Below the pieces are notes generated by a model. That model saw only the letters and a program-made list of their open reading frames with translations, had not been told where the DNA came from and made no database searches. DNA of 63,963 nucleotides, the filler included, from Licmophora abbreviata (Eukaryota): the NCBI GenBank assembly GCA_900291995.1. It is 7 parts of 7 records of this genome, joined end to end, with 100 filler letters (N's around TTAATTAATTAA, not from the genome) between each part and the next. Parts side by side here need not be neighbours in the genome. Positions count along the whole stretch, not along the records: positions 49,579 to 57,067 come from OLMU01003034.1; 6 more parts are not named here. The stretch is one strand, 5' to 3'. Shown piece after piece: positions 1 through 63,963 of the stretch. A program made the translations under genes and the position numbers. Within the stretch, counting starts at the first letter, position 1. Every line of letters begins with the position of its first letter.

Positions 1-3000
1 GGGCTCGAGCTGCGGATACTGCAGTCGAGATTGCGGACCTGTACACCGACGCGATGAAGGAGTCAGACGCCTCATCGCACCAGCGCGAGGACCACCGAGC
101 CGAGAAGAAAAAGTGGCTTGAAGAGGCCAAGAAGGACTACACAACTGCCGACAATCTCAAACCACCAGGTATCGATGTTCCGGCGAAACTAGCAGACATG
201 CAGATACAGCTGGGAAACCTGTCAGAGGCGTTAACTTTGATGACCGATCTCAAGAATCGAGGTTCTGCCGCTGAAGAAACGTCTGATGGTCCCAATGTCG
301 AAAGCCGCAGTGCCTTCGCCCGCAGCTACAACGCATGGCTTCTTTACGCCGACCTCATGCTTCGCATCGGACACGAATGTACCCAGTGGAATCGGGGCGT
401 CCAAACAAACGAGAATTATATGTTTCGCAGATGGCTAAGAAAGTACTCAACAATGTTTGACTGGCAGGAACGAAGGCTACATGCCCTTTGTTTAGCTCTT
501 GAAGCGGCTGCTGGCTCAGCCTCTTGTCGGAGACTCGTTCGATGGGCGAAGGGCCGTGTGTTTCGAAACCAAAATGGCGGAAAAGGTAGTTCTGGGTCGA
601 TGTCATGGCACCTGCTGGATAGTTACGAATTACCGGCTGCTGCTCTGAAGGATGAGAACGATGATGATACCGGTGATGACGGCAGACTGCACGGCACTTT
701 GAATCCAGAGGGGGTAGCAACATCTCTGTCGAGTGGTGAGCAAGTTTTGGGGAACGCAAGTGATAGCGGGAGCTCTTGCAAGACCGATGCTGCTGCATTA
801 TCGTTCGAGGCACAAAGAGACGAGCTCGTCGCGTCAAATCGAAACGAACTGACTTTTTTCGATGAGCAGACGACCAAACTGAACGTGGCACCGGAGTCGG
901 ATGCACTCAGGGACCGAAATACGGCACGAGCAGACCTGGTGAAAACCCAGCGGGCATCGGTTTTGAAGCTTGTGGGTGACTTTCAGAGAAGTAAAGTCAA
1001 AACGCAACCTGCCTCGGCGGAGACTGAGAGTCACCCTCTTCCTATTTCAGCTTCATGCTCAACCGTCTGCTCAATAGCGTCGTTGCTCATGAAGCAATGT
1101 CTTGCTCTTGATCTTTATGACGGTAGTCGTCTAGCCGCTGAGTCTGTCTCGTCATACTTCGCAAAGCGCGCCGTGATGCGCGAGCGAAGGCTCGCATCAA
1201 ATCGCACGTTTGAGCAAAAGCAGCAAAGCACTGACGACTCTGTCCTTCTCAGCGCTGAGGTCTACGACGAGGTCTGTACACTTCTGTCTTGCTTGTTGTT
1301 TGGCAGTCTGCGGACGCTATGCTAACATGCGTTGTCTTTCTCGCAGATCGGAAACGCCGGTCTCAGAGAGGGCGATGACGATTCGGAGGTGCACTATTTA
1401 TCCGATGACGAAATGATTGAGCGAAATGGGGATGAAGCTCTCGTGGAGACCCTCCGACGTGGAATTCTCCCACCTGAACTCAGGTTTCTAAATGCGCTCT
1501 CAATGATGGGAGAGGGGGGTCGCGATCATCTTGTGGCTCACTTTATTGGGTCAGTCGTTCACCTACAAGAGGTCGTTACGGAAGAATCGAAGTCTGATCT
1601 CGATGTCGTTCCTGACCCTCACTGGCCTGAATTTCATCGAACACGGACCGAACCGCTGCAAGAGTCCTCGGGATTAGCGTTTGCAGCTGACTTAGTGCAC
1701 AGGATCGGAAAGGAGAAGAAATTCGCGAGCTACGTCGCTCCTCTATTCGATCAATACCTCAAGAAACTGGAGTCATCAGAATACGGTTTGAAGCAGATAT
1801 TGATGTCCTCACCCCAATCCAGGACGCAAGACACGCTTCGGAGAAATCAGATTTCCAAGATTGTGATTTCGGCGGCAAGGATGCAACTTCATTTAGCGCA
1901 GACATCGTCGCAATTGGTAGACACAGACGAGGACGAGGCAGTTTCTCTTGTATTCTTAACTATCGACCGTCTTTCTGCGGTATTGAGCGCTTCGTGGAAA
2001 GTCGAACCGAATGGCTGTGTATCGCCAGCTGGCCTTGCAGTGAGTTCATCCCCCGTGTATTCTGACATGAAATGTAGATCAATTCTCACTCGTCGTTCGT
2101 TACTTTCTTACAGTCACTGACGTTGTTGAACAAGGCCTTTTCACTCCTGTCAGATCGTCTCGCGAGTAGAAGCGTCGGTATTAGCATAGATATTGTTGAT
2201 AGACTGAGGGCGGTGCTCTCGATATTGGTTGGGTACCCAGTTCCTAATGTGCTCGATAATCTCGGAGACGCAATTGATCTATCGAGCTGGACGGATGTAC
2301 CAACGATGGATATCTGGCAGAGTCCTTTAAAACAAGAGATTTCAAAGCGTGTGCACAATTTGGCCATCGGATGCAACGTTACTTGGTTTTCTGGATGGGA
2401 ACGCGACGCGTTCAATCTCAACTTGCTTCGTAGACGGAACGGACGGAATCACTTTGGTATTGACGTGTCGGGCGACCGGGTCATTGGCTACATTGCGCCA
2501 GAGGTGGAAGAGGAACTCGCGAATCAGTGGGATCTCGTCGAGAATCTGCTCCCCGACCTGAAAACCATCGACTTCCGGTCGGCGTTAGCACAAGCTAAAG
2601 AGAAACCTTGGTATGCGGAGGCGAAGGAGGATCTTGACGATGGAGGGGGTCCCGATGCCTTTTTTGGCGAAGCAGACGCTCTATCTTTACTCCTGAACTT
2701 CTCGAGACTGTGCCTTCTATCCCCCAACTGCGTGGACACCAGTATCAGCACGGTCCTTAGCATCCTCCTTCCGATTGTAAGCCTGAGATATCTGACTGAA
2801 TTTGCATTCTATCTCGCTTCACTTACATTGTTGCTTTGCCAATGTCGCCTTCACAGACGCAGTTTGCGACAGACGAGGCCGTGTGGCGCACCACTGCTGG
2901 ACACGAGGCCATATCAGTCGCTGGATTCCAGGAATGGAAGCACATGGCGGAGCGCGTAGGGACCGACGAGTCGCAACTGCTCCGAAGGACTAAACCACCG

Positions 3001-3849
3001 TCCACCAACAAGCGAATAGAGTATGCATCGTTGAAGCAACAGGACTTGCCCTGTTCGCGAGTCAATGTTTCCACCTCCGACTTGCTGGGACTATGGAAGG
3101 AAGGCGTGCTAGGCACAGAAGCGAACGGGATGCTGCTCGAGGAAACCGAAGATGCCATGGAGACCCTGGATACAGCGATGCGAGACCTGCGTGCATGTTT
3201 CACCGACGCTGCGGTGTCGCGGGGAAGCGTCCATGTGGCGGCAGCACTGTTAAACTTGGTCGCGACTGGTCGCCACTGCACCAATCCATTTCTCTGTCTT
3301 CAGCAGGCTGCTATGTTTGCCTCACAAGGAAGCAAAGGTGGTAGCAGTGACGAACCTTTCAAACGTCCTCTACCGATTGAGTCAAAGTGCACACCTCTGG
3401 ATGCTCTAGTTGTTCTTGGTCGTGCTGATTGTCTCCAAGCTCTTCATTTTCCAGACGAAGCAGCTTTTCTTTGTGGCTACGTGGCTCGTGTCTGCCGAAA
3501 GCATCGCAGCGGGCCTGACTGGACATTACGCTGGAAAGCCGTTGGAATCTCGACCTTCAACGTTAGCGTCGAAATTCGTGACACTTCGTCCATCCTCAAT
3601 GCAGTGCAAGTTGAGCCATGGGATCCTGCCGTTGTGGATGAGCTGAAACAACAACGGCGAGACGCGCTCTCCGGTGCGTTTACCAAAAGGATCGAGCGAA
3701 CGATCAACGAGAAAGATCAAGATGAGAATGATGATGGGATAGCGGATCTAGATGGTGTGGAGGATGACGGGGTGTATCACGGCCTTGTCGAAGATCACGA
3801 AGTGAGTTCCTCAGGGGAACACGATAATATTGAAATGGTGCCTGTTTGA
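1..3849 (+). CDS. 5'-truncated multi-exon gene, large helical/TPR-like protein of unknown function
   Basis: ORFs 54-1325, 1332-2120, 2123-2959 and 2836-3849 join in frame through GT-AG introns at about 1272-1346, 2040-2113 and 2777-2856. The reading frame is open from base 1. The segment LADMQIQLGNLSEALTLM looks TPR-like; no family recognised firmly. Confidence 0.6.
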
Positions 3850-3890
3850 TGTTAGGATACAGTAATAAAGAAATCCTAACTATGTTAAGG

Positions 3891-4877
3891 TTACGGGGAG
3901 AACATCGTATTGATCATCGAAGCCGTGTAGTAACAAGATCGCCCGTCAGAACTGGTCCACATAGTACGTCCCGACTGTGCGTTGAAGTGTGGAGTATATC
4001 CATTTGGATCACTGGAATGGTCGGAGATGGCTTCGTCCAAAATGCTCGAATTCTCCTCGAGTTTCTTTCGCAGCTTGGCATTTTCAAGCTCTAGATTCGC
4101 AATACGCTCGTCGTTGGACGAAACCGCTGCGACTGGGGCGACCACACTAACGGGCGTCTCTGCGATCGTCGGCACGGCTTGGGAAACGACGGGCACTCCC
4201 GAGGCCTCACCAGCTTCCAGGATTCCCTCGCCCTTCAACTGTGCCACCCAGTTGTGAACGCGTTGCTCGGTCATTTCTTCCTGATTCACCGCATCCAAGA
4301 GCAAACCACAAAACAAGTCACCGCGAATCGCTTTGGAGTCCTCGTGTTCGTACCCGACCTGAGACGTATATCCAAGCATCTTACCTCCAAGATTCTCAAA
4401 TACATCGTGGAGCTCCCCAGACGCATCGGCATAGTTCTCAGCATACGACACGGAGTCCCCAAGACCAAAGACCGCAACCTTTTTCCCAGCAACGTCCAGG
4501 TCTGCCATTTCGCCATAATAGACCTCGTCCCATCCAGTTCCGGAGCGTTCGGTGTCTGCCCCTGTATTCCACGTAGGAGTTCCGACAACAAGAGCATCAT
4601 ACTTGCTAAACTCAGCAGCTACGCTACCCTGGATACCATCGATTTCAAAGGGTCCTTCGGCGTCGTCTCCAAATTCCGCGCAAATCAATTCGGCAGCTTC
4701 TTCCGTAGATCCCGTGGAGGTGCTGAAAAAGACGCCAATGCTCGCGTCCAGCGCCGTGGGAGAAGAAAGGCTCTGCGCTAATCGGGGATTCACACTGAAG
4801 CCATGAATACTCGTCAGCATCCAGAGCAGGACAGCAGCACTCGGATAGAATTGACGGCTTGTCATCGTCGTCGACAT
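3891..4877 (-). CDS. Plastid-targeted long-chain flavodoxin with a C-terminal extension
   Basis: FMN-binding motifs FFSTSTGSTEEAA, VGTPTWNTG and VAVFGLGDSVSYAENYADA. Signal peptide ends IHG|FSV (ASAFAP-like). Confidence 0.93.
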   Translation of the reverse strand: MSTTMTSRQFYPSAAVLLWMLTSIHGFSVNPRLAQSLSSPTALDASIGVFFSTSTGSTEEAAELICAEFGDDAEGPFEIDGIQGSVAAEFSKYDALVVGTPTWNTGADTERSGTGWDEVYYGEMADLDVAGKKVAVFGLGDSVSYAENYADASGELHDVFENLGGKMLGYTSQVGYEHEDSKAIRGDLFCGLLLDAVNQEEMTEQRVHNWVAQLKGEGILEAGEASGVPVVSQAVPTIAETPVSVVAPVAAVSSNDERIANLELENAKLRKKLEENSSILDEAISDHSSDPNGYTPHFNAQSGRTMWTSSDGRSCYYTASMINTMFSP

Positions 4878-5021
4878 GGTCGTCAGATTGATTCAATTCT
4901 TTTGCGTTCTTTGCAACTTTGCCAGCAGATGTTGTGTCTTTCGCGGTTTTTGTGGTTGGCCTGCAAGCTGATTCCATGTCGCAGTGTGACGTATCCAACA
5001 GTAAAAGATACGTGCGGCTGC

Positions 5022-5066
5022 GCGCCAAAAGAGTCTCGTACACAGGACAGGCCTACGACGTTCAAA
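5022..5066. promoter_or_regulatory. E2F-like site and CHR-like site in the flavodoxin/POLD1 divergent promoter
   Basis: GCGCCAAA (reverse complement TTTGGCGC) at 5022-5029 and TTCAAA (reverse complement TTTGAA) at 5061-5066. Confidence 0.4.
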
Positions 5067-5251
5067 ACCAATTCCAACGTAGGACTTCCCAGTTCCGAAT
5101 TCATAATTCATCGCTCCGCGTCTTTGCTTCCAAAAATTGGCGCACCAAATTTCATCACAATTCGCACTCATCACTTCAGCAATCGAGCATTGCTCCCCTA
5201 CACACAGACTGTCCTTAATCCAGCATTGACAGCATTTCCTTTACTCCTACC

Positions 5252-8200
5252 ATGGCATCGAAACGCGCTTTGACCGGGGTGAGTGATGATGACTCCCCAA
5301 AACGCCTCCGCGGCGGCGGTCCATTCGGAGACGACAACTTTGGTCAAGACCCGACCGAACTCTTCGATGAAGACGTAGACGACGAAGAACAGCTCCTTCC
5401 TCCCGAAGAAATCGACGTTGTCCCTGCAAACGACGATGCAGTCGTCGATATTTCCCAAGAAATGAAGGCCCGTTGGTCGCGCCCTTCTGTCAAGTCCTAC
5501 ACGAACGAGAACGATCTCAATCTTCAGTGGCTTGACATTGACATGATTGGAGGCAAGCCTCTCCAAACGAACCCCAATCCCAAGAAATCAGTGGTGGGGA
5601 GCAAAGAAGGACAAGTTCCCATAATTCGTGTTTATGGCGTCAACGAGGAGGGGAACTCAGTTGCCGTCTACATTCACGGCTTTACGCCTTACGGATACTT
5701 TGCTCTACCTGCGGGATACGAGTTCGACGAGACGAATGAGAATTTAGAGGAGATCCGTAACACCCTCAACGAACGCATCCAGTCGGGCATGCGTCGTTCT
5801 GATGGAAACGCAGTCTTTTGTCTTGGCGTTCAATACATGAAGGACCATCGCAGCATCATGGGATACGACACACCGCACACCAAATTCTTCAAGGTCCTCC
5901 TGGCCATGCCTACCATGGTACCGACCCTCAAGCGCATCATGGAAGAAGGAATCGAGCTTCCAGGAGTACGACCCGCCAGTACTGAAAATTCCGTTGTGTA
6001 TGATGGCAACAACAATGCTGTCTTCCAGCCTTTTGAGTGCAACGTCCCATTTGTCTTGCGATTTATGATTGATCGCGACATTTCTGGAGCTGGATGGCTG
6101 ACGCTTCCCAAAGAAACCTACCGCGTCCGCACCGATGATTCCGATAAGCAGACGCACTGTCAGGTATTTGAAACTGTTGACCGAAGACGGATAAAAACTA
6201 ATGTCGCTGATTGAGTGACCACTTCTAACCATCCTCCCGTTTCTGTTTCTGTACCACCAGCTGGAAGTTGATGTTACGTACAATGAAATCTTACCCCGCG
6301 AATCTGCAGGCGAATGGAACAAAATTGCCCCGCTTCGCGTGCTCTCCTTCGACATTGAGTGTCAGGGACGCAAAGGCCACTTTCCAGAAGCTGAGAAGGA
6401 TCCCGTCATTCAGATTTCAAATGTTGTTAGCGTGTACGGGCAAAGCAAGACGCCTATTGTGCAGGTACGTCGGACGTAATCGGAAACGAACCGCAGTCGA
6501 CTTTAGATGCTGAACCTCACCACTTTTTTGTGTCGACTTGAAGAATGTCTTTACGCTGAAGGGGTGTCTTCCGATTGTCGGAGCACAGATTATTTCCAGC
6601 GAGGAAGAAGCCGACATGCTAATGAAATGGAGGCTGTTCCTAGAGACATGCGACCCAGACATTATTACTGGGTACAATGTTCAGGTATGTTAGTCTGTCT
6701 GGTCAGACACGTCAAATGCAGTCAATTGTTGCTCACGGCTGTGATAACTTGCGGTCGTCGCCGTCGCATGTCTCTCTCTCTTGCTACAGAATTTCGATAT
6801 CCCCTATCTCCTCGACCGAGCCGACGCTCTGGGCAAAAAGCATTCCACTCTCAAGGGATTCCGCCAATGGGGACGCGTCAAGAATTCTCCGGCAAAGATG
6901 AGGGAAACAATGTTTCAGTCGTCGGCGTACGGTCGGCGCGCCAACGTTGAAACAACCATCGAGGGTCGTGTCATTTTCGACATGCTTCCATACATGCAGC
7001 GCAACCACAAACTGAGCTCGTACACGCTGAACAGTGTATGTGCCGAGTTCTTGGGCCAGCAGAAGGAAGATGTCCACCACTCGATCATCTCGGACCTTCA
7101 GAACGGAAGCGATGAGGATCGTCATCGTCTTGCTGTGTACTGCTTGAAAGATGGGTTGCTGCCGCAACGTCTCATGGACAAGCTCAGCGTTCTTGTGAAC
7201 TACATCGAGATGGCACGTGTAACAGGCGTCCCCGTGTCTTTCCTCATTACGCGTGGCCAGCAGATTAAAGTGTTCTCTATGATTCTGCGCAAGTGTCGCG
7301 ACGAGAAACTCTTGGTACCCACGCTGAAGAAGAGTGGGCCCGGCGCTTCGGAGGTGGGCTACGAAGGAGCGACCGTCCTGGACCCGATCAAAAAGTACTA
7401 CGAGGTGCCGATCGCGACGCTGGATTTTGCGTCACTGTATCCTTCCATCATGCAGGCGTACAACTTGTGCTACTCTACATTGGTTAATCCAAAGGATGTC
7501 TCGAAGCTAGATCCCGACCAATACAAGAAGAGCGAGAACGGGAGCGTATTTGTCCACTCTCATGTGAAGAAGGGAATCTTGCCCACAATTCTCGCGGTAG
7601 GTAGCACTCCTCGATTCATTTGACGACTCGGGGAGCGTTTCATTCACTTACTTGTGTATCTCTCCTTGTGTCTAACAGGAATTATTGGCCGCCCGTAAGC
7701 GAGCGAAGAAGGATATGAAGAATGCTCCCACTGAATTCGAACGCACCGTTCAGAATGGCCGACAGCTCGCCCTGAAGGTATCCGCCAACTCTGTTTACGG
7801 ATTCACAGGAGCCGCCGTGGGGCAGCTACCTTGTCTTCCAATTGCCTCTGCTGTGACATCCTATGGTCGTTATTTGTTGGAACGAACCAAGGAGTTCGTC
7901 GAGGACAAGTTCACGGTTGCGCACGGCTACAAACACGACGCCCAAGTAGTCTACGGAGACACAGACTCTGTAATGGTAAAGTTTGGAACTTCCACCGTTG
8001 AAGAGAGTTTTCCATTGGCGATTGAAGCCGCGGAAAAGTGTTCCGCGATCTTTCCGGACCCAATTCTGCTTGAGTTCGAGAAGGTTTACTTCCCATACTT
8101 GTTGATGTACGTCGTTACTTGCTACCGAGGGAGTGTGCTTCCGATAGTTGGACAAATGTCGACTAACCGCTGTCTGTTTGCCGAAATACTCATTCCTCAG

Positions 8201-9128
8201 GAACAAGAAGCGCTACGCTGGTCTCATGTGGACCAACACAGACAAGTACGACTACATGGACACGAAAGGTCTAGAGACAGTTCGTCGGGACAACTGCGCG
8301 TTAGTCCGTGATGTTATCCAAACCTCGCTCGACAAGATCCTCATGGACCAGAACGTTCCTGGAGCGATCGACTACGTCAAGTTACAAATTGCAGATCTCC
8401 TTCAGAACAAGATGGATATATCTCGCTTGGTCATCACAAAGAGTTTAAACAAAGGAGCCGAGTATGCACTCGGGCTCGGCGGGAAAAAGGAGGATTACAA
8501 GATTAAACAAGCACACGTCGAGCTTGCTGCAAGAATGAAGAAGCGCGATGCAGGATCTGCTCCCCAGATGGGAGATCGCGTTCCATACGTGATTATCACT
8601 GCAGCGAAGAACGCAGCGACCTACGAAAAGGCAGAGGACCCCATTTTCGTCCTCGAGAACAACATCCCCATTGACTGCAAGTGGTACCTTACGAACCAAC
8701 TTTCCAAACCTCTCACTCGCATCTTCGAGCCGATCATCGAGGATGTCGAGAAGTCGTTGCTGCAGGGGGATCATACTCGTAAGATCTTCATTCCCACTCC
8801 GTCGGCGAGGAAAGGCAGCCTCACGATGTTCGCTGTTAAAAAGGCGACTTGCCTTGGATGCAAGGCACCGGTAGACTCCAAACAAGGCTACTTGTGCAAG
8901 CACTGCGCTCCTCGGGAAGCCGAGATCTATCTCGACAAGCTCGGCGTCCTTCGCGAGGCGGAGTTACGCTATGCCAACTTGTGGGCAGCCGCGCAGCGCA
9001 TTCACGGGACTGTCCACTCGGACATTATGTGCACTGGTGACGGTTGCGCTTGTCAGTTCTACAGGAGAAAGAAGGTACAGGCAGACATTCGATTGGCACA
9101 AGAGGTGCTGAACAAATTTGGTCGCTAA
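5252..9128 (+). CDS. POLD1: DNA polymerase delta catalytic subunit (6 exons)
   Basis: Exonuclease motifs SFDIEC and GYNVQNFDIPY; polymerase motifs [23 protein letters not shown] and YGDTDS; C-terminal CysA. Introns at about 6164-6260, 6465-6543, 6685-6789, 7597-7678 and 8107-8200. Confidence 0.97.
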
Positions 9129-9367
9129 ATACTACAACGCTAAGTTTCGGACCCGTGGCCGTGAATAAAATAGGAGAGTACTTGGAGATATCGCAATCGC
9201 AATGTCCACTGTTTACATATATCACATGGCGAAGATAACACCTTGGAGTTGTCGGACGAGGCGTGTTGGAGATATCAGATATCGATTTGGCGTGGAGAAG
9301 ACCGCCCTTTCGAATTCTCGTGCGAGGAATCTAACTCAGACCAGCAGACATTATCCGCAGGAAGATC

Positions 9368-10847
9368 TTAGACCTCTTCGATCTGTCCATCGGGGACGAC
9401 CGGATGCTCAAACGACGGAAAGGAAGGTTCGGAATGACCGATAGGAGTGCTCTCGAGGTGGAGCAGAGCAGCGGCAACCGTCTCGCGTAAGAACTCGGGG
9501 GAAGGGTTTAGCGCGTCGTCGACTTCCTGCTCACCCTGGGACCGTGCCATATCGATGGACGATGTATTACGCGGTAAATTCTTACAATCGCGACAGATAC
9601 ACCCGTCTTCATTACAACTCACGCCGTTGGCCAGACAAACGCAGTACTTCTTGAGGCAGCTGGGGGCAGAATGAATACAGCTGTGAGCAACAAAGATTCC
9701 CAGACGCCCAATTTCGAAGGCACGCATGATGCAGCACGACAGATACTCACTGGCTCTTCTTGCACGCACATCCATCCTCCGCGCTCTTTAAACGATGCTG
9801 AAAAGCATCGGGACGTCGTTTGAGAATCAGACGAACAGCTCGTGTGCGCGCTCCGCCTGTGCCTGAGTTCTTAGAGTTGTTGAGGCATTTCTTGCACGAG
9901 CATTTCTTGCTGCACAGGGCACCGCTCTGGAAGCAATCGCAGTACAATTTGATACATCGATTTCGGCCACATCTACAAGTCCTGTCAGGCCAAGTGGGGC
10001 CAGCTGGGAAGATAGTCTTCCCGTGCTTTGCGTTCGACGACAGGCGAATCCGGCTCTTGGTCCGCACATTCGAGCTTTGAGCTGTTTCCGAAGGAAGTTT
10101 CTTCGCCCCCACGTTCGAAGACAGATCAACCAGTGGTGGTCGGATGATGAGAGGCGCCGTCGTCACCACTGCAGGACGATGGTGTTGATGGAAATGGGTC
10201 ATGTCGAGTTTTTGACGTGGCGCGACTACCGCTGGGGTGGTTGCACGCACGACAAACGACGGAACGCTCTTGTGGCTTGTGTTTGTTCCGTGAACCGCTT
10301 CCTGTATCAGAGTCGAGTCGCTAAAGCCCATTCGAAAGGTGAAGATACCGTCACCGGCGCTAAACGGGTTAGTCTGTGAGTGACCACTGGTGGTGGACGG
10401 CGTGAAGAAGTTGTTGATGCCAGAAAAAGCGTCGCTGCTGTGGATGGACCCGGACGGTGGATACGGCGTCTCCATGAGCGGCTGCGTCATAAGTCTTCCA
10501 GGATTGCTGATCTGCATTTGAAGCAGTGGTGGGACGCTAGCATCAGGTGGCATCGGCTTGTTCAAGTCGACGCCAAGCGCAAGGAGCGTCGCATCCTTGG
10601 TAGACTGACCGGTCGGAACAGGATTGGTGTATATCGGCTGTGGGGTGAAGCTCGGTTGGGCACCGAAAACGTGCGTGACGGTGCTTGTAGCGGGAACGAG
10701 CTTGTTGCTGTCGACGGACGGATTCGACGTTTGCACAGCCGAGGCTATGGGAGTTCCCTTCTTTAGCATCGTTAGCTGTGACGGCGAGCCCAGGTTCATA
10801 TCACTGCTACGAGCAATCGGCGTGGGACGCAAGGTCATCATGGTCAT
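9368..10847 (-). CDS. Tesmin/TSO1/LIN54-like tandem CXC (CRC) domain protein; the 5' end probably extends upstream to about 11.1 kb
   Basis: CRCGRNRCIKLYCDCF...CSCKKCLN, linker RPDAF, then CACKKS(H)CLKKYCVC...CICRDCKN after splicing intron 9660-9750. The frame stays open upstream of 10847 (YDKENTP) back to an acceptor near 10950. Confidence 0.88.
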
Positions 10848-11442
10848 GCATCGTGGACTGCCGATCGCACGCGCGTTTGCGCCATCGGTCGGCGTGTTCT
10901 CCTTGTCGTATGAGGCGTTATGATAGGTAGAATACGATGGCTTTAGGATCTGTGAAGTCTGTGAGCTGGGTTCGAGCTTGTCGCAGTTCGTGGGCCGCTT
11001 CTGCGATGAATCATGGTTCTGACCGCTGTTGCGAGGAGTAATCGCGACTCTCTCGCTCCGATGCGGAAATGCGACTTCCCCCTTTTCTGCGTAGAGAGTC
11101 CATGTCTTGTTCCCTTTCGTATTGTCATGTTCGAAAGCTCCTTCATATCCGCCAGCGTCGACTTGGAGACAGTCCTGATGTCTCGTCTCACTAAGTGGTC
11201 TGTGATGCTGAAATGAGAAAATGATGAGAACGATTTGAAAAGGGTCATTACTCCTTAGGTGTGACGGGTCACACTCGGCTAGTGTTGTTCATCTTAAGAA
11301 TGCCGCATGAGCGCTGGAAAAGGTATCCATTTCTCAGTAGAATACAGTATCGAGTTGCGCATGTAGGACGAGTATTGTGTGTACGTAGCTTGGCGTGAGC
11401 TCGAGAGCTCCACAAAGATCGACACGCGTTGGTTGCCACTCA

Positions 11443-11459
11443 TTTCGCGGCGCGCCAAA
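11443..11459. promoter_or_regulatory. Inverted double E2F-like site upstream of the CXC gene
   Basis: TTTCGCGGCGCGCCAAA; a TTTGAA also lies at 11234-11239. Confidence 0.4.
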
Positions 11460-11602
11460 ATGAGCCGTAGTATAGGCCCGCAGTACGGCCCAATACGATG
11501 ATGTTTACACAGAACGCACGGAACTGAACATGGCATTGCTGAACGGCGTTCGTGGTCACAATCTGCTAAATTTCGCCGTTCGGAATGTACGCGAGAGAAT
11601 AG

Positions 11603-12725
11603 ATGGGCGAAGAAAACGAAATAGGGCATGGATTCTCATTGGGGTCGGTATTCTTGTAGCTCAAAGGAGCTCTCCGACGTGTCAAGCCTTCGCATTTTCA
11701 GGGCCGCCGCCCTCCTTAGTCTCGACTAGAGCAAGAAGGTTTTCGGAATTTGGGGTTAGAAGTGGGAGAAGCCGTCTTGCTGGTTTGCCGAATCCTGGAA
11801 ATGATGAAAGGCGGAGAAAGAAGAAGAACAAATACGCCAAGTTCTCCAAGCGTGACAAGCTTGAAAAGGATCCGTTGGAAGCGATGATTGAGGAGTCAGA
11901 GGCCAAAGTTCGGCAGCTGGAGCTTGACAAGAAAAAGAAACGGAATCAAACGGTACTTCTCGACGAAGGAAATCGAAGCGAGAACCGAGAACGGAACGAA
12001 ATTTTGTTTCCCGACACTCGTGAGATCGATCCCTATGACCCATCGACATACGGATACACCGAGCTTGGGACCATCACGGGCGCTCACGGCGTACACGGGC
12101 TTCTCAAAATCACTGCAGTGACTTCATTTCCCGAACGACTTTGCAAACCAGGGCCGCGCCATTTGAAGGCTTCAAATCGAAGATCGCCCCGTCAGATCCA
12201 TCTCTTGGAGGGAAGACATCGGCTCGACGACGAGTACCTGATAAAGTTGGAAGGCATCGGGGACCGAGACGCGGCCATAAAATTGCGAGGGTCGATTCTT
12301 TACGCCCGTCAAGAGGAGCGCCCGAAAGACGTCGCAAAAGATGAGTACCTCGTTCAAGACTTGGTGGGACTCGAGGTCTTTCTCGAAACTGAATGCTGCC
12401 CAGGTAGCAAAGGGGAAGCCGACTTGGGAGAGCGGTTTGTGGGAACCGTCGCAGGCGTTGTCTTGGCCGAGGACGTTTGCGCTATACCCGAGCTTGGCCA
12501 GGATATGCTGGAGATCTGCCTACGCGTGGCGCTGACGGGGTGCCATCGTGGAGAGACGAACTGGTTCTTATTCCCTTAGTTCCTCAGATAGTCCAGCGAG
12601 TCAACCTCGACAAGAGAACAGTCCACATTTCTCCGCCGGAAGGACTCCTAGATCTGCGGTATGTGCGTGAAGAGAAGACCAGAACCAAGGGATTTCTCCC
12701 TCCTGGCCAGGAAGAAGAGGGATAA
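11603..12725 (+). CDS. rimM: Plastid-targeted 16S rRNA maturation factor RimM (apparent frameshifts)
   Basis: LGTITGAHGVHGLLKI, DRDAAIKLRGS and EYLVQDLVGLEV are in one frame; LVLIPLVPQIV...ISPPEGLLDL is in another frame after about 12524. Signal peptide ends CQA|FAF. The start is inferred and needs a second 1-nt correction. Confidence 0.82.
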
Positions 12726-12773
12726 GGAAACAGCATTTTTGGCGTCCCGCTAGATTTGTCATTACTACATTGG

Positions 12774-15700
12774 TTATCGTAGATAGGAGAACGTGTCGCG
12801 GATCGAGGACGAGAGCTCCGGGCAACGAAGACAATTTACCTCCTTCTCCACAGGGTGCTCTATAAAGATCTGGCCACTGCCTTCTTTTCTCGCGCGCTGC
12901 TCCAAATCCTGTTTATCTCTGTCGGCGGCGTCCACTCGCTTTGCCTGTGCAGCATTGATAGTCAAAGCCGTTGATGTATAGCTGTCCATCATAGTCCGAG
13001 CCAGATCAAGGCGACCAACTTGGGCCACGTATCTAATTGTGCCGTTGACCTCTCGACAGAACTCAGAGTCGATGCAATTTATTTTCAGCGAGGCCACGAG
13101 ACTCCGCAATTCTTCCTCACTTCCAGGTTTTATCCTGTTTCGTTGTCTTTTGGGCTTCCTTTTCTTTTTCTTTTGTTTGCCGTGCCTGTTGTATTTCGAA
13201 TGATGTTTGTTAACGCCCTGGTCTCCCGTGATTGTGAAAGAACTTTGAGTGCCGACAGATATGACGCTCGAAACGGTGGTAGCACTTCCCATACTGGATC
13301 CACTCATATTACTCAAGACGCTTGAATTTGATGCAGCTGAGGCCACAGAAAACAGACTACCAGTGTCATCTGCATGGGTATCCATGCCTTCACCAAACGG
13401 CATATCAGCCTCGCGAATGGCTGCCTTTCGAACCTCTAGCACCTCATTGTATCGCTCACTTGCTTCCATAAACGACTCTGTTCGACTTTCAAGATCTACC
13501 ACGGATGAACGAACAAAAGATACACATGAATCGATGCACTTCTTGACGAGGTCTTGCCGAGAATGCATTGACGATATTCGGTGGGCCTCGCTCCACATCT
13601 TGGCCTTCACCAGCATGTCGACAGCTCCTACGGTGTCCTCACAGTAGTCGAGGAGAATTCGGGCTGCATCAGCAAGAGACCGGCGGCGATCGGCTATACC
13701 TCCCCTTTGCTCTGACGCTAATTCTTCCGCTATCGAATATGCCAAGCTCTGCGTCTCATCATCAGTGCATCCTTCACCGTTCTTGCCTATGACGGCGCTG
13801 AAGAAGTATCTCCAGTCACCACAAGCTCTTGCCGCCCGTTTCGCACCGGCATAATCAGGAGGCTTAGCCGATAGAAAAACTAGAAGTGCAGTCTCTGACT
13901 CTTGTTTCTGCAGCAACTGCTGGCCAAGAGAGACAGTAATTAATCTGTGATTACTGTCGTCGCCCTCAAATAAATGGAGACCGAGGAGATGCAAGTTCAT
14001 ATTCTGGATCAACTTCATGCAATGGTCAAAGTCGTTTCCGTATGGTATCGTGCCGTCGGGGAGGGCCATATCATCCAGTTGTTCGCTGCTCGCTCTCGAT
14101 TGCACCAGATTCTTCAACGCGGCCTCGTATCTTTTGAGGCGCATGTCGACTTCGTATTTCCCGTAGTGCGATGGAAGTGTCCTCAGCCGCTTCAGGTATG
14201 GAAGATAAACTTTTGGGTCCATCTGTGAGTTTCGAGCCACTGCTCTGGCCACATCGTAGTCGTACATCCCCAAGGCCGTGTCAAATAATATCTTGTAGTC
14301 AGCCAGAAATGCCAAGTAATGAATGGAAGATTGCGCGCGTTCGCCGAATAGTGGCGGCTTCTTGCTCGTCGGTGGGTGGGAGCCGAGTGCGTTCTTTTTA
14401 ATCATACTGAGAGCGTCCTCGAGACGTGGCGGGTTCTCTTTGGCGAACGTCGACAAGATGGGAAGTAGGAAGTGACCTTCAGATACAGGGTTTCCAGAAG
14501 ATGTAATTTTCATCTCCTCCGCGAGCAGCAGAATATTTCTAATCTTCCTACACACTTCATTGACCTTTGTTGACGGATCGAAATCTGACGACTCTTTCGC
14601 TTCATTGCCCATTTGACCAAACCAGCTGGGGACTCGAAACCTTGTTTGAGTAACGTCGACGTTTTGCAGGCAAGAAATGAACAGATTGAGGTGGTCGACG
14701 ATCGTCACCCTCTCTAAAAACTCGTTTACGCCGTTCTCCAGCAGAAATGCGGTAGGGTCCAGATCGACAATCAAATTTAGATCGACTTTTTGTCGTCTCA
14801 TCATGACAAATGCCTCTCCGTACTCTCTACAGCGAATCTTCGACATGACATACGGTAACACCAGAGCCCGCGGATAGATGCCTTCAATGTTTCCCCGAGG
14901 CATCTGGAGAACAGCGATCGGTTTCATCGGAAGTATCGCCACAAGTCGGGCACCTCTTTCGACGCAACGAGGCTCGTACCCCTCCAACAGATGATTCTCG
15001 TCGGAGCCCATCAATGGATCAAAGGTCTTTAGTTCTTCCAACGGTAGAAATCGGCACTGCGGTCGGGCGTCCGACGTCACGTAGCAAAGGAATCGGTGCG
15101 CCAATGAGAGTATAAAAGACGAAGAAGAATCAGAAAGCAACCGATCGTGACAGTACAGTCGACCTCGATTAGATCTCCCAATCACAAGTCGCAGGTTTGG
15201 AGCATCGCCATCATCATCGATCCCAGTCGATGCATCACCATGAAGCGCCGAAATCCAAGGGCATGGTTCAAGCAGCGGTTCGGCGACGGATGGAACGAGG
15301 CGACTTTCCCCCGATCCATAATACTCATACTCTAGGAGAATGCCGTCATCCAGCTCAATAAGCACTCCCTCTTTGGCGTCAGACCAGTGGATCATACGCA
15401 ATATTCTTCCGTCAACAGAGGTTGACTTGGTGATAGAGGCTACTGGGCCTGCCTCCTGGCCCCATTGCATAGAAATTTCAACAAGATGTTCGCATCGCTC
15501 GTTTACGAGCGCTGGTGCTACTGCGACTAGCTCGATGCTCAGGTCAGACGTTCGCAAAACTCGAATTTGCCGCAGGGAGGAGACGGAAATGCCTTGCGTC
15601 GCGGTCCATCGAGCAGCCCCCACGATGCAAGGCGACTGTTCACTCTCAGTAGAACTCTCACGCCCAACCAGTATCAAAGAACCGTCAGAAAGGTGAACCA

Positions 15701-16991
15701 ATGCGGTCAGTACACAACCGTCACTGGGAATGAACGAGACTTCCTGAATAGGCATCGGCAATTCCGTAGAGAATAAATACATGGGCGGGGGGATCATTGT
15801 TTTGTCGAACGGAGTCATGTTGAGATTGCAGCCATCAATTGATACGGATATGCATGATGGTGAGTCGTTCATTGGAATGAAAACCGAGCTTGGATCCCAA
15901 CAGAATTCATACTCCCTCCAACAGGCCGCTCTGGACGAAGCGCTTCCTAAGGCGACACATAGGACGTATGCCTTCTCGTCATCGAATCGGACACACGAGA
16001 TCTGTTCATTCATGTATCGGAGCTCTTGTTTCAGGTACCAGTGATAGTTACTTCGATGCCACAATTGTACTTTATCGTTGTGACCTGGTTCCCGAAGAGA
16101 GACAGCTAGCAAGTCGGATTCAACATTCCATGCCAATCCAAGCACGGTAGCCTGAATAGGAGTCGTCTCGTCACTGGCGTCGGGTCGCAAGGGAAATTCA
16201 CGATGTCGGAGTCCATTAGGCTCAAAGAAGACAACCTGTTGAGTTCGTTTCCCCTTTCGCTGGACAGCTGTCACTAGATTTGAGCACCCCCCACCTGCCC
16301 ATGCGATCTCACTCTGCAAATTTGGAACGGCCTTGCCGCTCCCGTCTTCACTTCGTCCGATAGAGTTCAGCGCAAGGTCGTCTCTCGAATATGTTCTTAT
16401 TCGTCTCACCCCATCTCCCTTGTCTAAACTGCTGATGGCACAGAAGGTCCCGTCGGGTCGCCAGGCCATGGAAACCTCAGCGGAATCGGCCTCTCCCGAA
16501 GAGACATGCGGCTCGATGGGAGACTCGGAAAGGACTTCCAATTGCCCATTCATGCCCAACAAAACCGTACTCAGACTTCCAGTCATATCGGCCACGACGG
16601 TAACAAGGAACAAAACTTCGCGATCGGGACTCCACTTTCCAGCCTCCAGTCCATGATCGAACTCGCCCACCAGTTCACATGCGCCGGTACTGGACGACAC
16701 CGTCACAATGGCTCCACTTTTCGATAAACAGACAATATTGGGATCGACGAACGTCGCATCGAACCAATCGCCCTTTGTGGTAGACGTTTGATTTAGATCT
16801 ACGCTCCAGTGTACGTCGCCATCTACATTGATTCGTTGCAAGATGCCGTCGATTGTAAGGAGGATGATGCAATCGTCGGATCCATCTATACTCGGAACAC
16901 GACAAAGGTCGCAAATTACAGATTGTTCCCCTGAGCGCACTTCGAACTCAGTCGAACGGTGCCTTTCAGCTAGCAACACTAAATTTCTCAT
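12774..16991 (-). CDS. ELP1: Elongator complex protein 1 (IKI3/IKBKAP), intronless
   Basis: Conserved start MRNL, then WSPD, FFEPNGLRH, NYHWYLKQ, RCVERGARLV, LQMPRGNIEGIYPR, ALGMYD, SQMDPKVYLP and a basic C-terminal region with PGSEEE. Confidence 0.96.
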   Translation of the reverse strand: MRNLVLLAERHRSTEFEVRSGEQSVICDLCRVPSIDGSDDCIILLTIDGILQRINVDGDVHWSVDLNQTSTTKGDWFDATFVDPNIVCLSKSGAIVTVSSSTGACELVGEFDHGLEAGKWSPDREVLFLVTVVADMTGSLSTVLLGMNGQLEVLSESPIEPHVSSGEADSAEVSMAWRPDGTFCAISSLDKGDGVRRIRTYSRDDLALNSIGRSEDGSGKAVPNLQSEIAWAGGGCSNLVTAVQRKGKRTQQVVFFEPNGLRHREFPLRPDASDETTPIQATVLGLAWNVESDLLAVSLREPGHNDKVQLWHRSNYHWYLKQELRYMNEQISCVRFDDEKAYVLCVALGSASSRAACWREYEFCWDPSSVFIPMNDSPSCISVSIDGCNLNMTPFDKTMIPPPMYLFSTELPMPIQEVSFIPSDGCVLTALVHLSDGSLILVGRESSTESEQSPCIVGAARWTATQGISVSSLRQIRVLRTSDLSIELVAVAPALVNERCEHLVEISMQWGQEAGPVASITKSTSVDGRILRMIHWSDAKEGVLIELDDGILLEYEYYGSGESRLVPSVAEPLLEPCPWISALHGDASTGIDDDGDAPNLRLVIGRSNRGRLYCHDRLLSDSSSSFILSLAHRFLCYVTSDARPQCRFLPLEELKTFDPLMGSDENHLLEGYEPRCVERGARLVAILPMKPIAVLQMPRGNIEGIYPRALVLPYVMSKIRCREYGEAFVMMRRQKVDLNLIVDLDPTAFLLENGVNEFLERVTIVDHLNLFISCLQNVDVTQTRFRVPSWFGQMGNEAKESSDFDPSTKVNEVCRKIRNILLLAEEMKITSSGNPVSEGHFLLPILSTFAKENPPRLEDALSMIKKNALGSHPPTSKKPPLFGERAQSSIHYLAFLADYKILFDTALGMYDYDVARAVARNSQMDPKVYLPYLKRLRTLPSHYGKYEVDMRLKRYEAALKNLVQSRASSEQLDDMALPDGTIPYGNDFDHCMKLIQNMNLHLLGLHLFEGDDSNHRLITVSLGQQLLQKQESETALLVFLSAKPPDYAGAKRAARACGDWRYFFSAVIGKNGEGCTDDETQSLAYSIAEELASEQRGGIADRRRSLADAARILLDYCEDTVGAVDMLVKAKMWSEAHRISSMHSRQDLVKKCIDSCVSFVRSSVVDLESRTESFMEASERYNEVLEVRKAAIREADMPFGEGMDTHADDTGSLFSVASAASNSSVLSNMSGSSMGSATTVSSVISVGTQSSFTITGDQGVNKHHSKYNRHGKQKKKKRKPKRQRNRIKPGSEEELRSLVASLKINCIDSEFCREVNGTIRYVAQVGRLDLARTMMDSYTSTALTINAAQAKRVDAADRDKQDLEQRARKEGSGQIFIEHPVEKEVNCLRCPELSSSIRDTFSYLR

Positions 16992-17223
16992 GGGTGTAGG
17001 CAGCTGTTCGCACCGAGCTATACTCTGCACCTCTCCAGCGCCGCCATTTTGTGTTTGCAAACCCGACGTGACGACGCGTGATGAGCGGCGGCACCAAATT
17101 CTGTGGCTTGAACATCTACTGTCTGTCAGCCGGCCGGGTTGAGAGATGATGTTCAATTTCATTCGATTGCAAAGGGCGACAGTCGGTACGAACAAGTCTG
17201 GCCCTTGTCTACTATCATTACTA

Positions 17224-18772
17224 TTACTTGAGCTGGGAGGCAACGGTCGCATGGTAAGGCACCGCCGCAATGTCACCGATGGCCGCCATGGCCGGATTGG
17301 TTTTGAGCATGGCAGTCACGGCGGAGCCCACAGCCGCTTCCGAAATGCCATCATACGCCGCCGACAGTTCCTTGAAACTAAAAGTACCATTCTCCAAAAC
17401 CGACGTGGTCATGGACTCGGCAAGTGTCTTGCTACCACTTTCCAAGGCAAACAGAGCTTCCGCCTTGGCAAGTGCTTTGGCCCGCTTCACTATATCCGCA
17501 GACGGCGTTGATGATAGAGCCGAAACAAGGGAATCCGCAATGCCCGAGGCGCCGACCGAGCTCGCCCCTCCGTAAACACCTACTAGACCCGTCGATGCAA
17601 ATGCTGAGACATCCTCGCCACTGGACAAGTCGAAACAGTACTTGAGCACATTCAACATGGGCGATCCGGCTGGTCCCTCAAAGGCAAGCGCCACATGCGC
17701 ATATCCCGCAGACGGAGCAGCCAAGCGAGATTCCCCGCCCAAATATAAGGCCGTAGCAGATGCGTCCGACGAGCCCGGCGTCGCTTCGTCCATGCTTTCT
17801 TCGACGGCCTTGACAAATGCGGCGTGATCTTCCACACCGGTAGCAGCCAAGACCGCGCCATTGATTCCGTAAGCAGAGCTACGGAACGACTTGATAGCAT
17901 CCATGGAAGCATCTGCACAGTAGAATGGACGGCCCATAGCAGACTGAGGTCCGTACGCAGCAGCAAAGAGGTGCTCTGTCAATACAGCCTGTGGTGACAA
18001 ATTGCACGATTGCGAACTGTTAGAGACTATAGCTTAGACAACAAAGCGAAGGGGATGATATTCCAGCAAGTCTTACCTGTGCACTAGTGCTCGCCTCGTT
18101 GGCTTCAACAGCGGCGAAGCTCTTGGCATCCCGAACATCCCACTTTTCAAAGGAACAGTCCAATGCAAGCAAGGGCAAGAGACGCGCGGCCTTTTCCGGA
18201 GAGCAGGTGAACCCAACTGTGGCACCCTTGCGCCCCGCAGTCGCAAAAGGAACGGCGCCGTCATCCTCCAAATTACGAACGATTAGCGCAGAAGACAAAC
18301 CCGAGGCCGACTTGAAGGCCAGGTTCTTGTTGATCAGCGCGGCGCCCCATTCGGATACGGCCTCGTCGGCCGATCCAGCCTTGGGGAAGGTCAGAGACAC
18401 AGTCGTCGTCGAGGCAGCATTTTCCGATACCACTGTCAGCCCACTGGCAAGAGCCGTTACAGAGGCAGCGCTAGCCTTGGCGGGTGCAGGCGAAAGAGGT
18501 GGGATGCTGAAACAGGAGAGAGGTGGGAGAATGTGAGACTAGATTCAACACGACGAGCTACGACAGAGCGCTAAAAGCCACGCCGTATCCTCCGAGCGTC
18601 CGTCGGCGTTTGTGCGGATCGAATGAAGTGGCAAGCTATTCTCAGGAGTTGTCTCTCACCCTGGATATTCTTCGTCTATTGTCAGGAGAGAGGAAAGCCC
18701 TCGCTTTGACGCAGCTGCAGATACCTGCCGAGGGACGACCCCGAGGGCACGGCGCACCGAAAGGCTTGCCAT
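17224..18772 (-). CDS. Cytochrome bc1 core subunit 2 / mitochondrial processing peptidase alpha-like (M16 family, lacking HXXEH)
   Basis: Mitochondrial presequence MASLSVRRAL; motifs AGSADE, NLAFKS, YLGGESR, AHVALAFEG and PAMAAIGD. Introns at about 18507-18659 and 17989-18076. Confidence 0.85.
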
Positions 18773-19085
18773 GGTGCAATCGCGAATGGTGTGGATCTGA
18801 AGAGCTCGCCGCTGACGTGCCTCTTTTGCAACTCGTGCCCTTTGTACTGCTGCCAACGTAAAAAAGGATGTTGAAGATGAAGAATAGATTCCTGATTCCT
18901 ACCAGGTAGATGAGGAGCACGTCCTAGACATTTTGGTGTTCGGATAGCCAATAAAAGCCTACAGCGCTGAAGGATAAAATTTGGATTCAAACGGACCTTC
19001 GCCATGATGACGGCCTCTGCATGGCAATCAGCGACAGCGCTTTCTTGTTGCCGTTCCATTCTCTCTCACACAGGTCTCATTCACC

Positions 19086-20052
19086 ATGCCGACCTCTGTG
19101 GACACTCGTACGGTCATAACGCTCAAGGGAAGCGTGGAAGTCGTGCGTGAATTCTTCTTCACGGCGATTAATTCCATCTTGTATCAACGAGGTCAGATCG
19201 GCGTCGGCGTTCTCTTCCTGTTCCGTTGTGCCAGAGATGCATCTCGTGTGCAACTTAATCTCACGTCCAGTGTGTCTCTCCTCCCTCCTACAGGAATCTA
19301 CCAGCCCGAAACCTTCAAGCGAGAGTCCAAATATGGACTGACGGTGCTCACGACGACCGATGATGGCTTGCTCGCATACCTCGGCCAAGTCATGTCCCAG
19401 ATGGAATCTTGGTTGCTCGATGGCGACGTCCAGCGTCTTGTTGTCGTTGTGACGGGAGTCGACTCTGGAGAGAGTTTGGAGCGCTGGCAGTTCAATGTCA
19501 ACGTTGACGGCACTGACAAGTCAGTCGCTGTCGCCAGTGGAGACGAGAATACGTCGGAGAATTCAACTCCGTCCGACAACAAAACCCAGTCGAAAAAGTC
19601 TCTCAAAGAGGTCCACAACGAGATTCAGGCGATTGTTCGACAAATTACGGCAAGCGTAAGTTATTCAGCTTGTACCATGAACTGAAACATTGATAATTGA
19701 ACGCGTGTGTTATCGAGAAAGTCGCTCACTCGTTTCGCCAACGCTCCCGACATTCTAGGTTACGTTCTTGCCTCTGCTGAATGAACCTTGCTCGTTCGAT
19801 CTACTCGTGTACACCGACACGGACGCGTCCGTTCCCAAGAAGTGGGAAGACTCGGACCCTCGTTACATTATGAATAGCCAGGAAGTGAAGCTTCGAAGCT
19901 TCACCACGACGGTACGTGCACATGGCTGTTTGATCTTCCTCTGGACCGACGCATGATACTCTAACACATCACATGTTCTGCTGCGTTTATCATAGGTTCA
20001 CAAGGTGGATTCCATGGTGACATACAAGGAGGCGGATGAATGGGAGTTGTAA
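19086..20052 (+). CDS. MAD2: Mitotic spindle checkpoint protein MAD2 (HORMA domain)
   Basis: ITLKGS, NSILYQRGIY, LERWQF, EIQAIVRQITASVTFLP and VKLRSFTTTVHKVD. Introns at 19192-19293, 19656-19758 and 19912-19995. Confidence 0.96.
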
Positions 20053-20286
20053 GCGATTCGGGGTAAAGGATGGGTTCATACTCGGTAACGCGTCAAAAGG
20101 GCTACAACACTCAAAATTCACTAGACGATGCTTCTGAAATGCAAAAATCTACTTTGTAGTCATGTAATTCCGTAGACAGTTCGTGAACTTCTGGCATAAC
20201 ATTCCATGAATCATAAATATGTTTATTGTGTACAATCGGTCATCATAGACAACTTGAAACTGCAGATCGATGGGCATCGAATAACT

Positions 20287-21066
20287 TTACGCACTCGCTA
20301 CACTCTCTTCCACCGTCTTGCCCTTCTTGCTCTTCCAGTCACTCACAGCCGCCTTGATGGCGTCTTCCGCAAGCATCGAGCAGTGAAGCTTGACAGGTGG
20401 GAGTTTCAAGTGCGCCGCGATATCTGTATTCTTGATGGAAAGCACCTCGTCTACATTCTTTCCCTTGATCCACTCCGTCGCGACCGAGCTTGATGCAATC
20501 GCACTACCACACCCGAATGTCTTGAATTTGCTCTCTGTAATGTTTCCATCGTCGTCTACTCGAATCTGTAGCTTCATGACATCTCCACACGCAGGAGCAC
20601 CGACAAGGCCCTGTTGTAAAAAGGAGGAGCAAACGTAAACTGTGAGATTGGTTTTGGGTCAAGTCGCGTATTGAAGAAGGACACTGCTATGACACGCCAC
20701 GTCAGCACTCCTCTAAGTAAGGCTCCTTGAAGCGGTGCAACTCGACAATGGCGGCGGAAGGATGAGCCGTCGCTGGAGGCAGGTCGTCGCTTTTCAGGTG
20801 TCGTCGAGGCATGTTTTGAGTCCCATCACTCCGAGAGACTCCTAAAATATAGCCGGATCGAACGAATTGCAATTGGAACGTACCGTTCCCACGCTTTCAT
20901 CATTCTTGTCCAGAGAACCCACGTTTCGAGGATTCTCGTAGTGTTCCACAATATTCTCGTGATATCCACGTCGCATGATTGTCACAGCAGCAGCCTGTGG
21001 GACACGCATGGATCGAGTCACTCGAGCGGCGGAGCGAGAAGCGGTCAACATCATGGCATTCATCAT
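20287..21066 (-). CDS. ISCU: Mitochondrial Fe-S cluster scaffold IscU/ISU1
   Basis: YHENIVEHYENPRNVGSLD, GLVGAPACGDVMKLQI, FKTFGCGSAIASSS and LPPVKLHCSMLAEDAI. One intron at 20611-20883. Confidence 0.97.
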
Positions 21067-21337
21067 GGCTTTCTCTCTTTTTCTTGTGTGAGTTTGTGTG
21101 ACTTGTTGCGTGTGGATGTGTGGAGGCGCGCCGCGGTTGAGTACATTTCTTACGGGAATCTACGCACGATCTTCATTTTGCGTAGAATTCTACGAGTTTC
21201 GAACGCCCAATCACACAACCTTTCGAAACGACATCGTCACCATGACGGTGCGGCCACGAGCGTTTGTTGACACTGCATGATATCTGCTCAACAACGCAGC
21301 CTCTGTATATCTCTGATTTGTGCGGAATGCGAAACGG

Positions 21338-21817
21338 ATGAACGACAGCAGCAGTATCAGTCGAAAAGAGCTGCTTTCGCTCATTCTCGTCGGCGCCTTT
21401 TGGGGATGTACGAATCCTCTGTTGCGACGTGGATCCACCGAAGAAGAATCCAAGGACGCGAGAGAATTGGGCAGTAGCGATCCCTTTGCTCAGAAGCTTC
21501 TAAAATCCCTCCGAAAGTTTCGAAACGTACGGGTTTGGCTTCCATACGCTCTGAATCAGTGCGGATCTCTTCTATACTACATACTCCTTGCCAGTTCTGA
21601 CTTGTCGACAGCAGTACCTATTTGCAATTCACTCGCATTGGTATTTTCATTTCTGACTAGTTTTATAACAGGAGAAGAAGTCGATAAGCCAGTTCGGGCC
21701 ATATTGGGATCCACTTTGGTTGTGCTGGGGGTCTCTATTTGCATGATGTCGCGCGAGATGGACTTTGTCGCATCCATGTGGCCGATGAGAATACGACAAG
21801 ACGAAAGAGCTTTGTAG
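21338..21817 (+). CDS. TMEM234: TMEM234-like (UPF0546, DMT superfamily) membrane protein
   Basis: LVGAFWGCTNPLLRRGS, PYALNQCGSLLYY and DLSTAVPICNSLA. Confidence 0.88.
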   Translation: MNDSSSISRKELLSLILVGAFWGCTNPLLRRGSTEEESKDARELGSSDPFAQKLLKSLRKFRNVRVWLPYALNQCGSLLYYILLASSDLSTAVPICNSLALVFSFLTSFITGEEVDKPVRAILGSTLVVLGVSICMMSREMDFVASMWPMRIRQDERAL

Positions 21818-22253
21818 ATGCCATAGTATGATCTATGATCATTGTGGAGAATGTCAGCATCTTGCTCTTTTTCACATTCGATGCAGAGCGACGGCGTGGG
21901 AGAGACAACCGACAAACAATTCTTGGGCCAACCTCAAAAACCACGCACTGCACGCACTGCGTCACACCACCGCATGCGATTGTCAAAATCATGAACTAGT
22001 AGTTTAAATGCCGATAAACCATTTCAATATAGCAGTAGACTAGAAAGCTGTGCAACCCCTTTACGATTAGTCCATCCTCTTTGGGGCGTGCCAAGAACAT
22101 GCTACGAGAGCTCGTTCGTGATGACCTGACAGCCGGAAGGACCGCGGGACGGAATTTCACGATCGCTTCTGTCATTTCCGCTGTGTGGACATCGGCGCGA
22201 CGCGGCGGCAATTCTGTCCCAGTGTTGTCGGCTCGGTTTCCCCTAATTTCAAG

Positions 22254-22959
22254 ATGATTTCCTTCCTTCTCATGGTGTAAGTGTGGGATCTGTCTTGTGC
22301 ATGACGATGGACGAAAACTGGTTCCTTTTGCAGAGAGTATTCGTCGCAAAAGACCAAGGACGTCGGGCTCGACGAGCGTTGCGATCCGAAGATTCCTCCT
22401 TTGTGACCTCAGACCTCGCGGCAATAATTTTTGAACGATGCTTCGCGCGCAACTTGCAACTCTGAATACTCACGATGTATCTCGCATCGCGTCGTTCTTA
22501 CACAGAAACAAACAGGGACAGACCCGTCTTTCATCCTATTACGAGTGGATTGGTATGGACGAACGCGTCGCTCTCGAATCAGAGATTATTCGCAAGTGCC
22601 TGTCGCGCTCGGAGATGCAGTGCTCATTTCTCGAGTACCGCGGCTACAAGGTGATCTATCGCCGATACGCGAGTCTCTTTTTCATTGTTGGTACCAAACC
22701 AGATGTCGGTACTGGAGAGGAGAACCACGAGAACGAACTTGCCATGCTGGAGTTCATTCATACGCTTGTCGAAACGATGGATCGGTGGGCCGGAAGTATC
22801 TGCGAACTGGACATTATGTATCAGCTGGAGCAGGTTCACTTTTTGCTGGACGAGATGGTAATGAATGGGTACATTGTTGAAACGAGCAAGAATAATGTGC
22901 TACGGCCAATTGCCTTGATGGAGCGCGAGAGTCAGAAAACCGATAGCATGTTTCGATAG
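22254..22959 (+). CDS. AP4S1: AP-4 adaptor complex sigma subunit
   Basis: A 23-nt first exon (22254-22276) plus intron 22277-22505 gives MISFLLMVNKQGQTRL. Also YRRYASLFFIVG, ENELAMLEFIH, CELDIMY and DEMVMNGYIVETSK, which are AP-4-type signatures. Confidence 0.92.
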
Positions 22960-23509
22960 AGGCTCGTTCGGCACTCACACTCTAACAACGTTTAAGGAAA
23001 AATCGCAAAGTAGAATAGCATCGAAGCAGCTTTCGGGATCCGCATATTAGCAAATGTTACTCTCGTGACACTGCTTTAGTCTGTGTAGAGTCAGGCTTCC
23101 AGTCCCACAACCCCTTTGGCCAGTTGCGCTTGCCCTCCTCTTAACCTACTTAAGGTCTGTGCAGGGGAATTCAATGATCGGAGATGCCAACCGTCGTATT
23201 CGTAGTGATCAGTGACAGCAACAGTCATCCAGTTACCGCACAGTTGCATCAGTTGTGAGTGAATCCGTCGCCTTTCGATCTATCGTTTCATGTAAATCCT
23301 TCGGTGACTTTTGCCAGCAAGGACATTAGGTGCGTGCCTAGAAATCTACGTAAAACGCGTACCGTTGATGTTTCAGCATTCCAAACTTCGCCGAGAGCAA
23401 ACAAGACCACACACACTCTCTCACAATCCTCACTCCGCACTTCATCGTGAGGGCGTTGACGAAAAGACGCGTCCAGCAGCTTGAATTATACTTCATATAT
23501 GCCCCTACT

Positions 23510-24580
23510 ATGGATTCGATAACGTCAGTGTTAAGGATAGGCCCCACGGAATCGTACGAGAGTGTAAAGCTGCTGAAAAGAGCTTTGTTTTCGCACTTTG
23601 AGACCGACACCGACCAAATGTCGAGCAACACATTGTTGGTTTCAAATCGGTACTTTTCGGCCCGCATCCTCCTGGAAGATGTGGGTTCCGAGCCAGAACA
23701 CACAATGACGAAGGAAGATGGAGTGATTCTGGTGTTTGATGCGCTTGACTCCAACCCTGATATTGTCGGGGGCAACACGTCTTCTTCGTTCGATGGTCTC
23801 ACCTTGGCACACACGCAGGTCGAAGAGGCCGACCAATGTGGCGAGTTGCTGCGACTATGTGTGGGAGTTAGCCTTGGTCAAAAGTCCCAGGCTGAACTTC
23901 GTGGTCACAAATACGAAGAAGAATTTTCGAGGCGCGTGTTGTGGTGTCTCGATCGTGGATACGAATATGTCGAGGCAGATCTATCGGACGAGGGCCGTGC
24001 CAAGGGACACGAGGAGCGCGACAAGGATGGGTTTGCTCGAATTGTTGAAGCGATTTCGGGAACAATGTGGTCGTCTGCAATTATGGAATCGAAGAAACAG
24101 AAGGAATTGGAAGCGTCATATCACGATGAGAAAGAGCTAATTGCCGATGAAATCACTGCTGGGGGCGATGACCATGTGGAGGAAGAAAATCCGTATATTC
24201 CTCCGGATCCGTCGTTGCTCGAACCGGATTTATCTTTGCTATCCCCATTGGATGCTTCAATTGATCCTGTGGAGGAAATACACAAGACACTCGTCGAGGA
24301 TATTCAATTGGATTCAGATCCGGGACTTGCAGACGAGCACGACGTCGACGCGGCTCAAGAGAAAGCGTTAAACGACCTCGAAGGTGTGGTACGACAAGCG
24401 AAACTTATTCGAGAAGCGTCAATGAGAGGACAAATATCAGATGATGAGCGACGTCAGCGGGCTGCAGATGCAGCGATGCTCATGATGGGACTCATGGATC
24501 AGCTAGATATTGATGACGATTCCTCACCGGATGGGACTCCAGCGATGACGAAGCCACCTAAAGAGGTTTACCCTCTCTGA
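23510..24580 (+). CDS. AAGAB: Alpha- and gamma-adaptin-binding protein p34-like
   Basis: Pseudo-GTPase signatures NRYFSARI, GVILVFD, WCLDRGYEYVE and GFARIVEAISGTMW; C-terminal helical region ISDDERRQRAADAAM. Confidence 0.82.
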   Translation: MDSITSVLRIGPTESYESVKLLKRALFSHFETDTDQMSSNTLLVSNRYFSARILLEDVGSEPEHTMTKEDGVILVFDALDSNPDIVGGNTSSSFDGLTLAHTQVEEADQCGELLRLCVGVSLGQKSQAELRGHKYEEEFSRRVLWCLDRGYEYVEADLSDEGRAKGHEERDKDGFARIVEAISGTMWSSAIMESKKQKELEASYHDEKELIADEITAGGDDHVEEENPYIPPDPSLLEPDLSLLSPLDASIDPVEEIHKTLVEDIQLDSDPGLADEHDVDAAQEKALNDLEGVVRQAKLIREASMRGQISDDERRQRAADAAMLMMGLMDQLDIDDDSSPDGTPAMTKPPKEVYPL

Positions 24581-25174
24581 CCAATTAAATAGATTCTTTC
24601 TATGCTCCGTTGGCTGTTTGTTTAGGTGCACTAACGTTTCCTGTAAGTTACCTAGGGTAGCAGCTACTCGTACAAAAGGTATTCCTGCCGATAGCTGAGA
24701 TGACCGGTGACGCTCGTCGTCAGCCCTGCTGTACTTTCTTCCTTTACCATTGTAATGCACGAACGACACGTAGTATGATTTAACAATTATATGAATATGT
24801 ATACATTGAACGCGTCATTCGTCTTAGGGAGGGGCATAGGAGTCATTCGCACATGCAATGGGCCTTATGTGCCCTCCCTGCGACCCGCACTGCTGACCAC
24901 GACCGTATGCGCGATCTCTCCATTCGTGTGTCGCGTGTTGTGCTTTCTTTTAGAGTGATGCGATAGGATTCATTTCTCGCCGCGATAGTCTGTTGTCCTT
25001 GGAACTTCAGCCATCTGCATCATAGGTAAGCTTGACAACAGAATGGCATGGTGGCTTTCTTGAAGGACAATGTGTAAAATGTTTTTGGATAAATATACTG
25101 AGCCTCACGGAATTCCGAATATGCGATCTTACTTTTTTCTTGTTCTTTTTTTTCAAGGCGTTCTTTTGGGCACA

Positions 25175-26143
25175 ATGCAGCAAAGTAGAAGTGCTCGTCA
25201 AAGCATCCTACGCCGTCGGTCGAGTGTAAAATGGGAAGATCAGACGGTCGCAACTGCGCCGACCTTTCTCTCTGAAATAAGCTCCATCTATCGAGGCGAT
25301 GTGGGCACCCTTCAAGGAGATGGTGATCATTATCAACTCTCAAGCGAACCAGCTAGTTTGGAGTCGCCTTCGCGAAGAAGGTCGTCTTCTCTAAGCCGTG
25401 GACGATCCTTTAGCGGGTACAGCTTTGCCTCGCTAGAAGACAGAAGCCATTCCCTTGGAGGCAGAGAGACTTTGTCGCCCATGAGAAGATCCTACCCGTT
25501 TGACAACGACGAAGAACTTCAAGACCTTCTCATGTTCTTCCAGGCCGGTCCTCTAGTCTATACTGACAAGCAAAAAACAATTCAACCCATCGCACAGATT
25601 AACTTTGATGCTGAACGTGAAACCGTAGCACACGCTGTCGCGGAGGTGGCCGGCCAGGAGATTGCCATCGTCTTTGAGCCGGCGACATCTAACCTCCTAA
25701 ATCGGTTCCTAGTTGAAGGTGCAGGTCGGGTTCTACACGTCTCCTGCCACGGCGATGCGAAGTATTTATTGGTAGAGGACGGATGGGGCCATGGGCACCC
25801 GCTGTCAGCGTCAGATTTGAAGGAATGGATCAAGAAGGGTGGCGCTAGACTGGAGCTTGTGTTCGTCTCGGCATGCAAGTCCAGGGAGATGGGAGAAATG
25901 TTCATCGAAGCTGGAGTCAAGCACGTCGTATGTTGTCAGACAAGTAATCAGCAGCTTCTCAATTGTGCTGCAATCGAATTTACGCAGCAGTTATACAGAG
26001 GTCTCGCATGCCGGAATCGCCTTCAAACGGCCTTTGACCTTGCACTCCATCAAGTCTTGACCTCCCCTCTTCTGTCCGAAGAGCAACGTCATGATGAAGC
26101 GAGCAAGTTTGTTTTGCTTCCAGAAGAAGAAAGCCACGACGTG
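25175..26143 (+). CDS. CHAT (caspase/HetF-like) domain protein, 3' end lost in a gap
   Basis: VLHVSCHG (catalytic His) and LVFVSACKS (catalytic Cys), plus FIEAGVKHVV and AAIEFTQQLYRGL...TAFDLA. Ser/Arg-rich N-terminus. The ORF runs into the N-gap. Confidence 0.85.
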
Positions 26144-26243
26144 NNNNNNNNNNNNNNNNNNNNNNNNNNNNNNNNNNNNNNNNNNNNTTAATTAATTAAN
26201 NNNNNNNNNNNNNNNNNNNNNNNNNNNNNNNNNNNNNNNNNNN
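26144..26243. other. Assembly gap with artificial linker
   Basis: 100-nt N run containing TTAATTAATTAA, a six-frame stop spacer. Confidence 0.97.
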
Positions 26244-27128
26244 TTCGGAAACGAGGATCCATCGACGCGCCTGATGTCCACGGACGCCTGGTGTGACGGA
26301 GAAAGACGCCGTCGCATCTTGTCAAACAGATACTCCACACCGCTCAATCGTACCTTGATACTCGATGAAAGGTCATGTGAACCGTGTCAAATGAATAGTG
26401 AAAGACGAACGGTGGAGAAGCGCGACGACGCAGCTGCACTTGACGCGTCTCCAGATCAACTTTTGTGAGCTTTCGGCGCGCTTTTTTGGGCGGGAGATTT
26501 CGAATCTGCGTCAATCCCTGTGACTTGTCAGACGGATTCCCTTCCTCACGTACAACTTCTAACAAGTGCAGTGGCATCAAGGGAATGCTGAGGCAGTCGG
26601 ACAACGAAGGATATGCCATGTCAGCAGAATTACATCTGGAAACAGATGACGTGGAGGTTGAGCAGGTCGAATGAGTCGCGAAGGTGAGTGATGTGGACGA
26701 ACTTCCGAATTTTGAATTTTGCAGCATTCAACTTCTTTACTCGTGCTCGTCGGTGATTCGATGCTCGAGTTAGTGAGAATCTACATTGCACAGCGTTCAA
26801 GGAGTATTGGGGATATTTCTCTTGCCTGATGAATAATGCAATCCGTTGAGAAAGGAGCCTGGAGCAATCTCACGTTGTAGAACTAGCCGATGCTGGCTAT
26901 AGCCCCCTTCCACCCTTTTTTATTGATCAAGTTCATGTTCAGCGAGAATACTCGCAGCTATCGCGATTGTACCTGGTACTTTCATCCCTGATTTTATTTT
27001 TATGGCATTTGTTGTCATTTTTCTATTTTTCTGTGGCCCTTCCCTGAGTAGGAGAGGGGTACTATTTGTAGCAGTATTTACATACATCCATGCATCTTCC
27101 AGACCTTCACAACCCCAGAACGCACACC

Positions 27129-27941
27129 TTACAATGGAGACACGAACCGAGACGGTCCTTTCTTCTTCACCTGGATTTCCTTGCGGTACTCATCAAGCGC
27201 GTCCGTGGCACAAGCGACGGCCAAGCCTACTGTTTTCTTGGTGCGAGTCGACTTTTGCTTCGGATCGCGAGGCTTGTGCTCGTTCTCAACGGTCGCCTCC
27301 TCCGTGCGCGATGCCTGCATTTCGGAAAGGGCTTCCGCTGCTGCCTGCGCTGCAGCTGCTTTCTTCATTCGCTTGAGCTTCTTGCGCCTCTTCTTGTTCG
27401 ACAAGCGACTAATTGATGCCGAAGCTCGGGGAGGAAAAGCCGCCTCGTCCTCTGTCGGCACGAGGGCATCGGCGCCTTCCTCCATTTCCACAACTGCTGG
27501 CGCTTCGTTGGTCGGCCCGGCAGCCGTGACGTCCGAAAGTTCATGATCCTTTTCCTCCGACTCCAGCTCATCGATGGCTTCCACCGAGACAGCGAAAGGA
27601 TCCAGTCGCGTCTGTGACTCGTCCTCTTCATTCCCGAACGAAATCACGCGAGGACGGCGTTTCGGTTCTTCTTCTGCCTCCTCCCCAATGGCGGCAGCCG
27701 CCAACCCGAAGGAAGACGGGTCGATCGAAGGGAGATCCGTGTCCACCGACGAGGATGGAGAAGGTGACCTCATCGACACGGCGTCTTCGCAGTAGTCGTA
27801 CGAATCATCATCGTCCAAGTCCATGCAGTCATGTTCCTCGTTCTCCACCATGACGTAGTCATTGTCCGCGGTCATCGCAAGAGGCGAGGTCAAGGCCGTA
27901 GACTCCAGCATGCTGGTGGTGGGAACAGTTTCAGACGACAT
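27129..27941 (-). CDS. Hypothetical acidic disordered protein with a basic NLS-like C-terminal motif
   Basis: 270-aa ATG-initiated ORF, D/E/S-rich, containing LSNKKRRKKLKRMKK. Confidence 0.65.
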   Translation of the reverse strand: MSSETVPTTSMLESTALTSPLAMTADNDYVMVENEEHDCMDLDDDDSYDYCEDAVSMRSPSPSSSVDTDLPSIDPSSFGLAAAAIGEEAEEEPKRRPRVISFGNEEDESQTRLDPFAVSVEAIDELESEEKDHELSDVTAAGPTNEAPAVVEMEEGADALVPTEDEAAFPPRASASISRLSNKKRRKKLKRMKKAAAAQAAAEALSEMQASRTEEATVENEHKPRDPKQKSTRTKKTVGLAVACATDALDEYRKEIQVKKKGPSRFVSPL

Positions 27942-28325
27942 AGCGGACGTGATGAAGGGACGACAAGAAAGACGACTAACGACGTTTGGCGAGAGCGAAG
28001 AGACACGGCGAACAAAGTGCGATGATGTTGCGATGATGCTGTTGTTCTGTTCCGGCCTGACGGAACTTCCGAAATTCTGGCGCGACTGAATCTTTGAATT
28101 TCATACAGCGCTGTAGGAATGTAATGCTTTTCAAAGTTGAGGAATCTTTTCAGCGATATCTTGTGACGTCGCACTCCCGGCAAAACTCAACTCGTGACTC
28201 GACTCAACGTCTACGAGTAGGACCGTGTTCAAACGCTATTTTTCTTTCTCGTTGTCGAAGCGAACCTGGGCTCGTCGCTAGCTAAAGTGCTAGCTAGCTA
28301 GTTATGGTACATTACGATGCTTAAT

Positions 28326-31300
28326 CTAATCGTAGTGCTTTCGTCGATACTTGAAGTATTCTCGTCTTGCACTTACACTCACGAGTCGCTTCTCGGGAAG
28401 AATGCATGCTGTCAGGCGTCCACCATACACACAGCCAGTATCCAGTCCGATGGCATGTTCATATTGCTGGAGCCCTCGATCAGCATCGTGTCCGAACAAG
28501 ACTGTCTGTGGGCCGTCCCACAGCCTCGCCCAAGGCCAGTTGTTGAAGAACTTGGATGTGACTGTGCCATCCGGGAGAATGCTCCTATTGAACGTCACCA
28601 ACCACGTTAGATGCGACACAATTTAGATTGAATACTAGACGTCCGAAAGACTCACCGCATGTTCATCATCAATCGAGGGTTCTGCTTGGCCAGGCGGATA
28701 CCCGAGACAAAGCCAGCGTGAACAAACAGAGCTCCGAGCTCCTTGCTTGATATGTACCAAGGTAGACTATGCATCCATTTCATGTCAGCCTGTGTGAGGC
28801 ACGACGCAATATGAAAGTGTTCCGAGCCGACGACGGGAGGGTCGACACCTGACACACAACGAAAAAAATTGAAGGGTGAGAGATGCACTAGGGAGGCTCA
28901 TAGGCGTAAAACAAGCCGCTCAATTCAACGCACCAGACTTGATGGCTTGGTGCCAACGAATGACCTCAAAGTCGTGGTTGCCTCGCACTCCGATTGCACC
29001 GATCTCGCGAGCCATTTGAACGACCGAGATACTATCAGGGCCCTTGCTCACGAGGTCTCCCAGGAACACGACTTGGTCGCCAGGTTGATAATCACAAAGG
29101 CGTAGTAGGTCCTGTAACTCGTCAATACAGCCGTGCACGTCACCGATGGCAATCACACGAGGTTGTCGTTGTACAGCGCGGGCAGTTNNNNNNNNNNNNN
29201 NNNNNNNNNNNNNNNNNNNNNNNNNNNNNNNTTAATTAATTAANNNNNNNNNNNNNNNNNNNNNNNNNNNNNNNNNNNNNNNNNNNNTCACCGATGGCAA
29301 TCACACGAGGTTGTCGTTGTACAGCGCGGGCAGTTGCCGCATCCAAAAGGAGAGGTCCAAGCTCTCCTTTGAACGGTGCTGTGAGTTCATTCGCAGCGGA
29401 GTAATCAAAGAACACGCCGTCGTAGTCACCCCCAGCATACAGTTCGCCGTTGGGTGGTGAATTGGGATCCGCGTCTAACTCCAGCGGTGGCGGTGACTTT
29501 TCCTTCTGTTTGGCACGTCTCTTCTTCTTCGATTCTTTGTTCAACTCGGCGACAGCAATATCTTCGATAGGACCGTCGCCGTCGTCGTCCTCAAAGAGAA
29601 ATTCTTCTACAATCCGGTCACGAATCTCATTGGGCCATCCTCCTTCTTCCTTCGTCGCGGCAGCTAAGGCGAGAGATAGATCACCGTCGTCCATGGCCTG
29701 CCCTAGAGCAGCATCAATCCTGGCCGCCCGTTTCTCGATATCTTCGCTAGAAAGGTCACCCTTTCCGTCAAGGCTGAACTCAATTTGCACGTCAGCAACG
29801 CCTCCGTCACCGTCACCTAGCTTTAACTTGTTGATTTCTACCGACAGACCATCAAGTTTGGATTTGAGTACTGATGATATTCCTCGCGCCAACACACGTC
29901 GAAGCGACTGCCCATCGTCCCCAGTTCCATCCGACGCGAGCTCGTCTCTTGAAACGCCAATAGAGAATTTGAGAACAAAGCCCATCATTTTCCACTGTTG
30001 TTCTTCCACTGGTTTCTTTTTACTTGTCGAGTCGCGCACCATCTTCCGTTTCTTCTTCCCGAATCCGCGAGGAGATGGATACGTGTGAACTGTCTTCCCA
30101 AGCGTGTCTTCTGATAGCGTTGGAGTTTGGCTGCTCTTATCGTCAGATTCGTCAACCTGTCGCAACAGAGACAAAACATTGTCGTCTTCTTCGATTGGTT
30201 TGAGGATATCAGCGATACTCAAAGATGACCCCGGCTCTGGACGAGCATTGTCAGCGTTGCTGGATACAGAAACGAGGTCTACAATTGACACAGCGTCGCC
30301 AGATCCGTCCAACGAGTCCAGCGCGGCCGTCTGGTCCAACTGAAGCGGCCGGACACTCTGCTGAAGCTTGTAGTCTTTTACAATCCCACGCAGATCTTTT
30401 GGGCACACATCCCATTTCATCGTAGCACTGACAAAGTACTCACAAAACAAACCCAGCTCCTTTTTGTCGATATCTTCTGCCATGGACGAGTACAACAATG
30501 GGCCATAATCCCGCATATTCGTTGTTACTGCACTGGCCCAATCCAGCGTGCTCCCATCATCTGTCGATTGTCGATAGGCCAACTCGATTGCACGAAGTGG
30601 AGGGTCCGCATTGATCGGGGTCCCCCCAACCAACATTTCCATCCCCCGTCGTACCATCTTTCGCCCCCGATTACGTTTCGTTTGTTGTTGCTGCCTCTTC
30701 TTGCGAACACTAGACCTGATACTGCGACTCTCTTCTTCGGCACGGTTTCGTCGAATCTTAATTTTGTTGCCATCCGTCGTTAGTTCATCAGATTGCTCTG
30801 CTGAGAAAGGCAACTCCTCGTCGTCGCCTTGTTCTTGCCCAGAGACACGACTCTTTTCATCAGTACTATCATCGTCCTGTGTTTCCAGCGCTTGCGATGA
30901 TCGATAGAACAGCTCACTTACAGGAAGCACTCCGTCAAGAGAATCTTCTGAAGCGTCCGATTCCCCATTAGACGACTTGGAGTCGCGAGTCGCTGCCGTG
31001 GCCTTGGCAGAAGACGACGATAACGAGGAAGATAGGTCTGGCGGAAACAAGTCACTGATCGATGGCAGTTTTGCATCCCTATCGCCGCCTGATTTTCCAG
31101 ATTTTTTCGACTTGCTCGACTTCTTCACACTCTGTCGTGGTGTTACGCGATCGTCCCCACTGTCGCCCTCACCCGCATCCGCTCGTCCCAAGAACTCTTC
31201 CCATGACGACAAACCACTCGACAACGAATCCCTCGTTTCGGAAGCACCTCCACTGCGACGAGCGTCAGACCACAAACTAGGAAGCGGTGGTGGCAGTAAA

Positions 31301-31980
31301 GACGAAAATGATGAGTCCTCGATCGATTCTCTCTGTTTGTTGCTGCTCCTTCGTCTCTTGTTGGATGCTGACGAAGACATCAACGATATATCCCCGTGCT
31401 CGCCGGCGGGTGCGGGGAGCAAAGAAGTGGAACCATTCCGTCGTTCACTAGACGATCGTTTCATGGTGGTCCGCCGTCCATTCCGACGTCGTTGTCGACT
31501 CCTGCTTCGCTTCGAGGATGGTAGTGGCGGCGTGCTTGTGGGCGCGCCAGTGTTCAATGGAGTTTTTCCCGCGTTCTTCACATCTGACTTTCGCGACGGA
31601 AAATCCTTTTCCATCGGTTTCGATAAGGCGGATATTGCCCTATCCTTAGATCTCGCCAATCGTTTGGCTTTATCATCCTGTTTTTCACCGTCTCTTCGTT
31701 CCCTAGAGGTTGATCCATCGTCAGAATCGTCTGACTTGCTCTTGATGGTGCGTTGCTGAAATGTCGATGACGCGATAGTAGAAATTAACGGGCAAGTGTA
31801 CGGCGCATGGTCGCGCGAGCATCGTCCGAAATTCGGAATGACAAATCCAAGAGTGGTCGAAACAAGGCCCAGGACAAGCCATGAGATCACGTGCTTTGGA
31901 TTTTTCACGAGAAAATTGTAAACTAGTGTACAGGGGTGAGCAGTCTGAGGTCGCAGTTGACATGGTCGACGTCGTATCAT
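28326..31980 (-). CDS. ApaH-like (ALPH) calcineurin-like metallophosphoesterase with a long low-complexity N-terminus; probable plastid presequence
   Basis: [33 protein letters not shown] and [14 protein letters not shown] lie across exons 28326-29187. The contigs overlap across the gap, joining this to ORF 29288-31980, which has a hydrophobic signal ending TLG|FVIP. Confidence 0.85.
29188..29287. other. Assembly gap with linker; flanks overlap by 48 nt
   Basis: 29140-29187 is identical to 29288-29335. Confidence 0.95.
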
Positions 31981-32194
31981 GCTCCAAAATCCACCTTGCA
32001 CGTCGTTCCAAATTCGCGGATGATGTGTCGCGGTGGCCCATCAAATTTGTGTTGGTGGCAGTGACGACGTTGGCAGCAGTGCGTTGTCAAACATTCCTAA
32101 TTCCTTCTTCTTTTCATCTCGCACGACAACGCGCGCCTCCCGGCGGTGAGAACTTCATGTTTGGCTCTAGAAATCCAACAGAACCAAGTCGACC

Positions 32195-33456
32195 ATGACG
32201 AACAACGACGCCGGAAATATCTCGCCTCCACGTCGATTCATCTTTACAGAGGTCGATATGGAGGCCTTTCGTGGCTCCAATGCTAAGAAAGAGCTACTGG
32301 GACTAGTTCAGGCAATGGGAAAGAGCTGTGGAACGGCTAATCTTGACGAGTACGATCCTGACGCCCCTCTTCGACATTTGAGTCCTTCTATGGCAAGTTT
32401 GCATGGATCGTTGCGTCAAATGAAACAATGGCTGTCTGAAGTGCCTCCTGACACATCAGTAAAAGCTCGCTTCGGAAACCCGGCGTTTCGTCAGTGGCAT
32501 GTTCGCCTCAAGGCGCGATCCGAATCGATAGTGAAGGCGATGCTGGAATGTCACGAGTTGTATCCCCCCAGAGAAAATGACGAGGACCATGACGACGAGA
32601 CGCTGGAATCCTGTTCGATAAAAGGCTTTGAGGCGGCGGCTATGGAACCATCCACTTGTCCCGCGGCAGTCAGTGACGATAAACTCATCGTGGAGCTCAT
32701 GGCGTATCTGCACGACGCATTTGGTCATCCCGTTCGTCTCGACTATGGTACGGGTCACGAGTCGTCCTTTATGGTTTTTCTCTATACCTTGTGCAAGGTA
32801 GGATGTTTTGGAAACCCACTTGACAAGGCTCCTACCCCCCAACGGTGTAAGTCGGTTGCACTCAGTATCTTTTCACAGTACTTGAGCGTCACACGAGGCC
32901 TGCAGAAGGACTACATGCTGGAACCAGCCGGATCGCATGGAGTCTGGGGACTCGACGACTATTACTGTCTACCGTTTTACTTTGGATCCTGTCAACTTTC
33001 TACTGTTGAAGATTATACGCCCAACTCCATTCACGATCTTTCTGTATTGCGAGATCATTCCGACAAGTACATGTACTTTGGTTGTATTCGATACATCCGT
33101 GATCTTAAAAAGGGGGTGCCCTTTTTCGAAACTTCGCCTATGTTGAATGATATAAGCGGCCTTCCTCTATGGAGTAAGGTCGGGAGTGGACTATTGAAGC
33201 TGTATGAGGGGGAAGTTCTGGACAAGTTACAAGTCGTGCAGCATTTTGTGTTTGGGAACGTGTTTCGAGGTACGTTTTCCCCGGCATCTGTATGAGATAT
33301 TAGTGATTCTACAGGAAGACTAAAGCGATTTGTTCCGTTTTCCGCTTCCTGCCAACAGCTACTTGGGTACCGTCGGAGCAGCCGCGGGAGGCCCCGACTG
33401 AGCGTTTCCGTGGAACTGTGCCAGAACCCGCAACAAGGGCACCATGGGCCGTGTAA
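32195..33456 (+). CDS. PTPA: Serine/threonine phosphatase 2A activator (PTPA/RRD)
   Basis: RFGNPAFRQW, RLDYGTGHE, YMLEPAGSHGVWGLDDY and C-terminal TRAPW. Intron at 33270-33358. Confidence 0.96.
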
Positions 33457-33495
33457 CCGGCGTCGACTTCACATACCATCTTTCGTTAGCGAACT

Positions 33496-36310
33496 CTAGA
33501 CTTTTACTTTTGCACTCTTTGGATCGTAAAATGGTGCGAGCGAAACGCCACAGGGATATTTTCGGTCCGAAATCTCTACCTCCCAGTCGCCGCTTGCAAT
33601 GTAGTCTTTCGAAATAGGAGTGGTGCTCTCCAGCATTGTCAACCCAACGGCACCGCCAAGAGAATGGCCATACGAGGAAGCGCGAATATCACTGATTCGT
33701 TGTCCGTTGCGCCAGAGGACCTCGCCGTGATGCAATAGTGGCGCGGGATCCTTCACGAGAACGCTCGCCATGCGCTTGCAGAGACCACCCTTCTCCTTGG
33801 CGGTCCTTTTCTGAGCTTGAACATGTTCTTGCCCGACAAACCCTCCAGGTTTTTCGAAATCACATGTGAAACCTAATCCACATTCAAGAATCGTATCTGT
33901 ATTATCCATGTCGTGTCCGTAGTCGCGGTATCCCTTTTCCTGTTAACGCGTCGAGAAAAAAACCAAGTTCTGAGCGACTTTCAAACATCGCGAAGACAGT
34001 CAACACTACTGTTTGCTTACCATTCGGAGGCTTCCAAGGGCACGGAGCCCAGCATGCCTCAGACAAAAGCTTCCTCCATTCTGAAGAATCTTCTCGTAAA
34101 CGTGAGTAGCCTGCTCCACCGGAATGAACAGCTCGTACCCCAATTCCCCAACATAGGTTATGCGTACGCAAAGTAGCCTTGCCAATCCGATGTCAATCTC
34201 TGCTACTTGTCGAAAGCCAAAGTCACCGAGATCAAACGACGTTACTGACTGAAGCAGCTCTCGAGATCTGGGTCCTTGTAGATTGATTTGGGCGTAGCGG
34301 CCTGTTACGTCGGAGACAAAAGCGTGTTGGTCGGTTGAGAGTCTCCGCATCATGTGGCTATACACATGATTGTGCATTGTATCTGTTGCAACCACCATGA
34401 ACTTGGAATCGTTCAGTTTCAATACAGTCAGATCAGCTTCCATGAACCCTTGTGAGTTCAACCACTGTGTGTAAGTGATCTTGCCACTATCGCCGTCAAC
34501 ATTGGCTGTCGAGATCTGATTTAGAAACTTTCCGAGTCCTTGCCTTCGACCACAAACTTGCTCATGAAGCTCATGTCAAAGAGGGCGACATCATTTCGAC
34601 ATGCCAAGTGCTCCGCTTCCCAGTATGGAAACCAATTCTCACGACCAAACGACTCTTTTAAAACAACCGGCTCAACAGTTGGAGGAGCGTACCAGGCAGG
34701 TGATTCCCACCCACTGACGTCTCGAAAGTAGGCTTGCGCTTGGTGTTTCAGTTGATCGTGAAGGGCACTGCGCTTCGCTTCTCGCGCTGTCTTGGGCATA
34801 TGGTCAGGATAATGTGTTCGGTAAGTATTACCCAAGGCCTCCGGTGCTCTCAAGGTACGATATGCGAGGTTCGTTTGGTATTTTTGAAAGCGATCCACGT
34901 TGATGCCTGTGACGTCGATGTCGCTTGGGGCGTGGCCGTCCCGGATCCACTCTGCTAGTACTTTGCCGACGCCTGCTCACAAAGAGAGACACGGCGATGA
35001 GATAGATGAACACTAGTCTTTCACAATCGACTCGCGACCGAGTCCGTTCACGTACCGCCTCCAGTGAGAATGCCAATTGAGTTCAAACCCGCAGCGACAT
35101 AATAGTTCCGTAGTCCCCCTGCCTCTCCAACAATAGGCCCGTTGTCAGGCGTGAAACTCTCCGGACCACAAAACAATTTCTTTGCTCCAACCTCTAGAGT
35201 TATGGGCACTCGCTCCATGGCCTTCTCCAAGTAGGGTCCCATGCGATCCCAGTCCGGTTCAATTTCTCCGAACGTAAAAGTGTCCGGTATTCGCTCAGCG
35301 TTCCATGTTGCTCCCTCCCATTCAAACAATCCAAGCATCAAACCGCGACCTTCCGGTCGAACATAGACACATCGCGAAGAGTCTTCAACAACGGGCCACG
35401 AAGGATCCACTTCTGGAATGTCATCGGTAATTAGATAGTAGTGTTCGGCCGCCTGGTTTGGAATCGTAACACCATTGACCTCTCCAAGTTGTCGTGCCCA
35501 CATTCCGGCGCAGTTGACCACCGCATTGGCAGTAACAGTCCTTCCATCCGTAAGCTGAACACCGGTCACTCTCGGTATCCACGAATCACTGTCCTTGATC
35601 GTCGTGGCTTTTGTGACGGAAGCTCCTTCTCGAATGTCCACACCATGCATTCGGGCTCCCTTGGCGAGTGCCATGGTGGCGTCGTATGGATTGACGCGGC
35701 CATCCGTCGGAACATAGAATCCTGCCAGAACATGGTCCGTCTCGAACAATGGAAACTTTTTCTTCACTTGCTGTGGTGTCAGTTCTCGAACATCTACCCC
35801 ACAAAGTCGATTGAAGGCCGCCACCTTGCGATAGTAGTACAAGCGGTCCAAGTCGCAGGCAACTTCAATAAATCCAATGTCCATGAAACCAGTCTCCATG
35901 CCCGTTTCCTCCGGTAGGATTCTCGAATAAAGGTCTTTTGTATACATTCTCATTGCCGTTGACGTGCCACTTAGGCTTCCAAACGTGTTGATCAATCCTG
36001 CGGCATGCCAGGTCGTCCCGGAAGTCAATTGGTCGCGTTCCAAGAGTAATACATTTGCGACTCCTAGTTTTCCCAAATGATAGGCAACCGATGTGCCGAT
36101 TATGCCCCCACCGACAATCACCACATTGACATTTTCCGGGATGTCTGCAGTTTTAGTATCATTCGTCGCGCTGATGATAGTGCGAAGTCGCGAGACGCCA
36201 TAAGGCAACGAAGGGATCCTGAAATGAGAATGATGTTGTGCAGGAGGCAATCTTCTCCTACTATTGGGAGCTGCCAGTCGAGCTATACATAATCTTGCCA
36301 CGCGGATCAT
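33496..36310 (-). CDS. Mitochondrial sarcosine/dimethylglycine dehydrogenase family (FAD oxidoreductase plus GcvT domain); apparent frameshift
   Basis: VVIVGGGIIG, LTSGTTWHAAG, GPESFTPD, LFDMSFMSKF, RITYVGELGYEL and PFYDP. Introns at about 34974-35053 and 33941-34020; 1-nt shift near 34532. Confidence 0.92.
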
Positions 36311-36776
36311 TTTAAAGTCGGCTATGGGTGGATCTTGACTGCAAACGATATCATGCTCGAACCTCTGCTGATGATGGCGCACATCTCATCTCATCGTCTT
36401 CGTCGCGTGACGAACGAAACAAAAAAGTGAGATGGCTTTTTCGACCGAAACAAGAACGAAAGCTTTTCGAACAGATACCACCGTGGGGAGCTCGTGAAAT
36501 GTCGTGGCGTCGAGGGTGGGTAATGATGGCGACGATGACGGCGACACATAATGGCGACGAGGGATTTGTTGTCGGTTGTCGCATGATAGAGTGCTTGTCT
36601 CACCGTTGATTCGTGCAGATCGCTCCTCTCTCCTGATCTATACAACATGTTCTCGAAATGGGGTGAGCGAAGCGGTTTATTTGGATTTTTTGGCTCCTCG
36701 CAAAAAGTCGAACAAGGACGTAGTCGTCGACGGTGTGAATGATGGCAGCACCGAGCCTGCTGCCGGTCATGCCGCA

Positions 36777-37344
36777 ATGGCGCAAGAAACGTCAAGAGAG
36801 GAGGATGGGCCTGAGCCTTTCCCACAAGCACCCCAACGAGAAAAGACATCCTCCAAAGAAGGAGCAGCGCAAGACCACGAACTCCTGCGGCGACGGCAAC
36901 AAGAAGAGAATCACCGCCGACTCCTGTTGCAATCTCAGAGGAAGCGAGAGCGAGAGGCTGCCGAGAGGGGGGCCTTTGTCAAGAAGCAGCGGGTCCAGTA
37001 CTTTCACAAACAGAATCAGACTTGGGCCGATGCTATCGTGTTGGGTGTCCATTTGGACGATGGTCCTGACAAGCCGTATTATGCAAGTAATAGTAGCGCA
37101 AGGAGCACTGATGTGCATATATTCTTGCTTGAGTGTGTGGGATGATGTACTAACACGATCATTTCCTATCATGCTCTTTGCTTTGTCACTGCAGACAATC
37201 AAGTATGAACGATTAGACATAGAGGTGGACGACGACACAGGAGAGAAACATACTATCAGGACATTGATCGAAAAGCAAACGACGCCCGACAGATTACGAC
37301 GTGTAGAGTGGGACGAGGGTGCGACGTGGGGTCTTTTAAAATGA
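36777..37344 (+). CDS. Hypothetical protein with an SH3/Tudor-like motif (VHLDDGPDKPYYTI...EKQT); start uncertain
   Basis: Two ORFs join in frame only through a GC-AG intron at 37083-37194. Confidence 0.55.
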
Positions 37345-37445
37345 TGGGCGGCGCCTCCGACGGATAAATGTCGTCGTGGTGAAAAACTTGTACAAAGATG
37401 TCAGCTTATAAAGCTTAGTGAGTGTTATCTCCTTAGAATCCATCG

Positions 37446-39125
37446 TTAATTGGCATGCTTGTGTTGCGGTTGCAGTCTCATTCGTTTCCGCTTGGCCTTC
37501 ACAGAACTGGAAGCCGTCCGGATCAACGACTCAAGGACTCCTAGAATCGTAAAGGTCCCACCTATAATCGCCATCAAACTCGTAATATACTCGTACCATC
37601 GTCGCGTCTTGGAACGATACACGACGGATATCGGCGAGAGATCGAGTGCGAATCGTGCCATTGGTACTTCATCGGGTTGGTAGAACGCCAACTGACTACT
37701 CTGTAGCACTTGATAGGAGAACAGATTCGTCGACACCAACTTCATGTAATGATGATAGGCTTCGTGCAGGGCATTGGTAACGTACACGTTTCCGTTCATA
37801 GGCGCGAGAGAATCAATGTAAGTGCCGTGTTGCACCATTCTGCTCCAGTCCACACCGTCGCTGTTGCGTCGAAACATCGCCTGTGGGTCCCCAAAAGACA
37901 AATAGTTGATCTCGTGCGACACGTTCGTCATGTGTGGCGCCAAGTTCTGCGATTGCGATCGTGCCTGAATGTAAAAGTGCGACGGTGCCCGGTTCATCCA
38001 GAGATAGCCGACCAAATTACATCCCGGATGGTCGTCTGGATTCCATTGTTTCTGTATCCCTTGTCGAGTGCGTTCCAATGCTTCTGCCCAGATTCTTTCT
38101 TCCTGCGACACATTCATCCTTCGGTCGACTGCCCCGCTGTTGGTCAAGTACCTTTCGACCTCGTCTTTGTGCTGCTCTTCGACAAACTCGAGGTATTGTG
38201 TCAGTCCAAGTACAGTTCCTGGAAGATAACAGAGAATAAGAAAAGTCAAAGGTAAGACGAACGTCGTTCAAAAGGTGAGTAGCACCAACACGACGACGAG
38301 TAAAACTTAACGGTGCCCCCAGTAGTCGCCATTGCCAAACGGTACTCCGTTGTGAAAGAGTCTCAACGTAGGATATCCCCTGACTCCCTGTTCGACACAC
38401 AAGTTGTGGTGTTCGACACAATCGACCTTGGCAATCAACACTGGCATGTGGACTTTTAGCGCCTCTTCGTACTCCATGTCGGTGTAATCGTTCAAATGTT
38501 CGTGTTGTTTCGACTTGGACAACTGGTCCTGTGCTGCATCCAACATGATTTCCGCGAGAGTTTCCCATGTGGGTGCAAGTGCCTGACAGTGACTGCACCA
38601 GCTCGCATAAAAGTCGACAAAGACAAACGTATGCTCGTTCAGTGCGTATCGCAACGTCTCCGGATTCAGCGGGACGGCATCTTGTCCGTCTCTATGTAGC
38701 TCTTCCAGCGTCTCCGTAATACTGCTGTCCTTCAATTCAATGTCATTCTGCATCATGTTGCGATGCATATACTGCTGTTGAATTCCAGCCGCATCGACCG
38801 CATATCTATGAATATCATGCGTAACGTTCTGCTGCGTCCCCAAGACACTAATAACATCAATGGTCGCGTAGTCACACTTGAGATCCAGCATGGTAATATT
38901 GAAGTTAACTTTGAGTTTCTCGTCCTTGTTGGGATCCAATTGAAGATCGGAAGACAGTGTTGTCGTGAGGAAGGCCTTGGTTTCGAGCAAAAACAGCGTC
39001 GCCATGCTCAGCAAGGCGACAATGCTAATGACGCTGCCCCGGCGCGAACCCTCCAGCAAATCGCCGGGGACTTTGCGATAGATATCCAGACTGGCGACCC
39101 AGCGTCGTGCAGGAGGAGGAGCCAT
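37446..39125 (-). CDS. ERGIC/Erv41-Erv46 family protein with an inserted thioredoxin domain (PDIL5-4/PDI-C type)
   Basis: [46 protein letters not shown] and [11 protein letters not shown]. One intron near 38218-38311. Confidence 0.9.
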
Positions 39126-39546
39126 AGCGACGATGGCAGCTGGTGTGGTCACGAATTGCAAGCGAAGCCCTGCTCTTTATAGAAACAGACTTCAAAGGGA
39201 AAGATATCACGCGAGCCGCCGCAGTATCATGGTCGTTTCGAATTTTGGTCTCCTCTTCGTCCTTGGAGGGCGCGCGCATGATCGACCAGAATGACTGAAA
39301 CCCGGATGTTAATGTATTCCATCTGTTTGGCTCACGAGCTCTTTTTGGCGAGTCAAGCTCTTTCCAAACGCGTGGCGCGCGGCGCGCGTCTCATGGCGCA
39401 CCTTCAACCTCTCCAATCTCCGCCACACGAGACAAAGCAAAGACGCGGCGGAAGACGCAGAAAAGATAAAGCCCGCTGTTGTTGGGGTCTATTCTCATTG
39501 AAGGCTGCGAATCGAGAGCCAGAGCACTCTCAAGACAACAAGAACG

Positions 39547-41568
39547 ATGTCGATGATCTATGGTAGGTTTAGTTTATGAGTAACGCTCTCGAAAGAGACG
39601 AAACGGCATACTCCGTTTTCGTCAAGATTTCACTCGCGAATTTGTGCGTTGGCGCACCGCACATAGAACAGTATAGTCGGCTCTGTCTCTCACTGCTCTT
39701 CACGTTTGCACTATTTCACTTTCACAGATGAGTACGGGCGGCCCTTTATTATTTTGAAGAGCAGCAGGCAAAGGCGCGTGTCAAGGGTATCGAGGCGACA
39801 AAGGTGAGTGAGAGCCAAGGTGCTAGCCAGGACGGGCGCAACCATGTCTCTAATCTTGCCCATTTTCTTTCTTTTCCTGTTCTACTAACTAGTCCAACAT
39901 TCTCGCGGCTCGCTCCGTTACCAACATACTTCGAACGTCTCTGGGTCCCAAGGGCATGGACAAGATGCTTGTGTCGCCCGACGGCGATGTCACCATTACC
40001 AATGATGGAGGTGCGTAGGGACGAACTTCCGCTACCAACTTTGCCTGCGCTCTTTGGCGTGCTCTGCTGAAACTCACTCTTGTATCATCTTGCCCTGCTG
40101 AAACTCACTCTTGTATCATCTTGCCGCATCTCGTTTATTCATTCACACAGCCACCATTATGCAGCGCATGGAAGTCAAACACCAAGTCGCCAAGCTCATG
40201 GTAGAACTTAGTTCCAGTCAGGACGACGAGATTGGCGACGGCACGACCGGCGTCGTTGTCTTGGCCGGAGCCCTTCTGGAACAAGCGGAAAAGTTGCTGG
40301 ATAAGGGCATTCATCCGGTACGCATTGCGGAAGGCTTTGAAAAAGCTGCTGAGGTGGCCATGGATCATTTGAATGAAATGGCAGAACGCGTCCACTTTAG
40401 TAGTGACAATGTGGAGCCCCTCATTTCGACCGCCATGACTACCCTCAACTCCAAAATTATCAATGCCAACAAGCGCAAAATGGCTGAAATCTCCACCAAG
40501 GCCGTCTTGGGCGTGGCCGATCTCGAACGACATGATGTGAACTTTGATATGATTCGTTTGGAAGGTAAATCTGGCGGGTCCCTGGAAGACACTGAACTAG
40601 TGAACGGTATCGTCATTGACAAGGACATTAGCCATCCCCAGATGCGCAAGACTATCGAAAATGCAAAGATGTGCATTCTGACTTGTCCCTTTGAACCACC
40701 CAAGCCAAAGACCAAACACAAGCTCGACATTACGTCCAAGGAGGCGTACGAAAAGCTTTATCAGCAAGAACAAGACTACTTTCGTGAAATGGTTCAAAAG
40801 GTCAAGGACAGCGGTGCTAACTTGGTAATTTGTCAATGGGGATTCGACGATGAAGCCAATCACTTGCTGTTGCAGAATGACTTGCCGGCCGTGCGATGGG
40901 TTGGTGGTGTTGAGATCGAGCACATTGCCATTGCTACCGGTGGAAGAATCGTTCCTCGTTTTGAAGAACTATCGGAGGATAAACTTGGCAAGGCCGGTAT
41001 TGTGCGAGAGGTTTCGTTTGGTACCACCAAGGAGCGCATGATCGTCATTGAAGATTGCGCCAACTCGAATGCCGTCACTGTACTCGTCCGCGGCGGCAAT
41101 AAAATGATCGTCGAGGAAGCCAAGCGATCGCTTCACGATGCCATGTGCGTCGTGCGGAATCTCATCAAGGACAATCGCATCGTGTACGGTGGCGGTTCTG
41201 CCGAGATCGCTTGCTCGTTGGCGGTCTACAAGCACGCCGACACGGTGACGGGCGTCGATCAGTTTGCCATTCGTGCCTTTGCGGATGCGCTCGATGACAT
41301 CCCACTGGCGTTGGCGGAGAACTCCGGTCTTTCGCCCATGGACGAACTCGCCGCCATCAAATCGAAGCAGATCAAGGAAGGCAGCTCTGTGATTGGTCTT
41401 GGTGTCGATCAGGTGGCCAACGAGGATGGGTACCATTCGGCAGATATGCGTGAGCTGGGGGTCTTTGAGACGTTGATTGGCAAGCAGCAGCAAATGCAGC
41501 TGGCGACCCAGGTCGTCAAGATGATTCTCAAGATTGACGACGTCATCTCCATGGGGAGCTATCAGTAG
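39547..41568 (+). CDS. CCT5: T-complex protein 1 subunit epsilon (4 exons; apparent frameshift)
   Basis: [55 protein letters not shown] and [14 protein letters not shown]. Introns at 39563-39727, 39804-39892 and 40011-40150; 1-nt shift near 39758. Confidence 0.97.
40064..40125 (+). repeat. Perfect 31-bp tandem duplication in CCT5 intron 3
   Basis: CTGCTGAAACTCACTCTTGTATCATCTTGCC at 40064-40094 and again at 40095-40125. Confidence 0.95.
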
Positions 41569-41742
41569 AGTCTGCCTACTACAGGTAGATAGAATGCACT
41601 TGAGTGGACTCTATAAGAGCCGATAGTAACGACGACTTGGATCAGGTTGGAAATATACAAATTTATTCAGACGTCAGATCACCCAACTAAGATAGCACAA
41701 CTATAAACGGCAACCAAAGTGTGTCTGCGGTCATCAAAAAAT

Positions 41743-42873
41743 CTAATCGGAAAGATGCGTGGCATCTGGGATCGTCAACGACCCATCGGCTCGAAGCATC
41801 TCTGTGGTTTCGACCGATCCGTCCGGGGCTCGGTCCTCTGTCGTATTTGTACAGCAATCGCCAAGAGAAATGGAAAGGGAAGAGTTGCGGGCATCACGAT
41901 CTGACTGATTGGTACACGCTGTCGAGACTTGATTGAAGCTGGCCCATCCAACCTCAACGTTCCCTCTTGACACATTCTCCTTTGCTGAAATCTCTTCTTT
42001 CTCTTCGTCACTATTCAGTCGACTTTTGCTACCACCCAGTCGTGCGTCTCCTATGCGGGGCAGGTCGTCCCAGTGAGAACAGCCCTCCCAAGAAACTAGA
42101 GAGGCATCATCCTCATCGGAAGGACAGTAATCCGACTCGTCTTCCGTGCTGCATGCCGTCAAGTTCCTCGGCAATGACGGAGGGGTGGACCCTACACCCT
42201 GCTGCCGCACCTTCATTCGTTCAATGCGTCCATGTTCGTAATCACCATCGTCCGTGGCGAGTTCGTAACGACATGTCGGACAGGTACAGTGACGATGCAA
42301 CCAAGGCTCGACACAGTGTGGATGAAAAAAGTGGGAGCAGGGAAGACGCGTCACAATCTCCCCGACCGTGTAGGGTTCGCAACAGATCACACAGTGCCTA
42401 TTGTGAGAGTGAAGTTCATTCTTTTGAACTGCGGTACGTTTCAATGCAGCCATTACGGGTTCCGAAGCAGGAGGTGGCCCACATCCAGACGGATTGGGGT
42501 CCATGGCTTCCATGTAGAGGAAGTTTTGACCGAGAAGAGTCTGAAAGAACAGCTCCATGGCCTCGAGACTTTGTTGCAGTGCTAAAACGTCATGAAGTCC
42601 TACGTTGTCAGTCGATGCCAATGATGAGCCGTGCCCACGTCGCCTTCGAAAGGCAAACTGACGGTGATCTCTGATGCCTTCTTGGACCCGCATTTCAGCA
42701 CGGCGCTGCAGCATTGTACTATCAAAACGATTCGGCGCCATCCATGGTTCGATGGCAAGGACTGTGCCATCTCGCTGCCGGGCATCATTCAATTCGAGTC
42801 CATTCGTGCCAGGTCGACGATTCGACTCAGTATCCACGACCACGTCCAATTCTCGTGAAGCCGAACACCCCAT
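41743..42873 (-). CDS. RING-H2 E3 ubiquitin ligase with an N-terminal acylation motif
   Basis: GPPPAS...CVICCEPY...LPCSHFFHPHCVEPWLHRHCTCPTCRYEL; N-terminus MGCSAS. Confidence 0.9.
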   Translation of the reverse strand: MGCSASRELDVVVDTESNRRPGTNGLELNDARQRDGTVLAIEPWMAPNRFDSTMLQRRAEMRVQEGIRDHRQFAFRRRRGHGSSLASTDNVGLHDVLALQQSLEAMELFFQTLLGQNFLYMEAMDPNPSGCGPPPASEPVMAALKRTAVQKNELHSHNRHCVICCEPYTVGEIVTRLPCSHFFHPHCVEPWLHRHCTCPTCRYELATDDGDYEHGRIERMKVRQQGVGSTPPSLPRNLTACSTEDESDYCPSDEDDASLVSWEGCSHWDDLPRIGDARLGGSKSRLNSDEEKEEISAKENVSRGNVEVGWASFNQVSTACTNQSDRDARNSSLSISLGDCCTNTTEDRAPDGSVETTEMLRADGSLTIPDATHLSD

Positions 42874-43319
42874 GGTTCCGACTAGCGAGAGTGAAGAGGG
42901 AAAATCAAGACGGAGTCAACGAAATCAATGTCTACGTATGTGACAGAGTCTGGATCATCATCTCGAGTTTCGTCGCGTTGTTATGCAGTTTGGTCCGGAA
43001 TTTTTAGGTGTTCTCATCATCATCACAATCTCTCGTCAGTATTTCCCGCCAGAAAAGCTCGCGTAGATTTGGTCCTTCTGTCGCTACCACGCCACGTGGA
43101 AGCCGGAAATGAACCGACCATTGCGGATGGATGGATGATCGCGAGCCTCAAAAGTTGAAGTTCGGTCCGTAGAATAGATACCAACAACGCCGTAGAAACT
43201 CTGATGGCCCCAAACAAAAAAGATCTGTTTCAATCGATGTCTTCTCTGTCGACCCTACCTGTGTTTTAGGTTGTGATTCGATCGCTCCTCTATCGCTGCA
43301 CTAGAAAATAAGGTTGCGG

Positions 43320-45508
43320 ATGACGAAATACATTGTCGTTGCCATTGTGGCCCTTGTTTGCCTCGCAGCGCTGCCGCACGACGCTGCCGCGTTCGTCGCA
43401 CCTTCATTTCGAAGCAAGACTGCGGCCATCGCTTCCTCCGAACTACACGCACTTCCACCCATGATTATTGGTCCCATGATTCGCAAAATGCGAGAATCAC
43501 AAGAGAAGAAGAAAATGCCCATGCGCAGTGAGGAAGAAGCAACCGGAGAAGCGCCGGGATTACGCGTTGGGAGCAGTGCGTGGAAGTGGCCATCCATGTG
43601 GCCCTACGACCCGGGCATGTTTCAGACGGTAGCCGATGATCGCTTGCAGGGAGCTCCGAATCTATCGGGAATGGCAAACATGATGGGGGGAATGCCTCCT
43701 GGGGAGGTGGAGCTGCCCGAAGTCGACGAATCCAAGAAGTTCAAGCCGATTGAGTTTTGGAACGAGGAGGTCGTCGACACGCCCACCGAAATGGACCCTG
43801 AAGCGATCGAGAAATTGAAAACGTGTGTATTCTGATGTGGGGACTGCGACGATCTCTCTATAACTGTCAACTTACATTTCGCGCTCGTCCTTGTTGCTTC
43901 CAGACACTTGAGCTTCTACTTGCGCGATGGCATGGCCGTGCTGGAACTTGGTGCTGCTGAAGACTCGTATCTTCCCGATGGACTCCAATTGAGTCGTCTT
44001 GTCGGTGTTGGTGCATCACAAAAGCTTATGGATAAGAATCAGGCTCTCACACAGAGTATCGCGGTGGATTTAAACGACGTTGTTGAGGGTCGAGACATCA
44101 ACTCGGACGAGTTTCGCAATCTCGCTTCGGAACCCTTTGATGTCGTCATTATGACCAATACTATTGACTATCTGACGTCTCCTCGGGAAGTTTTTCGGTA
44201 AGAGGAAATTCTTTCAGTCTTGAACTTTGTTCGGTGAATGCTCCAAATATATTTGCTCACCATGCTTGTCCCGCTTCAGCTCGGCGTGGCATGTGCTGAA
44301 GCCTGGAGGACTCATGATTGTTGCTTTTTCCAACAAGGACGCGTTTGCGGACGAGTATGAACCAGCACAAACAAAGGCATGGAAGGGATATAACGATGAT
44401 CAGCATATGTGGATGGTTGGCTCATTCTTTCAGTTCAGCGCGGGCGATGGTTGGGATAGTCTCAAGGCATTCGACATATCGCCGGAGTCTGCCAAAGAAA
44501 TGGACGTCGGTGGCCCCATGTCGTTCATGAATCAAGGAAAGAACAATAACGTCTACACAGTTCAGGCGATTAAAAACTATCTGGACGACTCCATTGATGA
44601 GAATGATACGGAAAAATCGTTCCGTTCCAAGATGTGGATGCTTCCCGTCATGGAGGCGCGCGATAAGGATCTGGTGGCGCCGAGGCTGAGAAGAGCGTAC
44701 GAAGTGGCTCGTGACGATGCTGAACGGGAAGCGATTGCCAACAACATTAAGACATTACCGGCCATCTACGAGAGTTTGATAAAGATGGACCAGTTTGCGT
44801 TCACCTTTAGTATGCAGTCACAATTGGCGGTCGATATCATTTCCGATCCCTCGTTTGATGCCAACGACGAGCAAATTGCGGCAATGAAGCAAGGTGAGTT
44901 TGTAGTAGGGAGTTTCTTGCTGGAGGGCCTGCGAGCATCGTATGCTCACGTTGCAGGATTCGTGTTGAAAAACAGGTCTGGGGCTGCGAGCCGCGTCGCC
45001 TGAATTTTGGGCACCCGTAGGCCAGATGACAGCAGCAATGGACCCGGAGGACAAACTTAACCTTCTATCACACATTGTTCCCCGCTTCGGTAGCGCCAAT
45101 CCGGCGCAGGAGGCCGCACTAGAAGCATTCGTATCAGGAATGAAGCCGACGTTCGAGGTGATTCGATCGAAGTGTCCGGACATGAGCGAAGCTGATGTGC
45201 AGCTTCTGGGAACCGAATTGCTCGCGGCAGAAATATTGCTGCCAGGTCGAAGTACGAGGAATGACTTTGCTACGTGGGTTGGAGCAATGTCAGAAACTGA
45301 AATGAAATCAATATTGGAAGAACGAAGAGCCTTCAAAAAGGTTGCCACCGAGGAACTTGAAGAATATAAAGCTTCCCTTGCGGAGGCGAAGGCACGGAAG
45401 GAGGCAGAGGAAAAGCTGATGAGAGAGCAGGTCGCTACCGCCAGGGAGGTTCGAACGATTGTTTTCAATCCGAGATCGGGCAAGGTTGAGCCAAAGCCAG
45501 ACACGTAG
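43320..45508 (+). CDS. Plastid-targeted class I SAM-dependent methyltransferase-like protein with a C-terminal extension (4 exons)
   Basis: Signal peptide ends AAA|FVAP. Motifs VLELGAAEDSYLP, FDVVIMTNTIDYLTSPREVF and LKPGGLMIVAFSNK. Introns at about 43823-43903, 44198-44279 and 44894-44975. Confidence 0.8.
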
Positions 45509-45579
45509 ACTAATTGTTGTGGAGATTTCTACATGTTACTATAGTCTATAGTCGGAACTAGTGCGTACGCATATTTCAC

Positions 45580-48500
45580 TCAGGGCGCGTCGATCGCGCC
45601 AAAGTCGATGTCGACCTCGAACTCGTCTTCGGCATCATCGTCGATGTCAATGACCTCCATCGTAGTTTTTCGCCGTGACACGGCCTTCGCTCTGGCAGTG
45701 CGTTTAGCGGATGGCTTTCTGTCTTGCTGGTCTGTTCTCGGGCGCTTGNNNNNNNNNNNNNNNNNNNNNNNNNNNNNNNNNNNNNNNNNNNNTTAATTAA
45801 TTAANNNNNNNNNNNNNNNNNNNNNNNNNNNNNNNNNNNNNNNNNNNNCTGGTCTGTTCTCGGGCGCTTGGCAGGAAGACGATCCAGGTATTTCTGCAGA
45901 CCTTCGAGCTCAACGAATGCTTTGATGTTCTTCACAAGCCTCTCGCCGTATTCTTTTACAACGTTCTCGCCGAGGACTCCTAGCGCTTCAAGCTCATCCA
46001 TGGAAGTAGGGACTTGAGAGGCGATTGACGACATGGCATCGTTCTTCATGATATTCCAATCTGCGTACAAAAATGACAGAGACTGAACGGGTTAGCTAGG
46101 GACAAACACCGAATCAACACATTACGCGAAAGGCCACTCACAGTAGACGTTCTTTCCAGCCATTCTCTCTTCGTCGGCCCACATGGTGACTAGTTTCTTG
46201 ATACGCTTGACAAGCTGTGAGCTCTGCTTCTTTGGTAGAACGTGTTGGTGAGACGCAGCCGACGACTTGCTTCCGACCTTGCGGGACGAATCGTCGTCGC
46301 TCCAGGACTCATCTTCCGACTCGTCGGAAAGGCAGAGAACGCCCTTTTTCGCTTTGATACTTTTCATGCCTGGTTTCTTCGTTCCGGTCTTCGGAGACTT
46401 GCCCTTGGCAGTTTTTTTCGTGTTCGCGGCATTCTCTTTGTTCTTCGATGCAGATCCCTTCTTCGGGAAGTCGACGAAGAAACGACGCTGGCCGTTCTGT
46501 ACAGCCTCTGCGAATTCGCCAGGACGGAGGTAGTCTGAATTGAAGCCACCTTGATTCACCTCGGATGTTTCTTCCAGTATCTTCTCGTACACCATCGCGT
46601 GAACTATCCGGTCAAGGTCTACTTTCGAGGACTTGGAGCCGGCACCGTATCCTCGGAGCCTCGCTGTCTGGATGAATTTAGTTGCTGCCTTTGTCTTGCT
46701 TCCACGATACAGTTCTGTAAGTTGCATCATAGTGACTCCCCGACCGTTTCGCTGTGCTGATATCTCCGCCAGCAGGTTGAGGATGGCGACCGCAGTAGTC
46801 GTCAAATCACGCCGGTCGGACTCTCGTCCTGCTCTACAGTTGTCGCATGTCCTTCCACACTTCGAAGGATCGAAGTTTTCGCCAAAGAACTGAAGCTGCA
46901 TGGTTCGACGGCATAGAAACTCGTTCTCGCAGTAGCGCAGACACGTGTAGAGTTGGTCGACCTTTCGGCGGGTACTCTGGCTACGAGGATTGTTCGACGA
47001 CTTCATGATCATGCCTTCTAATATCCGTTTGTCTTTGTAGGCGTAGTAAAGGATGCAATCGCTTGGCTCGCCATCTCGTCCAGCCCTGCCGGATTCTTGG
47101 TAGTAGTGTGTGATCGACTTTGGCATGGAGTAGTGTATCACGTATCGAACATCGGGCTTGTCAATGCCCATTCTAGAAGCGACGAGACAATTGGTGAGCA
47201 ACGACAAGGAAAGCCGCAACTTCTCAGTCAGTGAGGTCTGCGCACTTACCCGAAAGCAATCGTCGCACAAAGCACGCTGATGACACCTGTGCTCCAAGCA
47301 TGGTGCCGACGAGCTCGTTCGTCGGGATCCAGCTCCGCATGATAGTACGACACTTTGACATCTCGACAACCCTTCGCCACCAGCTTCTCTTGCAGCTTTC
47401 CGGACACGGTTTCACAGTCTTTTCGACTCAAACAGTAGATGACACCGGAGTCCTGCGAGCGCTCGACAACATATTCCGCGATTTCGTCCGTACTCTTGGA
47501 GCCTTTCTTTCGAACTTCGTAGCGCAAATTGGGGCGGTTGAAGGAAGAGCGGTAGCGGTATTCATTGCGCATGCCGAGCGCTCGAATGGCATCGTTCACG
47601 ACCTTTTCGTTCGCCGTAGCAGTCAATGCCATGAGCGGAACCCTGGGGTAGTCGCGTCGAAGTGACCCAAGCTGGTTGTAGTCTGGTCTGAAGTCATGAC
47701 CCCAGTCGCTTAGACAGTGCGCTTCGTCCACCACGAATCGACTGATAAGATTCTTACTGTGCAACTTGCTAAGAACACCGCGGATCATGCCGGATCGACT
47801 CAGCTTTTCTGGAGTAATATAGAACAGCTTGACGCCACTGTGACCGCTCGTCGTGTTGAGACGTTGGATTATCTGTCGTTGCTCTGTCTCGTAGTCTTGT
47901 GCCGAATTGAGGAACACTGACTCCACACCAAGTTTCGTGAGAGACTGCACTTGATCTTGGATCAACGAAAGCAAGGGAGAAATCACAACGGAGAGACCTG
48001 GGCTACACCACGCCGGTAGTTGATAGCAAAGCGACTTTCCGCCCCCCGTGGGCATCAACACGAAGACATCGCGTCCTTGGATGGCATGTTCGATGACATC
48101 TCGCTGTCCAGGACGGAACGAGTGATGACCAAACTTGCGTTTGTTTTCGGTGACAATGTCCTTCATCTGCCCTGGGTCGTAATCCGCATCACCAATGAAT
48201 CCTTCCTCCGACGCGTGTAGATTGCCCGAAACGCCATCGGCCCATTCAAAGAAATCGCACTGCTCACCTTCGGGCATGGGACACTTGTAGAACTGTCGTC
48301 CCATATTGACAGCTGTGCTAGCTGTGAGGACACGACAAGGCTGACTATGGCCAGGACAGAGCGGGACGTTATCGCCTCCAGTGGGAAGAGCTGCATACGA
48401 AGCGCTTACAAACGGAGTCTCGCTGGCAAAGGAACCAGAATTTCCAGCCACGAACGATGAGGTCGAATATGCTGTTTCATATCCATGATCCCCCGATGAG

Positions 48501-49603
48501 GCTGACGTGCTGTAAGCAAAGCTGTGACCGTCATTATTCCCGAACGGCGCAGCAGGACCTACAGGGTTTGACCCAGAAGAGTAGCGAGATGCGACTCCAG
48601 AACTGCTCGCATACCGGCTGGATCCAGAGAGACTCGATACATTCGAGCCATTCGAGTATCTCGATGGAGCTCCTCCGAGCGAGATGCTAGTACTACCACT
48701 GGATGCGCTGCAGTAGCGCGGGGCTGCAGCATCGTCGAAGGAAATGATCGGCGATTGTCCCGTGACGAGACTGTTCCGAGGAGCACTCTGGCCTTGTGCC
48801 CAGTCACTGCCATAGTCAAACGAAGTTTCCTGTTGCTGCTCACGTCGCGCTACTAGTTGATCGACATCGAGCTCTGCAAACAGGGAGTCGTCGACGTCGT
48901 CGCTCGTATCCATGGGAGCGAGTGGAGCCGGTTCTTGCGCCGTCGAAAATGTACCTACGCCACTGTTCTGCGTCGTCAGGCTCCGCAGCCGTTCTCGTTC
49001 TTCAGACTGCGCTGCGCGTCGTCCAAACACTGCGTCTGCACAAGCTGGAGAGTTGAAAGCAGTAGGACGATGCTCCCCATACACCGCATTGTGCCGATTC
49101 CGAATGCGACGGGTCGGTGAGAGAAAAGGCGGGCCCTCGATCGCATGCTCGGGTTCCTTCGGGAGAGGTGGTCGTTGTATCGAATTCGAGGATGAGACAG
49201 ATTCAAGGTTGGGTCTAGCAGGGAGATCGTTCTGGTGCTCACTGTATAGCCGCACGCCTTCTTCGGCCGACAGTTCGACACGTTCCAGCGATGTGGCGTA
49301 CAGTCGACCGTCGCGTCGGCTGGTGTCCCCATCTCGCACAAAGGTGTACCCGCCGACACGTCGTCTCTCCTCCCAGCGGCGCTCTGCAAAGCTCGTTCCA
49401 TCTGGCTGCACCGCATACTCAAATCCAGCGAGGAGTCCCTGCTTGGGCTTGCCCTCACTCCGAAGCGACTGCAGGAACNNNNNNNNNNNNNNNNNNNNNN
49501 NNNNNNNNNNNNNNNNNNNNNNTTAATTAATTAANNNNNNNNNNNNNNNNNNNNNNNNNNNNNNNNNNNNNNNNNNNNGAGGTAGATAGCTCGTCGATGA
49601 CAT
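45580..49603 (-). CDS. RecQ (BLM/RECQ4A-like) helicase with an N-terminal GRF zinc finger, RQC and HRDC domains; spans two gaps
   Basis: [64 protein letters not shown] cysteines and HRDC-like VPTSMDEL...YGERLV. The start at 49603, beyond the gap, is tentative. Confidence 0.93.
45749..45848. other. Assembly gap with linker; flanks overlap by 22 nt
   Basis: 45727-45748 is identical to 45849-45870. Confidence 0.93.
49479..49578. other. Assembly gap with artificial linker
   Basis: 100-nt N run containing TTAATTAATTAA. Confidence 0.97.
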
Positions 49604-49961
49604 GGTGAGCTGGTATCAATCGGTATGCAGATGCAGAACAGTACCGGTACCCTCTCTTCGGATCACTGCGACGTTGCGGCCACCATGGTTGAGCTGTCGC
49701 GACGACGCCGCTGAGGGGTGGGATGGCGACGCTTTCCGGTGATCCTCACGTTGCAGTCAGTATGATTTCTACGCGTCGCCATTGCTTTGATGGCGCGCTC
49801 GAGGTCGATTCATGAGAATGTACATCCAAAGCTCGTGAGAAACTTGCGAAGCAGCTCGACAAGAAGTTCAATCGACATCCCCCTACATATCTCGTCGTCG
49901 ACTACTCGTATGACATGAAACTACAGCCTAGACTCCTTTTGACAACAGTATGTGAGCTTTA

Positions 49962-51050
49962 TCAAACATTCTCAACGGCATCGAGGCTTTGTACTCTCTC
50001 GTAGCCCTTCTGTGCTCGTTCGGTCGCGGTGCAAAATACGACAACGCCACCACAAACTATTAGCAACGACAGTAGCTTCACTTGAGAAAAGCACATTTCC
50101 TGACCTCCGAGACGTCCACAGTAAGCCCATGAGGTCACAACAAATACTAGCACGGCCTGCAGTCCCTTCATCACTCCAGCACTCGTGGCCCCGCCAGCGT
50201 AGTGTCTCAGGGTGTGGAAGAAGCTGATACTGTGAAGAAAGTTTGCAAGCGCAAAGGCCACCATGATGCCAAATGCGTACATCAATGATGTCCCAGCTTC
50301 TTCCATTGGCTGAAGTATTAACTCCTCATAACGGGGCAGTGTATAGATGACCTGCCATATCAGCATTGCAACTAGAGCGACGTTCCCTTGAACAGCGCAA
50401 TTCACGGGATACGACAGGGGTTCGTCCCCATGAGTCATGATGGCTTCGCTCATGACATACGTCAAGGCATGCATAACTGATCCACAGAGTACTAGCAAAG
50501 AGCCGTGGAAGACCTGAGGGCCCAATGAAATCGAGTTCAGACCCGTAATGGTCAACCCACCAAAGACTATACATACGCCGATCCATTGCAGTGGCGTCAT
50601 TCGCCGCGACAAGAGAAATCGAGAAAAGAAAGCAGTCCACACCGTCACTGACGAATAGATGATCGAGAAAAGAGTAGGTCCTGCCAGAGTCGCTCCGGTG
50701 TAGTTCAACGCCTGAGCGAACAAGTCAAAACCGGCGATGCCCGCGCACTTGAGGGTTGCGGCTCGAGACGGCCATTCAGTCCCTTTCCACACCAGATAGA
50801 ACGTCACACTGGCAGGTCCCATGTAATAAAACAGCATATAAACCTGACAGCTGGAGTCTGCTAAGCCTGCTTCTTTGGCCAGTGCCATTATAAGTGGCTG
50901 TGTGACGCCCGAAAGCACGTAGATGGCTGCAAGCGCGTATGTGAGCGCCGCTTCCGGAACATGGCGAACTTCCATCTTCTTTTGCATCTGGCTCATTCGA
51001 AACTCTACTCTATTCTGCAGGGACCCACACATTCGCAATAATGGTGCCAT
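49962..51050 (-). CDS. EamA/SLC35 (DMT superfamily) transporter
   Basis: About 10 hydrophobic segments; IIYSSVTVWTAFFSRFLLSRRMTPLQWIG and GATSAGVMKGLQAVLVF. The true start may be at 50996. Confidence 0.85.
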   Translation of the reverse strand: MAPLLRMCGSLQNRVEFRMSQMQKKMEVRHVPEAALTYALAAIYVLSGVTQPLIMALAKEAGLADSSCQVYMLFYYMGPASVTFYLVWKGTEWPSRAATLKCAGIAGFDLFAQALNYTGATLAGPTLFSIIYSSVTVWTAFFSRFLLSRRMTPLQWIGVCIVFGGLTITGLNSISLGPQVFHGSLLVLCGSVMHALTYVMSEAIMTHGDEPLSYPVNCAVQGNVALVAMLIWQVIYTLPRYEELILQPMEEAGTSLMYAFGIMVAFALANFLHSISFFHTLRHYAGGATSAGVMKGLQAVLVFVVTSWAYCGRLGGQEMCFSQVKLLSLLIVCGGVVVFCTATERAQKGYERVQSLDAVENV

Positions 51051-51550
51051 TCAGAGCCAACATGGTCCACAGATTCATCGGCGACCACGCGAAGATTCTG
51101 GTGTTCGCCGCCGTCGGCCGTCGCGGTCTCCGGTTTCGTCACGTGTCGCCTCTAAAAAACTGGGTCGACGTACGAGCGCCGATTCTGGTTTAAATGTACT
51201 TTCGCGCTATCTACGCTACCGGTAACTGATGACGGAAGATCAATGGCACAACACAAAACCGAGCTCTGGTTCAGCTGTGATTGACAAATATGCTCGTGCC
51301 ATTGCCGAAAATGAGGAGCTATCGCTAGTCCGTATCATCTTCGAAGCATCTGAGAACAAAGCATCTATATGTAGTGGCCGAGCACTCAAACCTACCGGAG
51401 TGAAACTAATATAGTAGGAGAGTTGAAACGCGTTGATTTACATGCTTGCCTATTGATACAAAAAGCGTGAAAGGGGTGTTGCAACAGAGAGAGGCCCCGA
51501 TCTCACGCCTGCTCCCATAGATGTAGTCGATGTTATTCCCCATATTGTGG

Positions 51551-54500
51551 TTATACCGCCATAGATCCGCCAAACCCGCCAATGCTGGGCTGGAGTGGAG
51601 TCAGATTCGTCAGAGTATCACTGCCGCTATCGATCGGCGATGGGGCCTTCTTTTTCATTGGTCGCGAGCCACCGCCATGTGTTCGACACAACTGGAGCTT
51701 TCCAATGGCAACGCGGTTGCACCCGTCCAGTTTGCAACGTACGCCGCCCCCGTGCTGAAAAAGGAAAGAATCAAGTGAGGCCAAACTTCGTTCACGGGCC
51801 ACATTCTACATAGGCACACACATAGCATCACTTACGCCTGCGCAGAATTTTGTCCTTCCACGAGCCACTTTCTGACAACCAGGGTTTGCGCACTTCTTGC
51901 CGCCCCCATGCTTGACGCAAAACTTAGTCGATGACTGGGCCGACTTGTCGCATCCTTCGATAGAGCAGCGCCGTCCACCCCCATGACTAGTACAAAGACT
52001 CGATCCTCCCACGGCCGACTTTGTGCATCCTTCGAACCTACATCGCTTTCCGCCTCCGTGACTGTACATTACATTCAATACACCGAAAAATCATGTGTTA
52101 GGTCGTACCGATGAGAAATACACAAAGAGGTCATGCTTTCCCATTTCAAATACTTACGCCGCACAGAAGAACTTGTCCCGGGCTCCTTTGTCGCAGCCTG
52201 GGTGTGTGCATCGTCGACCTCCTCCGTGCGCAATGCAGAATCGAGTCGATCCCTGCGCACACTTAGGACAGCCAGGAGATTCGCATAGGCGATTCCCGCT
52301 ATGCCGAGTGCAGTAGGGCCTCCGGGCTACCGCCGCTTCGCCACAGCCTTCGATACGACACATCTACGATTGGAGTAAACGTTGACACGGTGTGAGAAGA
52401 AATTCGGCGAAACGATTCGAGGTGGCGAGAGAAATTGACAATACCTTTGTTCCGGCTACAACCGGCTGCGTGTCAATGGGAATGCAGTATTGTTCGCCGG
52501 TGAGAGAATGCACGGGTTCAGGAACCACGGGCATAGAAAAATTTGATGTAGTAGATGCCAGTTGCATCTGGTAGGAGGCCGCCCCTGCGCTCACACTGTA
52601 TGTCGGTCTTGAAGCAATGTTACTCATCGGAAGCGACAACGAGCCGTTCACTGCAGGACCCTGGAACGCTGACGCAGACACCGGAGTGCCTAGTGGCAGC
52701 GAAAGGCTCGGAAATGGTTGCGACGTCTGAAACGGAAACGTCTGAACCGGCGCGATCGGCTGATTACTTGGTGTTTGCACGGTAATGTGAGCTCTTTTTG
52801 ATCCCGAAGAGTTGGTGTCGATGTGTTGGTGCGCCGTCCAAGGGACCGCTTCGCCAACGGCCTTGACCGCTTCCTGCAAGTGGTTCTGCACGAAGTTATA
52901 AGTCTCAGGGGGGACCTGCGAGGCAGCAGAGGAATCAATGTTGATACTCTGAGGCGTCGGCATGCCCGATACATCGTCTGGTAGACCAAGAGTTTGCAGC
53001 TGAATAGACAACGACGAGCTCCTCTCACGAGCTTGTTCCTGAAATCAAAGCGAAGAAAAAGGGTCGAGACAGTAAGCGCGATGGCGATTGCGTGACATCG
53101 ATGGAGCGACAAGCTGAATCAGCTACGTACCAAGGTAGAAATAGAGTTGTGCGGGCGCTTCTTGCGGAGAAACTCCTGCTGCATCTCCACGTCGGCAGCC
53201 ATTTCTCCAAGATCTGCAGGGGCCACGTCCTTCCACAACTCCTTGCTCACACTCTCGTGAGGTTCGACTGTTTCGAGGCCGGTCCAGAGAAGTCGCAAAG
53301 CTTGTTGAACAAACCTCAGAACGGTTGGCACTGGGTCCGCCCTTACAAGAGAATAGCACCCCACGACACAGCTCGGCGACGAGCTCCCTGTTGAGAATAT
53401 GGGCACGGCGAGCGCTGCTTGTATCTTTGCTTGATCGAAGGCTAGGACACGCTGCGAATCAACAATCACGGACTGGCAACGAATGAACATCGTTAAGTGA
53501 GCATACGATCCCGAGCATCCTGGGCAGCTACATCTTCAAGTTGTGACTTCTTACATAGTTCGCACTCCAGACTGGATTTCCGGATGCGAAAGCTCGCCCC
53601 ACTGCTCCTTCCCACAATTCAACATGAGCATGCTTTGAAAGACGTTTGAATTCACATAGCGCCTCGTTCGTTTCAGAACTCGTAACAGAAGTGACATGGC
53701 ACAGACTATCGTAGCCTTTTGTGCTACTCTGCGGAATCCACACGTCGCAGACATCGAACACCGACATGCCAAGGAATGCAGTCGCAAATTCCTCCAGTCG
53801 TTCCTTCTGAAGTGCAGGCATAATTGGCTTATTCACCTCAACTATCGCCGAGGATCCATTGCCGACCGTTACCCCCGCACTCTGTCTCACATTACCGTGC
53901 TGTTCTGGGTGGTACCCAAGAATACCGTTGTCCGACCCGCTATTCATAATCGTCGACCATACGCCAAACGAAGCCTCGTCAAAAGCATCGCTATGCTGCG
54001 ATTCAGAACCAAGCGCACTATCGTCGATCGATCCGCCGAGTTCCGCGAAGGATGGGAGCATTGGTATTCCAAAGCAGTCTTTCGGTGCATCTGTCAAGTC
54101 GGAATGCTAGCGGCGATGCGGAAAAGAAATACAAAGAAAATCACGTGAGACGTATTGCAGTCAGTAGGAGCAGAGAAGAATCGACCTAACCCAGGACGTA
54201 CATGCTCCGTATCTTCTAACGACACATAATGAGCGACTACTCCATCGCCAAGTGAGGGGTCTTCGTAATGAGGTTGTTCGGCGAGGCCATCTTGGTGTCC
54301 ATCTTCGAGAGCGGGACGCATCGTGTTCGAATCAAACACCGGGAGCAAACACGGAATCGACGACGAAGTGGCGCTTCGACTGATAAACTGAAGATACTCC
54401 ATCGCATCATCCGTACTCTCAATATTTTCAGGAGAAAACATGACAACCACACACATATTTCCTTCCGAGTCCACCGCAACTGGCATGCCGACGGCCGTCT

Positions 54501-55187
54501 GTAGACGCATGTCCGAACGTCCCAGAAGTCCCTCGCGTTTCTCACAATTCGCCCAGACCACCTGGGCGGTATTCGAAATTGCATCGACTAATTGTGGGGA
54601 GAGAACGTGTTTCTCTAGATCCTCACTAGAACACGCTGCTTCCTCCTCTCGGTTCGATTCTTCAGGATTGACTAGATCCGAACGCCGGTCCGTGTACGAC
54701 TTGGACGTATAGAGCTGAACAAATCGAAGTTTTCGATTCGCAGCATCCTCACCGTCGCCATCAGCCGTGCCTGTAGATCCAGACTCATCCTTCTTTTCCT
54801 CTAAATGATTCAGTGGCGAAACGCAGAGGCGACAAGGGGGCAGAGAAGACGGTAAGACATCATGAAGGACAACAACATCAACTCTCTCTAAAACTTCATC
54901 CGAAGCTTGGGACTTTTGATGATCACGTGACGTGTCAACAAGAAAGCATCCGTTATTCCATAATCAATATTGTGGGAGAGACGACCGTATTTATGAAATA
55001 CGACATTCACGAGACGCTCGTCACAGCTCGGAGACTCGACGATTGGGTTCCGAAGAGACGAGCACGTACCAATGGCCATGAGCGTCGAGGAGCCATTTTG
55101 GTTCGATGTCCACCAGACTTCTCCAATATCAAACCCTAGACCTGCACATGCCACTTGCAGATAAGCCCGAACGCGTTCCGGGTCCAT
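51551..55187 (-). CDS. Multi-exon protein with N-terminal GAF-like domains (NIN-like-protein type) and seven WRKY19-like C-x4-C...C-x2-HGGG zinc fingers
   Basis: Consecutive same-strand exons with GT-AG boundaries encode FDIGEVWW, TAVGMPV, FDVCDVW, GAVGRAFASGNPVWS and AALAVPIF, then a P/S/Q linker, then repeats such as CSIEGCDKSAQSSTKFCVKHGGG. Confidence 0.72.
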
Positions 55188-55456
55188 GGTGCTTGTCTGC
55201 GCCTTGAAAAAGGACAGCGGGTTTTGGCTTGTTTGTCGCCACTGATCTCGATGGGGCGCACAAAATGAAGTTCAAGCGTGTGCCCGAATACCGAATACAG
55301 ACTGGGCAAGAACGATCCGAGATTCCTCACGTAGATTCTACGTGGAATCTGTACTGCCACGTTGATCCCGCCAATCATCTTTATCCCTACTTTGTGAATA
55401 TTGCATGCCTGATTTCTTCAAGAGTTAGTTCACTTTTCCTTCTGTGGTCTAAACGT

Positions 55457-56428
55457 TTAGTTATTACTAGCCAATGAACTACTAGGCGGCATCATATCAC
55501 CGAGGCCTGCGACAGCTGTGCCAGCAACCTCGGTCGACAACACGGCCACCGGCACTTCTACTTTCGCCGCCGCCTGACTGACCGGAGGAGGAGTCTTCGG
55601 CTTGCGTTTCATTCCGCCCCCCGTCTGTTTTTTTGGCTTGGCGGATGCCGGAACTGTCCCTTTTAAGAGAAGTTGGGTTTCGTCTTTTCCTTCCATGCCA
55701 AGCGGTACCATGTGTTCTCGCGCCAGCAACTGCCACGAACGCGCCGATTTTTCAAAGATCACTTCCAGCCAATGCAAGTCGTCTGGCGACGACGATGAGT
55801 CTTTCACTTGCTCGTAGGTTCGCTTTTCCAAATCGTCGTCGTAAACAACACAACGAATAACTGGTAATTTCCAGAGTGACTTTTTCGATGAATCGTCGTT
55901 GTCATTAGCATGAATCGTCTCGCCGCCTGCGGACAAGAAGTACAAGGCAGACAAGACCATTTCTTTGGCGTCCATTGTAGCGGGTACAGTTCCTGGTGAT
56001 ATCGAGAGGCAGCATTGTCGTAATATTGCCTTGGTTGATACCGGAGACGGTGATGACTGCACCACCTGAACGATTGACTGGAAAAGAGACAGTTTTCCGT
56101 CTTGAGCCAATCCAAGCATGGTGTCCTCATCCATGGAGGGGTCCACAGCCCGTCTCTTGACGGTGGCTCGAGAGGAAGCAAATAAAGACGGAGTCGATAG
56201 TTTCTCCATCGCCGATTCACTAGTCGGATTTGACTCTTTCAAAACGCTCTCTCCCAACAAACCATGCAAGACCCTTCGGGCGGCGTCGCTGGTGTGCGTC
56301 GTAGAACGTACTGTCTCGCAAAGAAACGCCATGCCGCTGCCCTTTCGTTTTCGATAGGCGATGCGCGAGATCTGCTTTTCCTCAGGTGCCCAAGGATAGG
56401 GAGAAGCCAAGGGAGTACGGTCCACCAT
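55457..56428 (-). CDS. Hypothetical nuclear protein, possibly with an NFRKB-like winged helix
   Basis: 323-aa intronless ORF with basic NLS-like motifs. LSLFQSIV...MVLSALYFLS loosely resembles the NFRKB winged helix (weak resemblance). Confidence 0.55.
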   Translation of the reverse strand: MVDRTPLASPYPWAPEEKQISRIAYRKRKGSGMAFLCETVRSTTHTSDAARRVLHGLLGESVLKESNPTSESAMEKLSTPSLFASSRATVKRRAVDPSMDEDTMLGLAQDGKLSLFQSIVQVVQSSPSPVSTKAILRQCCLSISPGTVPATMDAKEMVLSALYFLSAGGETIHANDNDDSSKKSLWKLPVIRCVVYDDDLEKRTYEQVKDSSSSPDDLHWLEVIFEKSARSWQLLAREHMVPLGMEGKDETQLLLKGTVPASAKPKKQTGGGMKRKPKTPPPVSQAAAKVEVPVAVLSTEVAGTAVAGLGDMMPPSSSLASNN

Positions 56429-56736
56429 TATGGATGTGATGATCGGTCAAGGCAGAAATGTGAACAGTGCCAAGGCCACAGTTATTGCAATGTGGGCGCA
56501 ACAGCCTCACTGTTATCTGTTATCACTGTTAACACGATCGTGGGTTTTCGATCTCCAAATAGCTCGCAAGTCATTGGTCATCGAAAGCGGGGGGCGACGC
56601 GACAATGATATCGTGTCTCGTGTCCATGTTCAATGAAGTATCCGCACTTCGACTGATCCATCTCGTTTCCTCTCTCACTATGAGGCGATCGCTGAAGGTC
56701 GCACACTAGAGACCAGACGCTCTGTTCACTTTCCAT

Positions 56737-57067
56737 ATGACGGCGTCAGAGTCGCGAACACGCTCGCGACGGAGGGCGCCGTCAATTCTAGATATCGTGA
56801 CACCGCAGTGCTTGCTTGGCGCCATCTTCCTCGCTGCTAGTCTCTTTTTCATCTGCCTGGTGTTCCTACAACAACAACAACAAGCAGAGTCGACGGGCAG
56901 TGCTCAGGTCTCTGTTGGGAAAGCAGCCGATGGACTTCCACCAACGAAGTCCTTCCTCAGGGCGTCACCCACGCCTAATGATTCTGTTCTAGGGCCCATT
57001 TCGCCCGAGGAAGTCTTGACGTATCTCTCTGGATTTCTGAGCGAATTGCACAGTCGATTAGCAGGAC
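56737..57067 (+). CDS. N-terminus of a type II membrane protein, truncated by a gap (possibly a Golgi glycosyltransferase)
   Basis: Basic N-tail, a single transmembrane helix (LLGAIFLAASLFFICLVFL) and a stem region; the ORF runs into Ns. Confidence 0.5.
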
Positions 57068-57167
57068 NNNNNNNNNNNNNNNNNNNNNNNNNNNNNNNNN
57101 NNNNNNNNNNNTTAATTAATTAANNNNNNNNNNNNNNNNNNNNNNNNNNNNNNNNNNNNNNNNNNNN
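57068..57167. other. Assembly gap with artificial linker
   Basis: 100-nt N run containing TTAATTAATTAA. Confidence 0.97.
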
Positions 57168-60100
57168 CTGGAAAGACGATCGACCAAGTCAAGGAAAGTA
57201 GCATGGCAGATTCGTTTGTCAAGTGGCGCGAGTCGGGAGAAACGAACGAAGATGAGCATGCGCAGTGGATACGGAAGGAGTCATCGTTGCTGGCCGAACG
57301 TATCATTGCCTGCGATGCGAGTCGGACATTGGACGAAGCCCAACGGGACCTTGTCGAATTACTCTTGTTTCACCGACAGTCGTCCTTGAAAGGCTCCGAC
57401 GAGGACGGTAGTACTAGCGATGCTACCAACGATCCGCTCTTGCCACCCGTGGCCTGCGCTTTGTTATCGGCGGGAATTCCAACCGTCGCCGCGAGTGTCA
57501 TGATGTCCAACATTATGCCGTCGTTCATGCCACTCTTGGCACTGACTAAGGACGAACGATGGGAGGCGGCAAAGTCGTTGCACTCACAGTTCTACTTGTT
57601 GGCGTGTTATCATTTGCCCTTGCTCGTCTTTCACCTGGATCGATACGCACCTGGGTGGCACTGGCCGAAGAATTTGAATTTGAAGGACGACGAAAGTCAT
57701 AATGAGACGAGTGTGACGCAGAAAAGCCGAAATTTACAGCAACACGGTGTTGTTCCCCAGTCATGGTTGATCTCCCATTTGGCCGGAGAGTGCGGTGGAA
57801 CGCTTATGAACCCCAAGTGGCTCCTATCACTCTGGGATTTGATTCTTACAAGCCGCAACAATTCCCTGAGATTCTTTCTTTCTTTGGCCGTCTTGGAAAA
57901 GCTTTCCGATCGCCTGTTGATGCTGACCGGGTCGGCGTTGGTGGACGAGTTGAATCGTATTGTCGAGTTCAAGGAAGAAACAACTCTAGAAGGGTTCGCC
58001 ATTGAGGGCGAGGAGGAAACGAGCGAAAGTGAGGCAGTCGACTGGGTTCAGGACTGGTGCAACAGAGCGCAGACACTATGGGAGGCAACACCGCGGACGG
58101 TCGTCAGCCGACTTCGATCTGCAGAGGACGAGGCGGTTCGAAACGCCTTGTCGCAACGCCAAAAAGACGCGGAGGAAAAGTTGAAAGCCCGACTGGAAGC
58201 GGAGGCGAATGCGCACCGTGAGGTCATGGAGCGCAAGGCGGACGAAGCGCGTTTGCGGCTGTCACGAGCGCGATTGGTGGCCTACTATCGAAAGTATAAT
58301 GCTGAGAAGGAAGGGAACATTGACAAAATTCTTGAGACGTACAAGGGTCGACTAGACGTTCTTGACCGGAAGCTCAAAGCGAAGTATGGAACAGGATTTA
58401 ACCCCGCTCTCAAACCGAAGCCTCCGCCCAAGACAGCCAAGAAACTGTCGTCTATAATGGGTAACGGTATAGCTGCGCGACGGTCCTGGGTGGATCAAGA
58501 TTTCCACAAGGAAGAGTCCGCCGAGAAGCAAGACGAGAGCAAAGAGCCACACGGTGTTACGGTGACTGTCTCGGCAACGGAGGTGCTTCCGGTTGTGTGC
58601 TGGAGTAAGGAGGCCGCTTCAAAACAGAGCGTTACCGGTCTTGCTCGTGGTCGCTACAGTGAAGAACGCAATGCACCTCTCAAATTTTACCTTGTTGACA
58701 GTCGTCCGGAAGATACTGTAGATGAGCAGGGTCGGTTCCCAACTGCCGTCAGCTTGAGCCCGGAATCTCTACTAGACCCCGATCGCATGCGTGCGCACGA
58801 GGAGATGTTTGAGTCTCTTCGTGGTGCGGTTCATATTTGTATCATGGTAAGTCAGCGCTTGTAAAAAGTGCTGCTCCTCTTTGATGGTTACTGACGTTCG
58901 CGCTGTGTGGTTGCTACTACTCCATTTCAGGGCGAGGGTTACTCTGCGGTGCCTCTCCTCTACGGTCAGAAGCCGAACAAGAGTCTGTGCCAACTCATCG
59001 CGGAAGACGAGTCTAGGACGAGCCTTTGCTCTCTTTTCTTTGTCAAGAAAGGTTTCCCCTTTGTTAGTGTCCTAGAAGGTGGCTTCGTTCAAGCTCACTC
59101 ATGGCTGTGCCGGGAGGGCCCTAATCGTCACCTGAACGTATCCTCGGTCCTTGTTGATTACGACCCCGAAAGTTCGCTCTTTGCCCAGATGGAAATCGCA
59201 TACAGACAGCGAGAAGCATTTGCCAGTCTACCGGCTGGAGAGAAGGCCACGCGTGTCATGCAGAATCTGTTCGATTCTTCCATGACTTCCTTGACGCGAA
59301 GCAAATACCGCATCGATAACTTGGCCTCGCGCACCGAAACGGAATCTGTCACAGGCTCGGTCTCCAAGTTTTTTGGAAAAAAAGAAGAGTCGACAACTGT
59401 TGACGTCGAGGAAACGACTGTCGAGACCCCACCGAAGAATGATGCTTCAATGCCCACACTAGACGAAGAAGAAGACATGGTAGATGTTGAAATTGAACCC
59501 GACAAGTCGAAGGAACAGTCGAAGAGAGGTCCATTGTTTCGCAACCCGTTCGCCGGGCGCCGTTCTGTCGTCCCAGAAAATGCTCAGGTGGACGATGCCG
59601 CTGTCGACTTTGTTCCCGCTGAAGAGAAACTTGAAAAACCACCTGCGCCGTCTACGACGAGTCCCTTTGGAAGGTTCGCCAAAGCTGCGAGCAAGAAGAG
59701 CGAAAACGAGGCTGAGACTGCAGGGGCTCAGCCAAAAGAAAACGTAGCTGCGATGAATCGCTTCTCTGGTCTTGGCTCGGCTCTTGGCAAGAGCATAAAA
59801 AGTGAAGCAAACGGAGAAGCAAAGACCAACAATAAATCTCTCAAGAATAATCCTTTCGCTCGATTTGGTACAAAGGAAAACGGGAAGTCCAACGATGATG
59901 GCCGCAAGCCCAACCGATTTGAGGGTATCAATCAGCTTCGATTGAATACTCTGTCGAACTTGCGAGCAAGAGTGGCCCAAGACGAGATCCGCACGGCTTC
60001 GGATGCCGCTGAGGTGGAAGAGTCTATTTCGTTCTTTGAGAACGATTCGCCTGCTCCTGATATCGAAACCGAGGCGTCGGCCGGTGCTTCGATCCTCAGC

Positions 60101-60169
60101 GCTGTGTCGTCGGACTCGACCGACAACAAGGCGACGAAAACAGATGAATCGGAGGAGAGAAACACATGA
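57168..60169 (+). CDS. TBC1D23-like protein (TBC domain plus rhodanese domain), 5' end in a gap
   Basis: YHLPLLVFHLD, WLISHLAG and LWDLIL, then rhodanese-like FYLVDSRP...GRFPTA, HICIM|GEG and KGFPFVSVLEGGF. Intron at about 58847-58930. Confidence 0.78.
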
Positions 60170-60212
60170 ACGAGCGAGGACGACGAAATGATCGCGACAG
60201 ATAACCATGGTA

Positions 60213-61381
60213 TTAGCAGTAACGACCTTGAATAGTCTCGTTAGCCAGCTGTGCTTCATCGATCGTACGTTCCTTGTGTGGAGATAGATCCTTCGGCGGA
60301 AAGCCAGCACGGAGCTCCAAACGCTTCGCTGGTTCCGGACACGACTCGACCACGAATGCATACACAACTTCTACCATCTCCTTCTTCAGGAATCGTCGAA
60401 TCTTGCGACTGCCATCCGGCATGCGAAACTGGATTCGCGTAGCACCCTCTGCATCGACTGCGGGCTCCGGTGGTACCACGACGGAAACGACGTCTGACAA
60501 CGGAGGCTGTACCGTCGGCTGTAGACTGGCCGCCATGGCCATTTGGAGCATTTCCTCTTCCGTGAGATCTCCAAGATCCCCATTTATTGCCTGGGCTTGC
60601 GTTGTAGGACTACGCGCTGATGGTTTGCCGTCCAGACGCATCCCAGTACCAACGCTTTTCCATGGATCCGTCGCTCCAGTCACAGCGTTCGACTTGCCTT
60701 GGACCAAGTCCTGCTCTTTCCACCAATACTGCGGTAAGCCACGACTCCGCCCCGCTGACGATGCACACGGTGCTGGAAGCCCCTTAATGACACAAAACAC
60801 AGAGTATCCTTGATTCTGCAACGACTCCATCTCTGCCGCCAGCCGAAAGTGAGAAATGGGCTCTGGACGCTCCGCCGTACTGTTCAGGTTCCAGAATCTG
60901 TCATTGATTTTGCGAATAGCGAACCAGTGCGCCTGTCGATTGCAAATGAATCCTTCCATGTCCGTGATTTCCGTCGAGTCTCCCACTCCTTCCTGTCGAA
61001 TATTGGGCAAGGCCAGACTGTACTTGTTCATGAGTGCCGATCGGAGAACTTCAATGCTGAAATTTCCCTGCGCGTCAACATTTCCAGAGCCCTCGTTGAG
61101 ACGCTGTATGTAATCTTTCGACTTGAAACAGAGCGGAGAGACCATTTGTGAGTATGTAGTTGCTTCCCTTACTCGCATTCCGCAGCAATGGCAGCACATA
61201 CCTTCACGCCGCCCTCGTTGTTTTGGGCCATATACTGAAGCTCCATTGCATCAAGCTGGTGCGCAATCTCGGACAGAGAGTCCGGCGAAAACACACAAGC
61301 TTGTACCAGATTGTTCAAGGCATGCTGACCGCACAGCGCAGCCTCCTGCCGCTCGTGATAGATCCAGAACTCCTTTGTCAT
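60213..61381 (-). CDS. ATXN3: Ataxin-3-like deubiquitinase (Josephin domain, UIM, C-terminal UBX)
   Basis: IYHERQEAALCGQHALNNL, GNFSIEVL, HWFAIRK, WNLNS; UIM EEEMLQMAMAASL; UBX RIQFRMPDGS...RRF...GFPPK. Intron at 61122-61201. Confidence 0.92.
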
Positions 61382-61794
61382 GGTGCAAATGCTGCGATGC
61401 TGAGATGGTCGATGATGTGCGTGTCGTCGTGCTGTGATGTTGTGGGCGTATCCGTCACTTTGAACTTCGCGTTTGAATGTTTCGGCGAACGTGAAAGCAT
61501 CGATTCGAAATTTCAAATTTCGAAATTTCGAAGAAAAATGTCAAAAAATGACGACTCCCGGCTGTTATCCGCCAGCCAGCCGTGATCCGCCTGACGCGTC
61601 GAGAGTCGAGACGGCCGCAGTCTCCGATCAAATGACATCGTTCCTTAGATATGCACTGTAGACTCGATGCGGTCACTCTTCAGACTATACACTCCGTGCC
61701 AGAGGACTCTTAAATCTAGAAATGTGACGCCGAGAGCGACATCGAGCCGCCAACTGTAGTTTTTGATTAGCGGACCTGATTATTAAATCGTAAA

Positions 61795-61894
61795 NNNNNN
61801 NNNNNNNNNNNNNNNNNNNNNNNNNNNNNNNNNNNNNNTTAATTAATTAANNNNNNNNNNNNNNNNNNNNNNNNNNNNNNNNNNNNNNNNNNNN
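61795..61894. other. Assembly gap with artificial linker
   Basis: 100-nt N run containing TTAATTAATTAA. Confidence 0.97.
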
Positions 61895-62311
61895 GAGTTT
61901 GCATCAACCGAAGCGACACTGGTCTATGGCAGTATGGGATGGTTTTTGGAAATATTGCACCCAGACGTCTGCAAAGGACATGGGCTGCGCAACATGTGTG
62001 GGCAGTTAAAGTGTAAGATGGACGACGTGGTGGCATTTGGGGATGGAGACAATGATTTGGAATTTATCAAATGGGCAGGGAGAGGCATATGTATGAAGAA
62101 TGGAAGAGATGTTGTGAAAAAAGTCGCCGATGAGGTGACCGAGTTTACCAACGATGAGGTGAGTATTTTGTGGGGTCGTCGTATCTTAAAGTATGATGCT
62201 TCTGGAGCCTCACTCCAGTGCATGTTTTTCCGATCATGTCGGTAGGATGGTGTCATTAGAACGCTGCAGAGACTGGAGAAAGACATGTTGCTGCGGCTCA
62301 GCTCTAGTTAG
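61895..62311 (+). CDS. C-terminal part of a Cof-type HAD (subfamily IIB) hydrolase
   Basis: EILHPDVCKGHGL, VVAFGDGDNDLEFI, MKNG and TNDE|DGV across intron 62159-62245. Confidence 0.88.
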
Positions 62312-62524
62312 ACTTGGCATCGCTGTTTAGAAGTATGACGGTGAAACCTTGTGGCTTACGAAAGTGCATGTCGGCTACACGGACGAGTAACAATTGTACT
62401 ATTGTGAAACAGTCATATGCAATTCTTCTTCTATTGGCCTCAATCATATCCTTTATTGGCTATCTTTACACTGAACTATAACTTTATCTGACACAAAATG
62501 AAAGTCGCCTCTATATACCCTTCT

Positions 62525-62977
62525 TTATCCGCCACGCAAACGCAGAGTTAAGTAGAGAACTGAGTCCTTGTGAATTTCCCAGTCCATCAGAGGACCATCC
62601 TCCAGTTTTATCCCGTGATAAAAAAGTGTCTGCTGATCGACACTTACACCCTCCTTCATAAAAATCTTTTCGCGGATATCCGTAATTGTGTCGTACGGAT
62701 GACAAAGAACCGTAAATGTTCGCCCGTTCAGCAACCGAATGTAAATCTATTGCGAAAGGATGAGCAAGATGTCAGAAATAGGTATCTTCTGACAAAAGAG
62801 AATAGACAATGCGGTAGAGCGACTTACAGTCCACTCTGTCTTGGGGAAAGGCATGTTTCTCGCGACAGCGGCCTTGTCCGTCGGACGCCGATACGGCTTC
62901 TTCTGCTGTCTTATTTCTTTCGCATGTTGCTTCAGTGACTGACGTCCTCGCAGCATTCCTCGACGAGCACGGACCAT
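62525..62977 (-). CDS. Divergent ubiquitin-like protein, 123 aa, with a basic N-terminal tail and terminal LRLRGG
   Basis: Exon 62977-62828 (50 codons) splices in phase 0 (GTAAGT...TAG) to exon 62746-62525, which encodes IYIRLLNGRTF...KEGVSVDQQTL...LEDG...LTLRLRGG followed by a stop. Confidence 0.8.
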
Positions 62978-63844
62978 TGTTGCTTATCTTCTCGTTGTGT
63001 GTCGACCGTGCCAAACGAAATTGTGAAGAGTAGTCCAATGGATGCGAGGCCCTCGCCGTGTCGACGAGGCGGTTGAGCGCCATGTTCAGAAAACGAACCC
63101 GCCAATCGAAATTTTCAAATATTATTAATGTCTGAATAAAGTTTGTAATATTAGAAGTTTAGGCGTCAATATATAGATATTCTAACGTTTCGGGAATCGA
63201 CCGTTTGGTGTTTGAAACTAGCGAGAGAGAATGAACTCTCCTCCACCCCTGTACCCTGGCATGTATCCAATACATGACAGCATAAATCTTTGAGCGTCAA
63301 AAGGAGTCGCAAACTTGGCCACAACACGGCACCACGCAAGCAAGTCGCCCCTCGAGAAGCCACACCTTCAGCCGTTGCTACGTCGCTACTTTTTAAAACC
63401 AGTGCCTTTTTAATGCAATGAGCACAACCCAAAAAGTGCGACTAAAAACCTCCATTCAACGCCCTGACACTGATCTTGCTAGTATGCGACAATAGAGAGA
63501 TGAACACGAACAATATCAATAGTTAGTAGACCACGACAAGAATCAACGGAAAAAATACACTCGCTCATCAGTCCTCGACCTGACCCTTCCATCCGAATTG
63601 GTGTATTCTTCAAATGCCTTTGCTCAGAGAATGTAGATAAGTAGTGTGCAAATAAGCAACTCGTCCTTTGGAAGTACGTAGCACAAGACGAAGAATCGAA
63701 TCCCGTGCTTGATGTTTCTTTTTTTGTTATTCCTCAGTAGGTTTTGTTTGTACACGTTAACGTCGAATCAGCATGATGTTGCTATGTCCGCCCGACGATA
63801 CCTTCATCACGGGAATTGAATAACGATTGTGGAAAGAGCAACGT

Positions 63845-63963
63845 CTAATGATTCGGCCTTGGCTGCAGTGTCGCCCACACATCGTCCTTCGTGTGGACAA
63901 TGGGTAGAATATCCTTACATTCGTTGTCGTGTTCGCGTACCTTTTTGAGAACATTGGAATGAG
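63845..63963 (-). CDS. Possible 3' end of a gene extending beyond the window
   Basis: Open minus-strand frame from the window edge (SNVLKKVREHDNECKDILPIVHTKDDVWATLQPRPNH then stop); no homology recognised. Confidence 0.2.
   Translation of the reverse strand, partial: HSNVLKKVREHDNECKDILPIVHTKDDVWATLQPRPNH

Follow-up and report, generated by a model that had tools for sequence, protein, structure and literature searches.

The CysB module of POLD1, DNA polymerase delta's catalytic subunit, is altered throughout the diatom-type clade. We propose, with a probability of roughly 0.55, that the four-cysteine site that holds [4Fe-4S] in human and yeast has become a site of one histidine and three cysteines in diatoms, a structural metal site common to the whole clade that probably binds zinc, does not receive [4Fe-4S] any more and remains a docking place for the B subunit. 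On the same footing, diatoms, and possibly their closest relatives too, would replicate their genomes with a Pol delta free of an Fe-S cluster. The CysB change is a clade-wide, diatom-type trait and not a peculiarity of the Licmophora genome; in this the result departs from an earlier sequence-only reading of the same DNA, which had treated the change as a feature of a single sequence. The four CysB cysteines are called invariant in excerpts of papers on Pol delta (PMC6613617, PMC8495945). We found no published description of a CysB change in diatoms in the full-text literature, in which subscription journals are mostly uncovered, and this is no proof of absence.

The POLD1 gene and its last exon

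Positions are given along the window, the whole 63,963-nt stretch of Licmophora abbreviata DNA (GCA_900291995.1) that was analysed. POLD1 lies within the part taken from OLMU01003026.1 (1 to 26,143). Its exon structure was obtained by tblastn with the full-length homologues P0003, P0005 and P0012, together with scoring of GT/AG junctions against the homologues.

5252..9128, + strand, POLD1 gene, DNA polymerase delta catalytic subunit, six exons
about 5252-6163, + strand, exon 1, donor uncertain (6163, 6175 or 6202)
6261-6464, + strand, exon 2
6544-6684, + strand, exon 3
6790-7596, + strand, exon 4
7679-8106, + strand, exon 5
8201..9128, + strand, exon 6 (last), with the end of the palm, the thumb and the C-terminal domain (CTD)
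8850..8906, + strand, CysA zinc module with four cysteines (C217, C220, C232 and C235), intact

An open frame at 8148..9128 (+ strand) closes with the stop codon TAA at 9126-9128, and the residues of the last exon are numbered 1-308, counted from 8202. Pfam recognised DNA_pol_B_exo1, POL3_N, DNA_pol_B and zf-C4pol in the exon frames (E down to 3.8e-50), the zf-C4pol match in the last-exon frame scoring 43.7 bits against a cut-off of 28.9, and the catalytic motifs of both the exonuclease and the polymerase were seen (15 protein letters not spelled out here, and YGDTDS). The best solved relatives of the last exon by HMMER were human POLD1 (6s1m_A, E 3.9e-86) and yeast Pol3 (7kc0_A, 6e-69), to which the last 308 residues are 46-48% identical, and the matches to Pol alpha (E about 1e-12) and to Pol zeta (E about 1e-10) were far weaker. 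Foldseek gave an order of relatives that agrees with HMMER, with Pol delta ahead of alpha, epsilon and zeta. As one part of the explanation proposed above, the gene is probably the usual POLD1 with which a diatom replicates its DNA, complete in its catalytic equipment.

CysA had been called intact in the sequence-only reading, and its four cysteines do align and fall within the zf-C4pol match. Their codons start at 8850, 8859, 8895 and 8904, and all four residues are invariant in 112/112 rows of alignment A1 (57 diatom-type rows and 55 others).

Substitutions in the CysB module of Licmophora POLD1

CysB residues were matched through the HMMER alignment to human POLD1 (6s1m_A) and yeast Pol3 (7kc0_A), in which the human numbering agrees with the residues named in excerpts of PMC6613617 and PMC7048817.

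about 8979-9074, + strand, CysB motif as quoted by the sequence-only reading, inside 8965-9128
8991-8993, + strand, Ala264 in place of CysB cysteine 1 (human C1058), cysteine lost
9000-9002, + strand, Ile267 in place of CysB cysteine 2 (human C1061), cysteine lost
9003-9005, + strand, His268, a new histidine at human Q1062, proposed new ligand
9015..9017, + strand, His272, equivalent to the p50-interface residue H1066 of human POLD1, kept (role from excerpts of PMC7048817 and PMC6613617)
9030-9032, + strand, Cys277, CysB cysteine 3 (human C1071), kept
9045-9047, + strand, Cys282, CysB cysteine 4 (human C1076), kept, with Ala283 next
9051-9053, + strand, Cys284, a new cysteine two places past cysteine 4, at human I1078

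The sequence, the open frame and the alignment to human POLD1 bear out the earlier claim that CysB cysteines 1 and 2 are replaced by Ala and Ile, and the rest of that description, with a new cysteine (in GCAC) and two nearby histidines, holds in full as well. Only cysteines 3 and 4 of the four-cysteine arrangement (C-x2-C ... C-x4-C) are present, and the new putative ligands are spaced H-x8-C-x4-C-x-C. Beside Cys284, residue 285 is a one-residue insertion whose column is a gap in 55/55 other rows of A1.

The codons at the two altered positions, GCG for Ala264 and ATT for Ile267, each lie at least two bases away from TGY, in line with the earlier argument that multi-base changes make sequencing error unlikely. 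Canonical cysteine codons in reads had been named as the observation that would overturn the claim; instead, a 259-base marine metagenome contig (X4, record 8) that spans 8891-9149, including the CysB codons, agrees with the window, from which it differs at two letters, the one listed being a synonymous A>G at 9068. Among the sequencing-run contigs compared, which gave partial cover, it is the only one to span these codons. Assembly error is excluded because 66/66 diatom-type homologues among the matches listed show the same CysB pattern. Sequencing error and a pseudogene were likewise considered and are ruled out by the open frame, the domains, the homologues and the metagenome contig.

Distribution of the altered motif and its origin

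Homologues were drawn from the best 120 matches among longer proteins and the best 150 among representatives at 50% identity. When the window CTD was mapped by phmmer onto all 270 matches, 224 aligned and 46 were without an alignment. Sixty-six diatom-type sequences among the matches listed, with 71-89% identity to the window, span the whole motif, and every one of them (66/66) has Ile or Val at cysteine 2, carries both the new His and the new Cys, and keeps cysteines 3 and 4. Position 1 is Ala in 63/66 and Cys in 3/66 (P0053, P0056 and P0066), so that P0053, P0056 (Cyclostephanos tholiformis) and P0066 have four cysteines plus the histidine at CysB.

All 141 other eukaryotic POLD1 sequences that span the motif among the matches listed keep four CysB cysteines, 133/141 with Cys in all four aligned columns and 8/141 in which the first or the second pair is shifted (P0151, P0156, P0170, P0176, P0197, P0198, P0218 and P0257, four cysteines each). 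A histidine after cysteine 2 occurs in 0/141 of these. Another 14 rows among the matches listed cover the motif partly or not at all, and three rows cut off inside it (two window-type rows and P0123) agree as far as they reach; P0123, a 482-residue protein with A-V-H at three columns, was left uncounted, as its alignment ends inside the motif. In the non-diatom sequences P0151, P0170, P0176, P0218 and P0156, the first cysteine pair either lies 1-3 residues away from its usual place or reads C-x-C in place of C-x2-C, which suggests, at least from sequence, that CysB spacing in divergent eukaryotic POLD1 is looser than the textbook motif.

Named members of the diatom-type group are Odontella, three species of Thalassiosira, Cyclotella, Cyclostephanos, Fragilariopsis, Nitzschia and Epithemia, spanning polar centric and raphid pennate diatoms; one JGI gene model in the group we take to be Pseudo-nitzschia. 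Every match named as a diatom in the best 120 has the variant except P0067, whose gene model stops before the motif, and no diatom-named sequence occurs among the canonical matches listed, down to E 3e-101. The nearest named outgroups among the matches listed, the ochrophytes Ectocarpus, Tribonema, Chrysoparadoxa, Pelagomonas and Undaria, are all canonical. The same motif and tail are seen in proteins that were derived from transcriptomes and are marked as complete, such as P0036, P0043, P0045, P0048 and P0062. The public models P0067 (Cyclotella cf. meneghiniana), P0068, P0069 and P0123 break off or turn non-homologous inside the CysB motif, and in these a last exon or an intron was probably predicted wrongly, so that they do not represent genuine variants.

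The matches examined were the best 120 and the best 150, and it is this scope that leaves some room for a reading in which the altered gene is a specialised or decaying paralogue, or an artefact of assembly or annotation, and a canonical POLD1 replicates the genome instead. We consider this very improbable: the frame is open with all domains and catalytic motifs present, the independent metagenome contig concurs, the complete transcriptome proteins carry the same motif and tail, and the diatom-named matches have the variant (the broken P0067 excepted) with none canonical among the matches listed.

A tree was computed from 280 last-exon columns, with the CysB columns removed, for 71 rows (the window, 56 diatom-type and 14 outgroup rows); 10 near-duplicate or fragmentary diatom-type rows and three truncated rows were omitted. 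All variant rows formed one clade (SH-aLRT 100) on a long stem of length 0.41, which is consistent with a single remodelling of CysB on the stem branch of that clade. Since the ligand change and the loss of the C-terminal Trp described below share this one branch, they count as a single evolutionary co-occurrence, not 66. The base of the clade lacks resolution in the tree, and the order of events is therefore not readable. P0053 and P0056 were sisters nested among Ala-bearing rows and P0066 was placed elsewhere, on a long branch, so at least two changes occurred at position 1 within the clade. The Cys in these three sequences is either a reversion or a retention. If Cys did come back at position 1 in at least two lineages, extra thiolate ligands could still be useful.

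Conservation, fold and B-subunit interface

Invariant columns make up 19/101 of the CTD in the 57 diatom-type rows of A1, with neighbouring columns varying, and they include His268, Cys277, Gly279, Cys282 and Cys284 together with the four CysA cysteines. Position 264 is Ala in 54/57 and Cys in 3/57 diatom-type rows, compared with Cys in 55/55 of the others; position 267 is Ile or Val in 57/57, compared with Cys in 55/55. His occupies position 268 in 57/57 diatom-type rows, whereas the other rows have Gln (50/55) and never His, and position 284 is Cys in 57/57 as opposed to Ile, Val, Phe or Leu. Cys277 is invariant in all 112 rows (112/112). A chance origin of this pattern is ruled out by the clade-wide mapping and the column invariance.

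One His and one Cys gained, and strictly conserved beside the two kept cysteines, point to a new four-ligand metal site. We propose that His268, which would sit just past the old cysteine 2 at the end of a long helix, acts together with three cysteines, the old cysteines 3 and 4 and the new one two residues on. The rewired metal site put forward in the sequence-only reading is, as far as sequence can tell, well supported by the invariance of His268, Cys277, Cys282 and Cys284 (57/57 rows, and 66/66 among the matches listed).

Between cysteines 3 and 4 the loop has turned glycine-rich, reading T-G-D-G in diatom-type rows where the 55 others have [ST]-[NS]-[RSK]-D. The equivalents of human R1074 and D1075 are therefore replaced, by Asp and Gly; in human POLD1 these residues touch the thumb and exonuclease domains (excerpts of PMC7048817). 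The same source names E1048, R1060 and H1066 as p50-interface residues of human POLD1, and their counterparts E254, R266 and H272 are kept in 55/57, 47/57 and 51/57 diatom-type rows, respectively. An F-Y and an R-K-K stretch past the CysB site are also retained, as in human and yeast. The AlphaFold2 model of the last exon (mean pLDDT 83.9, only moderate at 67-75 in the CysB loop) shows two long CTD helices, and its top Foldseek matches were human Pol delta (9ekb_A, 6tny_A) and yeast Pol3 (7kc0_A), over about 307 columns. The CysB module probably still folds around a metal and docks POLD2.

Human Pol delta assembles without its cluster and is only partly destabilised (excerpts of PMC6613617 and PMC7048817), and with Asp and Gly at the equivalents of R1074 and D1075 the surroundings of the module have been rebuilt in diatoms. 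Both points would fit a module that binds no metal at all, in which the His and Cys would be conserved for the sake of packing, of a disulfide, or of contact with the B subunit, the thumb or the exonuclease domain. Such a module is improbable, however, as His and Cys were gained exactly where two ligands were lost, which is what a metal site predicts, and the four ligands are invariant in 66/66 sequences among the matches listed despite identity falling to 71-77%. A stable disulfide is moreover generally unlikely in the nucleus.

Loss of the C-terminal tryptophan

9114..9128, + strand, C-terminal tail K-F-G-R and stop TAA, without a terminal Trp or Phe, the signal that the cytosolic Fe-S (CIA) targeting complex recognises in Pol3 and Rev3 (from the sequence and the comparison of tails)

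Canonical POLD1 among the matches listed ends in Trp in 104/141 and Phe in 12/141 sequences (116/141 together), often as L/I/F-D/E/S-W. The corresponding figures for diatom-type POLD1 among the matches listed are 0/66 and 1/66 (P0062). Most diatom-type sequences end in K-F-G-R, and the tail has the length of the ochrophyte tail ending in K-F-S-W, 21 residues in most. In the transcriptome-derived P0062 the C-terminus is longer by five residues, with an extra C-H-P-C, and closes with the Phe.

According to excerpts of Marquez et al. (PMC10245660), the CIA targeting complex is recruited by a C-terminal tripeptide, [LIM]-[DES]-[WF], Pol3 binds this complex through its last ten residues in a Trp-dependent manner, Pol3 with a truncated tail fails to complement, and in other families the signal has been lost jointly with the Fe-S ligands. 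Diatom POLD1 fits this joint loss by its sequence features; the lineage that remodelled CysB also dropped the Trp that recruits the complex to yeast Pol3. Loss of the signal alone is no proof of cluster loss, because 25/141 canonical four-cysteine POLD1 sequences among the matches listed also lack a terminal Trp or Phe, although some of these tails may be gene-model errors.

Mutants provide a further comparison. Any single Cys-to-Ala change in CysB of human POLD1 strongly lowers iron incorporation (excerpts of PMC6613617), and the yeast C1074S change is the temperature-sensitive pol3-13, which is synthetic lethal with CIA mutants (PMC8495945), among them alleles of dre2, tah18 and met18. Given these human and yeast mutants, with two ligands and the targeting signal missing, the ancestral cluster is unlikely in diatoms. 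Metal binding, a single zinc ion as the metal instead of a CIA-delivered [4Fe-4S] cluster, and CIA independence of diatom Pol delta are what we infer from the above, and with zinc in place of the delivered cluster, assembly of the enzyme would be independent of Fe-S supply.

We also weighed a site that still binds an Fe-S cluster through His268, Cys277, Cys282 and Cys284, either [4Fe-4S] with one His ligand or [2Fe-2S], whose redox potential and lability would be unlike those of a Cys4 cluster and which would be brought in independently of a C-terminal signal on POLD1, for instance by a partner subunit or an adaptor bearing one. His-ligated [4Fe-4S] clusters exist, and NEET (CDGSH) proteins hold [2Fe-2S] with one His and three Cys, two of the latter in a C-x-C pair. 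The diatom set of three Cys and one His resembles the NEET ligands in its C-x-C pair, four invariant potential ligands remain, position 1 appears to have become Cys again in at least two lineages, and the 25/141 canonical sequences just mentioned dispense with the terminal aromatic residue. Most CIA clients, too, carry no such signal, and adaptors exist (excerpts of Marquez et al., PMC10245660). A cluster is nonetheless possible rather than likely: two of the four ligands are gone where loss of a single one strongly cuts iron in human POLD1, the targeting Trp is absent in 66/66 diatom-type sequences among the matches listed, the glycine-rich T-G-D-G loop may suit a tighter site, and Pfam shows no CDGSH-type domain. 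An iron-free Pol delta, as the sequence-only reading had suggested, gains independent support from the loss of the CIA-targeting Trp/Phe, which that reading had not noticed, and is held in check by the possible His/Cys3 cluster.

Comparison with known metal sites

The CTDs of human POLD1 and yeast Pol3 (6s1m, 6tny, 9ekb and 7kc0) have a CysA zinc module and a CysB [4Fe-4S] module. Diatom POLD1 shares with them the gene family, domain order, predicted CTD fold, CysA and CysB cysteines 3 and 4, and with human POLD1 the residues matching the p50 interface. Unlike human POLD1, it has Ala and Ile/Val for cysteines 1 and 2, a gained His and Cys with a one-residue insertion, Asp and Gly at R1074 and D1075, and a terminal Arg in place of Trp.

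Ligands and the terminal aromatic residue were likewise lost together in fungal amidotransferases and RNA polymerase subunits that are homologous to CIA clients but free of Fe-S, as described in excerpts of Marquez et al. (PMC10245660). Those cases are other protein families, and Pol3/POLD1 is shown there as a conserved, signal-bearing [4Fe-4S] client. Diatom POLD1, unlike these Fe-S-free homologues, gained replacement ligands, and a metal site therefore probably persists.

Closer at hand are Pol alpha and Pol epsilon, whose second metal sites keep four cysteines. These CTD sites hold zinc in crystal structures, so that a sister module can fold on zinc, and the zinc-bound site would be a functional analogue of diatom CysB, should that be of the zinc type. 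Zinc in the alpha and epsilon sites may be non-native, whereas the diatom ligand set has been altered and fixed by evolution. Replacement of [4Fe-4S] by zinc in such polymerase CTD sites is described as not unusual (excerpts of PMC4142720).

The NEET proteins differ from diatom CysB in fold, ligand order and spacing, and the likeness is one of ligands only; a CDGSH domain is absent among the Pfam matches of the last-exon protein.

Neighbouring genes and iron sparing

3891-4892, - strand, flavodoxin gene (Pfam Flavodoxin_1, E 2.5e-19)
9368-11288, - strand, tesmin/TSO1-like CXC domain protein, downstream of POLD1 (PF03638, E 2.3e-09)
12774-17315, - strand, ELP1
46122-49522, - strand, RecQ-type helicase (DEAD, Helicase_C, RecQ_Zn_bind and RQC, with an N-terminal GRF zinc finger)

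The flavodoxin gene and POLD1 are arranged head to head, and about 360 bases separate the former from the POLD1 start codon. At its N-terminus the flavodoxin protein resembles a presequence, and its C-terminus is extended by about 115 residues, part of which looks like a coiled coil. Flavodoxin is a classic iron-sparing protein, and its position next to an altered Fe-S site is probably a coincidence. A second Cys-rich stretch of the tesmin/TSO1-like CXC kind lies in the frame 9368-9787. PTPA, a TCP-1 chaperonin subunit and a Josephin-UBX protein are encoded elsewhere in the window. The Pfam scan of 27 other large frames of the window showed no other replication polymerase and no POLD2.

The sequence-only reading had offered an iron-sparing adaptation as a possible cause of the CysB change. 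This is unsupported, as the trait is ancestral and clade-wide, and a low-iron adaptation of Licmophora is rejected as stated on the same ground. Iron sparing is a weak reading also because the trait is common to Epithemia, Cyclostephanos and Cyclotella, which we take to be freshwater genera, and because Pol delta is a low-copy protein, for which the iron saved per cell would be very small. Replication independent of Fe-S supply or of oxidative cluster loss would be a more plausible benefit, and a neutral, compensated change behind the remodelling of CysB is possible.

Significance

The role of the [4Fe-4S] cluster of replicative polymerases is debated, having been seen as structural glue for the B subunit, as a redox switch and as a sensor of oxidative stress. 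With its altered CysB and lost Trp, a eukaryotic clade that is ecologically dominant amounts to a natural experiment on that role. If diatom Pol delta is cluster-free, it would be the first natural Pol delta of this kind, and if it holds zinc, the CysB cluster and redox switching through it would be dispensable for the lagging-strand polymerase of a eukaryote, a role that swaps of diatom and yeast CTDs would make directly testable. Should the site hold a His-ligated cluster instead, this would be a kind of cluster new to polymerases, and its redox properties would differ. For the diatoms themselves, the finding matters to the coupling of cell division with iron and oxidative stress, and if the zinc reading holds, their DNA replication would be uncoupled from cytosolic Fe-S supply and from oxidative loss of the cluster.

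Follow-up and report, generated by a model that had tools for sequence, protein, structure and literature searches.

The minus-strand interval 51551–55187 of the Licmophora abbreviata DNA examined here constitutes a single protein-coding gene of eight exons, whose 946-residue product joins an N-terminal half containing a confidently predicted GAF fold to a C-terminal array of seven cysteine/histidine fingers of the WRKY19 type. The window is a 63,963-nt stretch assembled from seven parts of seven records of assembly GCA_900291995.1, with 100-N filler between parts; the gene lies within the part derived from OLMU01003034.1 (49,579–57,067), and all coordinates count along the whole stretch. The same architecture recurs in a family that appears, as far as seen in our searches, to be confined to pennate and centric diatoms and bolidophytes, the latter being the sister group of diatoms. 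We propose, with a probability of roughly 0.6, that the protein is a lineage-specific, signal-regulated regulator of gene expression that would reside in the nucleus, bind nucleic acid through its fingers and be gated by its GAF-like half.

Gene structure and its support

The gene reads from an ATG at 55187–55185 to a TAA at 51553–51551, and joining the eight exons gives an open frame with no internal stop. All seven introns (81–269 nt) have a GT donor and an AG acceptor. The exons and their contents are listed in the table.

Table. Exons of the Licmophora gene, with the encoded features and the basis for each assignment. GAF2 denotes module 2.
Feature	Coordinates	Strand	Content	Basis
Exon 1	55070..55187	-	aa 1-39; start of module 1 (N-terminal helix, first strand), including FDIGEVWW	ATG at 55187
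Exon 2 (revised acceptor)	54202..54800	-	aa 40-239; remainder of module 1 (conserved core to near aa 196, 54331), then a variable acidic stretch	Homologue alignment
Exon 3	53555..54106	-	aa 240-423; conserved motif APKD.FGIPMLPSFAELG in a linker, then variable sequence; GAF2 begins near aa 335 (53821), its first half lying in this exon	Weak GAF_NLP match, E 0.02
Exon 4	53131..53472	-	aa 424-537; remainder of GAF2, whose core ends near aa 490 (53272), near-invariant helical extension ..VAPADLGEMAADVEMQ.., then basic motif KKRP	Intron 3 position conserved
Exon 5	52445..53038	-	aa 538-735; poorly conserved S/P/Q/A/T-rich linker with one conserved motif, ..G.KRAH..	Composition and conservation
Exon 6	52158..52363	-	Fingers 1 and 2, most of finger 3	Pfam Zf_WRKY19 and regular expression
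Exon 7	51836..52061	-	His of finger 3, fingers 4 and 5, most of finger 6	Pfam Zf_WRKY19
Exon 8	51551..51754	-	His of finger 6, finger 7, short basic tail, TAA	Pfam Zf_WRKY19

The first-pass annotation had interpreted a chain of short minus-strand ORFs as one spliced gene, an interpretation borne out by the splice sites, the open frame and collinearity with homologues, with one correction at the start of exon 2. The first in-frame acceptor of intron 1, which would start exon 2 at 54887 and add 29 residues, was rejected because this insert is absent from all 18 rows that cover the exon 1/2 junction in a 22-row homologue alignment; the acceptor at 54800 restores the aligned junction '..IE|EKKDE..'. 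The initiator methionine aligns with the start in 15 of 18 N-terminally complete homologue rows, while two begin five residues further in and one carries an N-terminal extension. Already with the 54887 acceptor, the first model was collinear throughout with full-length homologues, the best of them, P0003, aligning through its residues 1–1012 with model residues 1–948 at 54.5% identity.

A public sequencing run, the only one holding any of the stretch (0.06 of sampled words), yielded two contigs of 163 and 160 nt, at 52252–52414 and 52833–52992. The 163-nt contig crosses the boundary between intron 5 and exon 6 unspliced and the molecule type of the run is a guess; the run is therefore uninformative on transcription or splicing. 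If the two halves were separate head-to-tail genes or transcripts and the spliced model an artefact, an exon 5 of low complexity and poor conservation would be unsurprising. Such an arrangement is nevertheless very improbable, given the frame that stays open across eight exons with canonical splice sites and the conserved motifs held in the linker. Moreover, transcriptome assemblies of other diatoms place both halves in one ORF: the transcriptome-derived P0081 (1148 aa, 'type:complete') carries them on one mRNA and aligns to first-model residues 1–943, and P0133 and P0319, also derived from transcriptomes, likewise carry both. Fingers are also present in 107 of 120 GAF2-bearing proteins, as described below.

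Fold and affinities of the N-terminal half

Structures were predicted on the homologues P0003 and P0099, and the whole-domain tests of GAF2 were likewise made on homologues of the Licmophora protein. In an AlphaFold model of P0003 residues 1–545, built from a 50-row alignment, pLDDT reaches 87–97 over about residues 345–480, and a Foldseek search of the PDB with this model returned 61 matches at E ≤ 1e-3, nearly all of them GAF or GAF-like. EGL3 ranks first (1.8e-6), with NreA at 3e-5 and MYC3 at 6.7e-5, the best seven rows all being EGL3 chains in complex with MYB partners. Superposition of residues 349–503 with VIA-align gave Z scores of 12–14 to dozens of GAF structures, among them fRMsr (4mmn; Z 14.1, rmsd 2.1, 127 aligned), MYC3 (4ywc; Z 13.8), EGL3 (7fdo; Z 13.7) and NreA (6izk; Z 12.1, rmsd 3.0, 136 aligned). 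On the strength of this model we are confident in assigning module 2 a compact, canonical GAF fold. GAF2 further has polar positions that do not vary (D, K, N, D, R, T and Y), the pattern expected of a conserved binding site; these residues may line a pocket.

Module 1 was modeled with a mean pLDDT of 52. Its weak Foldseek rows are GAF domains (best E 2.5e-3), and a non-Foldseek search of 48,161 chains gave a best Z of 7.7 (3p01), the 50 rows shown being nearly all GAF, phytochrome-GAF, LuxR or IclR ligand-binding domains. Language-model (Atlas) features likewise place the module with GAF clusters, the top three of which are plant GAF_NLP clusters (0.93, 0.92 and 0.91), a resemblance to plant NLPs that we treat as a lead only. 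Taken from the predicted models, module 1 is probably GAF-like, with long disordered inserts. The first-pass description of two related N-terminal modules holds as to their presence and less firmly as to their kinship, for which hhalign gave a 26-column hairpin match (P 7.6e-4, probability 25%).

Profile searches place the N-terminal half in the GAF clan at low scores. The Pfam scan of the Licmophora exons returned only GAF_NLP from this clan, at 14.9 bits on exon 3 against a cutoff of 24.1, and none of GAF, GAF_2, GAF_NLP and bHLH-MYC_N exceeded its curated cutoff in these exons or in 14 close homologues. Among 31 divergent members, P0231 lies above the cutoffs for bHLH-MYC_N (31.8 bits, cutoff 30.2) and GAF, and P0194 above that for GAF; no others do. 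The best Pfam match is bHLH-MYC_N in 13 of the 14 homologues and in 12/12 GAF2 segments (best E 2.7e-5). GAF_NLP, the weakest of the four sub-threshold GAF-clan matches on module 2, appears in three of the 12 segments and two of the 14 homologues, scores at best 21.1 bits anywhere (the divergent member P0305) and is outscored by bHLH-MYC_N in every Pfam scan. No GAF protein was retrieved at E ≤ 10 when the family profiles were searched against PDB sequences; the rows for phosphofructokinase, tailspikes and TBP in that search are at chance level (all E ≥ 0.15).

Collectively, these results leave the earlier label of an 'NLP-type' GAF half unsupported as it was stated. The GAF assignment stands on the homologue model, and the suggested AlphaFold and Foldseek check, run on P0003, returned a GAF fold with no NLP chain among the rows shown; the NLP qualifier is unspecific, with bHLH-MYC_N ahead of GAF_NLP and EGL3, MYC3, fRMsr, PDE and NreA tied in structural comparison.

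The finger array and the family

A regular-expression search of the spliced protein found exactly seven C-x4-C-x9-10-C-x2-H units at residues 737–905, far beyond chance, with a period of about 25 residues; GGG follows six of the units and SGN the first. Against Pfam Zf_WRKY19 (PF24906; curated cutoff 27 bits), exon 6 scored 55.6 bits (E 4.4e-15) and exon 7 scored 78.0 bits (E 4.4e-22), each over three stretches, and exon 8 alone fell just below the cutoff (25.1 bits, E 1.6e-5). All 14 full-length homologues scanned lie above the cutoff at 117–147 bits, and the finger columns are 83–95% identical among the 22 homologues. The seven repeats first noted after the disordered linker are accordingly well founded. 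The Pfam scan of the exon 5 translation, covering that linker, returned no family.

Exon 7 also matches the profile of the EsV-1-7 repeat (PF19114), the stramenopile-enriched tandem Cys/His repeat of IMMEDIATE UPRIGHT in brown algae, over positions 1–11 of 35 (E 0.0031, 17.8 bits). This 11-residue match lies below the cutoff of 25, and the EsV-1-7 family, unlike the present one, has no GAF half. In bioRxiv 10.1101/2024.02.19.579948, EsV-1-7 is put forward as no more than a possible new type of zinc finger, and is described as absent or single-copy in most stramenopiles other than brown algae.

A protein search with exon 3 alone recovered 217 proteins at E ≤ 1e-3 (best 1.2e-51). Run against 1.84 billion representatives, a profile of GAF2 alone recovered 202 with E values up to 1e-3, and 156 of these matched at 1e-10 or better. 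PF24906 is present in 107 of the best 120 GAF2 matches of 560–1784 aa, and the architecture is conserved across diatoms. Named members include Seminavis, Nitzschia, Fistulifera, Cylindrotheca, Epithemia, Amphora, Mayamaea, Entomoneis, Attheya, Skeletonema, Thalassiosira minuscula and the bolidophyte Triparma laevis; no Phaeodactylum or T. pseudonana gene ID occurs among the named matches listed. Orthologues from Seminavis robusta, Nitzschia inconspicua, Fistulifera solaris, Attheya, Skeletonema, Triparma laevis and others are uncharacterized and carry names such as 'WRKY19-like zinc finger domain-containing protein' or 'hypothetical protein', which at most record the fingers, omit the GAF half and come with no described function. 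They resemble the Licmophora protein end to end in architecture, at about 45–55% full-length identity, and share its seven-finger array and GAF2 with the VAPADLGEMAAD extension, but differ in lineage-specific loops and in linker length (851–1248 aa overall).

Short database fragments of the family are informative about its annotation: 46 of 59 end at the exon 3/4 junction or no more than one residue from it, confirming the expectation that ORF-level annotation would fragment the gene. The break falls at a conserved intron halfway through the GAF domain and hides that domain from profile searches.

Proposed role and alternatives

We propose an architecture in which two GAF-like domains lead through an acidic helical extension and the KKRP motif, and then an S/P/Q-rich linker, to seven CCCH fingers. 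An input signal would act on the GAF-like half, which would gate how active the finger array is, where it is located or which partners it takes; the array itself would bind nucleic acid. The signal might be a small molecule bound in the GAF pocket, or else a peptide from a partner protein, as for the N-terminal domains of plant MYC and EGL3. The short basic motifs suggest that the protein is nuclear. The literature searched contains no experimental evidence that Zf_WRKY19 (PF24906) fingers bind DNA, and for this reason we infer, rather than assert, the term 'transcription factor'.

Several alternatives bear on this scheme. Possibly, the GAF-like half serves for protein docking, like its counterparts in plant MYC2/3 and EGL3, and is not a small-molecule sensor, with a bound repressor, co-activator or partner transcription factor controlling the fingers; we consider this a plausible minority reading. 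The plant bHLH-MYC_N domains (the JAZ-interacting domain of MYC3, 4rru/4ywc; EGL3, 7fdl/7fdo) occupy the same position as the N-terminal regulatory domain of a transcription regulator, provide the best Pfam match throughout, including the P0231 match above cutoff, fill the seven best Foldseek rows with MYB-bound EGL3 chains, and tie for the top VIA Z scores (13.7–13.8). The near-invariant acidic helical motif after GAF2 would also suit an interaction or activation segment. The Pfam scores are, however, below cutoff in all relatives but one, the structural scores are tied with those of ligand-binding GAFs, structural identity is 13–15%, and the Licmophora protein has two modules instead of one; a ligand pocket fits the same data equally well. 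Furthermore, no bHLH (HLH) domain was found in the eight exon translations, the 14 homologues or the 31 divergent members, the C-terminus being the finger array, and diatoms are not known to have a JAZ- or MYB-type partner. The output half invites a different doubt, namely that the CCCH array binds RNA or proteins under regulation by the GAF half, for instance to act post-transcriptionally or as a scaffold; the protein would then be no transcription factor. Many RNA-binding fingers have ligand sets of the CCCH type, and the finger exons show weak Pfam side matches to cysteine clusters from outside transcription factors (CxC6, Transp_Tc5_C and Nab2-zf4), which, with the lack of published DNA binding by PF24906 in the literature searched, gives this reading some substance. 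We judge it unlikely, as the combination of a sensor-type domain, a low-complexity linker, repeated fingers and the basic KKRP and KRAH motifs fits a nuclear regulator.

A nutrient-sensing role deserves separate consideration. Diatoms respond fast to nitrate and other nutrients, and RGQ1 is a diatom GAF-containing nitrogen regulator. If the GAF half were a nitrate-binding domain of the NLP7/NreA type, the protein would be an intracellular nitrate or nutrient sensor of diatoms with zinc fingers as output in place of RWP-RK and PB1. Like plant NLP7 (GAF_NLP, PF22922), it begins with a GAF-like region that carries long inserts and precedes a putative DNA-binding output, and the weak GAF_NLP matches, the Atlas affinities of module 1 and the superposition of GAF2 on the single GAF fold of the staphylococcal nitrate receptor NreA (4iuh, 6izj, 6izk) all point in this direction. 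Yet NreA, a stand-alone bacterial protein, is no closer to GAF2 than unrelated GAFs are, with fRMsr, MYC3, EGL3 and PDE6 all scoring above it. According to PMC12423327, its nitrate site comprises W45, the G66-L67-A68 helix cap and Y95-P96-I97 and is formed mostly by backbone amides and that one tryptophan, and would therefore leave little sequence signature. GAF_NLP falls below cutoff everywhere and behind bHLH-MYC_N in every scan, the PDB searches with family profiles retrieved no GAF protein, and the GAF2 profile misses the large plant NLP family, the 150 best of its 202 matches being the family itself or its fragments. Neither RWP-RK nor PB1 was detected in the eight exon translations (E ≤ 1), the 14 homologues (E ≤ 0.1) or the 31 divergent members (E ≤ 0.001). 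None of these results links the family specifically to nitrate, and we regard nitrate sensing as improbable. The same low odds attach to the broader idea that diatoms have in this family their missing intracellular receptor for nutrients, in which an NLP/MYC-type GAF-like pair would bind nitrate or another nitrogen-status signal directly and switch a seven-finger DNA-binding array. On this idea, the family would have originated in the ancestor shared by diatoms and bolidophytes, independently of the output domains of plant NLPs.

The literature searched contains no paper describing the GAF2/Zf_WRKY19 family, nor do the titles and abstract openings of the listed papers that mention diatoms, GAF domains, nitrate and transcription factors refer to it. 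In one such paper, the sole diatom GAF mention is an unrelated T. pseudonana gene ID.

The signal-regulated regulator that we favor carries a practical lesson, in that ORF-level gene calling breaks the family in the middle of a GAF domain, at a conserved intron. The family provides a first functional handle on WRKY19-type fingers. It is sharply delimited (202 of 1.84 billion representatives), highly conserved, and combines sensor-type GAF-like domains with a zinc-finger array; being delimited, conserved and undescribed in the literature searched, it offers for diatoms and bolidophytes a well-defined candidate regulator, lineage-specific and under signal control, that lends itself to experiment.

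Gene structure and surroundings

The minus-strand stop-to-stop ORFs in 51551–55271 contain the strings quoted in the first-pass annotation, and joining these pieces at canonical sites gave eight exons with GT at all donors and AG at all acceptors, running from an ATG at 55187 to a TAA stop at 51551–51553. A first model of 975 aa, with exon 2 starting at 54887, aligned over residues 1–948 with residues 1–1012 of P0003, the closest full-length database protein (54.5% identity), and likewise end to end with the homologues P0036, P0070, P0099, and P0081. This model was rejected: its 29-residue insert was present in none of the 18 homologue rows (of 22) that cover the intron 1 junction, and residues 40–68 had an occupancy of 0.18–0.52 in a 23-row alignment. 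P0036 carries four additional residues at this junction, without the 29-residue insert. With an in-frame acceptor 87 nt further downstream, the junction reads '..IE|EKKDE..', just as in the homologues. So revised, the coding sequence encodes 946 aa, with introns 1–7 of 269, 95, 82, 92, 81, 96, and 81 nt; given its limits, the interval originally assigned to the gene spans exactly ATG to stop. The proposal that the ORF pieces splice into one gene thus held, with GT-AG sites throughout, end-to-end homologues, and one exon boundary corrected. At 54801–54887 (minus strand), intron 1 has a pair of in-frame AG acceptors 87 nt apart, the upstream one of which may define an alternative splice form or may simply be unused.

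Coordinates of the revised exons and neighbouring genes
Feature	Position	Strand	Remarks
Exon 1	55187-55070	minus	revised CDS
Exon 2	54800-54202	minus	revised CDS, corrected acceptor
Exon 3	54106-53555	minus	revised CDS
Exon 4	53472-53131	minus	revised CDS
Exon 5	53038-52445	minus	revised CDS
Exon 6	52363-52158	minus	revised CDS
Exon 7	52061-51836	minus	revised CDS
Exon 8	51754-51551	minus	revised CDS
EamA-like / nucleotide-sugar-type transporter	49965-51050	minus	362 aa, single ORF; EamA E 4.1e-8
329-aa ORF	55460-56446	minus	no Pfam match at E≤0.01

The transporter gene lies about 500 nt downstream of the stop on the same strand. The upstream ORF ends about 270 nt from the ATG, which leaves the gene a very short promoter region.

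As anticipated, ORF-level annotation fragments the gene: 46 of 59 short database fragments stop within one residue of the exon 3/4 junction at aa 423. Many matches to a profile of the second N-terminal domain (module 2, or GAF2) span profile positions 2–86 or 86–194 only. Together, these fragment ends and half-domain matches indicate that the GAF2-splitting intron is widely conserved. Intron 3 (53473–53554) cuts GAF2 directly after a ..NPVWSAN. motif and appears conserved in many diatoms.

N-terminal modules and zinc-finger array

Structures were predicted for the homologues P0003 and P0099, not for the spliced 946-aa protein. For P0003 residues 1–545 (50-row alignment), pLDDT was 87–97 over about 345–480 and 72–89 to about 530, and module 2 was modelled in the order helix, two strands, helices, strands, helix. 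With E≤1e-3 as the limit, Foldseek retrieved 61 PDB matches. EGL3 chains took the first seven places (1.8e-6 to 9.5e-6); a cAMP-binding GAF domain, the staphylococcal nitrate receptor NreA (3e-5), MYC3 (6.7e-5), and numerous classical GAF domains came after them. VIA-align mapped all these structures to model residues 349–503 with Z of 11.4–14.1: fRMsr 4mmn, 14.1 (rmsd 2.1, 127 aligned); MYC3 4ywc, 13.8; EGL3 7fdo, 13.7; PDE6, 13.4; and NreA 6izk, 12.1. Module 2, on this homologue model, is a GAF fold in which no single subfamily stands out, in agreement with the GAF content first ascribed to the N-terminal half.

The module 1 model (P0099 residues 1–196, 114 alignment rows) was poor, with a mean pLDDT of 52 (core 60–78); Foldseek returned nothing at E≤1e-3, the weaker matches being GAF domains. 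In an unbiased comparison with 48,161 chains the best Z was 7.7, and nearly all of the best 50 chains were GAF, phytochrome-GAF, LuxR, or IclR ligand-binding domains. Profile–profile comparison of the two modules matched the last beta-hairpin alone (26 columns, P 7.6e-4, probability 25%). Module 1 is probably GAF-like.

GAF2 is directly followed by an acidic motif, ..VAPADLGEMAADVEMQ.., and then by KKRP (53131–53270, aa about 491–537), a stretch that matches no Pfam family. This stretch is invariant or nearly so and predicted to be helical, and its acidic helix may be an interaction or activation segment. A ..G.KRAH.. motif is kept within the otherwise variable S/P/Q-rich linker; the basic KKRP and KRAH motifs are possible nuclear localisation signals.

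A regular expression located seven C-x4-C-x9-10-C-x2-H units at aa 737–905, and none in the window's other genes. Their starts are 25 residues apart (24 from the third to the fourth), and GGG follows six of the seven, with SGN after the first. Pfam Zf_WRKY19 (PF24906, cutoff 27 bits) matched exon 6 at 55.6 bits and exon 7 at 78.0 bits, three stretches each, and one stretch of exon 8 alone at 25.1 bits, below the cutoff; the seven WRKY19-like fingers claimed earlier were thereby confirmed. Introns 6 and 7 each directly precede a finger's His.

Distribution of the family

Searched against longer proteins, the 184-aa translation of exon 3 by itself matched 217 at E≤1e-3 (best 1.2e-51, 54–55% identity). 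None of the longer proteins searched was a 100% match, so the L. abbreviata product itself is absent from that collection at ≥323 aa. All 14 full-length homologues scanned carry six detectable Zf_WRKY19 stretches. PF24906 was found in 107 of the 120 best proteins of 560–1784 aa matching GAF2 (query, P0003 residues 340–545). From 1.84 billion cluster representatives, a GAF2-only profile built from 12 sequences recovered just 202 proteins with E≤1e-3, of which 156 reached ≤1e-10; the best 150 of the 202, all at E≤1.9e-13, were all family members or fragments of members. In a Pfam scan of 31 divergent or long members, fingers were found in 17, and the other 14 had GAF-type matches or none, with no alternative output domain.

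Among the matches listed, under source-database organism names, are pennates (Seminavis, Nitzschia, Fistulifera, Cylindrotheca, Epithemia, Amphora, Mayamaea, and Entomoneis), centrics (Attheya, Skeletonema, and Thalassiosira minuscula), and the bolidophyte Triparma laevis. Phaeodactylum tricornutum, Thalassiosira pseudonana, and Fragilariopsis are not represented among the named homologue matches listed; in these diatoms the family may be absent, wrongly modelled, or simply outside the listing.

Affiliation and possible inputs

Across 12 GAF2 segments, Pfam matches were to bHLH-MYC_N in 12 (best E 2.7e-5), GAF_2 in 10, GAF in eight, and GAF_NLP in three (best 0.0047), all below curated cutoffs. 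The 14 full-length homologues gave 13, six, three, and two, respectively; among the 31 divergent or long members, one exceeded the bHLH-MYC_N cutoff (31.8 vs 30.2 bits) and two the GAF cutoff. By Atlas language-model features, whose scores are leads only and uncalibrated for partial proteins, GAF2 was closest to mixed GAF clusters, and module 1 to three plant GAF_NLP clusters (0.93, 0.92, and 0.91; 162–166 features in common) and then bHLH-MYC_N. Pfam found no RWP-RK, PB1, or bHLH domain in the exons, the 14 full-length homologues, or the 31 divergent or long members. By these sequence matches and absences, the domain falls, with those of NLP and MYC, among the loosely grouped GAF-like N-terminal domains of transcription factors, but the protein is outside both families. 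The "NLP-type" label is therefore not supported: unlike plant NLPs, the protein has neither RWP-RK nor PB1, and no one structural subfamily stands out.

The most economical reading, to which we assign a probability of about 60%, holds that the protein is a nuclear regulator, lineage-specific and under signal control, whose GAF-like half would receive the signal and gate the finger array, the candidate inputs being a partner protein or a small ligand. That the halves are separate transcripts is scarcely credible, since transcriptome ORFs flagged complete (the homologues P0081, P0133, and P0319) hold the GAF half and the fingers, and in other species one mRNA therefore bears both. A partner protein received in the MYC/EGL3 manner is a tentative and rather unlikely input: bHLH-MYC_N is the commonest Pfam match on GAF2, but no bHLH domain occurs in the sequences scanned. 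NreA binds nitrate with the W45 side chain and, at two helix caps, with the main-chain amides of L67, A68, and I97, while L61, G66, Y95, and P96 shield it (PMC12423327); two reviews state that the NLP7 N-terminal GAF-like region binds nitrate and resembles NreA (PMC13766177, PMC11062454). The family described here keeps W-x-G-A-V-G-x-A unchanged at the first pocket-helix cap, and at the following helix a D and an R are likewise invariant; fold comparisons with NreA give residue ranges, not residue pairs, and the family profiles found no GAF proteins among PDB sequences. A glycine-rich helix cap at that position seems generic to GAF domains. Nitrate sensing, raised in the first-pass annotation, is thus neither supported nor contradicted; nitrate specifically is a quite improbable candidate input.

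As for output, a literature search found no published experimental studies of PF24906, and for the related EsV-1-7 motif of brown algae a preprint goes no further than to call it a possible novel zinc finger (bioRxiv 10.1101/2024.02.19.579948). We consider it unlikely that the array targets RNA or proteins, not DNA. The proposed nuclear regulator would combine a familiar principle, control by GAF domains, with an output of unusual, uncharacterised fingers.
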